This document shows positions 1 through 64,000 of a stretch of DNA of 64,000 bases, in pieces; within the stretch, counting starts at the first letter, position 1, and each line of letters begins with the position of its first letter. Below the pieces are notes generated by a model, which saw nothing but the letters and a program-made list of their open reading frames with translations, was not told the origin of the DNA and made no database searches. Origin of the DNA: Blastocladiella emersonii ATCC 22665 (taxonomy: Eukaryota > Fungi > Blastocladiomycota). The position numbers and the translations under genes were made by a program. The stretch covers positions 744,001 through 808,000 of the forward strand of contig JANHCV010000005.1 in NCBI GenBank assembly GCA_025594325.1, in the 5' to 3' direction.

Positions 1-880
1 ACGCGAACGTGGCGGTCGTCGGCGGCTCCGGCATGGGCGGGTCCGCGCCGTGCTCGCGCTTCGCCCCAGCGACGGTCAGCACGTTGGGGTTGAGCAGGCG
101 CCGGATCGCGTTCAGCATCACCGGCACGTCGGCCTCCTCCCACCCCTTTCCGGGCGTGCGGTTTCCAGGCGCCGTGGACAGCAGGCGCAGCACTGCGACG
201 ATCTCGGGCAAGGCGTGGCCCGCGAGCGCAGCGACGTACGCGTCGGCTTCCGCGGCGACCGTGCGCGCGTCAGCCATGGCGAGCGCGATGCTCAGGGCAG
301 GGCCAGTGCACGGCGCGACCGTCCCCTTGTCCTGGGACGGGTCGAGGTACACGAGCCGATACTGGACTGTCGCGTACCTGAGCAGCTGGCACCTGTGCAT
401 CCGGGCGTCAAGCGGCAGCGCGCCATTGGCGCTGAACGTGTCCCACGCCTGGTCGAGTGCTTGCCGGATCTCGCCGCGGTCCACGCGCCCCGTGCGCACG
501 AGCTGGGTCGCCGAGTCGTACGCGGGCTGCAGGAACCCAGCCGTCAGCTTGGGCACCCCGTCTCTTGGCGCAGGCATCTCGGCCGTGTTCTTGGCGGCGC
601 GCAGCAGGACGAGCCCGGGCACCGAGAAGTCGCGCGCGGCATGCGCGTCGGCTGTCGGCACGGGGTACGCGCCGGGCACGAGCTGGTGGCGGATGGCGGG
701 GATGGTGGGGACCGCGGGGACCGCGACGGGTAGGGCCGCCGTCTCAATGAGCGGCTGATTCGACGCCTGCGCCGGCACCTGGGACTGCGGGTAGGTCGGC
801 TACACTCGGCGGTCGCGCCGTCAGCACCGGTCATCAGGGTCCAAATCACAGCCGGGCGGCGCGGGCCATACGCCGTCCAT
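1..880 (-). CDS. Hypothetical protein, 3' end beyond the window edge
   Basis: ATG at 880 followed by a 9-nt exon (MDG). An inferred GTATGG...TGCTGAC...TAG intron at 871-800 joins in frame to an open exon 799->1 (PTYPQSQVPAQASNQPL...AEADAYVAALAGHALPEIVAVLRLL). The long plus-strand ORFs here are its antisense shadow. No family recognised. Confidence 0.6.
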
Positions 881-1020
881 GGCCGGTTGATCTGTTCGTT
901 GCCCAGATTTACGTTGCAGAGGACCAAGTCGGCCCGTGTGTGAAGCGGCGAGCGATGGCAGCGAGAGGAGGGGAGATCGCGGGGGTGGCCGGGCGGAGCG
1001 GAGCGGAGCCAAGTGATCAA

Positions 1021-1058
1021 CGCGAAACGCGAAACGCGAAACGCGAAACGCGACGCGA
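1021..1058. promoter_or_regulatory. Tandem (CGCGAAA)x4 plus CGCGA x2 array
   Basis: Four perfect CGCGAAA heptamers at 1021-1048, about 140-170 nt upstream of the minus-strand ATG at 880. The unit matches the SCB/E2F-like consensus. Confidence 0.55.
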
Positions 1059-1498
1059 CGTGCAGCAGCGCGGCCCAAAAATAACCCGCGTGTGGCGCAG
1101 CGCGATCAGCGCGCACAACGACGCGCATCCGCCACGCTCGCTCAGGGAGTCGCGTGCGGTACCGGTCTCACCTCACCGTCTCGCCGCGGGTGCGGAATGC
1201 AGCCGCGTCCCGAGTCCGGTTCGGCTGCACGGTGGCGTGAAAGCGCACGCTGTCCTCGGAGTTGACGCCGCCGCCATGGTGGTCTAGTGTCGTGCCTTAC
1301 CATTGCCATGGGCGCGATCCGCCATGCCGCATACCCAGTAGCTTGGCCGCTTCTTTGAGTCCACCGTGCGAGAGTTCGGTTGATGCAATACATTCATTCA
1401 ATCCGTGCTTGATCTACGAGTCCACTCCTCGTCTACGCTCCTCACCACCTGATTTGAGCGAGACCCGCATGATGAGAAGGAGAAGAACCAACACTGTA

Positions 1499-2940
1499 TC
1501 ACAACACTCCCGTGCTCACCGCGAGATACCGCGCAAACGCCTCGCGCACCTCCTTCGTCTCTGGCCCTCGGTCCGCGAGCGCCCACGCGAGCCGCGCCAT
1601 GGATTCAGCGCCGAGATCCTCGAGCCCGTACGCGTCGCGCGCCGTGTACTCGACGGCCCACCGCGGCCGCGGTGCCGTGAGGTTGAGGAAGAACTGCGTG
1701 TAGTCGAGGAGCGGGCCACCGCTGCGGTCGTACTCGACGCGGCGCACCGCCGAGTAGTAGTTGGGGACGACCGACGGGGCGACGAGGGCTACGCTGAGGT
1801 TCGCCGATTTCGGGGAAGGGAATGTAAGCGCCGAGTGTACCGCGCGCGCGTACTCGGACCGCGGAAGGTGCTGCCGCGTCATCTCGGTCACCGCAACCCC
1901 GCCGTTGGTCTCCTCGGTCGCGGACAGCAGGACAAAGTGATCGACGTTCACGTGCCCGAACACCTGCCCCGCGACCGCGTCGTCGAACTCGCGCACTATC
2001 TGCGCGTACCGCGCGAGACACTGCAGGGGCCACGCGTACCGCGCGGGCGGGACGTGGCCGGCAACGAGGACGCGGTCGCCGCTCGCCCGCGCGTCCTTGA
2101 GGACCGACTCGAGCCAAGCGAGATGCCGCGCGCCGACCGACCCGGGAACACAGTCCATCGCGGCGGGGTTCGACGCGTACCACAGGATCGTGTTGAGCGA
2201 GACCCCGACGACGCCGCGCGCGAGCGGGACCGCGTACCCGCCGAACTGCGCGAACCGCGCGCGCTCGGCGGGCGGGATGAAGGCTCGCCACGCGCCGTGG
2301 GCGACGGCAGCGAACAGTGGGTCGTGCTCCGTTGCGCTGTTGTGCGGGTACACGTCGTTGTTGCCGAGCGCCATGAGCACGGGGACGCCCGGCCACGTGG
2401 CGGCGAGCGCGTCGGCGACGGTCGTCAGCAGCGCGAGGTTCTCGGCCCACGGTTTCGCCAGGTTCGCGTCGTGCCGCGCGCTGTCGCCCGTCACCACGAT
2501 AAAGTCGGCGGGGCCCTGCGACTGCGCGAACGCGAGCGCCGACGAGAGCAGCGACGGCGGCGTGTCGCATAGCGTCAGCGGGGCGCCGAGCGGGGTACTC
2601 CGCGGGTCCGTCGCGGTCGTCGAGTTGGCGACGCGGTGGCACGACGCGGACGGCGGCGCGCCGGGCGTGTAGTGCGGGTCTACTCACGCTCACGCGTCAG
2701 GTCGACCACGTCTGCCGCTCAGCACGCAAGGGTACCAAGGTGAATGTCGGTGAGGTGCCAGAACCGGCCGGTCTCGGTGCCCTCGGCGCGCGGCTGGCGC
2801 GAGTACGGCCTGGCGGGGCCGGTTCCCAGCATGACGCGTTGCGCCTCACCCTGACCGCGCGGTCCGGCGGGGACAACGACGGCGACCGCGGATGCCGTCC
2901 ATTGCAGCAAGAGAAGCGCGAGGAGGGCGCAGAGTTTCAT
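1499..2940 (-). CDS. PPN1: Endopolyphosphatase Ppn1-like calcineurin-type metallophosphoesterase
   Basis: N-terminal hydrophobic signal or anchor (MKLCALLALLLL). Motifs FWHLTDIHLDPHY (spanning the intron at 2735-2680), TGDSARHD, GNND, GHVPP, GHVNVDHF and APSVVPNY are characteristic of the Ppn1/acid-sphingomyelinase-like family. Confidence 0.85.
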
Positions 2941-3005
2941 GGCACAGACTAGGGGTTGTATAGTATGGAAGAGAGCACGAGCACACGCGAGCGAGCGAGG
3001 ACCCG

Positions 3006-4597
3006 TCAGCACCCGCACGCGCCGGTTCCTGCCGGCTTGCAGCACGCTGTTGCTGGCGCTGCTCCCTCGCCCGCCGCCGCCGCCTTGGCCTTCTTGGGCC
3101 CACGCCCAGGAATCGGCCGCTTCGCGCCGCCCGCGGGCTTGACGCGGCGGCGGTGCCAGTTGACGCCCCACGGACCCGACGCGTCCTCGCGGGCGTAGTA
3201 GTCCATGGGGTAAACGTCGCGCCACTCGGACTCGCCGAGGACGACGGCGGCCTCGTATGGCGAGAGGAGCGGGGTAGCGAAGAAGCGGCCCCAGTCGATG
3301 GAGAGTCGCGGGCACGCGACCTGGACCCAGGCGCCGACGTCCGCGAACTCGGCGAGGCGGGCGGGGAAGATCTCGCTCATGCATACGACGACGACGGGGA
3401 TGCCGCGCTGGGCGAGCGCGTTGCGGACCCAGCCGAGCACGTCCGGGCTGCCCTGGCGGCCGAGCGTGCCCAGGATCAGGCCCCACTTCTTGGCAGCGCG
3501 CGCCGCGTCCATGGCGTCGATGCGCGCGCGGCGCATGTCGGCGTGGTCGTACCGCTCGCGCGTCAGCTGCGACGCGTACGGGTCGTACCGGTACGCGGGC
3601 AGGTCCGGGTTGTGGATCAGGATCGACTCGAGGTGGAACTTGCCGTCGCCCAGGTACACGACCGCGTCGATCGAGTCGTCGAGCCGCGGGGAGGTGCACC
3701 CGAGGATCTCGCCGGGACTCAGCGGCTTGGTCTGCGGCACCATCACGTCGTAGTGCGCCGCGAGCTCCTGCTTAGCGACGTGCAGGCTGCCGACGAACTG
3801 GATCGTCGCCACGAGCGCGAGCCGCGAGCCCAGCTCGAGGTTGTGCTTGACAATGTCGACGAAATGCGACACGTCGAACTGGATGTCGACAAACACGTAC
3901 AGCGTCTTGATGGTGGTCACGTCGACGGGGACTACGGCGGGGGATTGGGTCAGCAATCGGCCGTCACTTCAAGAGAACCAGGCAGATACGCACTCAAGCA
4001 CGAGTGGCCGTAATGCACCATGAAATCGCACCCGAGCGCGCGCGCCGTGAAGTCGTCGACGCAGCACGCGCCGTAGGTCACGTCGCCCATGATGACGGTA
4101 TCGACGCCCGTGAACTGCTCGAGAATGTCGGACAGAATACACGCAAACATCTGGAGACCCTCGGGCAGCTGCAGGGCGACGCGCTTGGCGCCGCACTCGG
4201 TGATCTGGTGCACCGTCTTGTGGATCTCAAAGTTGTAGTTGGCCGGCAGCGTCGCAATCGCCGCGTTGAGCAGCGGGTTGTGCAGGATCTCGTCCGGAAT
4301 CGCCCCGCGCTTCACCTTGCCCGCTGCGCCGCCGGAGGTGCCCGTGCCGAGCTGCACCAGCGCGCCCGCGTCCTCGATCGACGCCTGCGAGCCCGAGTTC
4401 GCGGCGGCGGCGGCGGTGGCGTCCTCCGAGGGGGTGCCGCCGGCCGACTTGACGACGGCATCCACCTTGCGCGAGCTGCCGACGAAGCGCTTGCGCGCGA
4501 CCTTGGCTGGCGCCGCCGCGGCGGTCGTCGTCTCGGGAGCCGCGGCCGGTGGCGTCGGCGTCGACGTTGCAGTTACATTCGAGGGTGGCGATGACAT
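3006..4597 (-). CDS. DPH1: Diphthamide biosynthesis protein 1 (2-(3-amino-3-carboxypropyl)histidine synthase subunit)
   Basis: [43 protein letters not shown] (across the intron at 3993-3932), [21 protein letters not shown] and YPMDYY. Confidence 0.95.
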
Positions 4598-4797
4598 GGT
4601 TGCTTCGTTGCGGTATGGGTCTAGGGGAGTAGAGGTGGTCAAGGTGTGCCTACGCCCCTTCGCAGCATCGGCCACCGCCGCAACGTGACGTGTTGTTGGG
4701 CGGGCTCGGCTGACTGGCCGCCAATCTAACCGCGCGTTGACCGACGCGCCTCCCCGGTCCCTGCCCTCAACAACGACAACACGTAACGCTATACACC

Positions 4798-5250
4798 ATG
4801 ATCGCTTCCGCTCTCCGCAACGCTGCGCGCCGGTCGGCCACGGGCGTCCGCCGCTACACGTCGGGCAAGGTCGCCGAGGTGACGGGCGAGGCGTTCGCCA
4901 AGACCATCACGTCGTCGAAGGTGCCCGTGCTCGTCGACTTTTACGCCACGTACGGTCCCTCCCTGACTGGTTACCTGCCTGAAATCTCACGCGAACTCTC
5001 GCGCGCGTGTAGGTGGTGCGGCCCGTGCCGCATGCTGGCGCCGGCGCTCGCGACCGTGGCCGAGCAGAACGCGGCGACGCTGGCCGTGGTCAAGGTGGAC
5101 ACGGACGAGGCCATGGAGGTGGCCGTCAAGTACGGCATCTCGGCGCTGCCGACCGTGGTGCTGTTCAAGAACGGCCACGAGGTGGACCGCTTCATGGGCG
5201 TGCGCAACGCCGAGGCCGTGCAGGCGTTCGTCGACCAGCACAAGGAGTAA
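4798..5250 (+). CDS. Mitochondrial thioredoxin
   Basis: Arg/Ala/Ser-rich presequence ([20 protein letters not shown]). Removing a 63-nt in-frame intron at 4950-5012 restores VDFYATWCGPC. Also contains [13 protein letters not shown]. Confidence 0.9.
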
Positions 5251-5425
5251 GTTCACGATACACATGCTTTGGGCATTCGCCCGCGTCGTGGAGCACCGAG
5301 TCGCGACGAGAGAGAGCGAGAGCTAGCGAGCGAGGTATGGACAGGACGATCGTGATAACAAATGGACAACAGGCGAGAGAGAATGAGGGGGCGGGTGGGG
5401 TAGTGTTGCAGGCGGGAACGACCGC

Positions 5426-5735
5426 TTACTGCTCCTGCTGCTGCTCGAGCTGGCGGCGCTTGTGCTCGCGCACCAGAGCCAGGGCCTTCTCGAGCTCCAC
5501 CTCCTGGCGCTGCTGCACGCCGTACAGCCAGTAGCCGAACGCGCCGAAGATGGTCGCCGCACCAGCGTGGCCAGCGGCGCCTACACACGTTGGTGGTGAG
5601 CGTCCTGGACCGGAAACCGCGGCGATCCGGCACCGACGTACCCGACAGCGGGTGCCGGCGCTCAATGGCGTTGGCAAAGGCGCGGGCGGTCAGACCGAAC
5701 GCGGCCCAGCCGGTCACACTCGTGAACAGGGTCAT
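5426..5735 (-). CDS. NADH:ubiquinone oxidoreductase accessory subunit, NDUFC2/B14.5b-like
   Basis: About 82 aa after removing the intron at 5641-5581: GWAAFGLTARAFANAIERRHPL...GAFGYWLYGVQQRQEVELEK. This follows the fungal B14.5b pattern (W.GFGL.VR...GIE.RP / FGYWL..V..RQ). Confidence 0.75.
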
Positions 5736-6078
5736 GGTTTCTCAAATTGGGCGTGGGGTGATGGTGCTGGGTGGTCGCGCAACGAGCGGGGATCGCGGCT
5801 GCTGCGTCGTCGGTGATTCGTGGACCGGTGGAAGTGGGCTCCGCGGGCAGACTGCGCAAAGTCGCAGGTCGGGTCGATACGTTGCAGATGGTGGCTCCGT
5901 CGTGCGTCGTCGCTTCGGTCGCTGGCCCGCTCAAAGCGACGGTGCAGCGAGCGGGGCGATGCAAAGCCGGCGAGTGGCGTGCGGTCACGCGGGCGGGGCC
6001 GATGATGGGTGTGGCAGGTCGATCGCTCGCGTTTTGTGAGACGCGTCGCGCCTCGCTTCGCTGCCTCTCCCCTTGACC

Positions 6079-7592
6079 ATGGACTCGACATTTATGAGCA
6101 CGCTGCGGCGGGACTCAACCCGCGGCGGCCGGCGCACGCCGTGGCTCCCGCCGTCGCCCACGAAACACGCGGCGCACCACCACTCGACGGCGCGCAGCAC
6201 GGTCGCCGACTTTCTGCACTCGTCGCAGCGGTTCCTCAACGATGCCGCTCGACGCATGGTCACCGAGGAGGAGGCCGTGCGCGCCCTGCGCCGCGAGCAC
6301 GACTCGGTGCTCCAGGAGCTCAAGGGGCTCGACCCGCGCCGCGTGCCGATCCTGCCGCGTGCGGGGGAACCCAGTCGGCCGCCGCCATCGTACGGGATTT
6401 TTGAGATGGAGGGACGAGCTCGGGCTGACTCTGGCCGCCGATGTAGCGACCGCCGGTCCGACTTCCCGACGGTCGAGGGCAAGTACTTCCGGTCCACGAG
6501 CTCGTCCCCCGCGCCGTGGGCCGACGACCTGCCGCCGCCCCGGAACCCGTACGCGCCGCCTGCCCCACCACCGCCGCCCCCTCCTCCGCCCGCGCGGTCA
6601 CCCGGCTCGCCGCCGCCGCGCCGCACTTCTGCCACCTCGCCGCCGCGTGACCCAGCATGGACGCGTTCGCCAACCAAACACGCGGTCCCGGCGTACCACG
6701 ACCGGAGCGCGTGGTCGGCGACGCTCGAGACGGCGCGCGAGGACCTGATCCACAAGGGCATCTCGGGCATCTACTCGCTCGGCCGCCCTGCTGCACGGGC
6801 AAAGCGACCCGAGACACCGCCGCCGGGACCCGAGATGCCACCGCCGCTCGAGTCGGTCATCTTCGACGTCCAGGCGGCCGCGGCTGAGGCCGAGTCGGCG
6901 GCGCACGGCGAGGAGGAGGGGCACGGCGACCGCGGGATCCCGGATATCCGGTTCCAGTCGCCCGAGCCGCTCGATGTCGTCGGCGAGTTCCGCCGCGCGT
7001 GTGGGCTCGACGGGGCCGCGGTCGCGGGGGCGGCTGCGGGTGTGAGGGAGCCGGCGCCGACGCACTACTGTACGGTCCCTTTCTCTCTCTCATCCGGTCG
7101 GCCATCCTGACGTGGCGGTGTGTAGACTCAGGCAACTTCATTGCAACCGCATCCCCCTCGCTCGTCCTGCTCGGCGGCGGCCGCGCGCCCGCCGACGACG
7201 ACCCGCCCGTCAAGGTGCGCATCCCGGCCGCCGTTGCCGCGGAGCTGCAGGCATACCGCAAGCCGACGCGCGTCCAGTCGCGTTCCACGTACAACGACGA
7301 GGCTAGTATGGCCCTCAACGACGTACGCTCGCTCGCCGTGCCGGGGGAAACCGGGCCCTCGCTAACGAGCGACGTGTAGCATCTGCACTCGGGCTGCCGG
7401 CCTAACCTGTACGCGCGGCCCGCGCAGCTGAACCGGGCCACCATATCGCTGCGCGGGCACCTCGCGCCGCCCTCGTTGGCCAAGTCCCGGCAGCAGACGG
7501 CGTGGGCGCCGCACAGCGTGCTGGCTGACCCGCGAAGCGGCGAGTTTGGGCGCGCTGCGTGGACGTACCGCGGTGCGTCGTCGGGTGTGTGA
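6079..7592 (+). CDS. Hypothetical Pro-rich protein
   Basis: Open exons linked by inferred introns near 6359-6446, 7068-7124 and 7323-7379 (branch CTAAC, acceptor TGTAG). The last exon HLHSGCRPNLYARPAQ...AWTYRGASSGV ends at TGA 7590-7592. Contains two SPTKHA motifs. No family recognised. Confidence 0.55.
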
Positions 7593-7625
7593 TGAAATGG
7601 AAGAGCATTGTGTATTAAACTGCAT

Positions 7626-8187
7626 CTACATGTCGTTGGCGGTGCCGTCGCGTGGCCGGTACCGCATGCCGCGGCGCTCCAGCTCGTCCTCGATCTCCTC
7701 GGGCAGACGGCCGTTGACCTTGAGCGCGTACAGGCCGGGGACGTGGCTGTCTGAGGGCACGGTGTGCGGTTAGTGGATGTTAGTGGGGGGGGGGGGGGGG
7801 GGGTGAGTGGCGAGTAGCATACCCACGCGCTGCCACTTGGCGACCCACGACCGGTCGGGGTTCATCATCGCGATAGTCCTACCCGACACATTCGTCAGCC
7901 CATCGCGAACTCGCACCGCACGACATCGGTGTCGCCGTACCCCTCAAAGAACTGCGTGGTGCACGACCCGACGCGCTCGGGGCGGTCGCGTAGCCTCAGA
8001 ATCTCCTCGCAGTTGTCGCACCCGTCGCGGCGGAACTGCGTCTGGCTCTATTATGAGATGCCCTCCATGTCAGCGACGTGGCGTCTCCGCGGGACGCGGC
8101 AGGACATGCCTTGACGAGCGAGCACAGCATGCACGCGCGGAGCCCGCGCTTGTCCTTTGGCAGCGTCTCCATGTTCATGTTATTCAT
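7626..8187 (-). CDS. SPT4: Transcription elongation factor Spt4
   Basis: Exons give LRACMLCSLVK / QFRRDGCDNCEEIL...CTTQFFEG / IAMMNPDRSWVAKWQRV / PGLYALKVNGRLPEEIEDEL. Stop TAG at 7628-7626. Three introns inferred. Confidence 0.93.
7785..7803. repeat. G19 homopolymer inside an SPT4 intron (poly-C on the sense strand)
   Basis: Run of 19 G read directly from the sequence. Confidence 0.9.
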
Positions 8188-8473
8188 GGTGCGTGTGCGG
8201 TTGCGTTGCAGCGAGTGGGAATCGCAGGTTCCTCGACTACTGGGTTTGCAGGGAGAGAGAGAAAAGGTAGACCAAGAGCAGCGAAAAAGCGAAAGCGCCT
8301 TGACGAGCGTCACGTTCCGCGTCATGTGATAGACGCGTCCATGTCTCGCACCCTCGGCGCGACGCGTCGCAGCGCTGTCGTCGTCGCGCTCGATTATGCG
8401 CTGGATCGGTGGTAGTCATACCTGAATCAAACGACCACACTCCTTGCAACGAAGCACACACACGAAACGCACC

Positions 8474-9519
8474 ATGTCCGGCAGCGGCAACAATCAGCGA
8501 AAGCCCGGCGGGCTGTTCGACGTGATCAAGGTCCGTCCGCACCCGTTCGCGCGACCACCTCCACCACCAACACTCACACCCCTTCCTTCACGTAGACGGC
8601 GTTCGTGCCCAGTGAGACCGCGAAGCTGCGCGACAAGGCGGTGCAGCTGGACTCGGTCAAGAAGCTCGTTGACGAGGCCGAGAAGTGTCTCCCGAGCACC
8701 AAGTCGACGCTGCGGCGGGACCGCCCCGACGAGACGGTCCGGTCCATCGAGTCCTTCATCACGGGCGCGATCCACACCATCAACACGCTGCGCGACGCCT
8801 CCGCGCGGGACGCCCAGCGCATCGGGCACCTGGAGACCGAGCTCGCGGCTGCGAGCGGTGCTCTCGCCGCACAGGCCGCGGAAGCCGAGCGCGAGCGCGA
8901 CGGAGCCGCCGCCGAGATCGAGCACCTCCGGCTCGCGCTCGCGTCGGCGTGGGACCTCGCGCAGAAGCGCACCCGCGACCTCGACGGCGCGCGCCGCGCG
9001 CTCGCGCGGTCCCAGTCGGCCGCCGGCGAGGACCGGCTCCGGCTCGCGTTCCTCCGCGCCGTCGTCGACGAGCGCAACCTGTTTGGGCTCGCGGTCCCGA
9101 GCGCGGATGCGGGCGTCGACCCGGCCATGGTCCCGCTCCCGCCGAGCCGCGCAGCGACGCCCGTGTTCGACTTCAACTTTGCCGAGATGTGCGCGATCGC
9201 GCTGCCGCCGAGCCGGCCCGAGACGCCCGTGCTTGAACCCGCGACGGTCCCAGCCCCGCTGTCCGCGACCGAGTCGGCCATGGAGCTGCTCCCGACCATC
9301 GACGCCGAGGTCGTGAGCAGCGTGTCGGCGGAGCACAAGGTCGACTCGCTCAACGACCTGCACCGGATGCACGCGCGCGGCGACAGCATCGGCTGCAGCG
9401 ACGCGAACCTGGCGGCGGCCGCGTCGTCGGCCACGCTGCTCCCGAGCGGCGGCGCGTCGGTCGTGTTCGGCAAGGCCAACTCGGTGCCCGCGCTCCTGCC
9501 CGTGCTCCCCGTCGAATGA
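8474..9519 (+). CDS. Hypothetical coiled-coil protein
   Basis: ATG at 8474 (MSGSGNNQRKPGGLFDVIK) and an intron at 8531-8595 in frame with ORF 8605-9519. Long Ala/Glu/Arg heptad region (LETELAAASGALAAQAAEAERERD...). Duplicated LPPSR..TPV motif. Confidence 0.7.
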
Positions 9520-9571
9520 AGATTGTGACTTGTTTGGTGGAATCCTTCTATAAACTGTTTAACAACCTGGA

Positions 9572-10642
9572 CTACAATGGGGACACAAAGTCGCCGCTGG
9601 ACGAGTGGATCCCCTGGCTCGACGACGTGGTGTGCGTTGGTCCCGTCGAGAAGCCCTGCGGCGTGAGCACGCCGCCCTTACCGTTCGCGCCGATCGGGTG
9701 CAGCGGGAACGTGCCCTGGAGCCCGCCGATCGTGCTGGTCGCGCCGGGCCCGCCGACACCCCCAATCCCGCCAAACCCGGTCCCGGGCTGCTGCGCGCTC
9801 GACGCGGCCACCTTCTTCTTGAGCATGCGGCTGAGCGTGAGCAGGAACAGGCAGAACATGCGGAGCCGGATCGACTCGGCCATGTAGATGGAGCTCCACA
9901 GCGGGTCGAGCGACGGCGCGATCGAGACGAGCGCGTTGGCGGCGATGATGAGCGCGCACTCGAACCCGAGGATCCACGTCACGCGGCGCAGCATGTCCGC
10001 GAACCCACGGCGCAGGGACTGCCCGCCCGTCGACTGGCCCAGGTTCTTGAGCAGCGTGACGAAGGCGAGCGAGATGGCGCCGTTGACAAGGGCGTCGAAC
10101 ACGGACCACGCGCTGAACATGAGGTCCACGGCCTCGGTGAACGACGTGTCCCCCGTATCCTGCTTGCGCATGTACGCGAGCACGTAGAGCGCGTTGTTGA
10201 CGGTGCACAGTAGCGCCGAGAAGATGGACAGGAACAGGAGGACTTTGCTGAGCTTCGGCATACGCGCGAGCCCGATCGAGTAGAAGCGTGACATGTTGAG
10301 GCCGACGAACCCGACGCCGCCGATCCACGCGAAGAAGAGCGACGCGATGCTCGCCGTCAAGTTGATGTCGGCGGCCATGACCGTGACCTTGCCCGAGGTG
10401 CCCTCGGTCGTCTGCAACATGTTCGCGTTGGCCACGTTGCCCAGCAGCAGGTCGATCGAGTGGCACAGCGCGACCAGCGCGAGCCACAGGTAGTACTTGG
10501 ACTGCGCGGCGCGCCGCCACAGCATGACCGACGTGATGATGGTCGACGCGTCGATGGCCATGGAGATGCCCAGCGTGAAGGAGCCCGGCGACCACACGAA
10601 CTCGCCGCTCGTCGCGCTTGTTGCGATGGAGGTTGATGACAT
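9572..10642 (-). CDS. Orphan seven-transmembrane (GPCR-like) protein
   Basis: Single-exon 356-aa ORF with seven hydrophobic segments, no signal peptide, RF at the end of TM3, and a Gly/Ser/Thr-rich C-terminal tail. Confidence 0.75.
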   Translation of the reverse strand: MSSTSIATSATSGEFVWSPGSFTLGISMAIDASTIITSVMLWRRAAQSKYYLWLALVALCHSIDLLLGNVANANMLQTTEGTSGKVTVMAADINLTASIASLFFAWIGGVGFVGLNMSRFYSIGLARMPKLSKVLLFLSIFSALLCTVNNALYVLAYMRKQDTGDTSFTEAVDLMFSAWSVFDALVNGAISLAFVTLLKNLGQSTGGQSLRRGFADMLRRVTWILGFECALIIAANALVSIAPSLDPLWSSIYMAESIRLRMFCLFLLTLSRMLKKKVAASSAQQPGTGFGGIGGVGGPGATSTIGGLQGTFPLHPIGANGKGGVLTPQGFSTGPTHTTSSSQGIHSSSGDFVSPL

Positions 10643-11196
10643 GGTGGTAGTGTGGTGGTTGGTGAGGGGCGAGAGTCTGCTTGAGTGCGCGGACGCTGTC
10701 TACGCCGGTCTACGGAGTAGCAGCGAGCGAGCAGACGAGCAGGAGCGTGAGTGCGAACAGAGCAAGAGCCGTGGTGGTCGAGGGGGAGTCCCCGCTCTTT
10801 ATTCATTCCGCGCGGTCCCCGGCCGGCTGCCGGCCGACGGCCAAGACGTATGCTTGTCGCCGTGCTTGTGCCGACGGCAACTTCCCGCTCCGACGCCGCG
10901 GGCCAATGAAGAGACGTCACCCGGACGATACCGTATCCAAGTTGACTCCCCGCATGACGACAACGAGTTGTGGCGCAGCGCCGAGCGGGCCCCAGCCACC
11001 GCCACGTCGGGCGATGGTTGGCCACAGCGGTGAACGGGGCGGCGCCTCACTTTGCACAAGAACATGGGTGGCGCAGCCGCGTTGATTAGGCTCCCGCGTT
11101 CGAGAAGGGCGGTGGTGCAAAGGTGGGGTACTGTTGTTGTATAAAAATTGTCTAGCGCAGCAAACGGCGCCAGGAGTCGGTTTGACATCACGATCA

Positions 11197-13032
11197 TCAA
11201 AGTCGCGACTGGACCAGTTTCTGCGACCGGTACGCGCGCGCGTTGGCCTCAAGGTCGGCGAGCGGGTAGAGGTAGTTGACCATGAACGTGAAACTCTGGG
11301 CCATGCCCTTGGCTAGACGGGTGACGAGCGCGGTGAGCGGGTGAGTATCACGCAAAAATGAAGTCGCGACGACAGTGACGTACGCGAGACGTCGCCCATC
11401 CAGTTGAGCTGGTACGCGACGGCGCCGTTACCGAGGTGGAAGCGCGCGACCGGGTCCTTGTGCGTGGCCAGGAGGTAACTAAACGGGACATGAGGGTCAG
11501 CTCGGGATCGGCCATCGAGCGGATCTCGGCAACCAGGCCGCGGCCACGGAACACGTACTGCTTGCAAATGGGCGTGAGCACGGACCCGACGAACCGGCAC
11601 TGCGCGGCGTCGTGGATCCACTTGCCGCGGTCGACCATGGCGCCGAACACGCCAAAATCGCCAAAGGTGCGCTTCACGGACCCGCGGATCGGCGCGGGCA
11701 CGCACTGCTGGACCTCGGCCGACTTCCACCCGGTCGCGGCGATCCACGCGCGGAACGACGGGATCGGCGACAGCGTGGTGAACGTGTGGACGTTGGGCAC
11801 GGTCTCCTGGAGCTCGGCGACGCCGCGCTTGATGATGCGCGACCCGACGTCGATCCCCGACAGCCCGCGCATCGTCGAGTTGACCGAGTAGAAGGTGGCC
11901 GTGGTCGCGGCGGCGCGGCCCGCCGGGTCGCCCGCGGTCGGGTCCTGCAGCAGGGACTGGACTGAGCCCGGGATCGTCGTCGTCAGCGCGACCTGCAGGA
12001 ACGCGATCGGGTCGGCCAGCTGCGGGTGCGTGAAGGCGTAGATCAACCGTTGCGCCTGCAGCCGCCGGTCCAGGTCGTCGAGCGTGCGCAGCGGGTGGAC
12101 CGTCTCGTATTGAATCAGCTATGCGGTACGCGCGCGCGTCAGTTGAGCGCAACGACACGGTGACGCGCTAAGGAAGCGTGCCTTGCGCTTGAACTCGACG
12201 CTCGCACTGCGCTCGACGGTGACGAAGCGCAGGTCGCGGAGCAGCGAGGTCTGGATCTGGCGCTTGAGCACGGTGACGGCGGTCTGCATGGACGGCGGGG
12301 TCGTGGTGGCGCGCGAGTGCATGTGTTGCTACGATCGCGAGATGAGATGAGCGACGCGTCTGGATGGACCTAGCAGCGCGAACGCAGCCGTACCAGCATG
12401 TCCCCGCGGACAGTGATGAGGAACTGCAGTCCCCACGGCTGCACCGAGATGAGGCGCGATACCTTGGCGACGGTGCGCACCGAGAGGTCTAGCGGGATCG
12501 CGCGTCAGCTCACAGCCGTCGCACTACTGTCAGCAGACCTACCGCGCTCCCAGAGCTCCTGCTTGGCACCGCGGTCCATGGCGGCGTACGAGGTGCGCAG
12601 CTCGAGCAGGTCCTCGGCGACGAGGTCCGGGTCGGACATGGACGTCATGGCGAAAGACGCGAGGTGCTCGAGCGAGGTCACAAAGTGCTCGACGAGCTCG
12701 TTGGTGTAGGCGGGGATCGTCATGGTGCCGGCGGGCGTGGGCGGGGCGAGGGGGCGCGACGAGTAGGGGGACCAGGCGGGGCCCGTCGCTGACGAGTTAT
12801 AGCGGCGCGGCTGCGGCAGCGGTGGCTGCGTCGAGTCGAATGCAGCTAGCCGTGTGCGTGCAGCCCCCAACGACGAGCGGCTCAGAACTCGGGGACGAGG
12901 AAGCGATAGCGCCGAGGCCGAGCGATGGAGCACGCTCAGCGCGATTCCGTGCGTCCGCGGTGCTGGGGCAGCACCCGCCGTGCTCGATACATGGGGGAGG
13001 AGGTGGCGCACCCAGACAGCGGCGCTGGCCAT
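11197..13032 (-). CDS. MLYCD: Malonyl-CoA decarboxylase
   Basis: IYAFTHPQLADPIAFLQVAL, ATFYSVNSTMRGLSGIDVG, FTTLSPIPSF, DPVARFHLGNGA..YQLNWMGDVS and FMVNYLY. Several short introns. The last exon ends ...KLVQSRL-TGA (11199-11197). Confidence 0.9.
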
Positions 13033-13431
13033 GCCGGTGCGATGGTAGTCGGCGTGTCCGGCACGAGGGCGGAGCGGGAGCGGGAGCGACAACGCGCGTC
13101 GTCGTCGGCGCGGATTCAGCGAGTCAAGGGGCGCGTCCGGCGGCGAGGGGGGCGGAGGGCGCGCGCTTCATGGCAGGATCGGTTCGGGAGAGGCACGGTG
13201 CCGGCATGCAGTCGAGCACGACGAGGTCGGCGGGCGACGGCGGCAGCGACCGTGAAGGAGAGTTGGGGCAAGGCGGGCCGGCCCGAGCGCGCGGATCCCA
13301 CTCGCCGGCCGCGCGGCGACCAACGCTCCTGCGCCTGCGTGCCTCCGTGGTCGCTACGTGGAGCCAACCTCCACTCTCGCTCTCGCTCTCGCTCTCTCCC
13401 ATGTGAATGATGATCCAACCGTGCATGCATG

Positions 13432-14555
13432 CTAGTTCTCAAACGAGGGCGGGACCCGTGCGCCGGGCCCCGGGCTCATCGCGCGCGGCGCGACCATGGA
13501 GGCGGGCACGGGCTCGCCCTGGCGCAGCGGCAGCGGGAAGAACCAGCGCACGAGCCGGTGCAGGATGCCCGGGTCGCTGAGCGTCGCGTGCGCAAAGTCC
13601 TCCCACGAGATGCGGCTCGGCGCGCCCTTGACGGCCGTGATCCCGTCGGTCCCGTTGCTGATCAGGAGCGGCTGCCCGAGGACCGCTTGGAACACGGATG
13701 AGATCCAGTCGTACGTGCTCCGCTACACGGGTCGTTCGGTGAGGCGAGGTGGGACAGGGAGGGAAGGGCGTGGGAGCGTACCAGTTCGACCTTCTCGGCG
13801 CGCAGAAAGGTGCCGTGCTTGGCGGGACACGAAAAGTAGCGCTTGGTCTTGATGGACCCGTCGCACGTCCCGCCCGGGATCGGCAGCTGGACTCCGAGCC
13901 AGTCGCTGCCCTTGCCGCGCTCGGGCACCTCGCCCGCGTACTGCACCGTGCCGAACGTGCCCGTCGACTTGATCACCACCTGGTCGCCGACCGCGATCTA
14001 CGTTCCGTCGCGAGTGAACGGCTGTACTCTTTGAGTCTTTGAGGGCAAAGTAAGCAGTACCTTGGTGCCGAGCAGCCGCGGCAGCACGACGAGCAGGTCG
14101 TTGATCGTCACAAACTCGTCGCCATCGACATCGAGGAAGTTGAACACGTCTGGACGCGCGGCGCGAGCTGTGAGCCTAGTACACCACCACCTCGATGAAA
14201 CCGTACATTGCAGCTTGACCGTGTGCGGACTCGAGTGCCACCACTGGATCATGCGGAGGTACTGTGGCAGCGTGATGGTCTGCGACTGGAACAGGATAGA
14301 GAGCGCCTGTTTCCTTCTTTGTCAGCGCGGTCCTTCACACCTCAAACTCTCAAGACGCACCCGCTGCGCAATCCAACTATTCCCCGACGTCGCCGTGGCC
14401 AGCACTTGTGCGTGCGCGTACTGCGCGTACAGGATCTCGGCCTCGGTGAACTGGAACTTGGCGCGGTACTCGTCCGCCTCGCGCGGCGACAGGCGCGGGA
14501 GCGCGCCCACGTCGATGCTCACGGCCTGCTGCTCCCCAGACTGCTGGTTCCCCAT
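13432..14555 (-). CDS. Myristoylated calcineurin-B/NCS-like EF-hand protein with an inserted CAP-Gly domain
   Basis: Spliced model: MGNQQSG... / LWIAQR / ALSILFQSQTITLPQYLRMIQWWHSSPHTVKLQ / YVFNFLDVDGDEFVTINDLL (EF hand) / IAVGDQVVIKSTGTFGTVQYAG...WLGVQL...CDGSIKTKRYFSCPAKHGTFLRAEKV (CAP-Gly) / ...SRISWEDFAHATLSDP. All introns have GT-AG ends and preserve frame. Confidence 0.75.
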
Positions 14556-14800
14556 CTCGGCGGCGACGAAAGACGAGGGGAAGAGCGACGCGTCGCCGCG
14601 ACGCGTTTCGCGCGGGCAGTGACAGATCCCGTGATGCCACATGGGCTGATCGCAGCCCGTGCAAACAGGTCGCTGCTGCCGCCACGCCGCCGCGGGGCGC
14701 GCGGCCGTCGAGCACGTCGTTGGCGCTGACCCTAGTGCGACTAGCCCGCGTTTCGACGACCACGAAGCTATTGCAAACGCCTTGCTCGCCTCGCCTCGCC

Positions 14801-16572
14801 ATGACTGTTCTCCAGCAGACCTTCTTCGAGGCCTCGGACGCCGACCTGGTGCAGATCACACGCCCCTACCAGTTCGCGCGTGCCGCCGTCGCCACGGGGT
14901 CCTCGGGCGACTTGATGCATCGACTTGGTTGATCCATGTATTCTGGCCGACCTGGGCCCCGTGGCGGGGGCGGGTTGCGCGCGCGCGAACGCCTCGCCCG
15001 CGCCTCCAGGACACCAACTAAACGTTCCCACCTCGCTCCGGTGACCCGTGTATCCCCTCCTCCCACCGCGCGCTCTCTCGATTCGCGAAACCACAGGCGC
15101 TCCAGTATGCCGCCGTCGTGGCCAAGCTCCGCGGCGAGTCGGCCGACGACACCGAGTCGGCGCAGGCCGAGGCGCGCGCCGCCGTCGAGAAGGGTTCCGC
15201 CGCCGTGCGCGCCCTCGTCGAGCGCTACGCTGCCGAGGGTGCCGCCCTCCTCAACGTCCCCGAGACCCAGGTCGAGGGCTTCTACGCCCTGCTCCTCGCC
15301 CTGATCCAGGCCGTCGCCTCTGCTGCCGACTCGGAGAAGCTCGAGATCGAGCTGCTCCGCGCTGTCGCCAAGTCGATCGAGGAGTCTGCGTCCGACAAGG
15401 GTGTGCTCAAGATCAAGCTGTACGCTCTCTCCTGACCTGCAAAACGAGGTTGCTGCATGCTAACTCGCGCAACGTGTAGCCTGACCCACCTGTTCAACAA
15501 CACGGCCGTCAACTCGTCGGTCCGCCTGCACATCTTCACGTCGCTCGTCAAGGTGGCGGCCAAGCACGGCGAGCTCAAGGTGCTCGCGACGCAGGTGCCG
15601 CACATTGGCGCGTGGTGCAAGCAGTGGGGCGCGTCGGCCGAGCAGACCTCGGCGCTGTACACGCTGCTCGCCGACAAGTACCTCGCGGCCGCCCTGTGGG
15701 AGGAGGCCGTGACCGTGCTGACGGCGCAGATCAACCAGGCGTACGAGAACGGCGCCAAGCCCGCCAAGGGCGACATCGAGCCCATCTACCTCCGCGCCCT
15801 CGTCGCCGGCCTCGCCCCCGCCCGCAAGGTCGTGAACCTGTCGGACCTGTTCGTGACCGCCGCCACCGCCGCCCTCGCCGCCACGCCCGCCGCCAAGATC
15901 CTCACCGCGTACGTGCACGGTGACGTCAACGCGTACAAGGCCGTGCACGACGAGGTGGCCAAGCTCGTGACCAAGGCCGCCATCAAGCCCTCGGCCAAGT
16001 CCGCCGCGCTCGTCCCCGCCGCCGTCGCGACGGCGACTCAGGCCAAGCTCCGCATGCTGCACCTGACCACGCTCCCCGTCGGCACCCCGCTCGAGCTCGC
16101 GTCGGTCGCGTCCTCGCTCGGCGTCAAGTCGACGCGCGAGGTCGAAGTCGTGTTCATCTCGGCCGTGGCGTCGCACCTCGTCAAGGGCAAGATCGACGGG
16201 ATCGCGCAGACGCTCCTGCTCACCGCCACCAACAAGCCGCACTTCACTGCCGCCGACTGGGAGACGCTCCTCGCCGACCTCGACGCGTGGAAGGCCAGCC
16301 TCGGCCGCGTGTCCCGCTCCATCAACAACCTGCGCGACCTCGACGACGACGACGAGTCGGACGAGGACTCGCTCCTCGACGAGGAGGAAGACGAGGAGCA
16401 CTTTGACGACGAGGACGACGAGGCTTACTCGGGCGACGAGGCCGCTGATGCGCCTGCCGCTGCTGCCGCTGCGGCACCCGAGGCTGCGGCCGCCGCGCCG
16501 GCGGGCGAGGACGACGACGACGTGGACGCCGAGTACGTGACCATTTCCGCACGCGATTTGGTTGACGAGTAA
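14801..16572 (+). CDS. EIF3M: Eukaryotic translation initiation factor 3 subunit M (PCI domain)
   Basis: Exon 1 is MTVLQQTFFEASDADL, followed by a 248-nt intron (14849-15096, donor inferred). LKIKLLTHLFN...SVRLHIFTSLVKVA...QVPHIGAWCKQW aligns by eye with eIF3m. C-terminal PCI region (KLRMLHLTTL...EVEVVFISAV...VKGKID) followed by an acidic tail. Confidence 0.85.
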
Positions 16573-16755
16573 ACTCCTGCTTGTTGCTTACCCCCGGTTC
16601 CTGCTCGTTGCGCTCGCAGGTAGGGAGTGTCGACTCGCCGCCGCTCGCTGGTCCGCCTCCAAGTTGCTTGCTGAACCTCGCGCATACACACACTCGTTGG
16701 TTGAATGATTGAATTTTGTTTGCAAAAGTCGTGTATCCTCCTCCCCCCAAATCAG

Positions 16756-17464
16756 TTAGTTCCCCACAGGCTTAGCCGCGCCGGGCGCTGCCGCGGCCTC
16801 CTTGGACGCGGCCGACTCCTCGTCGTTCCCGTCGCACGGCGGCGGGATCGGCGAGCTCGGGTCGATGGGCGGGTGCGCGACCTTGCCGACGCGGAAGTAC
16901 TTGTCGCTGTTCTCGTAGAAGCTGCGCCACTCGTCGACCGACTTGAGCTCGTCGGGCGTGAGCCCGCGCAGGTCGGGCGTCAGGTGGGTCTGGAAGCAGC
17001 CCGTCACGAACGCGCGGCCCGCGTCCCGGCCCGAGAAGAAGCTGTACCCGCCGCCTGGGCCGTAGTACTCGCGGCCGGCCGTCACGTCGAACACGTCGCC
17101 CATCACCGCCAAGTAGATGGGCAGCGTCGGGTCGGTCCCGTTGTACAGCGCCAGCTCGGCGGGGGTTAGGGTGAGCGACGGCTGCAGGTACTGCGCCTTG
17201 AGCCGCGCGAGCGTCGGCGGGGCGTAGTTCCACGTGAAGTTGCCGTTGATCTACACGTATGCACGGGTCAGCGCTCGTGCTGACGACGGAAAGAGCAAGG
17301 AGAGCGCGTACGAGGTACGACAGCGCGGCAGCGAGCCCAACGAGGATCGCGACGAGGTTCAGCACACCGACGCAGATGTCGCGCGCGGAGCGGGCGCCGC
17401 CCTTGGCCGGCTTGCGCGCGGGCTTGGCCTTGGGGTCGTAATGCAGCCGGTTAGCGTGCACCAT
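16756..17464 (-). CDS. Membrane-associated progesterone-receptor (MAPR) family cytochrome b5-like heme/steroid-binding protein
   Basis: N-terminal TM segment (VGVLNLVAILVGLAAALSYL), then LTLTPAELALYNGTDPTLPIYLAVMGDVFDVTAG..YYGPGGGYSFFSGRDAGRAFVTG...WRSFYENSDKYFRVG. The start codon is uncertain. Confidence 0.85.
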
Positions 17465-18244
17465 TGTGGCCGTGATGCGTTACAGTGCGAGGTGGTGATG
17501 GAGAGCAAGGGAGAGGCGCGTCGCGTCGATGCAAAGTGGTCGGCGCGTCGCCATGAGGTCCAGATCACCGACCGCCGCGGCGTCGAAGCTCTCGGCGCTG
17601 AGACCTCGCTGTGCATGCAGCGCTGGATCACGGAGCTGTACATGATGCATTCATGATGGTGATCCATGGCCGAAGATGGGCGGGAAGCTCCTCCCTCGCG
17701 TCGAGGGCGAGGATGGGCGCGGACCCACACCCCTTTCGCGGCAACCATCGTGGCGGCGACGACGGCGCCGGCCGCGCAGCACGCGTGCATGTGGCGGCAG
17801 GGACCTGAAACCTCTGCGCTCAAGTCGGTGCGAAGCTGCGGCGTAGCGCGACCAAACGACGCCCTCGATGGCCTGATCATGTCGGGTCGCCGCCCGCTGC
17901 CCGCGGCGCGTTGAAACTTTGAGCCTCGAAGTTGGAGTCGCCCGCCCGCGCAAGCACGCGAGGTTGCGCGGCGAAGAACGTGCGCGGCGGCGAGCGTTGC
18001 GGTCCAGCGAGGCACGCGGGGACCCACGCGTGTCGGGCGGCTCAGCAGGTGCGGCGACGCCCCCGCCTGCGCCACAGTCCGCCGGCCGCCACATCGCGAT
18101 GGCCGCGATTCCGTGGTTGGTCGAGCAATGGACGCCGGCCAATCCCCCGCTAAACGCACCCAATCGACGCGCTCACGCGGCCTTTGCGCGGCACGGCGCG
18201 GGCTGCTGTATCAGCCACGGATCGGAGCCCTTGTCAAGGGACGC

Positions 18245-18286
18245 GAGGAGGAGGAGGAGGAGGAGGAGGAGGAGGAGGAGGAGGAG
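18245..18286. repeat. (GAG)14 microsatellite in an intergenic region
   Basis: 14 consecutive GAG triplets read directly. No supported ORF context. Confidence 0.9.
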
Positions 18287-19578
18287 GATGATGGCGGTGG
18301 TGATGACCGCGTCTTCGTCCCTGCGACCGCGTCGCAGAACATGACCGGTGGCGGCGGCAGCGGTGGCGAAGACGCCGAGGGCGATGCCTCAGGGACGACA
18401 CGGGCGCCGCCTTGTTCACGGCGGTGAGCTCTTAAAAAGCGCCCGGCGGCGGCGACGATGGCGCGAGCGCTCGCCCCGGGCGCGCGGGTCTCCGGTGGCG
18501 AAACCCGGCCAAGACGCTTCACGTGATGGGCGCCCACTCACTCGGCAAATTTCGCACGCGTTTCAGCAGCTGGCCACGCGGGCGAGCGGGCGGGCGGCGA
18601 GGGGGGTGGATACGCCCATACAAGCGACCCGCCGGCCTTATTCTGGACCGCTTGCTTGTGTGTCGCCACCACCGCCTCGCGGGCGCCTGCATGCGGGCGC
18701 CTGCCCACCGTCGCCACCGACGCTCAAAACCGCGCCGGCCCCGCATCCCTCGCTGCTTCTCTCGCCCCACTCTCGCACGCTAGCTCGTTCGTCTGTGGTA
18801 TGCTACCGCCGACTCCCTCGCTCGAGTGATGCTGCTGCTGCTGCTGCTCCACCTTCGACATCCTCCTCCCGAGCCCGCTCCTCTGTCACCTCGCCGCCGT
18901 CCTCGCCGTGGCTACCAACATCGCCGCCGCCTCCACCCCGCATCCCTTGTGGCGCCCGTCGATCCTCCTCCTTCCTCGTCTCGTCTCGGCCACGGCCACC
19001 CGTGGCCGGCGCCGACCCTCGCTCGCGAGCCCCGATCGAATCAACCGCCGCCGTGCGACGTCTCGGAGCTGGCCTGGCTTCGGCGTGCGTGGCGCCACAC
19101 GCGGCGGGCCCTTGCAGTCTTGCATGGACGAGATCCCTCGGGGCGTCGTGGCGGCGGCCCTTGTCGGTCACCGCGCTTCGCCCAACGTAGGCCTCGCTCG
19201 CTCGCAGGACATCCTGCAGGGTCGGCGTGGGGCGGCCGCAGCCTTCGCCGCACCCTGCCGCAGCGCTCCGCCCTCGCCGTCGTCCATTGGCCGTGCACTG
19301 AATCTCGGCGGTCATGCGCACGGGTCGCCGCCGTCGTTGTCGCTGACCACTGCGGCAGCGGCGGAAGCGAGTGTGGCGAAAAACGGGATCCGGCTGTCGG
19401 GTGGCGCTGCAGCACGTTTTCCTCGCCGATCACTCGCCCATCGCCCGCCCGCTCCTCTCCTCTCCTCTCTCCCACTCTCGCGGCAGTATCACTCGAGACC
19501 CATGCAACTTGACTAGATCACCGTCGTCTAACTCGCCGCATCGTCTCCAGGTCCTCCTTTAGACGCAAGTCCTAGATT

Positions 19579-19584
19579 TATAGA
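19579..19584 (+). promoter_or_regulatory. TATA-like element (TATAGA)
   Basis: TTTATAGAA lies 100 nt upstream of the ATG at 19679, followed by a C/A-rich putative 5'UTR. Confidence 0.45.
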
Positions 19585-19678
19585 AGCCTGATATCCTCGT
19601 CAGTGCACCTCTACGCTTGCACCAACCACCACTCCCTCCACCCCCTCCCCACCCCCACCCACCAACCTCATCTCTATC

Positions 19679-21475
19679 ATGAAGTTCGCCGCTGTTGCCG
19701 CCGCCACCCTGGCGTTCGCCGCCGCCGTCGAGGCCAACAAGTCGTCGGGCGGTGACGGCTCGACCCCCGCGCCCGTCACGACCAAGTACGAGCAGGGCAA
19801 CGTGCCCCAGATCATCACGTACGCGCTCGAGCACCTCAACAACATCCGCGCGTCCAAGGGCCTGCAGCCCCTGTGCATCAACAAGGCCCTCCAGGCCTCG
19901 GCCCAGGACCAGTCCAACTGGATGGCGTCGGTCGGCAAGCTCGACCACCGCCCCGACACGTTCGAGCGCTTCGACGGCTACGGCTACGCCCAGAACGTGC
20001 CCCGCGCCGAGAACATTGCCGTGAACCAGATCGGCGTGTCCAAGGGCGGCTGCTTCGGCCAGTACAACTCGATCGCCGTCAAGGACGACACCACCTCGGC
20101 CGCCTACACCACCGACTGCGCCTGGTACCAGTCGCCCGGCCACTACAAGAACATGATGACCCCCGGCTTCAACCAGGTCGGCATCGCCTACACCAAGGGC
20201 AACTGGATGGGCTCGCCCTCGTACTACTGGACCCAGAACTTTGGTACCTCGGCCCAGCCCTGCGTCTCCAACGACTACAAGCCGGCGCCCGCCCCGGCCC
20301 CGAAGCCCGAGGAGCCCAAGCCCAAGCCGTACGTGCCCGCCCCGGCCCCGGCCCCGAAGCCGAAGCCCGAGGAGCCCAAGCCCAAGCCGTACGTGCCCGC
20401 CCCCGCCGAGGAGCCCAAGCCCAAGCCGTACGTGCCCAAGCCGGCCGAGGAGCCCAAGCCCGAGCCCAAGAAGACGTACTCGCCCGCCCCGACCCCCGCC
20501 AAGACCGAGGAGCCCCCCAAGAAGACGTACCCCGTCGTGACCCCGACCCCGACCCCGGCCAAGACCGCCACCGAGATCCCCAAGGAGACGTACCCCGCCA
20601 AGAAGACGACCACCGAGGAGCCCAAGAAGACGTACCCCGTCGTCGTCCCGACCCCCGTCAAGACCGCCACCGAGGTCCCCACGGCCACGTACCCCGTCAA
20701 GACCGCCACCGAGGTCCCGACCGCCACCTACCCCGTCGACACCCCCAAGAAGACGGTCAAGAAGTGCAAGAAGTGGATCAAGGGCGGCAAGAAGACCCCC
20801 GTCGCCACCACCCCCGCTGGCTACGGCAAGGACGCCGAGGTGCCCACCGCCACCACGCCCGCTGGCTACGGCAAGGACGACGAGGTCCCGACCGCCACGA
20901 CCCCCGCCGGTTACGGCAAGGACGCCGAGGTCCCCACGGCCACCACTCCCGCCGGTGACTACTCGTACGGCAAGGGTGCCGAGGTCCCCGCCGTCGTTCC
21001 CACCACCCCCGCTGGCTACGGCAAGGACACCCCCAAGCCCGCCGAGACCACGCCCGCCGGCTACGCCAAGGACACGCCCGCGCCCGTCGCCACCCCCTCG
21101 ACCCCCGCCGGCGACTACTCGTACGGCAAGGGTGCCGAGGTCCCCGCCGTCGTCCCCACCACTCCCGCTGGCTACGGCAAGGACGCCGAGGTGCCCACCG
21201 CCACCACCCCCGCTGGCTACGGCAAGGACGCCGAGGTCCCGACCGCCACCACCCCCGCCGGCGGCGACTACTCGTACGGCAACGGCGCCGAGGTCCCCGC
21301 GGCCACCACCCCCGCTGGTGAGTACGTTGCCCCCACGACCGAAGAGTACTCGTACGGCGCTGCCCCCGCGCCCGTCCCGGCCCCCGCGCCCGTGAAGCCC
21401 GCGTACGGCCGCAAGGCCGTCGAGACCCCCAAGGCCGAGGCCGTGCCCGCCTACACCGGCGAGTCGTTCTACTGA
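19679..21475 (+). CDS. Secreted CAP (SCP/YkwD-like) domain protein with an extensin-like Pro/Thr/Lys/Tyr repeat tail
   Basis: Signal peptide MKFAAVAAATLAFAAAVEA. CAP motifs LNNIRASKGLQPL, AENIA, WYQSPGHYKNMM, QVGIAY and YWTQNFG. Then KPKPYVP repeats and about 10 TPAGYGKDAEVP/DYSYG repeats, ending in SFY. Single exon with strong GC3 bias. Confidence 0.88.
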   Translation: MKFAAVAAATLAFAAAVEANKSSGGDGSTPAPVTTKYEQGNVPQIITYALEHLNNIRASKGLQPLCINKALQASAQDQSNWMASVGKLDHRPDTFERFDGYGYAQNVPRAENIAVNQIGVSKGGCFGQYNSIAVKDDTTSAAYTTDCAWYQSPGHYKNMMTPGFNQVGIAYTKGNWMGSPSYYWTQNFGTSAQPCVSNDYKPAPAPAPKPEEPKPKPYVPAPAPAPKPKPEEPKPKPYVPAPAEEPKPKPYVPKPAEEPKPEPKKTYSPAPTPAKTEEPPKKTYPVVTPTPTPAKTATEIPKETYPAKKTTTEEPKKTYPVVVPTPVKTATEVPTATYPVKTATEVPTATYPVDTPKKTVKKCKKWIKGGKKTPVATTPAGYGKDAEVPTATTPAGYGKDDEVPTATTPAGYGKDAEVPTATTPAGDYSYGKGAEVPAVVPTTPAGYGKDTPKPAETTPAGYAKDTPAPVATPSTPAGDYSYGKGAEVPAVVPTTPAGYGKDAEVPTATTPAGYGKDAEVPTATTPAGGDYSYGNGAEVPAATTPAGEYVAPTTEEYSYGAAPAPVPAPAPVKPAYGRKAVETPKAEAVPAYTGESFY

Positions 21476-21773
21476 ACGGCCTCGTCGTAGATGCTGATCC
21501 GGGTTTTTGATTCTTCTCCATTTTGTGTAAACAACGTTCTCTCTCTCCTCCCTCATTTTGTGATGGATTCCTCTCTTCTCTCGAAAAAAAGAAACGGCGC
21601 GGAAGGTGGCCTCGGCCACTTTCTCGCCCTTCGACCCATCATCCATCCTCGGTGTGCACCTGGCGTGCCTGCCTCTCCTCGCTTGCGCAACCCGCATATA
21701 ACCATGTAATAGACGCGCTCTTCATCCAACCCTTGGTCTTTCATGAGCGGATTCGGCGAAGCGAGAAGAAAAA

Positions 21774-21793
21774 CGCGTCGCGTCGCGTCGCGT
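21774..21793. promoter_or_regulatory. (CGCGT)x4 array starting with an ACGCGT (MCB-like) site upstream of RVB1
   Basis: AAAAACGCGTCGCGTCGCGTCGCGT lies about 160-180 nt upstream of the RVB1 ATG. Confidence 0.4.
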
Positions 21794-21949
21794 CGGCTCG
21801 CGTCTCCTCAACCGGATCATGTGAGGCCACTTGACGTGTCGCTCTCACCCGCACGCGACCGCGCGACCGCGCTCGTTCGCGACGCTTCTCCCTCGACGCG
21901 CTTGCCCCCTCAGCCCCTGCCTGCAACGCAGAACGCAACGTATACGCAA

Positions 21950-23457
<1,508 letters not shown>

Positions 23458-23727
23458 TGGTCGGGGTTGGTAGTCATGGCATGCGTGTAATTTGATTTTG
23501 TGCAATCATCCACGGGTGTCTCGCAGCGGACGTGAGACATGGTTCGCGTTCCCCTCGGTTACGGCGCACGTGCGAGTGAAAGCAACCGCCGCGCCGCTGC
23601 CCGTCGGTCGGTTGCGCGTGCGTGGCCGCCGCCTCCTCGCTCTCTCACGCTTCGCTTCCTTACTCTCCCTCACACCAAGCAATTACGTCTCCCACTGCAA
23701 CGTAATCAACCCACGGATTAGAACGCA

Positions 23728-25619
23728 ATGCCCAAGGAACAACCCCGCCGTTCCAACACCAAGTCTGCGCGCGGTATGCGTCCATCGCCGTCGCGCGGCG
23801 GTCCCTGCCCAACCGCAACTTACGCCGTGCCGCCACCAATCTAGTGAAGCCCACGTCGCCCGCCAGCGCGACCAAGACGACGCGCAAGGTCGCGACGCCC
23901 GCCCGCACCACCACGCGCACCACGCGCTCGGCCGCTTCCGCTGCCGCCGCCACGCCGTCCAAGCCGACCACGGCCAAGGCGACGGTCAAGAAGCCCGCCA
24001 AGGGCGCTACCTCGCCCGTCGCTGCGACCGCCACCGCGGCGCCGAAGCGCGGCCGCGGACGCCCGCCCAAGAACGCCGCCGCTACCGCTGCCGCCGACGC
24101 TGAGGCGCCCGCGACGCCGAAACGTTCGGCTCGCGCTGCTTCGTCCCGCGCTACCGCGGCTGCTACCATGGCGAGCTCGGCGACGCCCACGGCGCGTACC
24201 CCGCGTGCCGCGTCCAAGCCGCGCGCGCCGCCCAAGGTCATCGAGGGCGACTTCGCGACGCCCGCGCGCGCCGAGCAGTCGGGGATGCTGTTCGTGATGG
24301 GCAACGGCGACGGCGGGCAGCTCGGGCTCGGGCCCAACCGCAAGGACGCGTACAAGCCGTACCCGGTCGCCGCGCTCAAGGAGGAGCCCGTCGTCGACGT
24401 TGTCGCCGGCGGGATGCACACGCTGGCGCTGACCAAGAACGGGACCGTGTACTCGTGGGGCGTCAACGACGAGGGCGCGCTCGGCCGCGCGGTGCCCGAG
24501 GACGGCGACTGCGACGTGGCGGCGATCCCGGGCTCGGCCGAGCTCAACTTCGTCAAGCTCGCCGCCGGCGACAGCATCTCGCTCGGGCTCACGGGCGACG
24601 GCAAGATCTACGCGTGGGGCACGTTCCGCAGCGAGCAGGCGGCCGGCGGGCTCGGGTTCTCGGCGCAGACCAAGAACGCGACCTCGCCGCAGCTGCTCGA
24701 CCAGGGCGTGTTTGCGCAGCACCGGTGGATCGATATCGCGGCCGGCGACAACCACGCGCTCGCGCTCACGTCGACGGGCCGCGTGTACGGGTGGGGCAAC
24801 ACGGAGATGGGCCAGTGCGGGTTCCGCACGCACCACCCGAAGCTCGGCCTGACGCCGCGCCTGCTCAAGTTTGGCGGGCGCCGCAACCACAAGATCACGT
24901 CGATTGCGTGCGGGTCGTTCCACTCCATGGCCATTGACGAGGACGGCGACCTGTGGATGTTCGGACTCAACAACTGGGGCCAGTGCGGCCGCCACACGTC
25001 CGTCAACCCGTTGTACGAGCCGGCGTTCATCACGCTGCCGCCCGACACGTCGGTCGTCGCCGCGGCCGGCGGCGAGCACCACACACTGGCGCTGCTCGAC
25101 GACGGGCGCGTGCTCGCGTTCGGCCGCAGCTCCGGGTGCGAGCTCGGGCTCGGCGAGCTCGTGAACCTCGACCCCGTCACGGGCGAGCCCACGGCGCAGA
25201 AGATGTTCGCCACCGAGACCACGCCCGACGGCCAGGAGATCCAGTCCGAGATCCCCTCGCACATCATGCTCCCGACCCCGCAGCCCGCGTACCCGACCAA
25301 GGTCACCAAGATCGCCGCGGGGACTCACCACTGCATGGCCATCACCGACGACGGCACCGTGTACCGGTGGGGCACCAACGGGTCCGCCCAGCTCGGCACG
25401 GGCTCGGCCGCGTTCGAGGCCGACGACGAGGCCGAGGACGACCAGAGCACGCCGCTCGCGTTCGACTTCTCCAAGTCGGGCGCTAAGGGTATCGCTGCCG
25501 CGTGCGGCGCACAGCACTCGGTCCTGCTGCTGTCCAAGCCCGCCAAGAAGCCCGCCGCGGCCGCGCCCGCGCCGACGGCTAACGGCGACGTCGAGATGCC
25601 GCCAGCCTCGCAGTCGTAA
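23728..25619 (+). CDS. RCC1: Ran guanine-nucleotide exchange factor RCC1 (Pim1/Prp20-like)
   Basis: Basic N-terminal tail with an AT-hook-like KRGRGRP, then RCC1 repeats (GNGDGGQLGLG, AGGMHTLAL, WGVNDEGALGR, AGDSISLGL, AGDNHALAL, GGEHHTLAL, AGTHHCMAI). One inferred intron at about 23774-23843. Confidence 0.92.
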
Positions 25620-26939
25620 GCGACTGTGCGACCGACCGACCTTTTTGGATCATCCTCGAGCTCCTCATCCTCTCACCCCTCCCTTCCCTCCCTTTCTCTC
25701 GTCCACGACCACCACCTCCATCGTCTCCTATTTAATCAACACTGCGGTTGTACATCTCTCGCTTGACCTGGCTCGGCCGCGTCAGGGACCGCGACGGCGG
25801 CCATCACAGGCACGATCAGACGCCGGGAGGCGACGCCGCGCACGACGCCCAGCACGACGCCCACCACACCGTGAACAACGAAACGTGTCCCTGATGTTGG
25901 CCGCGGCGGTGCCGGCGGCAGAAGAGCGCGTCCGGGGCTGCGCGGCGCGCCGCACGCCTACGCGGCAGATCAGGGTTTTATCACGGTGAAACGGCGGTCA
26001 CGCGGGAGGCGGAAATCCCGCGGGACACGGCGATTGGCCCGTTCCGCTAAACACCTGCCGCAATATGGGCAGCTGTGGCGGAAGTGGGCGTTTCAACGTG
26101 CATGCAGCAGAGAAAACAAAGGCGTCACTCGCCGGCCGGCGTGTGGGCCCATCTTGCGCCTCATGACCACCGAGTCGGACGGCAGGCGGGCGCCGACGCT
26201 GCCGCCGCCCTCGCCGCCCCCTCCCCCGCGGCCCGCGGCCCGCCGCTCTCTCTCTCGGCCTTGAAAGGCTCGCGGGGGATGTGCTACGACTTGGACTCGA
26301 GTTTGCTCTTCTGCCTTCACGCTCTCCAACCACACGCACTGCGCTTCCTTCGGCAACGATGTACGTGCCGCCGCGCCCGCGCACTCGCTCATGCATCTCC
26401 ACCTCTTCGGCCATTGGCGCCAGCAGCAGCTTCCAGGGATCCACCAGCAGCAGCTCGGCGCAGTACGAGCGCACTCGACGTCGTGGCGGCCGTGGCGCCG
26501 TCTACCTCGCTTCTCGAACCTCGTCGTGCAGGCGGCGCAGCCTTGCATGTGTCGATGTGGCGCTTCGGCTGCAGCACCAGGGACTCGCCCATGCACTCGC
26601 TCGTCTACTCGAGCCGTCGCCGGCTTCGTCGTGCTTTCTCGCCGTCATGGCGACCGACGGCAGCGGCAGGACTCGCGGCCGACCCGCACGTTCTCGTTTC
26701 GGGGCCCATGCGCTTGCGAAACCACTCGCCTCGCCGGGTCTGCTCCGACCCGACCCGCCCCGCACGTTTCTGCAACGCTGCGTGCCGCCGCTACGCCACA
26801 CCGACTCGCCGCTGCTGCTGCTCGCTGGTCGCTGCTCGCCCTGCTCCGCCACCCACTCTCCCCTCTCCTCCCCGCTCTCTTCGCTCGACCACTCGCTGAC
26901 CATCTTCTCCTCACGCACTCGCAGTTAGACGAGCGCTTG

Positions 26940-26953
26940 TATAGATCATAGAC
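26940..26953 (+). promoter_or_regulatory. TATA-like TATAGA plus a TAGAC motif
   Basis: TGTATAGATCATAGACG lies 89 nt upstream of the ATG at 27029. Confidence 0.45.
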
Positions 26954-27028
26954 GTGGCGATCAGCAACAACCGATCTCCCCCTTTACCCACCACCCATCC
27001 CCACCAACCACACTCCACTCGTTCCAAA

Positions 27029-28585
27029 ATGGTGAAGCCGTCCGCCCTGACCGTCCTGTCCGTCGTTGGCCTCATGGCCTCGACCGTCGCCGCCGAGGCC
27101 GTCTACAAGCCCAAGCCGACGCCCACCGCCACCACCTCGGTTGTCGCCACCGAGGTCCCGACCCCCGCCAAGACCTACCCCGGCGCCGTCGTGCCCCCGA
27201 CCAAGCCCACCACCGTCATCCCCGGCGACTACTCGTACGGTGGCAAGACCCCCGCGCCCGTCGACACCCCCAAGCCCGTCGAGACCACCCCCGCCGAGTA
27301 CGGCTACAACGGCAAGCACGAGTACGACGAGACCGAGGACCTGTGCGTCGAGTACGAGGAGGTCGAGGAGGTCGAGGAGGACTGCGACGAGGAAGAGGAG
27401 GACGTCGAGGAGGACTGCGAGGAGGACGAGGAGGAGGACGAGGAGGAGGACTGCGAGGAGGACGAGGAGGAGGACGAGGAGGAGGACTGCGAGGAGGACG
27501 ACGAGGAGCCCGAGGAGGAGGACTGCGAGGAGGAGGTCCCCGCCCCCGTCCCGACCACGCCCACCGGCTACGGCAAGGACACGCCCGTCCCCGTCCAGAC
27601 CACGCCCGCCGGCTCGTACGAGACCCCCAAGGACACGCCCAAGCCCGCCGAGACCACCCCCGCCGGCGACTACGGCTACGGCACCCCCGCCACGCCCAAG
27701 GACACGCCCAAGGAGACCACCCCCGCTGGCTCGTACGAGACCCCCAAGGACACGCCCAAGCCCGTCCAGACCACTCCCGCTGGTGACTACGGCTACGGCA
27801 ACCCCGTCGACACGCCCAAGCCCGCCAAGACCATCCCCTCGGGCGGCTACTACGCGTCGCGCACCGAGTCGGTGATCCCGACCACCACCTCGCCCATCTA
27901 CGGCCCCGGCGGCGACTACGGCTACGGCAACCCCGTCACCACCCCCGTCCCGACCACCCCCGCCGGCTACGGCAAGGACACCCCCGCCCCGGTCCCCGCC
28001 CCGGTCCCCGCCCCGACCCAGCCCGCCGACGAGTACAACCCCGACGAGGACCTGTGCGTCGACGAGGAGGTCGAGGACGAGGAGGAGTGCGAGGACGAGG
28101 AGGATGAGGAGGAGGACTGCGAGGAGGATGACGAGGAGGACCAGGACGAGGACTGCGAGGAGGATGAGGAGGACGACGAGGAGGAGTGCGAGGAGGACGA
28201 GGAGGAGGCCGAGGAGGAGGACTGCGAGGAGGACGAGACCCCCGCCCCCGTCCCGACCACGCCCACCGGCTACGGCAAGGACGCCGAGGTCCCGACCGCC
28301 ACCACCCCCGCCGGCGGCTACGCCAAGGACACGCCCGCCCCGGTCGCCACGCCCTCGACCCCCGCCGGTGACTACTCGTACGGCGCCAAGCCCGCGCCCG
28401 TCGACACCCCCAAGCCCATCGAGACCACCCCCGCCGGTGCCGACTACTCGTACGGCGCCGTCCCCGCCCCGAAGCCCGCCCCCGTCCCCGCCTATGGCAA
28501 GACCTCGGAGGCGCCCATCGCCGCCCCCGCTGCCCCGGCTGCCCCCGCTGCCGACGCCGCTCCCTACTCGGCCTCGTTCTACTGA
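27029..28585 (+). CDS. Secreted extensin-like repeat protein with two acidic Cys ladders (paralogous repeats to 19679-21475)
   Basis: Signal peptide MVKPSALTVLSVVGLMASTVAA. TPAGYGKD, DYSYG and DYGYG repeats. Two Glu/Asp blocks, each with six Cys (EEDCEED). Ends in SFY. Single exon, 518 aa from the ATG at 27029. Confidence 0.88.
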   Translation: MVKPSALTVLSVVGLMASTVAAEAVYKPKPTPTATTSVVATEVPTPAKTYPGAVVPPTKPTTVIPGDYSYGGKTPAPVDTPKPVETTPAEYGYNGKHEYDETEDLCVEYEEVEEVEEDCDEEEEDVEEDCEEDEEEDEEEDCEEDEEEDEEEDCEEDDEEPEEEDCEEEVPAPVPTTPTGYGKDTPVPVQTTPAGSYETPKDTPKPAETTPAGDYGYGTPATPKDTPKETTPAGSYETPKDTPKPVQTTPAGDYGYGNPVDTPKPAKTIPSGGYYASRTESVIPTTTSPIYGPGGDYGYGNPVTTPVPTTPAGYGKDTPAPVPAPVPAPTQPADEYNPDEDLCVDEEVEDEEECEDEEDEEEDCEEDDEEDQDEDCEEDEEDDEEECEEDEEEAEEEDCEEDETPAPVPTTPTGYGKDAEVPTATTPAGGYAKDTPAPVATPSTPAGDYSYGAKPAPVDTPKPIETTPAGADYSYGAVPAPKPAPVPAYGKTSEAPIAAPAAPAAPAADAAPYSASFY

Positions 28586-28912
28586 ACGGCAACTGCGCTG
28601 CCCGACACGCGTCGTCGTCGACCATGATCGCCGCTGGTAGCATCGGTTTTGTTTGATCTGTCTTTCGTTTTTGTGTATCTTGTTTCTCTCCCTTGTGATT
28701 CCACTCGCGCCGCTCGCGGCCGCATCGTGTGATGTCCAACATGTATCTTTTGCTTCATCTTCTTCATGATCCTCGAACAGCCAGCGTCTCGCCTAAGGGA
28801 CGATTCTCCTGTTCGCTGTCGTTCGCTGACGAGTCGAGCGACTCAAGCGAGTTGCAGCGGATCAACGTCGCGGAGCCGAGCTTGGAGCAGGGAGCTTTGA
28901 GGCGAGGAACGC

Positions 28913-29620
28913 GTGGAGAGGAGATACGCGCCAGTCACGCTGTGGCGCAACGCGTACATCGCCCGCAAGCGTTCCAGCACTGTCCGACTGATTCGCCCGT
29001 GTGCTGCATGCGCTTCATTGGCTGTCAGGCCTGTTGCGGCTTCAGTTACCGCGGCAACAGCTTCGTCCAGCAACTGTACAACTGCCAAGTCGGCTGATCC
29101 TCCTGCCAAGTTCTGGTGATATCCATGGAAAATGCTAGACCACAGCGACGCGGCCGCTTCCTCAGACGCGCGTAACAAGCACTTGGTGGCCGCATTCTCG
29201 CGGCACAAGGACATCTTCTTGAGCGCGGTCAAGGCCAGCAGTGGCAGTGCGCGACCCCGTCTGCACGCCGCCATCTGGACCGTGATCTTGACCAACGAGT
29301 ACCTCGACCTCCGCGCGCTTCGTTCGACCTACTCGCCAAACTTGGGCCGTCTCACTCGCCTTGGTCCGCCGATCACGGCGATGGCCGAATGGCTTGATCG
29401 CTTTGACGTGTACCGCGGCGCCGTCGCAATGGCGTTTCCGTGGCGCGCCAGGGAGCTGGCCGACCACGTCCAGCATGCCGCCAAGTAAGCGGATCGACCC
29501 GCTTACGTCATTGAGTTCGATCACCTCGTCCGTCATCTCGCGGGCAGCGCCAAAAATGTACAAGCTGGCCCAGCTCACGCCGTAGCGACTCGCTGCTACA
29601 TCATACTTTATCATCTGTAA
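28913..29620 (+). mobile_element. Decayed gag-like ORF of a tyrosine-recombinase (DIRS/Ngaro-type) retrotransposon
   Basis: One reading frame interrupted by TGA (29117-29119) and TAA (29486-29488). It reads IWTVILTNEYLDL...EWLDRFDVYRGAVAMAFPWRARELADHVQH...YVIEFDHLVRHLAGS, matching my recollection of the W..IL.G..V.L / W..AW......F.FPHR..EL..Y / V...D..IR pattern upstream of RT in fungal YR elements. GC content is lower than in the flanking genes. Confidence 0.6.
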
Positions 29621-29866
29621 GAGTTTCAGTATGTACTTAGCACCCGTTGAAAATCTCAAGAGAACGCTCCGGTTCGTGGTGTGAAAGCTACGCGACGGGA
29701 GGGGACGTGTCTGGACCAACACGTGCCCATTTCCAAGGCGACCACTTGCTTTATGCGTCAGAGAGGCGTTCATATTCTATCTAGTATCTCGTTCTTCTTA
29801 AAGCGGCTGGGTTCGGCGGCCAAGCTTGAGCCAGCTCGTGGCCCAGTTCGTGAGCTTCGTCGCGCC

Positions 29867-30019
29867 GCGCACGGACGCGTTGTTCATGTCCCGTGCGCTC
29901 GCTCCCGCAGCCTGCTGACTCTTGCACAACACCGAGCCATGAACCTACTTCGATCTATGTAAAGATGCTGTCCATGAGCGACTTCAAGTGCTAGAACGGC
30001 ACGGTGTCGTAGTTCGCTC
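29867..30019 (+). pseudogene. Degenerate duplicate of the CDK20 promoter, 5'UTR and first codons
   Basis: Shares GCGCACGGACGCGTTGTTCAT, GCCATGAACCTACT and ATGCTGT(C/T)CATGAGCGACTTCAA-GTGCTAGA with 31011-31181. The copy has a 1-nt deletion that creates an early TAG, plus a further internal deletion. Confidence 0.8.
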
Positions 30020-31108
30020 ACGCTGTGCGCGCTCGAGGTTGCGCCACTTGAGGCGGTTTTGTTTCATTCCGAGATCCGAGGTCTATTGCAGGCAATCCGC
30101 TCAACGTGGCGGCGCATGAGCGCGAGCATCCGTCAAGTCTGAGCAGCTTCGGGAACCACATGGTCTTGAAGCAGCACACCCTCACCGCCGGCGCGGAGCC
30201 CAAGCGGGCGCGGGGCAGAAGAGCGGCAACGACTTGGATCGGATCCGGCCTACAATACATGTCCGCAACGTGGCGTAGGAGGGTCATGATCCTTCAGCCA
30301 GGGGCGAGGGCAACGCGCAGTGATCGACCCTTCCTTGGTCTGTCGTGAACGTGGCACCTGAGATCGTCACGAATGTGGTACAACCACAGTCTTCTTTTCT
30401 TTTGGTATACGCAGCACTCCTCGTGCTCGCTTTTGCTCCACGCGGGCTTTGGGGTTTCAATGAGCCTCCTTTTCCCGCCAATTAGCTCGTGATTTGTTTG
30501 TGCGTGCGTGCAGTTTGCCGATGGTTGTTCCGCGGCGTGTCTCGCACACGCGCGCGTGCGTGCGAGACGCGTCGCGCCACTCACCTGACCGCGGAGCCGG
30601 CTAATCTACCGTGCCGCCCCGCACGCCGCCCGGTACCATCGCGACCTGCCTCACGACAACGCCATGCATACATGCACGAGTCGATGACCGTGTTAAACGT
30701 GATGTGTATTCAAAGAGGGGCTGCGTGCGAGGAACGGCGGGACTCGTCCTACGCCGCCAAACCCGACCCCGACCAAATCCGCCTCGTCCGCTCCCGCTAC
30801 CCTGGCGGTGTAAGAGAGCAATCTTGATGAGCGTCGCAGTTCCTCCACTCAGGTCGCGACCCGGGCGCGCCTCCTGGAGCATGCGGACAAGGTCCGTGAA
30901 GCCAACGGCGGCGAGCTCCGTGACGCACCCCAACTTTTCAGGCATCCGCGCGGCTCGCAACCGTTTCTCGCAAAAAGTGGGCGAGCGCCACGCTTAGGCC
31001 GGTCGCGGTGGCGCACGGACGCGTTGTTCATTGCGCGTGATCTCGCTCCCACGGGACAATGTCAGCAACCATCGCGCGAGCCATGAACCTACTGCAACTT
31101 CCGCAAAA

Positions 31109-32118
31109 ATGCTGTTCATGAGCGACTTCAAAGTGCTAGAGCGTCTCGGCGAAGGCGCACACGGCGTCGTGGTCCGCGCTCGCGAGCTGTCCACAGGCCG
31201 CACCGTGGCGCTCAAGAAAGTCGGCGTGAAGCCGCACCAGACGCTGCCACTGGCCATCTTCCGCGAGATCAAGGCGCTGCAGCACCTGGACCACCCGAAC
31301 ATTATCGCGCTCGACCACGTCTTTGCGCACGGCAGCGCGTTTACGCTGTGCTTTGAGTACCTTCCGCGCGACCTCGCGGGCCTCATCAAGTCGACCCCCT
31401 CAAAGCTTCCGGCGCTGCACGTCAAGACGTGGATGCACATGCTGCTGTCGGGCGTCGAGCACATGCATGCGGTCGGCATCGTGCACCGCGACCTCAAGCC
31501 GGCGAACCTGCTCATCACGGCCGCGGGCACGCTCAAGATTGCCGATTTCGGCCAGGCGCGGCTGCTCCCCCTAGACTCGGACCCACCCGAAGTGCGATCC
31601 GCGCCGCTCAGCCACCAGGTCGCGACGCGGTGGTACCGGGCGCCCGAGCTGCTGTACGGGGCGCGGCACTACACGCACGCCGTCGACCAGTGGGCCGTCG
31701 GGTGCATCTTTGCCGAGCTGCTCAACGGCGCGCCGCTGTTCCCCGGGCAGAACGATATCGATCAGCTGTACGTCGTCCTGTGCTCGCTCGGCACGCCCGA
31801 GGATGACGAGTGGCCGGTCCGTTTACGTGCAGACTGAGGTGTGGGAGGCTGTGAACTGACGAGCGCGTGGGAGTGTAGGATCGCACGTCGCTGCCCGACT
31901 ACCACAAGATCCACTTCCCGCCCTTCCCGAAGAAGAGCATGGCGGACCTGGTGCCCGACGTATCGCCGACGACGCTCGACCTCGTGTCGCGGTTCCTCGC
32001 GTACGACGGGCGGCGGCGCATCTCGGCGACGGCGGCGCTCGCACACGCCTACTTTGACACGCCGCCGTTCCCGTGCGACGTGACCATGAACCCGCTGCCA
32101 ATGGACATGTTTTCGTAA
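31109..32118 (+). CDS. CDK20: Cyclin-dependent kinase 20 (CCRK/LF2-like)
   Basis: LGEGAHGVV, VALKKV, HRDLKPANLL, DFGQAR, SHQVATRWYRAPELLYGARHY and ELLNGAPLFPGQNDIDQL are typical of CDK20. One intron at about 31818-31879. Confidence 0.9.
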
Positions 32119-32154
32119 GAGAAGAGAGACTGCGTGTATTCTGTGTGCGCGCGC

Positions 32155-33699
32155 TCATCGCGTCGCGGACGCGGCGCCGGGCAGCGGCGGGATGGGCGGG
32201 ACCTTGGGCCGGCGACGACGCGGCCGCGTCTCACCACCGTCGTCGTCAGTCATCTCGGCGTCGTCCTCGTTCTCAAACTCCGAATCCTGCGACTCGTCCG
32301 TCTCCTCCTCCTCGTCGTCCTCGTCGTCCTCGTGCTCGGCGTCCCACTTGGCGCGGGCGAGGGCCTCCTTCATGTTGTAGTGCTGCGCGCGCATCATGGC
32401 GAACTTGCGCTTGCGGTCGGCGGCCTCGGGGTCGTTCTCGTCGTCCTCGGACTCGGACGAGTCGCCGCCACTTGCGCCCGCGGATCCACGCCGGCCACGC
32501 GCCGCGTCGTGTCCGTCGTCGCTCCACCCGCCGTCTGAGTCGGCGCTCGACGGCACGCGGTTACCACCCGCGATCGCGGACGGGACGAGGTCAGCGGACC
32601 CGAGATCCATGGCCTCGGCGAGCTCGAGCGGGGGCACGCCGCCGAGGGCGTCGAGGTCCTCCATGGACGTGTCGTGGTGGACGTAGGGGGTCTTGGGCTC
32701 GTCGATCTTCATGCGGGTGCCGCGCTCGGCGTCGTGCAGGCGGATCGTCTCCTCGTCCCACCGCAGGTGCGAGGAGGAGCGGTCAAAGGACCGGCCCGAC
32801 TTGAGGATCGGGCGCGGCGCGTGGAACCCGTTGGTGTAGTCGCGGTCGCGGTCGCGCGACGGGGAGCGGCTCATGGTGGTGGTAAGGTCGAGGGACGGGG
32901 AGGGGTCCGTGGCGGTGATGATGTGCACGGTGAAGGACGGCTGGCGGGTGCGCGGCGGCTTGAGGATACCCTTGAGCGGCTTCTGCGACTGCGTGTCGGG
33001 GTTCGGGTCGCTGGTGGTACTGCTGGTGCGGCGTCGAGTAGAACGCGTCGAGGTCGAGGACGCGGCGCGCTCGAGGGGCTTGGGCGGGAACTCGACGGAC
33101 GCGAGCAGGCGGATCGACGAGGTCTCGGAGCGCGGCGACGGCAGCAGCACGTCGGCGGCGAGGGCGAGGGTGGCCGAGTTGGCGGCAAAGAGGTCGGCGA
33201 TCGACGTCGGGGCTGGGCCGGCGGTTGCGGGGAGCGGCAGCAGCGGGTCGATGCGTAGCGGTTGCAGCGAGTGGTGCGTCGTCGGTGCGTCGCGTTCGTC
33301 CGCTGCAGTATGCGGGTGGGGAGAGTGGAGGGCGAGCGGCGGCACGTCGCGTTGGTCATTCGCCGGCTGCGAGGGCGTGAGCGGAGGTGGCGGTGGCGAA
33401 GGTTCGGCGCCGGCGCTAACTTTGTCGGTCTCCCGCACCACCGTGCCCGTCTCCGTTCCCTTGGGCGACGGTGATGGCGCAGCAGCAGCGGCAGCAGCGC
33501 TCGGGAGCAGCCGCGGCGAAGTCCGCGCCGAGGATCGCCGGCGGAACAGGACCTTGTGCAGGAACGACGAGACGTGGCGCGCCCACGGGAAGCGGCGGCG
33601 GCGGCCGGTGCCCGATCGGACCGAGCCCGGCGGCGAGGGCGACGACGATGGCGGGGCGGCCGGGGCAGCGACCATGGCGATCACGGCGGGATCAGACAC
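32155..33699 (-). CDS. PPP1R2: Protein phosphatase 1 inhibitor-2 (Glc8-like) with a long N-terminal extension
   Basis: SILK-type KGILK, HLRWDE, MKIDEPKTPY and RKFAMMRAQHYNM, plus an acidic tail. The true start codon is uncertain. Confidence 0.85.
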   Translation of the reverse strand: MSDPAVIAMVAAPAAPPSSSPSPPGSVRSGTGRRRRFPWARHVSSFLHKVLFRRRSSARTSPRLLPSAAAAAAAPSPSPKGTETGTVVRETDKVSAGAEPSPPPPPLTPSQPANDQRDVPPLALHSPHPHTAADERDAPTTHHSLQPLRIDPLLPLPATAGPAPTSIADLFAANSATLALAADVLLPSPRSETSSIRLLASVEFPPKPLERAASSTSTRSTRRRTSSTTSDPNPDTQSQKPLKGILKPPRTRQPSFTVHIITATDPSPSLDLTTTMSRSPSRDRDRDYTNGFHAPRPILKSGRSFDRSSSHLRWDEETIRLHDAERGTRMKIDEPKTPYVHHDTSMEDLDALGGVPPLELAEAMDLGSADLVPSAIAGGNRVPSSADSDGGWSDDGHDAARGRRGSAGASGGDSSESEDDENDPEAADRKRKFAMMRAQHYNMKEALARAKWDAEHEDDEDDEEEETDESQDSEFENEDDAEMTDDDGGETRPRRRRPKVPPIPPLPGAASATR

Positions 33700-34123
33700 A
33701 GACGGGACAGAGCGCGGGGCCCGCGAGGAGAGCGAGCACGGCCTTCACACCGCCGCCGTGTCCGTTGTTGTCGACGGACGGCCGCCATCGCACCCACCCT
33801 CCCTCCCTGGGTGCCGACGCGAGCGAGCGGTGGAGGGGAGAGGGTGGCGTCGAACCCGCGTCGTCAGTGCGGCGACGCCACACTCGCGCACGCTGAAAAT
33901 CACCGGATACGCCCGAAAACCCGCATTCGGATACCCGCACGTGCCCTCACGGCGCGGTTTTGGGGCGGATCCGCTCTTGTTGTGTGGCCGTTCGTGCCGT
34001 GTCGGTCGCGCGCCGCCGCCGCCGCCGTGCCCGCCGGCCCTCACTTCCGCGGCCTGTTTCCGTCTAACAAGGTCCGCCGTGAGCTGATCGACTACCCGCC
34101 GCACCGCCTCCACCATCTCCACC

Positions 34124-35346
34124 ATGTTCGCCCGTGCGACCGCCTCCTCCGTGCGTGCTGGTACGGGCGGTAACCGCGTCTTGCTCGGCCTCCCCCGCGC
34201 CCGCCCCGTCGTCGGCTGCTCCCACCATGTATCAACACACGATGCGAGACGGATCATGGATCAACGACCATGCACGATCCCTCGCCCAACACGCGCCATG
34301 AACCAGCGAACGAGCGAGCGAGCGACTCGACGACGACGGAGCAGCGGAGGGAGGAGAACCTCGCACGAGTTCATGTATCCTGATCGCCTACCCCCTCACG
34401 TTTAGCGCGCCAGCTCTCGACGGCTGCCTACGACAGCACGTACAAGAACCTGCTGCTGACCAAGAACACCAAGGTGATCTGCCAGGGCTTCACGGGCAAG
34501 CAGGGCACGTTCCACTCGGAGCAGGCCATTGCCTACGGCACCAACATGGTCGGCGGCGTGTCGCCCAAGAAGGCCGGCACCGAGCACCTCGGCCTGCCCG
34601 TGTTCCGCAACGTGCAGGAGGCCGTCGACACGGTCCAGCCCGACGCCTCGGTCATCTACGTGCCGCCGCCGGGCGCCGCCGCCGCCATCCTCGAGGCCAT
34701 TGAGGCCGAGGTGCCCCTCGTCGTCGCCATCACCGAGGGCATCCCGCAGGCCGACATGGTCAAGGTCAAGCAGGCCCTGCTCACCCAGTCCAAGACCCGC
34801 CTCGTGGGCCCCAACTGCCCCGGCATCATCAAGCCCGAGGCGTGCAAGATCGGCATCATGCCCGGCCACATCCACAAGGCCGGCCGCATCGGCATCGTGT
34901 CGCGCTCGGGCACCCTCACCTACGAGGCCGTGCACCAGACCACGCTCGCGGGTCTCGGCCAGTCCCTCTGCGTCGGCATCGGCGGCGACCCGTTCAACGG
35001 CACCAACTTTGTCGACTGCCTCAAGGTCTTCCTCGACGACCCCGAGACCGAGGGCATCATCCTCATCGGCGAGATCGGCGGCACCGCCGAGGAGGAGGCC
35101 GCCGACTTCCTGACCCAGTACAACCTGACCCGCGCCAACCCCAAGCCCGTCGTCTCGTTCATTGCCGGCCAGACGGCTCCCCCCGGCCGCCGCATGGGCC
35201 ACGCTGGCGCTATCATTGCTGGCGGCAAGGGCACCGCCCCCGCCAAGGTCGCCGCCCTCGAGGCCGCCGGCGTCACCGTGTGCGCGTCGCCCGCCAAGCT
35301 CGGCGTCACCATGCACGAGTCCATGGCCGCCGCTGGTCTCCTGTAA
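34124..35346 (+). CDS. SUCLG1: Succinyl-CoA ligase alpha subunit, mitochondrial
   Basis: Presequence exon [12 protein letters not shown], intron at 34161-34405, then [41 protein letters not shown] and RMGHAGAII. Confidence 0.97.
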
Positions 35347-35652
35347 AGAAACCGGTGGTGCTCTTCGTCTTGCCCATCACCCCACCCCACCTCCCCGCAT
35401 CGAACATGATATCTTCCCCCCCTCTTCCCTCCCTTGACCTACTCGGTGAGTCGCCGCCGCTCGCTGGTCGCGTCGCGTGTGGCGATCACCATGCAAGCGC
35501 GACCCGCGCTCGTCGCTCGCCTCTCTCAACAACGCCCGAAAAGAACGTGAACGAATATTGAAGCCTACCTAATGAATACACATCTCTAAAGCAAGCAATC
35601 ACGTCTGTCTGTATATGAGGATCTGTACACACTCTCACCGCCAAACATCTAG

Positions 35653-36578
35653 AAGGGGACCGAGTCGACCTTGGCCTTGAGCTCGGCGGCGACCTTCTCC
35701 TCAAAACCCGTGAGCAGCTCGACGACCTCGCGCGTGCACTTGTCGCGGACGCCGTTCTCCCACACCTTGTCGAGGAAGTCGTCCATGATGTTGCGCTGCA
35801 GCCGCACCGCCTTCTCCTCGGCCTTGTCGAGCATCTTGTCGATGAACCCGACCGACAGCTTGTGCGCGCGCATCTCGTCAAACTCCTCGCGCACCTCGCG
35901 CTCCACGAGGTCGATCACGGCCCGCTGCAGCACGTCGGGCACCGACCGCGTGATCTTGGGCAGCAGCTTCGTGGTGAGCTTGCGGATCAAAATGCGCAGC
36001 TTGAGCGCGATCCGCTCGCCGCGCGGCGCCGTCTCGGCCGCCTTCGGGATCGGCGACCAGTAGTGCGCGAGCGCGCGCACGTCCGCGTCCTCCTCCTCGG
36101 AACCAGCCGCGTTGAGCGCGCGGTCCAGGTCCGACTCGAGCGCGCGCGTCTTGTTTTCCGAACCCTCCTCGTCGTCCGAGTCGGGAATAATGTGCAGGAA
36201 CTGCTTGAGCTCGCGGATCCCCGCCTCGGTGGCGCGGTCGTCGAGCTTGTCCGTCGCCTCCACGACGCGCGGGTTGATCTCGGCCGAGAACTTGGCAATC
36301 ACCTCGTCGAGCTTGGCGCCGCCCTCGGGCGAGTCGAGCAGCTTGCGCCGGATGAACTTGGCCGCCAGCGCCGACATGCCCTCGCCGTCGTCCGTCTCGA
36401 CGAAGTCGCGCGCCGCCTCGATGGTGCGCGTCTTGACCTCGGCGGGGAGCCGCGTCAGGACCTCGGTGCGCAGCTCGACCAGCTCCTTCTCGGCCTTGGC
36501 CGCGAGCGGAGGGCGGACGTGCTTCTCGATGGCCGAGTCGCCGAAGCCCTTGAGCGAGTCCTTGATGGCGGCGAGCAT
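35653..36578 (-). CDS. Hypothetical all-helical charged protein
   Basis: Intronless frame from the ATG at 36578 (MLAAIKDSLKGFGDSAIEKHVRPP...) to the TAG near 35649-35651. Glu/Lys/Arg/Leu-rich with an acidic central linker. No family recognised. Confidence 0.75.
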
Positions 36579-36947
36579 GGTTGTTGGTACGTTGCAGGGT
36601 GGGCGGGCGGGGCCGGTTGGGGAGAGCGAGAGCCGCGGCGGGGGGCGTCGGCGCCTTTTGTAGGTCGGCTCAAAGCGAACGGCGAGGCGTTCTCGAAGCA
36701 GAGCGGGTTCTTGAAGAAGGGCGCGACGGCACAATCATGTCCGCCATCCGTCGTATGAGCGGGACAGGGCGTGGGGCTTGCGGCAGGGGGACTTGCTTGC
36801 GGCCGGCCATCGCCAAAGGGCACGCCGTCCCGTACCGCCTCGCCGTCCACCACGATTGCGCATGTATACTGTATAGACGACGACGCGACACTCGGTGCAA
36901 CGGATCCGCGCCACCGTCCCACATCCTCGCTGGCCGATCCCCTCAAG

Positions 36948-39879
36948 ATGTCCGCCCCGGAGCGGGTGTGCCGCGCGCACCGCCCCCGCCCTCGCCCAAG
37001 GAGGATTCTGGCCGCCATCCTCGGCATCGTCCTCGCGTCCGCCACCCTCGCGACCGCCACGCAGCAGGCGTGCCGCGCCAGCCGCGACTGCCCGGCGCCC
37101 GACCTCGACGTGTGCCTGTTCGGCCGGTGCATCCACGCCCCGCGTGCGTGCCTGCCCGGCGCCGGCGTGCCCAACGCCGGGTGCGAGACGGGTTACTCGT
37201 GTGTTGCCGGCGTGTGTGTCCTCGACCTCGACTACAGTCCGTGTTTTTTAGCAAAAGAGCGCGGGATGTCAACTCACACGTCCGCGTGTAGGCTCCGGCG
37301 CCATCTTCCAGCGGTGCTACTGGAAACACCCCGCCAACGCGACCTCACCATCGCCCGCCGCATCGACGACGGCCGGGATCGCGTCCGCGCCCATGGCGGC
37401 GGGGGGCGACGGGAGTCTCACGACGCCGCTCGTCGCCCCACCACCGGTGCCCGCCGACTCTTCAGCCAGCGACGCGGTCCTGCAGCAGGTCCTGGCGGTC
37501 GCGTGCGAGCCGGGCGAGAAATACGACTGCGTGAACGGGTTCTGCGTCGACAAGCTGACGCAGCGCCGCATCGTGTCCGGGTACACGAACGCGACGGCGT
37601 TTGCCGAGACGCACGTCGCGCTGCTCTCTGCGGCCGTCACGACACCACCGGTCGACTCGGCATCCGCGTCACCCCCACCCATCACCGCGTGCACCCTGTA
37701 CAGCCACCTGTTCGTCGCGACGGGCGGGCGCACGTGGCGGCCCGTCGCGAAACAGTACCTGTCGCTCGACGACCTGTACGACACGCGGTGCTGCTTCCCG
37801 TCGCCCGTCACGGGGCTGCAGTGCTCCGACAACGCGCGCAACTCGCTCGACGCGGTCCTCGTGCTGGGTCTCGACGACCGGAACTTGACCGGCGTGCTCC
37901 CTGCGCCCCTGTGGACCGCGTTTCCGAAAATCCGCACGCTCGCGGTCGGGCATAACCCGGACCTCGTCGTCCCGCCCGCGAATCTCGGGAAGCTCGCGGA
38001 CCTCGCGATCCTCTCGGCGTCGCGCGTTCGGCTCGCCGACGACGCGCCGGCGTGGGCCGCGTGGACACGCGGCGATGTCGTGCTGCAGTCGCTGCACCCG
38101 AACCAGCCGCCCGCCGCGCTCGCTGGTCTCGCTTCCCCTTCTTCCTCCTCTTCCTCCTCTTCCTCCGCCGCTGCGCCGAGCTTCCCGTCATGGACCCTGT
38201 CAACCCCGCGCCCCGCGCGCCTCGCGCTGTTCCTCGACGAGAACAACCTGACGGGGTCGCTGCCGCGCATCCTGCCCGGCCCGCCGCGCGGGCTCTCGCT
38301 GCGCAACAACCCGGGCCTCGTCGGCGTCCTCAACACCAACGCCGTCTACCTCGACCTCCGCAGTACCGGCGCCCTCTGCGTGTCGCCGTTCGCCGCGGTG
38401 CCTGGGACGATCACGGACCCCGCGGCGACGGGCGCCGTGGGCGGGGGCGAACTGACCGGGTTCGATGCGGGCGCGAATGGGACGGCGCGGGCGGCGCGGG
38501 ACGCAGACGGAGGAGTGCAGTCTGCATCCTCGGCCGCGCTCCTGCCCGAGGTCGGGCTGGTCCCCGACACGGCCTTCTACGCGACGTGCGGGCTCGGCGT
38601 GACGCTCGGCATCGCGTGGCCCGAGCTGGTCCCCGCCCTGGCCGCCATCGCGGTGTACCTGCTCGGCGTCGCCGTGTACCGCGACCTGGTCGCCGCGCGC
38701 CCGCTCACGCTGCTGTCGCTGGTCTCGATCGCCGTCGAGGTACAGTTCGCGCTGATGCTGGTCGCCGACCCGACGGTCGGCGCCATGGTCGCTCCGCCGA
38801 CGGCCGAGTCGGGCGCGGTCACGTCCGACCCTTCCACCACCACCACGACAACCACCGCGACCGTCGCAACCAGCACCCTGTCGGGCCTACTCAAACTCCT
38901 CTTCTTCGTGTCGATCGTGATCCCGCGCCTGTGCAACGCGTACTACACGCGCCTGCCCGGCCTCCCCCTGCGCCTGCGCGTCCTCGCGATGCTGGACGTG
39001 AACCACTTCATCGAGTACTTCCGCGCGCACGCGGGCAAGGCGTCGCTCGCGCGAGAATACGTCCCGCCGCACCTCCGGTCGCTCGCGATGCTCCAGGCGA
39101 TCCTCAAGGACGCGGCCCAGCTCGCCCTCACGACGTGGGCCGCGCTCTCGGTCCAGTGGAGCGTCACGATGATCGCGATGATCGCCGTCGCGATTTTGGG
39201 GGTCGTCAAGGAGGTCGCGGTCCGCGCCGCGCGCGGGTGTGGCGCGCGCAGCCGCCGGCGGAGGCGGCAGGATTCCCAAGGAACCGAGCTCCACGCGTTC
39301 GCGTCGCTGTTCTCCCGCCGCCGCGGCGCCGCCGGCGTGCACGCGTCGGTCGTCGAACTGCCCCGCTTCAACGCTCCGCCGCAGCCCCCGCCCCCGCTCT
39401 CCCCGGTCCCGACGTACACGTCGCGCCGCGGGTCGCTCGTACACCCTCTTCACACGCCGGGCGGGGGCGGGGGAGACGATAGCCCGATCCCGCGCGTCCT
39501 CGCGACACTCACCGCGCACCGGCCACGGTCGACGGCCGTCGACCCGCGCTCTGCGTCGCCAGCCCGGGGAGGCGGCGGAGGTCAGGCGCGCGGCGGAGCG
39601 GTCGCGCCGGCCGGCGGGGTCTCGTCGCGGCTCTCGACGGCGGTGTCGCTCGGGCCTGTCGATAGTCCGCGGCTCGCGGCGGCGGGGGCGGGAAGGAGCG
39701 AGCTGGCCTCGGTCCAGGGCGGCGCGGGTGGCGAGTGCGGGAGTGACGACGAGGAAGAGGATGGGTCGGATCTCGCGTCGCAGGTGTCGTCGTCGTGGCG
39801 CGGTCGGAGACACCACCACGATGGCAACGGTGGTGGCGGGAGCCCGGGCCGGCGGCAACCTCCTCCCCCCGCAGCATGA
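36948..39879 (+). CDS. Receptor-like membrane protein: signal peptide, Cys-rich modules, LRRs and a multipass TM domain
   Basis: Exon 1 (36948-37236) carries a signal peptide and C-x5-C...C-x4-C modules. The intron at 37237-37291 joins in frame to ORF 37393-39879. LRRs: LGLDDRNLTGVLP, LFLDENNLTGSLP and LSLRNNPGLVGVL. About 5-6 hydrophobic segments follow, then a low-complexity cytosolic tail. Confidence 0.8.
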
Positions 39880-39929
39880 ACTCGCAATCAATTACTGTAC
39901 ATTTTGTTCCATCATCCAAACACATTCCC

Positions 39930-42020
39930 CTACGCATCCGCCTCATACGCGCTCGCAATCGCGCTGAGATCGCGCGTGTCGCACATGGCAGCCCAGTCGG
40001 CCTTGTTCATGAGGAGGGCGGCCATCTTGAGCGTCTCCCAGACGTTGGACGAGGTGAACCCGGAGGTGACGCTGCCGTTCCCGCCGGCGGCCTGGACCTG
40101 GAGCGCCTCGATGAGGTGGTGCGCGGCCTCGCGGTGCTGGCCGAGGTTGATGCACGAGATGGCGAGGTTGTACCGGGCGCGGATGTACGACGGGTTGATG
40201 GCGAGCGCGTGGAAGTACGCGTCCATGGCGCGGCTGGCGTCGTGCGAGTTGGCGAGCGTAGCCCCCAGCTTGTTCCACAGGAGGTAGTCGTCGGGCCGCG
40301 CCGCGAGCGCCGCCTGGAAGCAGTCGACGGCCTTGGCGTACTCTTCCGAGACGTTGAACAGCACCCCCAAACCGACCTGCACGTCCGCGTCAATCACCTC
40401 GCCGCCCGACGTCGCCGCCTCGAGGAACAGCGACGACACGTCGCGGAAGCTGTCGCCCGAGGTCACGATCGCGTCGGCGAGGGGCGCGTACTTGGGGTTG
40501 TTGCGGATCCACTGGCGCAGGCTGTCGAAGGCGGGCTCCGGGTGGTTCTCGTTGGTGTAGCTGACCGAGAGCGCGAGCCACGCGTCGAGCTGGGCCGGGT
40601 CGGCCTCGAGGGCGCGGCGGAGCGCCGAAATGGCCTGCCGCTCGCGCTCGTTCTCCTGCTGCTTGATCCCGAGCAGCGTCCACGCGGCCGCGTCGCGCGG
40701 GTCCGCCTGCACGCGGGCCTCGAGGGCGAGGATCGACTCGGCGAGCGGCAGCGTCGCGAGGGGCAGCGCGCGCAGCTGGTCGACGGGCTGGCCGAGGTAC
40801 GCGTTGGCGGGCTCGAAATCGTACGCCGCGTACTCGGGCAGGTCCATGTTCCACTGCGCCAGCCGCTCGATGGGCGCGCCCGTGGCGGCGGCCATCTCGT
40901 CGAACTGGCGCGCCCACGACACCGACGACGCCGCGTCCTCGAGCCCGGTGCCGAAGCTGGCGAGCCCGTCAAAGTCCTCGGCCCAGTCGCCCTCGATCCC
41001 CTGGTACTGGTTCCCAAACTCCTTGGACCACATGGACTCGACGTAGTTGTCGACGCGCGACGAGAAGTCGGACGCCCACGTCCCGCCCGTGTTCTCGACG
41101 ACCTTGTCGCCCTCGATCGTCACCTCCTGGTCGCGCAGCTGGCCCATGAACTTGAGGAACTCGGAGTTGGAGAACTTGGGGTTCTCGTGGGCGCGGTCGC
41201 CGACGGCCTCGAGCAGCTCGCCCGCGGTCTTGGCCAGCTCCTCGCGGTCGGTCGCAAACTCGGACGCCCACGCGTCCGCCTTGGCCTGCTCGGCCTGCGC
41301 AAACTCGTCGCCCCACGACGCCGTCGCGTGCGCGGCCCGCGCGTCCTCGAAGGCGCGCTCCAGCGCCTGCGTGTCGGCCGCCGTCAGCTCCACGGGGGCT
41401 GCAGGTCCCGCAGATTGGAACTCGTGTGCCCACGCGGGCGCCGCCGCGGCCACGGCGTGCGACTCGCGCGCGGATGCAAAGGCCGCGTCAAAGTGCGCCA
41501 TCTCCTCGCGCGACATGTGCGGCGCGGGAGCGGACGTGTGCTGGAAAGTGGCGAACTCGGCGTGCCAGTCGGCGGTGACGGGGCCCTTACCCTTGCCCGC
41601 CATCACGGCGGCGGGCGGAGGAGGAGGGCCGTGCATCAGGTCCAGTTCCTGGTGCAGGTCGCGGAACGCGAACGCCGCGGCGTCGGGCGGGCCCATCATG
41701 GCGGCGGCGCCCGCGCTCGACGGGCCAGCGGCACTGCTGCGCAGGAACTCTTCGGCGAGCTATACACGACGCGATGGTTAGGAGGGATCGCGGCCAGCAG
41801 AACCGGTGCGCGTACGTCCTGGCGGTGCAGCGCATCGGCCGTGACATTGGGTTGCCGGAACTACGTGTCGCGCGAGAGAGTGTGAGATGGGTTATAGGGG
41901 AACAGGGACAACCGCGAGCGAACGTACGCCCTGTGGCGCGCCGCGGAACGAGTCCTGGAATGTGTCCTGGTCAAACTGCTGCTTGAGGGCGCCGAGCGGG
42001 TTGACGGGGCCGCAGTCCAT
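39930..42020 (-). CDS. PEX5: Peroxisomal targeting signal 1 receptor
   Basis: N-terminal Cys (MDCGPVNPL), eight WxxxF motifs, KFSNSEFLKFM, and TPRs (AWTLLGIKQQENERE, DVQVGLGVLF, LLWNKLGATLANS, YIRARYNLAISCINLG). Two short introns inferred near the 5' end. Confidence 0.95.
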
Positions 42021-42215
42021 GGTGAATACGTGGTTTGATTTTGGGCGAAAGAAGGGAGAGAGAGAGTTCGCGGCGACGCGCCGACCTTTCACACGGCGGC
42101 GGCCGGAAGGCGCGGCTGATGTCATCCGGCTGCCGTCGCGGTCATGTGCTCCGCGCGCCGATCGCTCTTCCGTCGCGTCGCGCCGCGTCGTCCGCTCTCG
42201 TCCCCACCCGCAACC

Positions 42216-43480
42216 ATGGAGCGATACAAGGGAAACGGCCGGCCGCCACACCATGCAACTCATGTAGTGGGCGACGATGATGGGGACGCGCTGCCCGATG
42301 ACTTTTTCCTCGCCGCCGACGTCGACAGCGGCGCCCCTTCGCCGCCGCTCGAGATGCCGTCGCGCGAGGCCATGGACGCCGAGTTCCGCCAAGTATGCAC
42401 TCTGGGCTTGCGCGTTTTTTTTTTGTTCTCACCTCAAGCGGTCCCATAGCTCGAGGTCCACCTGCGCCAGCGCCTCGGCCGCGTCCCGCCGTACGAGCGG
42501 ACGCCCGAGACCCTGGTCCTGCTGCGCCAGCTCGTCGGCGACGACAAGCAGTTCTCGGAGGCCGTGGCTGCAAGGAACGCCGTGTCGCGCCAGCTTGAAG
42601 GCGATCTCGAGGCTGAGAGTACGTCCCCTACAACTTCCTGGTGTCCCAGTGCTCACCCGACTGCGTGAGTAGTCCTCGCCATGCGGGAATCGCTCGAGTC
42701 GCACCACCTCACCCCCGCGCACCTGTCCAAGAACGGCGCCTACATGCTCGACCAGCTCACCGAGATCGCCCTCGCGCTCGATGTCTCGGACGTGAGCGAG
42801 AACAGGTCCGCCAGCCCCGCCCGCCACCCGCCGCGGCCCCAACTCACTTTTGGTCGGTTTAGCATGATGTCAGCTCTGACGATGCGCGAGCTCGAAGCGT
42901 ACCAACGCCTGAAGCACGAGCGGCACGCCGCCGCGCACGCGCAGCTGTGCGACGACCAACGCACCTACTTTGCGACCGAGGCGCGGTACCTCGAGCTGTA
43001 CGCCCCCTCACTCCCCACTTCTTCCCTCACCATCCTCAACTCACACCCACCCTCTTAGCGCCCTCGCCGACCTGCAACCCGACCTGCACGAAGCCGTCCT
43101 CGAACAGGCGGGCATCGAGGCGAACCTGCCGGCGCTCGAAGCCAAGCTCGCCGAGTACGACGCGCGGCTCGCGTTGCTCGACCCGCCGCCGCCCGCCGAG
43201 TTCCAGTTCCCGGCGCTGGAGCGGCTCGCGGGCGAGATCGCCGACCTCGAGCGCGCCGTTCACGCGAAACAGAGCCAGCTCGACACGCTCGCGGACGTCC
43301 GGCCCGACCGGCTCGAGGTCCAGCTGCAGCTCGAGCGCGCGGTGAATGCGCTGGTACGCTTTGGCGGGTGTGGGATGAAGGGAGGTGGGGTGGTGCTGAC
43401 GAACAGGACGAGTGTAGAACGCGCTGCGCCGCGAGCGCGAGCAGCTGGTCCTGGACGTGACGCGGAACATGGACTATTGA
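42216..43480 (+). CDS. HAUS1: Augmin/HAUS complex subunit 1
   Basis: Spliced model LGRVPPYERTPETLVLLRQL...LTPAHLSKNGAYMLDQLTEIALALDVSDVS resembles HAUS1 (IPQYEVNPRT.EIL..L / SPANLS..G..YL.AL...A.ALE..D.S). About five short introns. The last exon ends TRNMDY-TGA. Confidence 0.75.
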
Positions 43481-43526
43481 TTGATTGCGCTACTATATTC
43501 TCAAAATCGTGTACCACAACCTCACC

Positions 43527-46500
43527 CTAATCGGTCGCTTGCATCGTAAACTGCTGCACCCCGAGCCCCGCGACCACGAGCTTCGACCCGCACACGTCCA
43601 CGGACGTGATATCCGAGACGTCCGCGACGACCGCGTGCGTGATCGCGAACGCGTCCACTTCCACGCGGCTCCACACGTTGACGCGCTGGTCGACGCCCGC
43701 CGAGACAAACTGGTCGCGGCCAATCCACTTGACGCCCGTCACCGACGCGCCGTGCGCCGTCTCGCACTGCCAGACCCGCGTGAGCGCGCCCGTCGCGGCG
43801 TCGAGACGCGTCACGGCCACGGCGTTGTCGTCGCCGCCCGTCACGATGGCGAGGTTGCCGACTACACACACGCGCAGCGGGTGTCAGGGCGGGTGAAGCG
43901 GGTGTTGAGGGGAGCTGAACGTACGCTTGTCAACGACCACGTCCATATCGTTCACGCCCGACTGGTGCACGAACGCGTCGGCGCGGTCCGCGAGCGGGAC
44001 GACGCGCTGGCGCAGGCTCTCGGGGCGGACCGAGAACGTGGTGGCATCCGCCCCGTCATCCGCCTGCTGCATCGCGCCGAGGTACGCGGCCACGAGCTTG
44101 GCCACGGGCCACGCGTACACGTGTCCGTTGGTCGCGCCCGCGAGCGCGTAGAACTCTACACCACGACGCCGGTCAGTATCCCGCCCCACACACCGAAAAC
44201 CCGAAGGCGTACCCTTGCCAACCTGCGCACACGCGACCGAGAGGACACACCGATCCACACTCGCCTCGGCCACGACGTAGAACCGCGCGTGCGACTCGAC
44301 GTACAGGACGACCTGGACGCGTCCGTCCGAGAACCCCGCGACGACAACGGCGACGTCGGGGACCCACGGCACCGCCGCGAGCGCCATGATCCGCGTCTCG
44401 AGCGTCGCCGACGACGGCGCGTACCGCGCGACATCGTAGAGCGCCGGCGGCTGTCCGCCCTCGGCGCGCGGAACGCACGTCCACGCGAACAGCTCCTCGC
44501 ACCCGCCCGCAGTGAAGACGGTCGACCCGGCGCGCGCGGCCGCCTTGACGACGGAGACGTGCTTGCTGAGGCGGCCGGTCACCGTGAGCGGCGTGGTGTC
44601 AGCGCCGGCGAGGCGGACGACGGCGAGCGTCGTGTCCTCGGACCCCGTCAGGACGTAATCCGAGACACCGGGGAGGAAGATGCACGTGCGGATCTCGCGG
44701 CCGTGGAGTCCGTCAAGGACGCGCGGGCCCGGGCGCGCCGCCTGCACCCCACCCTCCGGCGCCGCAGCCGCGGCGGCGTAGTAGTACACCACATCCTTGC
44801 GAATAAACGCAAACACGACCCCGTCGCCACTCGCATCGCGCGCTTGGACGTGCCAGAGGCGGTGTGCGCCGCCGCACGCGACCGACAGGAGCGGGGTGCC
44901 CGACGCGTGGTTGTGCACGAACATGCGTTTCTGGTAGAAGCCGACGAGGAGGAGCTCGCGCTCGCGGTCGGGGCCCGCGAAGACGGCGCGCTCGAGCCAG
45001 CCGCGCGTCACGCGCTCCTTGTGCTGCTTGGTCAGCGTCCACGTCGCGCCGGCGTGGGTGCCGGACACGGAGGTCAGATCCGAGGCGTACTTGCGCTTCA
45101 CCTTGCTCCCGGACTGCCCCGCGACGTGCTTCGGGATCGCGGCGCCGTGGAGTTTGCGCTGTGCTGCTGCGAGGGCCTGCTCCTCGGCGTGCACGAAATC
45201 GGCCTCGAGCGCGGCGGGACGCGCAGCGGTAGTCGCGGTCGACGTGGATGACTGCGGCGTGCGGCGCAGCTGCCAGTGCACGAGAAACCCGTCGCGTCCC
45301 GTAGAGACGAGCGCGATCTCGCGGATCTCGCCCGCCACGTTTGCCGCGGAAGAAGGCACGACGGCGACGGACGTCATGGCCTGCTGCCCGTGGCCGCCGG
45401 GGAACACGAGGATCGGGTGCGCGGGCTCGCCCTCCCCCATCACCGCGCGCGGGTACACGGCGAGCAGGCCGTCGCGCGTCGTGACGAGCAGGACCTCGTC
45501 AGCGATCTGCACGTCCAGGATGACGGTGGGCTCCTTGCCCGCGGACTCGGGCCCGGCGTACGCCGCGATCTGGGTTACGGTGCCCGTTGCGGGGTCGGCG
45601 CGCGAAACGGCCAGCGTGTTGCCCTGCTCGTGCGAGACGACCGTGTACTCTCCGGCATCGGTCCCATCAAAAACGGCGACGAACATGACCTTGGACCGGT
45701 GCAGCGTGGAGCGGAACGGGGCGAAGGCCGAGGTGGGCGAGACGAACAGGCAGTCGCCGTCGAGGCCGCCGCTCACGACGAGCCGACCGTCGGGCGAGGC
45801 GGCGAGCGTGTTGAAGGCGGGGCGGTGCGCGGCGTCGGACAGGATGGGGGAGATGGCGCGCGTGGCGGGCGTGCAGGTGGCGAGGGCGCCGGTGCGCGAC
45901 AGCATCACGACGTGGTCGCCGGCCAGGACAAAGTTGCGCGCGTGGTCGCCGGCGGCGGGGCTCGGGAGTTGCTGCAGTTGGTCCTCGAATTCTACACATA
46001 CGAGTGTGACGGGTGAGTACGCGCCAGGACACAGCGAAGCGAGGTCAGTCGTACCGATGCGCTGCGACGCGAGCGACGCGAGGTTCCAGACCCGCACGCC
46101 GCCGTCGTTCCCGCCGGTCGCGACGAGCGCGCTGGTCGGGTTGACGGCAACGCACCAGACGTTCTTGCCGAGATGGCCCTCCCAGACTGCCGCGCACGGG
46201 CTGGCGGGGTCGCCGGGCGCCAGGTCCATGGCGGCCTTGGCGGAGGCGGGCTGCGGGACGTCGAGGCGCCAGACGCGGCACGTCGAGTCCTCGGAGACAC
46301 TCACGAGGCGGTCCCCCGCAACGAGGCGGGCCATCCAGACGCGCGACGTATGGCCGTAGAAGGTGTTGCGGCACTCGCCCGACCGCGTGTCCCAGACGCG
46401 CACGGTGCGGTCGTCCGAGACGGACGCGATGCGGTCGCCAAGGGGCGCGAAGTGCAGGTGGAACAGGACGCCCTCGTGGCCGATGAGCCGCGTCGCGACG

Positions 46501-47149
46501 GGGCAGTTGTCGCGGTCATTGGCGGTGCTAGGCCGCCACAGGAGGACCTGGTTGAAGACGGTGCCCGAGGCGACGACGAGGTTGGCGAGCGAGTCGCCGT
46601 GCAGCGCGGCCGAGTACAGCAGGCACCGCTCCTCGCTCTGGTACACGGTGGCGGGGGTGGGGGAGTCGAGCGCGGCAAAGACTTCGAGGCGGTTGTGCGC
46701 GGTCACGGCGGCGTACCCGCCCTCGGCGAGAAACGCGACGGCCTTGATCCAGTCGCGGCCCTTGCGGTGGGCGTGGCGCGTCACGGACGCCGTGGACGGG
46801 TCGTCGCGGAGGTCGATGGTGACGAACGCGACCGACTTGGCGCCGTAGACGGCGGCAAAGCAGGGCGCCGTGACGCCGTCGCCATCGCGCACGACGATGC
46901 CGTGGATCCGCTCGGTGGTGTCGAACACGTCGACGGGCCCGACGAGGCACGCGCCCGAGAGGACCGAGTAGCACGAGAGAAAAAGTCCGCTCGCGACGGC
47001 CACGACGTGCTCGCTCAGGAAGCACACATGGTTGACGGGCGCCTTGAGGCCGGCGCGCTGGAAGGAGGTCGGGTCGTGTCAGCGGGGGGCGTTTGCCGCG
47101 GGTTCCGCGATAGGATCGGGCGGACCTCGAGGCGCGCAATGGGTTGCAT
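43527..47149 (-). CDS. WDR6: WD-repeat protein 6 / Trm734 (tRNA 2'-O-methyltransferase regulator)
   Basis: EERCLLYSA, VASGTVFNQVLLW, LIGHEG, SVSDDRTVRVW, YGHTSRVW, GHLGKNVW, VACGGAHRLW and HQSGVN. Inferred exon 1 MQPIARLE, plus several short introns, some in frame. Confidence 0.88.
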
Positions 47150-47665
47150 GGAGTTACGTTGAGCGATTCGCGGCAGACGCGTCGGTTTTGGGGGGGGGGG
47201 AAAGGGATCGGGGGAGGGCCGGAGACAGAGGAGACAACGCAGTTTCAGGTCACATGATGCTAGTTTTGCGTCAGAGTGACGCACCGGTCAGTGCCTTGGC
47301 GTTGTGGCGCCGCATATGGCAAGGGCCGGCGGATCGGCCGCACACCGAATCCGGCCTGATCCGCTCATCATCGTCGCTTGCGGGCGACTTCAAGCAGCCC
47401 CGTCGTGATGGGCGGCTGGCCGCGGTGACGGTGATGATGGGATGATGCTGGGGGTGATGGCGAGTGTTGCAGCTTTGCGGGTCCGGGCGTGCGGTCCAGG
47501 CAGGCCCTCGACCGCAGCCGGTGCCGCAGCGCGGTGCCCCTCGTGGCCCGCCGGGCCCTCACAGCGCGTATTTCACCTGGAGGCGCCCGCCCCTTCTCTC
47601 TCCCCTCGGTCGCCCCGCTGCTCCGAACTACTACTAGACCCCAACTACTTGCTGCACACACAACC

Positions 47666-49909
47666 ATGCCGCGCCTGTCGTCCGCCAACGTGGCGCTGGC
47701 GCTCATCGCCGTGCTGGCGTCGCTGCACGCCGCCCACGCCATGTATGCGCGACCACCGACCCGTCGCCACCCCGACCACCGCTCACCACCACCACTGCGT
47801 CCAGCTACATCGACCACTGCGGCGCCAACGAGTTCGAGCGTTTGTTCAGTCGTTCAAACTACATGGTGATGGATTGTGCGTATCTCGTCGTTGTCGGCGA
47901 TATCCCGAGCGTTCGCGCTGACGGTGTTCGTTCCCGACCTCGCAGTCCGCAACCCGCAGGTCCACATGGACGTGACCCGCTACAAGCGCGATTTCGCCGA
48001 CGCGACCAAGTGGGAGAAGGAGACCTTCATCACCTGGCGCTTCCCCAACGGCGAGCAGAACAACAAGCTGTTCTTCGTCGTCAACGAGATGGTCCCCGAG
48101 CAGCTGATCCCGAACCAGAACAACCTCATGTACTCGTGGTCCAACGACGACAAGACCTACACGCCCGTCCAGAGTACGTTCCTTTGCGTGTGGGAAGAGC
48201 GGCGCGCGTGCTGGGTGGTGAGGGTTCGGCCATGCCATACGGCCGGCCCTCGCCATCACAAGCCACCCCCACCGTGGTCGCTCGCCGAGCTGCACTCTAA
48301 CCCTCCCGTGCTGACCTCCACCACGCTCCACCCGTCGATTAGCCTCGGCCATCTCGTCGACCACTGAGCCCCTCTCCGACAAGTCGTGGGTTCGCCGCAA
48401 CGTCACCCTCACCCTGCCCGAGCCTGCGTACGTTTCCCCTCACCTTCGCGTCCCTGACCCATCTCGCTCACACCCATATCGCGTAGCCGCTACTTCAAAA
48501 TGGTGTGGCCCTCGTGCGAGTGGGACGATGCCGCCAAGCGCGCGACGTGCCGCAACTACTACTCGCCGTCCATCAACCACTTCTGCGCCGCCAACACCCA
48601 GAAGAACGAGGACGCCAACGTGCAGACGTGCTACCCGGCGGGCGACGAGCCCAACCCCAAGGCCGTGGACCCGACGCCCAAGTACTGCGGCACCGACATG
48701 ATCAACAACTTCTGGGACGACACCATCTTTGGCGCGTCCAAGAACAACAAGGGCGCCTACTCGGCCGCCGACGGCACCAGCGCCAAGACGGGCCACCACG
48801 TGCCCAAGATGGGGCTCGGCCAGGGCGAGCTGTACATGAACGTGTCGTCGTCGACCATCTGGATCGAGTCGCTGACCGCCAACAACAAGTGCTACGACGC
48901 CTCGGCCTACACGCACCTGCACCTCGAGATCACGGCGCGCTCCGACTTTTCCGTGGACATCGGCCTCGAGCAGGGCACCGCCGACAAGTGCGACCAGCGC
49001 GGCGGGTCGCAGATGTCGTGGGTCAACTCGGCCTCGTACACCAAGTGGAGCCGCCTCGCCAAGCGCAAGGTCGTGATCCCGCTCGCCGACATCAAGCCCG
49101 CGCTCAACCTCAAGAACCTGCGCTCCATCCAGATGCGCAACTTCAAGAACCCGTCCAACCAGTGGGTCTACATGGACAACATCGCCTTCGTCGGCGCCCC
49201 CGTCTACAAGCCCGTGGCCGCGAGCCCGAAGCAGGTCGACCTCGAGGCCGGCAAGGAGTCGGCGTCGGTCGCGCTCGGCTGCACGGACGCGTCCAAGTAC
49301 AACAACGAGCCCGCCGTCAAGTTCCACGCCGTGTCGTCGACGGCCGGCGCCAAGTTCAAGGTGCAGGTCGGTGTCGGCGCCAGCGGCAAGTGCGGCGGCT
49401 CGGCCGACGCGGTCTCGACGTTCGACTCGTCCAAGTACACGACGTTCCCGCTCGACGACCTGGCGATCCCGTTCGAGTTCTCGATCCCGGTGCCCGAGGC
49501 CAAGGGCAAGGCGCTGTCCACCCTCAAGTTCACGGACATCCAGCCCGCGGGCGCCAAGATCGCCATCACCAAGATCCGGCTCGGGTCCGCGTCGTGCATG
49601 GAGCCCGCCGACCCGCTGCACCCCGACTGGGACCCGGTCCCGTACCCGGCCGGGTTCAAGCAGGCGATTTACGAGGTGTGGCCCAACCCCGCCGGCACCC
49701 CCTGGGTCGACCCGCCCGCCGTTCAGGGGGATATGGACACGCTCGACCACGAGAACCACTTTGACGACTCGACGCCGAACCCGAACGACCGTCCCGCGTC
49801 CGCTGTCGCTGGCAGTAACGGGGATAAGAACGCGGCGTCGGACCGCGCTGTCGCTGGTGCTGGCGTTGTCGCGGCCGTGGTGGCCGCGGCTGTCGCGCTC
49901 ATGGCGTAG
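47666..49909 (+). CDS. Secreted, probably GPI-anchored protein with tandem galactose-binding-fold/CBM-like domains
   Basis: Signal peptide MPRLSSANVALALIAVLASLHAAHA and about four introns in the 5' part. Two similar beta-rich modules start DASAYTHLHL... and DASKYNNEPAVKF.... Ends with small-residue omega-site candidates and a hydrophobic tail (GAGVVAAVVAAAVALMA). Confidence 0.8.
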
Positions 49910-50123
49910 AGGTCCAGGGAGTGGGTGATTTTTGTACAAGCAAGCAGCTTCGCGTCATTGCAATGTAGCAACTATTTTTGTGTCCTGCCTTGCGTGTCTC
50001 GCAGCGCTCGTTTGTGGAAGGGAGACGTTTCGAGGTCCGAGTTTGACGTGTTCGCTGAGCCACAGTGCAACGCGTCGCGCCACACCGCTCAGGAGCAACT
50101 TCCGCTCTCCTCGCTTCCACACG

Positions 50124-50155
50124 TAGACTAGAATCATAGACTATAGACTAGACGA
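50124..50155 (+). promoter_or_regulatory. Cluster of TAGAC motifs with TATAGA
   Basis: GTAGACTAGAATCATAGACTATAGACTAGACG contains four TAGAC copies in 32 nt, 30-60 nt upstream of the inferred ATG at 50182. Confidence 0.4.
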
Positions 50156-50181
50156 ATACTAGATGAGCAAGATCCGTAACC

Positions 50182-51930
50182 ATGTGTGATGGACTCAAGG
50201 TCTGGCCGGCCCCTCCTCCCTCCTCCCACGCACGCACGCACGCGAACTAGCCCCAATCCGCCGCCGCGAGTAGGACACGGCCAAGGCCATCGTCGCCTTC
50301 CTCGTCTTCATCTGCATCCTGGGCCCGGCTCTGATCATCGCGGGCGGGTACATGCTGTCGATCGCGGGGCAGCCGACACGCGAGGTAGCCGTGGCCGCGT
50401 TCACGGGCGCGGGGGTCAACTGGGACCGGTTCCCCGCGTCAGGCGATTTCGGCAAACTGACCGTGACGGCGCGCACCGCCAACTCCACCTACACCGTGGG
50501 CCGCACGGGGAGCCGCGGCAAGGAGGAGAGCAAGCTGGCGAGCACCGAGCCGACGGTGCCGCTCCCCACCTCGCTGTACCGGTACGAGGGCGCGGTGCCG
50601 AGCACGGCGAACGCGACGCTCGCGTGGACCAGCGACCGGTACAACGGGACGCAGCCGCTCGGTGCCGACCTGTTCCCGCAGCTCGTCACGTACACGCTGG
50701 GCGCGTCGTCGCTCGACTGCCGCACGGGCGCGTGCACGCAGAGCAAGCAGGACGACCGCGACGCGTGCAACCGGAAACCGCTGTGCTCGACGGCGTGCCC
50801 GGGGGCTGGGGGACAGTGGAACGCGACGACGGCGCGGTGCCGGTTCGACCTGTACCCGACGTCCGTGTGCCTCCTGTACGACCAGAACGGCGGGGTGAGT
50901 ACGACGACGGGTTGCTACTACGAGACGGTGCCGCCGGTCCAGGGCGCGGCGGGCGTCCTGCGCAGCTACGGGATCGCCGAGTACGGGACACAGAAACCTG
51001 CGTCGGTCCGCGTCCAGCTCCGCCATGTCGACGACCCGATCGTCCTCGCGTCGTCGTTGACGGAGGGGAGCTACTACTTTGGCCTGTCCATTGTGCGCTT
51101 CTCGCGGAGAATGGCCGTGGTCGTGATCTGACTCGCCGCCGTTGCGCGCCGTGTAGGAGCAAAAGAAGACGATCGGTATCTCGCTCATCATCCCGGGCGC
51201 CATCGTCACGGTATCCCTCTTCGGTGGCCTCGCCTACTTTTTGGTGTGCCGCGGCCGCGGCGGCCGCCAGTGCACCATCAACTGCTGCGCGCGGCCACCG
51301 GCCACGGTCGCCCCGCCGCCGGCGCCACCAGCGCCGCCGTCGCCCGAGCCCAAGCCGCCCGTCGTTATCGAGCAACCCGCAGCTACCGTGACCATGTACC
51401 CGTACCCAGACCCGTCGCCCGCGTCACTCCCCGCGGGCGAGCCAGTCAAGGACCCGAGCGCGGGATGGTTCGGCGGGCCGCGGTACTCCATGTCGATGCC
51501 CGAGGCGCCCGCGCCGGTGCCGTATCCGCCGGCGTCCGCGCCGAATCTTCCTGCGTCCGCGCCGTACCCTCCCGCTCCCGCACCATACCCGTCGGCCCCG
51601 TACCCGCCGCCACCGGCCATGGCCATGTACCTGCCTCCTCCCGCGGGCGCGATGATGCCGGCGATCCCGGGCGCCGTCGTGTACCCGCCTCTGATGCAGC
51701 AGGCGGGCGGCATGTACCCGGGCCACGCGCTACCGGCGCTCGCGGGCGGGGTGGTCGCAGTCCCCGGGCCGAGCAGCCCGCCGCCCGTGTACTCGGAGCA
51801 GGCGGTCGCGGGGCCGTCGTCGTCGTTGGCGACGGGCGGGCACACGGTGGTGCAGGTCGAGCCCGAGAAGCAGTCGGCCGAGAAGAAGAAGGGCGAGGAT
51901 GACGAGAACGGGTTCAGTCTGTTCGACTAG
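50182..51930 (+). CDS. Two-TM membrane protein with a Cys-rich ectodomain and a Pro/Tyr-rich cytosolic tail
   Basis: Inferred exons MCDGLK / DTAKAIVAFLVFICILGPALIIAGGYML (TM1), a Cys-rich loop with N-glycosylation sequons, and then, after an intron, EQKKTIGISLIIPGAIVTVSLFGGLAYFLVC (TM2). The tail has PYP repeats and PPVY. Confidence 0.75.
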
Positions 51931-51994
51931 CTCGCGGCGGCTGTGCAACGATACAAGAAATACATTTCCAGTCGCTAACCACCCACCCACTTCA

Positions 51995-52754
51995 TCACAG
52001 CGGGACCACCGACATGTGCACGAGGAGATGCCACGCGTGTCTGACGAGAAACGCGACCTTGACACCCGCGACCACCGTGTACGCCGTGTGGTACAGCACC
52101 GATTTACGCGTCGACACCTTGGGCGGCACGGTCCCCTCGATCCGGTCCGCGGCGCGCGCGAGCAGGACCGGCAGGAACACGAACGTCTGCAGCGGCAGGA
52201 AGGCGAGGTCGGGCGCGATGTTGGGCCACACGGGCGGCGACCACGACGGGAATGCGGACGCGAGCGACGACGAGCGCGGGGACGCAGAGTCGAGGACCGA
52301 GGCGAGCGCGGAGGGTAGCGCGGCGATCACGTCCCGCGCAACGCGCGGCCAGTCGAGAATGTAGACGAGGCGCGCGACCGAGGCGACGATCTCGGTCAGG
52401 TGCAGCGCGGCGAAGACGTGGCTACACGCAGTTCGAGCGTGAGCACGGTTCAGGTACCGCGTCCGGCGAGTGCGCGTACCGTCCGACATCCAGCGCGACG
52501 GGCTTGGAGATCGACGGCGCGTGGAACTTGGTCGGGGCCTCGAGGAAGCTGATCCCGGCGACGAACCCGGCGCGGACCAGGCACAGGACCACGTCGATGC
52601 GGCGCAGCTCGGCGGCCGAAGTTGTGGCGGTGCCGCGCGCGAGGAACCGCGCCGTGCCCATGACGGCCAGCGACGCGCCGTACGCGGCGTGCGGCGCGAA
52701 CGGGTGACGCAGGATGCGCGAGTACAGCGAGCCGTTGCGTTTGGTTGATGGCAT
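51995..52754 (-). CDS. DUF4149-like small membrane protein (bacterial-type)
   Basis: AGFVAGISFLEAPTKFHAPSISKPVALDVGR / HVFAALHLTE (one intron) and a C-terminal YHTAYTVVAGVK. These match my recollection of the bacterial GISFLEAP.KF.AP...GL.IGR.VF.AL family. Confidence 0.7.
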
Positions 52755-52970
52755 GGTTTAAGTGTGAGTGTGGGATCCGGTCAGGGGAGAGAGGAGCGGG
52801 GGTAAGGTTCGCGGGGCCAAGAAGAGCGCGTCGCGTGGCGCGCCTCACGCACGTGGCGGCAGATCACCGCGCGCCTGCGGCTTTTCACGCGCGCCGCGAT
52901 TGCCGAGGTTTATGCAGCGACCTCGTCCCTCGCTCCCTCTCTCCCCCTTCAACATTGCATGCAACCGAAA

Positions 52971-53978
52971 ATGGCCGTGACCCGCACCGCCCTCCGCGCC
53001 GCGCTCAAGGCGCGCGTGCCCGTGATCGCGTCGCCCATGTTCCTGGTGTCGGGCCCGGCGCTCGTGACGGCGGCGTGCCGCGCGGGCGCCGTGGGCTCGT
53101 TCCCGACGCTGAACGCGCGCAAGCTGGCCGACCTGGACGCGTGGCTCGCAGAGATCACTTCCGACCTGGCCGCGGCGCGCGCCAAGGGCGAGTCGCCCGC
53201 CGAGTTCGCCGTGAACCTGATCGTGCACAAGACAAACCCGCGGCTGCGCGACGACCTGGCGCTGGTCGCCAAGTACAAGGTGCCCGTGGTGATCACGAGC
53301 CTGGGCGCGTCGCAGGACGTGATCGACGCGGTCCACGCGTACGGCGGCGCCGTCTTCCACGACGTGACGAACCTGCGCCACGCCGAGAAGGCGGTTGCCG
53401 CGGGCGTCGACGGCCTGATTGCCGTGTGCGCGGGCGCCGGTGGGCACGCGGGCCCGGCTACGCCGTTCGCGCTCGTCCCGCAGCTGCGCGCGCGGTTCCC
53501 CGACACGATCCTGATCGCCGGCGGCGCCATCTCGGACGGCCGCACGGTGCGCGCCGCGCAGACGCTCGGCGCCGACCTCGCATACATGGGCACGCGGTTC
53601 ATTGCCACCCGCGAGGCCATGTCGCCCGACGAGTACAAGCACATGCTGGTGACCGCCAAGTCGGGCCCCGCGCCCTCGTTCCTCCCGACCGTCTACACGG
53701 ACAAGATCTCGGGCGTCAACGCCAACTTTTTGCGTGACTCGCTCGTGCGCGCGGGCATGGACCCCGACAAGCTCGCGAGCGCGGACCACGTCGAGGAGGA
53801 CTTTTCGAAGCTCAACGCCCAGGAGTCCAAGGCGTGGAAGGACCTGTGGTCCGCCGGCCACGGCGTCCTCAACATCCACGATATCCCGACCACCAAGGAG
53901 CTCGTCGACCGCCTCGCCAACGAGTACCAGCTCGCCGTCAAGGACGAGAACACGCGCCTCGCCCAGTGGACGCAATAA
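52971..53978 (+). CDS. Nitronate monooxygenase / 2-nitropropane dioxygenase-like FMN enzyme
   Basis: PVIASPMFLVS, GSFPTLNAR, AVNLIVHKTN, ITSLG, AGAGGHAG, AYMGTRFIAT.EA and KAWKDLWSAGHG. Intronless. Confidence 0.92.
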   Translation: MAVTRTALRAALKARVPVIASPMFLVSGPALVTAACRAGAVGSFPTLNARKLADLDAWLAEITSDLAAARAKGESPAEFAVNLIVHKTNPRLRDDLALVAKYKVPVVITSLGASQDVIDAVHAYGGAVFHDVTNLRHAEKAVAAGVDGLIAVCAGAGGHAGPATPFALVPQLRARFPDTILIAGGAISDGRTVRAAQTLGADLAYMGTRFIATREAMSPDEYKHMLVTAKSGPAPSFLPTVYTDKISGVNANFLRDSLVRAGMDPDKLASADHVEEDFSKLNAQESKAWKDLWSAGHGVLNIHDIPTTKELVDRLANEYQLAVKDENTRLAQWTQ

Positions 53979-54209
53979 CTTGCGACGTGTGGTTTGCGTC
54001 GCCCATGTGAATGAATTGACTCGTTATTTTGCTTCACCTTGATGTGTCACGCGATTGAACGACGCGTCTCCCACCTCAGCGACGCGTCTCGCACCGCCTG
54101 TGCTTGGTCGCGTCTCGCGCTTCCACCTCCGATGCCGAACGGATACTCTGATCAAAGCCCACCCAGCCATACCAATACCGATCCCTCTCACCCTGCAACG
54201 CAATCACAC

Positions 54210-56031
54210 ATGAACGACAACGTCCAGCTCCCGCCCATCGGCGGCGGAGCCTCATCAGTGGTCGGCCACAGCGGCGGCGTTCCGTCATCGGCCACCTCGT
54301 CGCACCGCCTGACGCGCCGCGAGTCGGGCAACATGCTCGCCAGCTCGAGCGGCAGCGCCGCTGCGCCGTCCAGCAGCCTGTCGTCGAGCTCGAGCAGCGC
54401 GGGCTCGTCCGGCAAACTCATGTACACGGACCCGCTCCACGCGGCGGGGCGGATCCGGACAGGCAGCGCGGCACCTCCCGCCATGCCGCTGCCGACGTCG
54501 GGAAGCGGGAGCGGCGGGCACGACGGACACCTGTACCACCCGCACGCCGCGCCACCGCCGCCTTCGGCGTCCGCCAAGGCGAGGACGCGCGGCGGGACAG
54601 GGTCGTCGATCGGCGGCGGGGCCAGTGCGAGCGCGGAGCAGTACTCGCTCGGTACGCTTCCGCCACAGCCCAAGACCACGCCAACCACTGATCCTTGTCC
54701 GAATAGGCCTCCCCTCATTCGGCGCGCCCTCGAGCCGCAGCGCGTCGACCCACCCTAGCCCGCTCCCGAGCCCGATGCCCGGCCGCGCGTCCGCCGTCGC
54801 GGGTGGCGGCCGCCCACCGTCCGGCGCCGCGAGCAGCCAGGGTATGGGGTATCTTCGCACCGCGCCGCTGCAGGCCATCGCGTCGCCCGGACCCGGACCC
54901 GGACCCGGCTCGGCGCCCGTGGGTCCGACGGCCGCGGCCGAGTCGTCAGGCGGCGTCATGTCCCCCGTGCCGAGCAGCGGCGGAGCGAGCACGATTGCGG
55001 CGAGCGAAGAGGGTGAGGCGGATCAGGACGCGGGCGTGGTGCTCACGCGCGACCTGGTGGTCGCGAAGAATGTGGTCAAGGCCGAGCAGGGCGCCGCGGC
55101 CGCGGAAGTGTACGGACCGTGTGCAGGTGGAGTGGGGGGTGGGCGAGACTGACGATGGCCACGGCCGTGTATGTAGCGACCAGCAGCTGCGGTTCCTGAC
55201 GCACCTGCGGCTCGACCGGCTCGGGCTCGTGGCCGTCGACTACATTGCCGGGTGGAAGCACATTACGAACCTGTACCTCCAACACGTACGTCATCCCCCT
55301 CCCCGTCACGCTCATCGCGCGCTGACACCCTCCGCCCGTAGAACAACCTGACCTCGACCGCAGGCCTCGCCTCGCTAACCAACCTCCGCTTCCTGACGCT
55401 GTCGCACAACCGCCTCGTTCACCTCGACGACATGTCCCGCCTGCCTCGCCTCGTCCTGCTGGACGTGAGCCACAACGCGCTGCCGTCACCCTGGTCGTCG
55501 CACCTCGCCTCGCTCCCGCCCTCGCTCGTGTTCCTGGACGTGGCCAGCAACCCGTGCACGGTCGCCTTCACCTCCCCCACGGCCTCGCCCGACACGCGCG
55601 CGAGCTTCGTCGCGTCCATCACCACGGCGTGCCCGGCCATCGAGGAGCTCAACGGCCACCCGCTCGCCGCTGCGCCGAAACAGGACCGGCCCGACGACGA
55701 CGAGGACCTGTTCGCATACATGTGCTACGCGAACGCGGCGCTCCCGCCCGGGCCCGCGGGGTCGATCACGGCGCTCGTGGCCGCCGCGCAGCACAAGGCG
55801 AGGCCGGCGAAAAGCGGCGATGAAGGACAAGTGCCGCCGCCAGACGTCCTGCGGATCGCCGCGTTCGGCGTCGACGACGTGCGCCGCGCCATTGACGGGT
55901 CGCTCCGCCGCGCGTCGGGCCACGACGAGTACATGCGCCGCCTGCGCGAGGTCAAGGCGCGGTTCGGGTACCCGGCGACGCTCGCGGCCGCGAACGCGGT
56001 GGACGCGGCAAGGGCGGGGCCCGGGACTTAA
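54210..56031 (+). CDS. LRRC46: Leucine-rich repeat protein of the LRRC46 type (ciliary/flagellar)
   Basis: After a Ser/Gly-rich N-terminus, spliced exons read LTRDLVVAKN / LTHLRLDRLGL...ITNLYLQH / NNLTSTAGLASLTNLRFLTLSHNRL...LLDVSHNAL...PPSLVFLDVASNPC. This parallels LRRC46 (VRLDR, SLYLQ.N, RFLSL..N, PQSL..LNL.GN.C). About three introns. Confidence 0.7.
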
Positions 56032-56073
56032 TTGGAGATGTATTCCGCGCTTTCAATCCAAAATTTTCCCTCC

Positions 56074-57596
56074 CTACGCATGCACCTTCCACAGCCGCAC
56101 CGAGAGATCAAAGCTCGCCGTCGTCAGGACCCCGTCCTCGGCGCGAAACGCGACGTCGCGCACGACGTGCGTGTGGCCCGTGAGCCGCGCCACGATCTGC
56201 GTCGCCGTCGTGTACATTTCGCCGCGCACCTTGCCCGCGCGCACCCCACTTCCGACCAAAGGGAACGTGGCGACGACCAGGACCGTGTGCGGGTCGGCCG
56301 TCACCACGAAATACGCGTCGGTCGCGAGCCACGCGATGCGCGGGCGCGTCCACTCGTCGACGGTGCCCGTATAGAAGTTGCGTGCCGCGACGAGCGACCA
56401 CGGGGCCGCGGGGTCGGTCCCCGCGACAAAACGCCATAGGATGACGCGGCCCGACGCCATCGACGTCGCCATGGCGAGGTACGCGCGCGACGGCGACCGC
56501 GCGACGTGGAGCGCCGTGAACGCCACGTGGCCCGGCGCGGTGCCCTTGTCGTGCGTCGTCTGCGCCCACACGCGCGGCGCGGTCGAGGTCGAGCAAAAGT
56601 ACACGTCGCTCGAGTCGCGCACCGCGACCACCGCGTACGCGTCGTCGGGCGTCAGCGCGACCGACTCGACGGCGCCCGTGAACGTGTACGTGAACTCGGG
56701 CATCGGCTCGAGGCCAAGGCCGTCGCCCGACCCCAAAACGTGCATCGCCACCGTCCGGTCGTAGCTCCCCGACACGAGCACATCGCCGCCGCGCGCCCAG
56801 ACGACCGACGGGCACGGTTTCGTGTGCGGCTTGGTGCGCGCGACGACGGGTTCCCCGCCGCCGGCCTCAAGCCGCGCCGCGTCGAGCAGCAGCAGCGTCC
56901 CGTCCATGCACCCGACGGCGAGCAGGTCCGCGCGCTCTGGGTGCTGCGCGATCGCGAGCGCGGGCGCGGGGAGGGTCACGCGCGCGAGCGTCTCGGTGTC
57001 GGACAGGTACGCGGTCTCGCCCGCTTCGGTGGGGTTGGTGGGGAGCTCGGCGTTGGAGGTGAAGAGGAGCGAGCGGTCGGCGGCGGCAGAGACGAGGATC
57101 GGGTGCGTGGGGTCGAGCGACGGGATGACCAGGCGCTGGGCGACGAGGAGGTTCGCGCCGTGGAGCATCGGAAGCGCGGCGGCGGGCGGCGGGTCGAGCA
57201 GCTGGTGCTCGGGGTTGGTGGGCGGGGTGTTGATCGTCGCGCTATGGTGGTCGTGCGTCAGCGACCAGTCCTAACAAGTTTTGCTGCAGCCCAGCTGGGG
57301 AAAGAGCGCGCGCACTCTGGGTCCTCGTCGAGCTCCGCCTTGCTCTCGACCGACATCTCATCGACGGCGCGCGCGAGGCGCATCTCGTTCCACTGCTCGA
57401 GGACCGCGAGGAGCGGCGGCAGGTCGGCGTCTTTCCCCGCAGACGAGGGCGGGAGGTAGGTCGGGGCGTTGTCGTCAAAGACCTGCTCGAGGAAGGCGGC
57501 GTGGGCGAGGTCGAAGCCGTTGTCCTTGAGGTAGGCCAGGATCAGCGAGTTGGCCATGGCAACGGGGCCGGTGCGGGAAGTCGGTGAGTCGAGCAT
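56074..57596 (-). CDS. LisH-like N-terminus plus WD40-repeat protein
   Basis: LILAYLKDNGFDLAHAAF (LisH-like). WD repeats: LLAVGCMDGTLLL, HTKPCPSVVW, LVSGSYDRTV and LTGHTHVVRDVAF...ASFDLSVRLW. One intron at about 57320-57265. Confidence 0.8.
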
Positions 57597-57704
57597 GTTG
57601 CAGCAAGTTACATGGGCTTCATGGACGGGGGAGGGAGTGGCGCGGGAGAGCGGGGCGAGGTGAACGACGCGACGCCGGGATGGATCAAAACTGCTACTAC
57701 TCTA

Positions 57705-58509
57705 TTACTCGCATATCCTAAGGTAATGCTGCGCCGTCCGATCCGCGCCGTGCCCGTCCGCGAGAAACGCCGTGACAAGCTCGCGGTCGCGCGCATCCCA
57801 CGCCTGCGCGTCCGCGGGCCGAAGCAGGCAGCGCAAGTTGGCGCGGAACGTCCATGCGTAGTAGTTCCTCGGCTTGCGCGCGGCCATGGCGGCGATCACG
57901 GCGTGCTCGCGCTCCAACACCGCTGAGCCATCAACATGACCAAGCTCGACCTCGCGCTCGACGAGCCAAAGGCGGTGGTGCCACTGGACCGAGCTGCCGG
58001 GCTGGCGCGAGAGGAAGACGCGGGACGCGGCGAGTTCGGCGTCGATCGCGGGCCGGGTAATCGAGAGAAGGCGTTTGCGCAGGTTGAGGGCCATGGGGTA
58101 CTCGGGGCATACGAGGAGGAGCAGGCGCGTCACGCGCCACGCGTCGGCGAGGTCGGCGGGGGTGGTAAGGGGGCGTTGACGGGTAGCGTGGAAGGTGGCG
58201 GTCAAGCGCGAGAGGAGGAGCGGGACGGTCCACAGAGGGATCCCGAGGTACGCGTCGGCGCCCTCGCGGCCCAGGGCGAAGATGGCGGCGGCGGGGTCCT
58301 CGGTTAACCAGTCGGATGGCGGCTCAACCGGTGGGATGAGCGAGACTTCACGCCTAGACGGGGCAGCAGGTCAGCACGAGGACTCAGCAGCGACGCGACG
58401 CAGCGTACAGCAGGGCAAAGCACTCGTCCGTGACGATAGCATCGAGGCGGTCGACGAGGACCTGCCGCGGGTCGCGTTTCACCGAGTCGGCGGCCTCATT
58501 GCGCTGCAT
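57705..58509 (-). CDS. PTAR1: Protein prenyltransferase alpha-subunit repeat protein (PTAR1/Ecm9-like)
   Basis: TRLLLLVCPEYPMALNLRKRLL, SSVQWHHRLWL and KPRNYYAWTFR are PFTA repeats. The 5' exon structure is inferred. Confidence 0.78.
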
Positions 58510-59405
58510 GGCTGGTTGGTCGATCTTCCAAGCGGAGACGTGGAGACATTCGCGTACAGGAGCGTGGTGGCGCAAGCACGCGTGGCGGCGGCCGTCAGGT
58601 GACAGGCGCGTGCGCGCGTGGGAGGCATTCCGCCGTCTCTCGTCTGCCCTTCACGCGTCGCTCGCTGCGCCGCCCGCGGCCGAGGGAGGGGGCGCGCGCG
58701 TGTCCCGCGTTCCGTCCCGCCCCCCTCCCCGCCTCGCACCTGGAGAGCTGCACCCTGTCCGCACTGCGCCCTCCGACGACGACCGCGCCAACGACGACGA
58801 CCGGGCCACCACCTCTCGATCGCCCTTGTCGCTGCCCATCCGCCCCTGCTCGCGAGCACGCACGCACGCGCACCTCTCGCACACACGCTCTCCTCTGGCC
58901 ATCGCCCCCCGACGCTCGAGCCAAGCAGCGATCCGTAATCCATCCACTCTCCTGTCCACGCGCCGTTGCGAGTACGTTTCGCCGCGTTCGTCTGCTCGCC
59001 CCTCTTCCCCCTCCCTCCATCGACAGCGACACGCACATGTCCCATCGTCCAGATCGCGGCTTCTCGCCCGCATCGGCGTGCGCGGCCAGATCGCCGTCGT
59101 GATCGCCGTGCGCGGACCCTGCTCAAGCCGCAAGCCTCGCGCCCACTCGTCTCCGCACCCGGGTGATCCTGGGCGCGAGCGGTAGTGGTGCCTCGAGTTC
59201 AGCTTCGCCACTCGGACTTCACTTCATTCGAGGTCGAGCTGACGTGTGTGTGGTGTGTGCGCCGCGCCACGCGTCTCGCGCGCCTCCGCCGCCGCCGCGC
59301 GCGCCGCTCCCCCTCCCTCCCGCCCCTCCTTCCGCCCCTCACTCACCCACTAACCACGACCCCCTAACCCCCCGCCGTAGCTTCCTGCAACCCGCAGCAG
59401 CAGCA

Positions 59406-60679
59406 ATGGCTGACTACACGATCCCGTCCGAGCTCCCGCCCATTCTCAAGGACCTCAGCCGCGAGGTGCTCCGCCACCAGCCCGCCGACCTCGTGCAGTT
59501 CTGCCACGACTACTTTGCCAAGCTCCTCGCCCAGCAGCGCAAGGTGCTCATGGACAGCGGTACGCTCTATCCCTCGGACCGCGCGCTTCACCCCCACTGA
59601 CGCGTTCCTACCCGCAAATAGCCGACCCCGCCACCAAGGCGACCATCGCGTCGACGGCCGGCCCCGCCGTGGACGCGGACGAGGCGGCGCGCGCCAACAG
59701 CTACGCGTACTCGACGGACGACGGGTTCGGGACCGAGGACGACGACGACGACGACGATGACGAGGACGACGAGGCGGCGATCCCGCCGCCCGTCGTGAAC
59801 CGCGGCCGGCGCACCTCGGTGTCGGCCGAGTCCATGGCGCCCACGGCGCACGACGTGGACGCGGTCAAGACGGTGATCCCCAAGTCGGACGAGCAGCGCG
59901 CGCGCATCCAGGCGTCGATCGGCAACAACTTTTTGTTCCGCAACCTCGACGAGGACCAGTACACGGACGTGGTCAACGCCATGGCCGAGAAGAAGGTCGC
60001 TGCGGGCGAGGTGGTGATCCGCCAGGGCGGCGTCGGCGACTACTTCTACGTGGTCGAGACGGGCGCCCTCGACGTGTTCGTCAACCGCAACGGCAACGGC
60101 GACGTCAAGGTCACCGACTACTCTGCCGGCGGCTCGTTCGGTGAGCTCGCCCTCATGTACAACGCGCCGCGCGCCGCCACCGTGGTCGCCACGGCCGAGT
60201 CGGTCCTGTGGGCGCTCGACCGCGTCACGTTCCGCCGCATCCTCATGGACCACACGTCGCGCAAGCGCCGCATGTACGAGGCGTTCCTCGAGGAGGTGCC
60301 GCTGCTGTCGTCGCTCGAGCCGTACGAGCGCCACAAGATCGCGGACGCGCTCGAGTCGGTCGCGTACGCGGACGGCGACGTGGTCATTCGCCAGGGCGAC
60401 GTGGGCGAGAACTTCTACATCATCGAGGCGGGCGACGCCGAGGTGATCAAGATCGACGAGAACGGCGAGGAGCACCACTTCCGCCCGCTGCACAAGGGCA
60501 ACTATTTCGGCGAGCTCGCGCTGCTCTCGGACAAGCCGCGCGTCGCCACGATCCGCGCCAAGGGCAAGCTCAAGTGCGCCACGCTCGGCAAGAAGGCCTT
60601 CACCCGGCTGCTCGGCCCGCTCGCCGACATCATGCAGAGAAACACCCAGGAGTACGAAAAGTATCCCGGCGAGCACTAA
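59406..60679 (+). CDS. PKAR: cAMP-dependent protein kinase regulatory subunit (type II-like)
   Basis: D/D domain MADYTIPSELPPILKDLSREVLRHQP, intron at 59560-59621, inhibitory site RRTSVSAE, and two CNB domains (FGELALMYNAPRAAT, FGELALLSDKPRVAT). Confidence 0.97.
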
Positions 60680-60815
60680 GTGCGCGCGGGGTCGCGTCGG
60701 TGTCGGTTTGTCCTGGTTACCCTACCATGCCCTGTCCCCCCCCTGTCCTTTGAGGCCACCTCTTTGTGATTTATCAGTTACGCAATGAATGAAGAAGATG
60801 TTTGAAATCTGACAA

Positions 60816-62031
60816 TCAACCCTTGTACTCGGTAAAGTTGCTGTGCCCCGAGACGAGGGCGTGCTCGAGCGCCGCGGCCTGCCCGCGCAGCCCGACGCCG
60901 CATTCGGCGCAGCTCAGCGTGAAGTTGGCCGTGTCCGTATACCGGTGCGCCTTGTGCAGCTGCCCCGCGAGCTGCACCGCCGACTCGAGCAGCTTCGTGC
61001 TCGCCACGGGGAACACGGTCGCGTCGAACTCGCGCGGCGATTCGAGTGACGGGGCGAGGCCGAGCGCGTCGTAGTGGATCGAGCTAGACGAAGGGGTTAG
61101 TGCGGGTGGGAGAGAGGGTGGGGATGGGAAGGACGGCGTACTTGTACACGACAAACGCGCGCTTGTCGTACTGGCCCTCGCCGAACCGGTCGATGCGCAT
61201 CGTCAGCACGTCGACCGAGCAGATCTCGGTCTGGAAGTGTTTTGCGAAGATGGCCAGCTCGATGGCGCCGCCTACAACCACACGCGTCAGCTTTCGCACG
61301 TCCAAACACTTCCGAACCGCGTCAACGAACCCCACGCCTGCGACTTGCTCAGCCACGCGCAGTACTCGTCGACGGGCCGTCCCAGCACCGCCTCCGTGTA
61401 CGTGTCCACGTTCTCCTTGATCGTCCGGACCGCCAGCATCCGCAGCTCGTGCGGCGTCATGGCGCCGCGCGTCACCACGTACGCGATGCTGTGGAACAAA
61501 CAGCTGTTGTCGTCGGGACTCTGCCGCAGGATCAGGTACCCGTCGTGGTCGGGAACGTGCACGAACTCGCCCAGTACCACGTCCGACGACGGGTTGAAGT
61601 CGGACGCGGCGGGGGTCGAGGGTTTTGGTGCAGCGGCGACGGGCGCAGGTGCGGGTGCAGGCGCGGGCGGCCCGATATCCGACGGCATCTCGACCGTCAG
61701 CTGCTCGCCGTCGGCCACGCACGCGGCCGCGAGCGTCCACGCGTCGTGCGCGGCGTCGAGCGACTTGGGCGGGTACCCGAACTTGACGCTGAGCCGCGCC
61801 GCCTGCGCGAACGGGTCGGCCTGGGCCGCCGAGGTTGGGGAGGGAGAGAGAGCGGACAGGTGCAGGTACACGGCGAGGCGCAGGTCGAACACGGTCGACG
61901 CGTCGCGGTTGAGCGAGGCGTCCGACAGGACCGATTGGCCGGCGCGGGTGCGGAGGCGGAAGCGCTACGCGGGCGGTGGCGGCGGGGTTAGAGGCCTGGC
62001 GGGGTTCATTGATATGCATGTGCTTTACCAT
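60816..62031 (-). CDS. OTU1: Ubiquitin thioesterase OTU1/YOD1
   Basis: ATG-only first exon and a UBX-like N-terminus. Catalytic DDNSCLF, WGGAIEL and GIHYDAL, with a C-terminal C2H2 finger (CAECG...HALVSGH). Confidence 0.92.
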
Positions 62032-62342
62032 TGTGACAGGCGTGTAGAGTTGAGAGGGTTGGAGGAGAGAGAAGGAGAGGCGGAGGGAGGAGGGGCGCGG
62101 CGGGTTTTGACCGTGGACGCGATGGCGACACGGCGATACGCCACACGACACGACATCGACGCGTCAGCACCGACCCGCCGCTGACTGAGCCACCACCCGC
62201 ACGTTCGAGAAGAAACGACCGTTCACATCAATGACGACTCGAATGACAAAAGGAAGACGGGAGCACAAAACGACAGGGTAGGTAGGTAGCGCGAAAAAGG
62301 CGGGGGCGAGGAGAGGCAATGAAGCAGCGACGATCGAAAAAC

Positions 62343-63269
62343 TTACTCGTCTCCGCCCTTCCAGTCCTTGGAGATCTTGAAGGACCAGTCCCACTCGAGG
62401 TGGACCTGGTTGTCGTCGTCGACAAACTTGCTGCGCACCTCGTACAGGCCACGCGCGAGCATGCCCGACGGCGCCTCCTCGGCGTGGAACTTCTTTTCGT
62501 AGATCTCGGCGTTCGGGCCGTACGAGCCCAGCATTTCCTCGACGCGGTCGACTACACGCGTGGCGTGGGTTAGGGTCGGGATGCGGGGAGGAGAGGGAGT
62601 GGTGGAGGTGGGGCGTACCGCGGATGCCCTTGCGCTTGACAACGTGCAGGTACTTGAGGCCCGACACGACGTCGTGCTGGATGCTACACGTTTGCGCGCG
62701 TCAGCGGTTCGATTGACGCGCGGTGGGACGAGAGCGGCGTACCGGAAGCGGATCTTGAGGCGGTACTCGGTGCCCTCCTTGATGCTCACGACCGTCTTGC
62801 GGACGGCCTCGACGTTGTCTACAAGTCGCGCGAAGATCAGATGCTGCGCGATGAGATTCACACGCGGTGACGACGAACCGGCAGTCGAGAGATCGAGCAC
62901 GACATCGTCGCGGTCCTTGACCTCCATGGCGAGGGCCAGGACAACGACCTTGCGGGGGTCGTCCGAGGGGTTCACTAGACAGCACACGCGCGTCAGGCAG
63001 GTCGCGGGAGCGATCGACGTGTCCGCATCGACTGCGTACCGGCCTTGGAAGCTACACACGGCGAACGGCGTGAGTCTCCATCGCATGAGGCGGATCGGCT
63101 CCCACGAAGTCGTACCGCCAATGCCGAGACTCTCCTTCCACTTGCGCAGCGACTCGTCCTCCTGGTCGAGCTGGGCGAGCTCCTCGACCGTCTTCTTGGC
63201 GGGCGCCTTGTACCCGGCGGTCTGCGTGGGCGCGAGCTCGTCCGTGGACGTGACAGCGTTATCGGCCAT
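62343..63269 (-). CDS. RDI1: Rho GDP-dissociation inhibitor
   Basis: KKTVEELAQLDQEDESLRKWKESL, SIKEGTEYRLKIRF, SGLKYLHVVKRKGI, EMLGSYGP and EEAPSGMLARG.Y. About four short introns. Confidence 0.95.
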   Translation of the reverse strand: MADNAVTSTDELAPTQTAGYKAPAKKTVEELAQLDQEDESLRKWKESLGIGGTTSWEPIRLMRWRLTPFAVCSFQGRYAVDADTSIAPATCLTRVCCLVNPSDDPRKVVVLALAMEVKDRDDVVLDLSTAGSSSPRVNLIAQHLIFARLVDNVEAVRKTVVSIKEGTEYRLKIRFRYAALVPPRVNRTADARKRVASSTTSCRASSTCTLSSARASAVRPTSTTPSPPRIPTLTHATRVVDRVEEMLGSYGPNAEIYEKKFHAEEAPSGMLARGLYEVRSKFVDDDNQVHLEWDWSFKISKDWKGGDE

Positions 63270-63816
63270 GATGATGGAGTTGTGGTGGGTGGTTGTAGCG
63301 GTCTTCTACTCGTGCGCAAGGCGAGCAGCGAGCCGTGGTGGTGGTGAGTGCCGATCCCTTGCGAGCTGGCGGGCACTGCGCGCGCGGCGCGTGCGAGTCC
63401 TCGCGGCCGCGGCCCTGGACCACGAGTGGGCGATCGCGCCGTCGCCGACAAGTAGAATGCATGGAAAGGAGGCGTCTGTACCTCGCGCCGGTCGAGGGTA
63501 GCAGGTCGGCGGCGGCGGGGAGGGAGAGAGGGGGCGGCGGCGCGAAGCGAACGGTGGCGGGGCCGTTCCGTTCCGCTCTCCGGCGAGCAACGCGCTGCTC
63601 GCGCCGCACGAGCGCGCCACTCATTTCAGTCACCTGAGGCACCCGCCACACGCATCGCTGCGGCTTCTGAACCGCGTCAACCGCGACCGCGACCTGCTTC
63701 CCTTGGTCGCTGGCCGTTCTCGCTCTCCCGCCCTCCTCATCGCTCCAAACTGCAACGCATCGCACCAAGCCGGACTTGCTGCACATTTATCCATCCTCCC
63801 ACGCAACAACAACAAC

Positions 63817-64000
63817 ATGGGTCTCGTTCTCTCCACGGGGCTCTCCGTGGGCTCCATGCTCGCCACGCAGGCCGCGTGCTGCTTCTCGAGCGGTGCGTCT
63901 TTGCGGCGTAAGCTCCATGGCATCGCGCACTCATCCCCATCCCTCTAGCGGCGTGCCGGTGCATCGGCAGCATCAACTGCGCGTCCTCGACGGCGACGCG
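63817..64000 (+). CDS. SERINC/Tms1 family membrane protein, 5' end (partial)
   Basis: MGLVLSTGLSVGSMLATQAACCFSS / AACRCIGSINCASSTAT, a Cys-rich N-terminus ending in SS.ATR as in SERINC proteins. Runs off the window. Confidence 0.75.

Follow-up and report, generated by a model that had tools for sequence, protein, structure and literature searches.

At the locus analysed here, which lies in a 64,000-nucleotide window of the Blastocladiella emersonii genome, two genes for secreted repeat proteins, A and B, are arranged on one strand with two other genes between them (Table 1). A sequence-only reading of this DNA had proposed two single-exon signal-peptide genes separated by RVB1 and RCC1, and indeed both open reading frames are found at these places, with the identity of the intervening genes supported by their Pfam domains. 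A public single-exon annotated protein is an identical match to A; the exact sequence of B was not found in the public protein collection, and for its start the ATG at 27029 is preferred, with a GTG at 26954 lying upstream in the same frame. Third-position GC amounts to 0.96 in A as well as in B, which resembles the neighbouring genes (0.94-0.97) and not an antisense open reading frame (0.59), so that both frames are considered coding. Each protein has a single hydrophobic segment, located at the N-terminus, and a hydropathy scan detected neither a later membrane segment nor a hydrophobic C-terminal tail; both proteins are therefore predicted to be secreted. Four sequencing runs cover the locus, all of them from genomic DNA.

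Table 1. Genes and features of the A/B locus (positions in the window).
Feature	Position	Strand	Evidence
Gene A, secreted CAP-headed repeat protein, 598 aa, single exon	19679..21475	+	ORF; public annotated protein; third-position GC
A signal peptide, aa 1-19, predicted cleavage after VEA	19679..19735	+	only hydrophobic segment
A CAP/SCP domain, aa 50-188, 4 conserved Cys	19826..20242	+	Pfam PF00188, AlphaFold, Foldseek
A basic Lys/Pro/Thr stalk, units KPKPYVP, PKKTYP, TATYPV	20276..20758	+	tandem repeats
A basic Cys motif KKCKKWIKGGKK, 12 aa, fifth and unpaired Cys	20759..20794	+	alignments with relatives
A Tyr-Gly repeats, TTPAGYGKDAEVP and TPAGDYSYG	20795..21358	+	45-nt and 156-nt tandem arrays; common to B
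A C-terminal module ...PAYGRK...AYTGESFY and stop	21359..21475	+	alignments
RVB1 (TIP49 ATPase), housekeeping gene between A and B	21950..23457	+	Pfam TIP49, TIP49_C
RCC1-repeat protein gene between A and B	23844..25619	+	Pfam RCC1, WD40_RLD
Promoter-proximal element TATAGATCATAGACG, about 80 nt 5' of B start codon	26940..26954	+	near-identical Allomyces element
Gene B, secreted poly-acidic Cys-ladder repeat protein, 518 aa	27029..28585	+	ORF; third-position GC
B signal peptide, aa 1-24, predicted cleavage after AEA	27029..27100	+	hydropathy; resembles Allomyces B signal peptide
B acidic Cys ladder 1, 6 Cys, net charge -55	27329..27538	+	EDxCxEYE lead-in kept in Allomyces
B middle Tyr-Gly/Thr-Pro repeats	27539..28033	+	repeat analysis, BLASTP
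B acidic Cys ladder 2, 6 Cys, net charge -54	28034..28237	+	internal duplicate of ladder 1
B C-terminal repeats and ...PAYGK...YSASFY end	28238..28585	+	stretch most like A

The CAP domain and the KPKPYVP units (three copies) that had been ascribed to A are both borne out: Pfam PF00188 matches aa 50-188 over the full profile (1-117) with an E value of 7.9e-14 and 52.9 bits (curated cut-off 21.1). The AlphaFold model of this domain reaches a pLDDT of 73.9 and a pTM of 0.76, and Foldseek relates it with a probability of 1.00 to GAPR-1, BB0689, Pry1 and plant PR-1. Judged by profile and model, A is a member of the CAP/SCP/PR-1 superfamily with a predicted alpha-beta-alpha sandwich fold. H90, E111 and H155, candidates for the conserved His/Glu cavity residues of CAP proteins, do not vary between A and its relatives. 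Beyond the CAP domain, A continues for ~400 residues, of which Ser and Thr together make up 15-20 % and Pro 15-27 %; the segment aa 200-372, which comprises the stalk including the KKCKKWIKGGKK motif, has a net charge of +16 and 27 % Pro. A comparable architecture is known from yeast Pry3, which displays its CAP domain on a Ser/Thr-rich wall stalk (PMC7340583), and like Pry3 and the fungal CAP (PR-1-like, PRY) proteins, A combines an N-terminal CAP domain with a long stalk rich in hydroxy amino acids. However, A lacks the GPI-type hydrophobic tail of Pry3: no hydrophobic segment follows after residue 30, the last 19-residue window has a hydropathy of -0.23, and Pry3-type GPI anchoring of A is rejected. 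Moreover, unlike in fungal PRY proteins, the solved structures nearest to the CAP domain of A by sequence are bacterial SCP proteins (4ifa, 4d53, 4h0a), and A differs from Pry3 in its Lys/Pro/Tyr-rich stalk with the basic Cys motif, its S-x-Y end and its linked acidic partner gene.

This partner, B, carries a net charge of -117 and is predicted by AlphaFold to be fully disordered; its mature N-terminus is predicted to read VYKPKP. The two acidic Cys ladders noticed earlier are present at aa 101-170 and 336-403, two 70-residue segments of about 80 % Asp/Glu with six Cys each at a spacing of 10-13 residues and nearly equal net charges (-55 and -54). Such a composition could mean that B is mainly a high-capacity binder of Ca2+ or other metals in the secretory pathway, which might condense cargo such as A in vesicles ahead of its release, in a granin-like manner, and would not be a structural constituent of the wall. 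The Asp/Glu content and the predicted disorder would suit this role, as would a signal peptide without an anchor and the fact that conservation in B lies in the ladders. However, ion binding alone leaves the even spacing of the conserved Cys and the common C-terminal module unexplained, the Thr/Pro-rich spacers of B resemble wall glycoproteins, and we regard this explanation as very improbable.

The common repeat vocabulary and SFY ends that the sequence-only reading had pointed out hold for both proteins, as YGKD occurs six times in A and three times in B, TPAG 11 and eight times, respectively, and each ends in SFY. A composition-adjusted BLASTP comparison of A and B yields 1e-16, and an exhaustive HMMER search with B over 1.84 billion proteins retrieved A at 1e-35 and no other credible match. 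Peptides of 23 and 17 residues are identical in both proteins, the latter with 0/51 nucleotide differences; the C-terminal part of B shares 83 % DNA identity with A over about 150 nt, with a 51-nt block being identical, and an identical 17-nt block spans the stop codon. Given these scores and identical peptide and nucleotide blocks, the resemblance exceeds chance. Among 1069 long open frames (about 190 kb examined), an S[FYL]Y end occurs in 11, all of them of the A or B family, and the S-x-Y carboxyl end is specific to these families. The combination of a signal peptide with Thr/Pro-rich spacers and an S-[FYL]-Y end is found in A and B of the window, in A of B. britannica, and in A and B of A. 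arbusculus and A. macrogynus; the C-terminus of A. javanicus A fits the S-[FYL]-Y pattern as well, and the Sorochytrium A end is GGY, in which the terminal Tyr alone is kept.

At three Allomyces loci (one in A. arbusculus, two in A. macrogynus), a B-like gene lies 7-8.5 kb downstream of the A orthologue and in the same orientation, and the genes in between are unlike those in Blastocladiella. This recurrence of A-then-B on one strand, together with the common S-x-Y end, sustains the earlier proposal that A and B belong together. The linkage is not universal, since B. britannica and Sorochytrium have no B-like gene within 10 kb of their A orthologue; in Sorochytrium, the RVB1 orthologue adjoins the A orthologue. 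Sequence search alone misses the Allomyces B protein (phmmer with B, E 0.5), which is a B orthologue by architecture and synteny only: its signal peptide is similar to that of Blastocladiella B (MVNKSVLALTVLSVV vs MVKPSALTVLSVV), it has two acidic ladders with 6 and 7 Cys and the EDxCxEYE lead-in, and its last six residues, TGESFY, are those of Blastocladiella A. In addition, the Allomyces B genes carry CATAGACCATAGACG, near-identical to TATAGATCATAGACG, about 80 nt before the start (ATAGAyCATAGACG). On the side of A, KKCKKW is kept in three genera, and the KKCKKWIKGGKK motif is kept in B. britannica and Sorochytrium and is looser in Allomyces, where the Cys count of A is even, so that A does not consistently have an unpaired basic Cys. 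Four parts are conserved, namely the CAP head and the basic Cys motif of A, the acidic Cys ladders of B and an S-x-Y C-terminus.

These comparisons also bear on the possibility that A and B are independent, mucin-like proteins of the wall or surface without any specific partnership, which would owe their common end and repeats to a single ancestral gene and occasional gene conversion, and their proximity to leftover synteny. Conversion between paralogues would fit the near-identical repeat parts, and the missing linkage in B. britannica and Sorochytrium, the unrelated housekeeping genes between A and B, and the A-RVB1 synteny in Sorochytrium, which shows that the region keeps old gene order, point in the same direction. 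Yet the order and orientation of A and B persist between Blastocladiella and Allomyces despite replaced intervening genes, and each protein has kept its complementary feature, the basic Cys motif in A and the acidic Cys ladders in B. Independence of the two proteins is unlikely in our judgement, albeit an alternative of some weight; the linkage as such could be a remnant of an old tandem duplication.

The sequence-only reading had labelled both proteins as extensin-like and seen Tyr cross-linking as their core function. The defining feature of extensins is a Ser-(Hyp)4 repeat, which their genes specify as SPPPP or SPPP; YXY is a cross-link motif, and VYK is considered a site of minor importance at most (PMC4844335). 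A search for Ser-Pro4 in A and B found 0 SPPP, 0 SPP and 0 PPP, which rules out extensin membership. Like plant extensins and proline-rich wall proteins, A and B are secreted, Pro-rich, repetitive and Tyr-containing, and the KPKPYVP units of A recall plant PPVYK-type proline-rich proteins; unlike extensins, they lack Ser-Pro4, no homology was detected by Pfam or HMMER, and Tyr is not conserved in Allomyces B. As for the YxY and VYK motifs, YxY is enriched in B (7 observed vs 1.9 expected from shuffles, P 0.0015), whereas the stalk of A, a protein with five YxY (one inside the CAP domain), shows no enrichment over shuffles (P 0.14), and VYK occurs once in B and not in A.

Spelled out, this idea would have A and B co-secreted, associated as a charge complex and locked by a peroxidase or tyrosinase through Tyr cross-links (dityrosine, isodityrosine, DOPA) into an adhesive or coat. 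Besides the YxY enrichment in B, this model could draw on the Tyr share of A and B (6-7 %, and 8-9 % in repeat regions), on the Tyr-rich repeats of B. britannica A (9.7 % Tyr after the CAP domain) and on the Tyr motifs TATYPV and PAYG that A shares with Allomyces A. Tyr-rich cross-linked walls also exist elsewhere, as exemplified by extensin YXY (PMC4844335) and by coccidian oocysts, whose wall-forming Tyr-rich proteins are released together (PMC4776368). However, Allomyces B contains 1.2 % Tyr, and its repeats (TVPVVPTSTVP) are Tyr-free, with neither Tyr-Gly repeats nor YxY, so that Tyr chemistry is not the trait that has been kept in the pair and can hardly be its core function. The 0 SPPP, the single VYK and the unenriched A stalk speak against the model as well, as does the lack of an oxidase gene among the open reading frames and Pfam matches at the A/B locus. 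The suggested coacervate of oppositely charged partners retains weak support, in that B (-117) and the A stalk (+16) do carry opposite charges, but with its repeats at -13, mature A is weakly basic overall (+4), and a pairing of -117 with +4 is very unequal. Altogether, Tyr-locked assembly appears improbable as an explanation of the pair, and tyrosine cross-linking would be, at most, a Blastocladiella addition.

A and B resemble coccidian oocyst wall proteins in their secreted Tyr/Gly-rich repeats, and their DYSYG and SYGA units resemble resilin-type units of an insect dityrosine matrix; they differ from coccidian and resilin proteins in the absence of homology, and in their lower Tyr content (6-7 %), which is specific to the Blastocladiella lineage. 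The KPxPY and KKTYP units of A recall mussel foot protein decapeptides, and as in the pairs of sandcastle-worm cement and mussel adhesive, a strongly acidic protein, B, stands next to a Lys/Tyr/Pro-rich one, A. Unlike in these marine pairs, the acidity of B stems from Asp/Glu with Cys and not from phosphoserine, A is only weakly basic overall (+4), there is no homology, and the organisms are unrelated.

The explanation that we prefer, and in which we place medium confidence, is that A and B are a Blastocladiales-specific pair of secreted, largely unfolded, Thr/Pro-rich proteins that probably belong to the same extracellular structure and would be joined by charge and disulfides. In this pair, a long basic stalk with an extra Cys in a strongly basic motif would present the CAP/SCP domain of A at its tip, and B would form a poly-anionic scaffold with two ladders of evenly spaced Cys. 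Both proteins are probably O-glycosylated. Language-model comparison of either tail points to fungal wall proteins (Als, flocculin, DAN4, FIT), with weak scores that make them a lead only. The S-x-Y end may act as a common sorting or anchoring signal, with a putative role for the C-terminal Tyr. Judging from the conserved chemistry, the basic stalk and KKCKKW might associate with the acidic ladders by charge, possibly with the help of Ca2+, and coupling of A to B would proceed via disulfides rather than tyrosine; joining by charge and disulfides is more likely than joining by tyrosine. Within the Blastocladiella lineage, the spacers of A and B have turned into repeats rich in Tyr-Gly, and the two genes have probably swapped part of this repeat sequence with each other, which would make oxidative Tyr cross-linking possible as an added feature. 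A more specific, speculative scheme, which we deem improbable in its full form, is that the KKCKKW Cys of A docks on the ladder Cys of B through charge-steered disulfides at up to twelve sites per scaffold, that the S-x-Y end is a new signal that delivers or retains both proteins, and that the Tyr-Gly repeats of Blastocladiella allow a second, oxidative hardening. What is new is that A and B are neighbours in Allomyces, a distant genus, as well, and the structure that both proteins may help to build in these fungi could be the wall, the coat of a cyst or sporangium, or a matrix at the surface.

Gene A, which encodes a CAP-headed secreted repeat protein, and gene B, which encodes a secreted acidic repeat protein with Cys ladders, are long open reading frames on the + strand. 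The 5.5 kb between them contain genes for RVB1 (TIP49) and an RCC1-repeat protein, as identified with Pfam. Third-position GC amounts to 0.96 in the A and B frames and to 0.94-0.97 in the neighboring genes, compared to 0.59 in a 712-codon antisense open frame (19559-21697, -) spanning all of gene A. The A and B frames are therefore real coding frames, whereas the antisense frame is no gene but an artefact of high GC content. Contigs from four public genomic DNA runs of one sample cover 21250-27249 with 0 differences in the best run, which confirms the assembly; their uniform depth across introns and intergenic DNA marks them as genomic DNA, not transcripts. A query for RNA runs across 21300-27299 gave no match. 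Both genes, their signal peptides, the CAP domain, the acidic Cys ladders, the common repeats and the SFY ends were found as the sequence-only reading had described them, and hydropathy analysis detected neither a second hydrophobic segment nor a hydrophobic tail in A or B. The public annotation includes the A protein (on a 2.2-Mb contig). The exact B protein was not found in a public collection of 15 billion proteins in which the A protein is present, and B is thus apparently unannotated, or differently annotated, in the public record of this genome.

Features of genes A and B and of the B promoter (window coordinates unless stated otherwise; aa, residues of the respective protein)
Feature	Location	Strand	Description
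Gene A	19679-21475	+	Open reading frame, 598 residues
A signal peptide	First 19 residues of A		
A CAP domain	aa 50-188; 19826-20242		Pfam PF00188, E 7.9e-14
A basic Lys/Pro/Thr stalk	C-terminal to CAP domain		KPKPYVP, PKKTYP, TATYPV units
A basic Cys motif	Stalk end		KKCKKWIKGGKK; strongly basic; contains fifth Cys of A
A repeats	Directly after basic Cys motif		TTPAGYGKDAEVP and TPAGDYSYG; ~190 residues
A C-terminus			...PAYGRK...AYTGESFY
Tandem ATAGAyCATAGACG element	26940-26954; ~18680-18695 in related locus L002; also in related loci L005 and L006		Upstream of B genes
Gene B	27029-28585	+	Best start, ATG at 27029; 518 residues
B signal peptide	24 residues		Predicted mature start VYKPKP
B acidic ladder 1	aa 101-170; 27329-27538		Net charge -55; six Cys, spacing 10-13 residues
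B acidic ladder 2	aa 336-403; 28034-28237		Net charge -54; six Cys, spacing 10-13 residues
B Tyr-Gly/Thr-Pro repeats	Between ladders and after ladder 2		Same repeats as A
B C-terminus			...PAYGK...YSASFY

Orthologues of A occur in Blastocladiella britannica, Sorochytrium milnesiophthora and Allomyces species. They have in common a signal peptide, a four-Cys CAP domain, a Pro-rich stalk and the basic Cys motif, which B. britannica and Sorochytrium retain exactly and Allomyces in a looser form; the terminal residue is tyrosine in all of them. The A orthologue of Allomyces arbusculus is followed, 7 kb downstream and on the same strand, by an annotated gene of 444 residues. The encoded protein has a signal peptide (MVNKSVLALTVLSVV) similar to that of B (MVKPSALTVLSVV), two acidic Cys ladders of 6 and 7 Cys with the same EDxCxEYE lead-in, Thr/Pro/Val-rich spacers, and the end ...ADYSTGESFY, the last six residues of which are those of Blastocladiella A. 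In A. macrogynus, the A-then-B-like arrangement is present at both homeologous loci. Since phmmer aligns B with the Allomyces B-like protein at an E-value of only 0.5, the putative orthology of B rests on architecture, position and promoter element, and blank sequence searches are weak evidence of absence; neither B. britannica nor Sorochytrium has a B-like gene within 10 kb of its A orthologue. On A. macrogynus GG745350, the A orthologue is in tandem duplicate (AMAG_11549 and AMAG_11550 encode identical proteins), and a partial copy of the intervening 750-residue gene precedes the B-like gene.

Could this linkage be a relic? In Sorochytrium, an RVB1 orthologue (80-90 % identity; positions 4066-5855 of the related locus L003) is located on the strand opposite to the A orthologue, at a distance of 4 kb, which implies that the neighborhood is older than the split of Blastocladiella and Sorochytrium and that the local gene order is in part just ancient. 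A and B might thus be two independent mucin-like paralogues, with their linkage being leftover synteny. However, what lies between A and B in Allomyces is a gene for a 750-residue membrane protein, neither RVB1 nor RCC1, so that the pair stayed linked while its interior changed. We therefore regard mere synteny as rather unlikely, albeit a serious alternative. The proposal that A and B belong together gains from the pair being kept on one strand in A. arbusculus and at both A. macrogynus loci, and the pairing, as supported by this new comparative evidence from gene order and architecture, is the main new result.

The resemblance between A and B exceeds chance. BLASTP aligns the two proteins at 1e-16 (composition-adjusted), and an exhaustive HMMER search with B as query, across 1.84 billion representative proteins, gave A as the sole credible match (1e-35). 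The other 19 matches were marginal acidic proteins, none of which combined a signal peptide, ladders and a Tyr end. A word-indexed search with whole B, and separately with its middle repeats, returned A as the only match. The two proteins contain an identical 23-residue block, in which 4/69 nucleotides differ, and an identical 17-residue block, in which 51/51 nucleotides are the same; moreover, both genes have an identical 17-nt block that comprises the last three codons, the stop codon and five more bases. The two ladders of B are internal duplicates of each other (76 % DNA identity over 269 nt) and both start with the lead-in EY-N-DEDLCV-EEVE, the EDxCxEYE core of which is also found at both Allomyces ladders. 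An identity of B as Nop14 or Nop53 was rejected, as the Pfam scores are under the curated cut-offs and reflect acidic low-complexity matches. As far as sequence comparison reaches, B is an orphan protein type, with an acidic cysteine ladder that has no detectable relative outside the order.

The C-terminal end provides a further link between the two families. Of 1069 frames without a stop over at least 100 residues, drawn from the window and six related loci, 11 end in S-[F/Y/L]-Y, and all 11 are A- or B-family genes; in most family members, a PAYG(K/R/G)K motif lies upstream of this end. We know of no described role for an S-x-Y-type end in secreted fungal proteins. We infer that it is a candidate signal for a common sorting, processing or anchoring step.

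In its predicted structure (pLDDT 73.9), the CAP head of A agrees with GAPR-1, Borrelia BB0689, yeast Pry1 and plant PR-1. At the sequence level, this domain is nearest to bacterial extracellular SCP-domain proteins (4ifa, 4d53, 4h0a) and a Paceibacterota protein, and eukaryotic PR-1 and Pry proteins are more distant. The nearest described analogue of A is yeast Pry3, whose CAP domain likewise sits on a Ser/Thr-rich wall stalk (PMC7340583), but A lacks a GPI signal. B is predicted by AlphaFold to be disordered throughout (pLDDT 43.6, no secondary structure), and a folded helical ladder is therefore unsupported.

The sequence-only reading had regarded A and B as extensin-like proteins that are co-secreted and cross-linked via tyrosines into a two-component matrix or adhesive. 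The defining feature of extensins are Ser-(Hyp)4 repeats; YXY is their cross-link motif, and VYK is regarded as at best a minor participant in cross-linking (PMC4844335). Motif counts yielded 0 occurrences of SPPP, SPP and PPP in A and B, and a single VYK, with which mature B is predicted to start. Relative to shuffled sequences, YxY is over-represented in B (7 observed vs. 1.9 expected, P 0.0015), but the A stalk shows no such enrichment (P 0.14). Consequently, A and B are not extensins, which they resemble in composition only. The Tyr-Gly repeat vocabulary is specific to the Blastocladiella lineage: C-terminal to the CAP domain, A of B. britannica has such repeats and 9.7 % Tyr, A of Allomyces 3.2 % Tyr, and the Allomyces B orthologue contains 1.2 % Tyr and TVPVVPTSTVP repeats, which contradicts tyrosine chemistry as the conserved core. 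Of the Tyr motifs of A, a few recur in other genera, namely TATYPV, PAYG and the terminal Tyr. Conservation between genera concerns the CAP head, basic Cys motif, acidic Cys ladders and C-terminal end. Tyrosine cross-linking is thus unproven and not the conserved feature. The postulated opposite charges of A and B are complementary in sign, but lopsided, with a net charge of -117 for B vs. +4 for mature A (+16 across A aa 200-372). Despite the YxY enrichment in B, we consider a Tyr-hardened two-component glue improbable. If Tyr chemistry were real in Blastocladiella, it would, speculatively, mean that a Tyr-hardened matrix arose independently in fungi.

Each of the A and B genes examined is preceded by TAGAC and TATAGA elements, in single copies at all A genes. 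However, ATAGAC also precedes RVB1 (at 21709) and is not enriched in the window, so that it is probably a general core-promoter feature, which rules against a common element as a sign of A/B co-regulation; TAGAC/TATAGA may be a general core-promoter motif of the phylum. The distinctive promoter form is, on the sequences compared, limited to the tandem element of the B genes, which lies ~80 nt upstream of the B start codon and is near-identical in both genera (TATAGATCATAGACG in Blastocladiella, CATAGACCATAGACG in Allomyces).

Thr-Pro dipeptides, the usual substrate of fungal O-glycosylation, are abundant in both tails (24 and 30 TP), and ESM Atlas look-alikes of both tails are fungal wall proteins, although their weak scores (0.53-0.85) make them leads only. 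Together with the disorder and the Pry3 analogy, this leads us to class A and B with the secreted repetitive fungal surface glycoproteins, including an orphan acidic Cys-ladder protein. Most likely, they are extended glycoproteins of the surface or wall, forming a pair that is specific to the Blastocladiales and acts in a single structure. A and B would probably associate by charge, the basic stalk or Cys motif of A facing the acidic ladders of B, and be coupled by disulfides, while the common C-terminal end would serve delivery or retention; tyrosine cross-linking might be a later addition in Blastocladiella. The acidic ladders might alternatively make B a Ca2+- or metal-binding condensing protein of secretory vesicles, which we deem highly unlikely next to the surface pair, given the wall-protein look-alikes of its tail.

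We found no literature on the A and B genes, similar Blastocladiomycota proteins or the Allomyces locus tags, nor on CAP proteins in Blastocladiomycota, and the 2006 B. emersonii EST paper does not mention the relevant terms. The wall and surface proteins of zoosporic fungi are very poorly known. The analysis adds gene B to a genome whose public protein set is without it, and S-x-Y is a short C-terminal signature that is directly testable as a sorting or anchoring signal. The conserved and readily recognized A-B pair may offer a way into wall or cyst-coat assembly in a classic developmental model.

Follow-up and report, generated by a model that had tools for sequence, protein, structure and literature searches.

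A conserved blastoclad protein joining a degenerate plant-style LRR ectodomain to a membrane module with a possible, remote resemblance to XK-related proteins

The analysed stretch of DNA (hereafter the window; 64,000 nucleotides of Blastocladiella emersonii ATCC 22665, contig JANHCV010000005.1, positions 744,001 to 808,000) carries an intact, genuinely coding single gene made of two exons (36948-37236 and 37292-39879; GC3 ~0.9). The gene and all features described below lie on the + strand. Exon 1 (36948..37236), a frame-0 ORF, supplies the start codon, an Arg-rich n-region, a hydrophobic signal peptide (ILAAILGIVLASATLATA) and two small Cys modules. A 55-nt GT..AG intron (37237..37291), visible in the sequence and marked by a dip in GC3, shifts translation from frame 0 into that of the long ORF. 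According to the ORF list and its translation, exon 2 (37292..39879) runs unbroken between the acceptor site and its stop codon (39877-39879) and encodes the remaining ectodomain, together with the membrane module and tail. GC3 is 0.8-1.0 in the exon-2 frame from 37351 to 39750 (2.4 kb, single frame) and, over 36901-37200, 0.86-0.96 in the frame of exon 1, and coding composition is already present 5' of the long ORF's first ATG. The splice is backed by conservation of the exon junction peptide (LDLDY-S-SGAIFQRC in B. emersonii, LDLDSSSGAIYKRC in Catenaria), which is kept in the homologues. An exact look-up of the 828-aa ORF gave no recorded entry. Exon-1 and exon-2 products were handled apart in searches and folding, and residues are numbered along exon 2 (window 37294-39876).

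From N- to C-terminus, the product has a signal peptide followed by small Cys modules and a degenerate LRR domain of plant type, then six helices associated with the membrane and, last, a disordered tail. The strings on which a preliminary description of the locus was based were all found, in one frame except for the frame change at the intron: CCFPSPVTGLQCS...VLVLGLDDRNLTGVLP at aa 166-204, LFLDENNLTGSLP at aa 312-324, LSLRNNPGLVGVL at aa 334-346 and MLQAILKDAAQLALT at aa 599-613 (DNA 39088-39132). Exon 1 contains 8 Cys residues across its two modules, and its Pfam matches, all sub-threshold, are DUF7107/DX/EB-like (E 0.005-0.37). A third small Cys module, CEPGEKYDCVNGFC (37504..37545), is located in exon 2, aligns with C.P..C..G.C in homologues and weakly repeats the exon-1 module of the CETGYSCVAGVC type (tblastn E 1.4), so that at least three such modules are present, as described. 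The LRR domain is separated from the membrane module by a juxtamembrane linker (38389..38592), which is Gly/Ala-rich and non-conserved in the alignment, has pLDDT <50, and contains an NGT sequon and the invariant C432. The tail (~215 aa; 39217..39876) is of low complexity, rich in Arg, Gly, Pro and Ser, and shows no alignable conservation; it carries an RRRRR run and an acidic SDDEEEDGSD patch.

Exhaustive phmmer searches with the membrane part over 1.84 billion representatives identified four true relatives (E 7e-37 to 3e-19), found in Catenaria anguillulae, Blastocladiella britannica, Sorochytrium milnesiophthora and one JGI metagenome contig. A fifth match was discarded as a poly-Thr artefact. 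All four are named "hypothetical protein" and lack Pfam domains, which agrees with the earlier view of the protein as undescribed. Full-length alignment revealed that 4/4 retain the complete architecture. The N-terminal layout of exon 1 is also found in three homologues and upstream of the metagenome copy, whose missing N-terminal exon was located there on its contig. In this contig, the GC content of which is 48%, the LRR-to-TM arrangement is contiguous as a single ORF. Fusion of a secreted plant-type LRR ectodomain and a multipass domain in one gene, as first proposed, is thus borne out by conservation in four other blastoclad-type sequences. The "fungal" of the preliminary description is best narrowed to Blastocladiomycota, in which the family is probably single-copy; as far as these searches see, it appears to be confined to blastoclads. 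In both B. emersonii and B. britannica, a succinyl-CoA ligase alpha gene lies a few kb upstream. Word-index searches with the whole exon-2 protein and with aa 420-690 gave no matches, probably because low-complexity words (poly-S, -T, -G, -R, -P) filled the candidates. A scan of the metagenome locus with the PRLCNAYYT pattern gave 20 pattern matches, none of which was confirmed.

The family alignment and hhalign place a plant-type LRR N-terminal cap at aa 128-189 (37675..37860), in which P128, C133, W148, D160, C166, C167 and C177 are invariant. When compared with the N-termini of seven plant RLPs, the family cap reaches a probability of 95.9% in hhalign (E 5.6e-9), with CC..G[IL].C aligned on dCC.W.GV.C. 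This Cys-flanked cap stands directly before the first repeat, though the Trp of C.W.GV.C is not conserved. Patterns and profiles delimit ~6-7 degenerate 24-residue LRRs (aa 190-365; 37861..38388), with an LDLRSTGALC-type C-terminal cap at the end. The clearest repeats span aa 190-213, 214-237, 309-332 and 333-352, and a poly-Ser insertion occurs at aa 282-292. Residues R196, N197, L198, G200, L202, N221, L224, N339, L346 and C362 are invariant. In comparisons with 2000 shuffles, the pattern L.L..N.L.G.LP was observed once (0.00 expected) and L.[LFV]..[NH][NP] three times (0.08 expected); by these pattern counts the LRR signal is above chance, and the profile evidence agrees.

The family profile matches plant LRR-RLPs such as RLP12, EIX2, GSO1 and Cuscuta receptor 1-like (E 1e-8 to 1e-2). 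It finds 10 LRR proteins with Pfam LRR domains, 7 of which carry PF08263; a source is named for seven of the 10, and all of these are LRR receptor-like proteins or kinases of plants. Comparison of the LRR region with plant LRR proteins gave 90.9% in hhalign (E 1.2e-6), and the 24-residue plant-type consensus (L..L.L..N.L.G.IP) is recognized at profile level, two repeats having the full consensus and the others being degenerate. In contrast, no Pfam LRR model scored above threshold. The best match of the window protein is LRR_1 (E 0.31), and homologues match LRR_1, LRR_4 and LRR_14 at E 0.02-0.7, all under threshold; PF08263 (LRRNT_2) was never matched. The plant-type cap and repeats of the preliminary description are upheld by profile-profile comparison (hhalign 91-96%) and not by the LRRNT_2 and LRR HMMs that it named, none of which gave a match above threshold. 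Single-sequence AF2 modelling of aa 125-665 reached a pLDDT of 39. Judged by its sequence, the ectodomain is a short, degenerate plant-style LRR.

As in plant LRR-RLPs and RLKs (LRRNT_2 PF08263; RLP12, EIX2, GSO1), a CC...G[IVL].C cap leads straight into L.L..RNL.G.LP repeats, and the LRR part would be extracellular behind a signal peptide. Unlike in the plant proteins, the few repeats are mostly degenerate and under every Pfam LRR threshold, the cap does not keep the Trp of C.W.GV.C and is preceded by small Cys modules, and the chain has six membrane helices and no kinase domain, where the plant proteins have a single TM helix, alone or together with a kinase.

Hydropathy profiles of the membrane module feature four strong TM peaks (aa 444-462, 473-491, 529-547 and 620-638). 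AF2 predicts six helices (pLDDT 70.3, pTM 0.60) in a model built from five sequences, where 1/5 models reached pLDDT 70. Both results fit the "about 5-6 TM segments" initially reported. TM1 (aa 434-462; 38593..38679; hydropathy 1.97; AF2 helix 15-43), read as running from outside to inside, joins the ectodomain to a five-helix unit and is followed by a basic loop in 5/5 sequences. TM2 (aa 470-491; 38701..38766; hydropathy 2.20; AF2 helix 51-72) contains the invariant intramembrane residues E482 and F485. The TM2-TM3 loop (38767..38877), a region of low pLDDT, has 0-2 K/R and 5-15 S/T in 5/5 sequences, features poly-Thr in B. emersonii and bears NxS/T sequons in two homologues; these residue counts suggest that the Ser/Thr-rich loop is extracellular and probably glycosylated. 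TM3 (aa 529-551; 38878..38946; hydropathy 1.91; AF2 helix 99-132) ends in IPRLCNAYYTR, the best-conserved motif in the family, in which R545, N548, Y550, Y551, T552 and R553 are invariant.

The next helix, H4 (aa 559-583; 38968..39042; AF2 helices 140-148 and 150-164), is predicted to be amphipathic, kinked and on the cytosolic side; R562, D568, H571, F572 and F576 are invariant, and 3-5 K/R occur per sequence. H5 (aa 592-619; 39067..39150; AF2 helix 173-200) is hydrophilic and remains under the hydropathy threshold. Invariant residues occupy 6/28 of its columns, and a polar stripe, Q601-K605-Q609 (LQAILKDAAQLAL), follows Y589-x-P591-P592. TM6 (aa 624-641; 39163..39216; hydropathy 2.17; AF2 helix 205-244) ends in invariant K639 and E640, then R644, with 8 K/R immediately C-terminal of the helix. 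In the alignment of five sequences, invariant residues cluster at the TM3 end, H4 and H5, and mean column identity is 46% in the membrane module vs 38% overall. The proposed topology would have the N-terminus and LRR outside, TM1 directed inward, TM2 outward and TM3 inward, and the tail in the cytosol, with H4 in or on the inner leaflet and H5 and TM6 forming a tight hairpin. Three features place the N-terminus outside: the signal peptide, the NxS/T sequons and Cys richness of the LRR ectodomain, and the distribution of charge, in which K/R residues are found on loops called "in", and S/T residues and sequons on the TM2-TM3 loop.

In structure, this module appears to come closest to half of an XKR, the lipid scramblases of animals, a likeness that is tentative. 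XKRs, reported from nematodes to humans (PMC12334663), have eight TM helices arranged as two repeats of related structure, ND and CD, both of which contain an inner-leaflet helix (PMC8298096, PMC12334663). The N-terminal repeat consists of TM1, TM2, IH1, TM3 and TM4 (PMC8298096), of which TM3 is hydrophilic, is missed by hydropathy analysis and carries E..PQL. Three XKR paralogues (separate sequence clusters or entries) are the best membrane-protein matches of the model, over 143-152 residues, and all three align through the N-terminal repeat as defined in those studies (PMC8298096, PMC12334663). A structure search of the ESM-Atlas reached a TM of only 0.31-0.45 by query. A language-model feature neighbour cluster from the ESM-Atlas (score 0.82) has PF09815 in 17% of its members. 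By the predicted model, TM2, TM3, H4, H5 and TM6 would form a five-helix unit resembling the XKR N-terminal repeat, and TM1, which sits outside the XKR-aligned range, would be an added tether. The unit shares with XKRs (PF09815: XKR8, XKR9, XKR4, XK, CED-8) the order and probable orientation of the five helices, and an acidic residue in the first of them (E482, the one invariant Glu of that helix). Going by helix order, H4 would correspond to IH1, and H5 to the hydrophilic and conserved XKR TM3; as in the latter, the fourth helix of the unit is highly conserved, escapes hydropathy analysis and has a polar stripe ending in Q-L.

Other features differ. The blastoclad protein has an additional N-terminal TM helix and, whereas both termini of XKRs are cytosolic, a probably extracellular N-terminus with a large ectodomain. 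The two-repeat layout of XKRs is replaced by one leader TM and a single five-helix unit, after which only the disordered tail is present; cavities C1 and C2, which lie between repeats, are therefore impossible in a monomer. The Pro of the PQL motif is absent in 5/5 sequences (AAQL, SSQV, LGQL, GMQC, GTQF), its position being taken by Ala, Ser, Gly, Met or Thr, and the residue after the invariant Q609 varies (QL, QV, QC or QF). The acidic "stairway" residues (hXkr8 D26, D30, E141) were not found: the residue at i-4 of Q609 is an invariant Lys, K605, where XKRs have the stairway Glu, an equivalence that is set by spacing and not by residue-level superposition. The caspase-site logic of XKRs is not evident in the family, which is seen in blastoclads only. 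PF09815 matched neither the window protein nor its TM part, for which E up to 10 was allowed, nor any of the four homologues, and nothing was found when PDB sequences were searched with the TM part or its profile. Foldseek against the PDB, applied to the TM region as the preliminary description had suggested, gave no match at E <= 0.001; XKR8 ranked 30th (E 3.9, TM 0.23). Literature searches for XK-LRR fusions or fungal XKRs found nothing relevant. What remains of the original "XK-like" label, which the neighbour cluster partly favours, is plausibly a remote resemblance and not a demonstrated relationship, since PF09815 is unmatched, only one repeat is present, the PQL proline is missing and the N-terminus is probably extracellular.

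Taken as a whole, the explanation that we favour, and hold to be somewhat probable, is that of a conserved two-exon gene whose product has the topology described above, a five-helix unit like the XKR N-repeat and a mechanism coupled to the LRR. For the last of these we propose, with low confidence, that the LRR head may bind an extracellular partner (a ligand, a wall or substrate component, or another cell) and that the signal would run via TM1 into the bundle of polar helices, where the buried E482 could repack together with K605, Q609 and the invariant inner-leaflet face, made of PRLCNAYYTR, the R562-F576 part of H4 and Y.PPHL. Repacking would alter lipid handling at this face, or the binding of a cytosolic partner, and the module, being a single repeat, may need to pair with a second copy. 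A more specific version, which we regard as rather doubtful, is that the module is a free-standing single XKR-type repeat ("half XKR") working as a dimer or with a partner, and that it couples LRR ligand binding to lipid scrambling or membrane thinning at a polar vestibule formed by E482, K605 and Q609. If so, such a repeat would be seen for the first time outside the two-repeat XKR family, and for the first time fused to an extracellular recognition domain.

The membrane module may also be a lineage-specific six-helix bundle unrelated to XKRs, a serious possibility that falls somewhat short of an even chance. The XKR likeness would then reflect generic hairpin-helix packing, K[DE]xxQ[LVCF] would be a coincidence, and the protein would amount to an adhesin or receptor whose LRR head is held by a multipass anchor of its own. 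CD47, which has one ectodomain and five TM helices, offers a functional comparison. The failure of PF09815 to match any sequence, the blank PDB profile search, the non-significant Foldseek result and the motif without proline all fit this explanation. However, generic packing would not readily account for three XKR paralogues as top membrane-protein matches, aligned each time through the same repeat over 143-152 residues, for a neighbour cluster that is partly PF09815, or for a helix order, an orientation and a poorly hydrophobic, most-conserved fourth helix that match the published description of XKRs.

The ectodomain might be a decayed, non-binding LRR. The main role of the protein would then be structural, as a glycosylated component of the surface or a link to the wall, and only the membrane module would have a conserved function. 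The full L.L..N.L.G.LP consensus in just two repeats, the variable length of repeats 3-4 with their poly-Ser insertion, the sub-threshold Pfam LRR scores in 5/5 members and the peak of conservation in the membrane module speak for decay. In contrast, the cap Cys, the RNL.G.L and GNP.L repeats and the Cys of the C-terminal cap are invariant across genera, which argues that the LRR fold is maintained, and the family profile still recognizes plant RLPs; we consider decay unlikely. It is far less probable still that the LRR and membrane parts are two genes, or that the exon-1 signal peptide belongs elsewhere and the long ORF is an accident of 70% G+C. Composition alone does generate long ORFs in many frames of the B. 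emersonii genome, but here one frame keeps a high GC3 over 2.4 kb, the peptide at the exon junction is conserved, and the contiguous LRR-to-TM arrangement recurs in three annotated genomes as well as in the 48%-GC metagenome contig.

To our knowledge, surface receptors of zoosporic fungi are almost unknown. A plant-style LRR head joined to a conserved polar helix bundle, and not to a kinase or a single anchor, would represent a different sensor or adhesin design. If the bundle is a single XKR-type repeat, it would provide a handle on the origin of the two-repeat scramblase fold and a natural fusion of an extracellular binding domain to the XKR fold; if the resemblance is merely generic, the family would be a clade-restricted orphan membrane family. 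LRRs and multipass domains occur in one polypeptide in LGR-type GPCRs, LRRC8 channels and polycystin-1; LGRs and polycystin-1 carry their LRRs at the N-terminus, outside the cell. The blastoclad protein differs from these in that it matches neither a 7TM nor a polycystin fold, and no sequence relation was found. Assignments as an LGR-type GPCR, LRRC8-like channel, TMEM120 or DHHC protein were rejected, as they had no fold or sequence signal. An analogy only can be drawn with the XKR8-basigin complex (PMC8500837), in which a single TM helix with an extracellular binding domain stands beside an XKR-type bundle; that complex consists of two polypeptides and has an Ig ectodomain, whereas the blastoclad protein is one chain with an LRR ectodomain.

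In one chain, a secreted LRR head was found joined to a conserved polar helix bundle, which is followed by a cytosolic tail that is variable and disordered. The gene combines a plant-type LRR ectodomain with a single-repeat membrane module that is possibly similar to XK-related proteins (XKR, PF09815). Literature searches returned no description of the family or of an LRR-XKR-type fusion.

The region has a G+C content of 70%, and long ORFs consequently occur in several frames. A GC3 scan confined coding composition to one reading among the competing frames. GC3 is 0.8-1.0 across 37351-39750, in the frame of an 828-codon ORF (37393..39879), and 0.86-0.96 across 36901-37200 in a different frame, in which an ATG at 36948 is followed by a signal peptide. 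A 55-nt GT..AG intron (37237-37291) links the two frames, and third codon positions stay G/C-rich between the acceptor site and the long ORF's first ATG. The exon-junction peptide LDLDY-S-SGAIFQRC is kept in relatives as LDLDSSSGAIYKRC and LDADSSSGAMYQRC. GC3, the intron and the conserved junction peptide thus indicate a plus-strand gene of about 958 codons, with exon 1 at 36948-37236 (GC3, ATG and signal peptide) and exon 2 at 37292-39879 (GC3 and long ORF). This predicted transcript structure is based on composition and conservation. Searches were run on exon 1 and exon 2 separately, and residue numbers refer to exon 2. All strings quoted in the preliminary description were found where it had placed them.

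Pfam scans of exon 1, the window protein and the homologues yielded no domain above threshold. In exon 1, matches to DUF7107, DX and EB-type models stay below it, and the best LRR match is LRR_1 (E 0.31) in the window protein, with values of E 0.02-0.7 in the homologues. A profile of the five family sequences retrieves plant LRR receptor-like proteins (E 1e-8 to 1e-2) from a 5.8 billion-entry database, including RLP12, EIX2, GSO1-like and Cuscuta receptor 1-like proteins. In hhalign comparisons, the family profile scored 90.9% against one retrieved plant LRR protein, and the cap region, compared with the N-terminal parts of seven plant RLPs, scored 95.9% (E 5.6e-9), with CC..G[IL].C and repeat 1 placed on dCC.W.GV.C and repeat 1 of the plant proteins. 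None or almost none of 2000 shuffles reached the simple LRR pattern counts of the real sequence. Invariant columns in the five-sequence alignment include the cap cysteines, RNL.G.L, GNP.L, NPGL.G.L and the cysteine of the C-terminal cap. The LRR domain is short, featuring about 6-7 repeats, the middle ones being degenerate and carrying a poly-Ser insertion. As judged from profiles, the LRR reading holds: the plant-type ectodomain previously proposed is supported by the profile search and hhalign, although Pfam LRR models remain below threshold.

When the membrane part (residues 420-665) was searched exhaustively with HMMER against 1.84 billion representatives, five matches were returned, four of which are real: Catenaria anguillulae ORZ41758.1, Blastocladiella britannica KAI9219613.1, Sorochytrium milnesiophthora KAL7746351.1 and a JGI metagenome ORF. 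The fifth (P0005) was discarded as a poly-Thr artefact. Homopolymer runs in the coding frame, nine Ser in the LRR region and a Thr run in an outer loop (38137-38169, 38827-38850), gave rise to this false match. Two word-index searches found no relatives, probably because they were swamped by homopolymer words. All four relatives are named "hypothetical protein", and each is alone in its 90% cluster. The alignment of all four to the window protein begins at the signal peptide and extends to the last TM helix, which makes the fusion a conserved feature and not a gene-prediction accident. For the metagenome copy (P0002), the N-terminal signal peptide and Cys modules were found upstream on the same contig. 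This copy (JGI 3300047125; contig L002, 48% G+C) had been called without its first exon(s), the called ORF spanning 4397-5989; the signal peptide and Cys modules (..CPLGYSCVAGQCVFDVDYS..) lie at about 3800-4150 in frame 0, so the contig derives from an unsampled blastoclad-like eukaryote. By these alignments, the single-gene fusion previously described is conserved in a small family whose observed range is limited to blastoclads.

Hydropathy revealed four strong segments in the membrane module. AF2, run on the five-sequence alignment, predicted six helices (TM1, TM2, TM3, H4, H5 and TM6; pLDDT 70.3, pTM 0.60; other four models, 51-58). Charge and composition support a topology in which the ectodomain is outside, the basic loop after TM1 inside, and the Ser/Thr-rich loop after TM2, which has NxS/T sequons in two homologues, outside. 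The end of TM3, H4 and the H4-H5 loop would be inside, H5 and TM6 would form a tight hairpin, and the Arg-rich start of the tail would be inside. Invariant residues are concentrated toward the inner-leaflet side: IPRLCNAYYTR at the end of TM3; R562, D568, H571, F572 and F576 in H4; Y589-x-PP, then Q601, K605 and Q609, in H5; and K639, E640 and R644 after TM6. E482 and F485, within TM2, are also invariant.

In XKRs, the N-terminal repeat is made up of TM1 and TM2, the helix IH1 in the inner leaflet, and then TM3 and TM4; its TM3 is a hydrophilic helix that is strongly conserved, escapes hydropathy analysis and has a kink at PQL, and acidic "stairway" residues sit on TM1 and TM3 (PMC8298096, PMC12334663). 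TM2, TM3, the amphipathic H4, the hydrophilic conserved H5 and TM6 of the window module follow the same order, and the predicted membrane orientation of this five-helix unit is the same. H5 bears the stripe Q601-K605-Q609. If Q609 corresponds to the Gln of PQL, K605 stands in place of a stairway Glu, a match taken from spacing, since the structural aligner gave ranges and not residue pairs. In contrast to XKRs, all five family sequences lack the PQL proline, the module has one repeat instead of two, and an extra TM helix places the N-terminus outside.

The main alternative is that the module is a lineage-specific six-helix anchor unrelated to XKRs. Consistent with this, PF09815 matches neither the window protein nor the homologues, even at E 10, a family profile search of PDB sequences found no match, and Foldseek of the module model against the PDB gave nothing significant (XKR8 ranked 30, E 3.9). 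Unlike Foldseek, a structural aligner run against all 48,161 PDB representatives matched the model to three XKRs, each time on their N-terminal repeat, with rmsd values of 5-6 A. A language-model neighbour search (ESM-Atlas; query 38551-39288) placed unnamed Mucoromycota clusters first (0.88 and 0.87); at rank 5, a cluster scoring 0.82, with PF09815 in 17% of members, weakly hints at an XKR link. Given the rmsd, the middling model, the missing proline, the single repeat and the extra TM helix, the chances that the module is remotely related to the XKR N-terminal repeat, or shares its fold, are roughly even. The term "XK-like" used in the preliminary description is only partly supported: helix order and the structural matches on the N-terminal repeat would fit it, PF09815, the proline and repeat number do not, and on these features the protein does not qualify as a member of the XK-related family.

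The nearest language-model neighbour is a 120-aa Mucoromycota "hypothetical protein" cluster (180 members, 0.88), which also appears among the structure-search rows (TM 0.65 by the row), followed by a 270-aa Mucoromycota and a 260-aa Foraminifera-rich cluster. All three may be TM-only distant relatives of the module.

In the proposed working, the LRR head would bind something extracellular, and the conserved working part would be the inner-leaflet face and buried polar residues of the bundle. Because these are the conserved part, the output could be a change in how lipids are handled there, along the lines suggested for the vestibule of the N-terminal repeat of Xkr4, or a cytosolic partner could be bound instead. 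With just one repeat, the module may have to dimerise.

A succinyl-CoA ligase alpha gene (34390-35331, plus strand) lies a few kb upstream; its translation is about 80% identical to the B. britannica counterpart (L001 466-1407), also upstream of the orthologue. Three genes intervene in B. britannica versus one in the window. This neighbourhood agrees with the assignment of the DNA to B. emersonii. Downstream, a PEX5-like TPR protein gene (39930-41699, minus strand) is convergent with the gene under study. The two stops, that of the studied gene being at 39879, are about 50 nt apart, so the 3' ends are very short or overlap.
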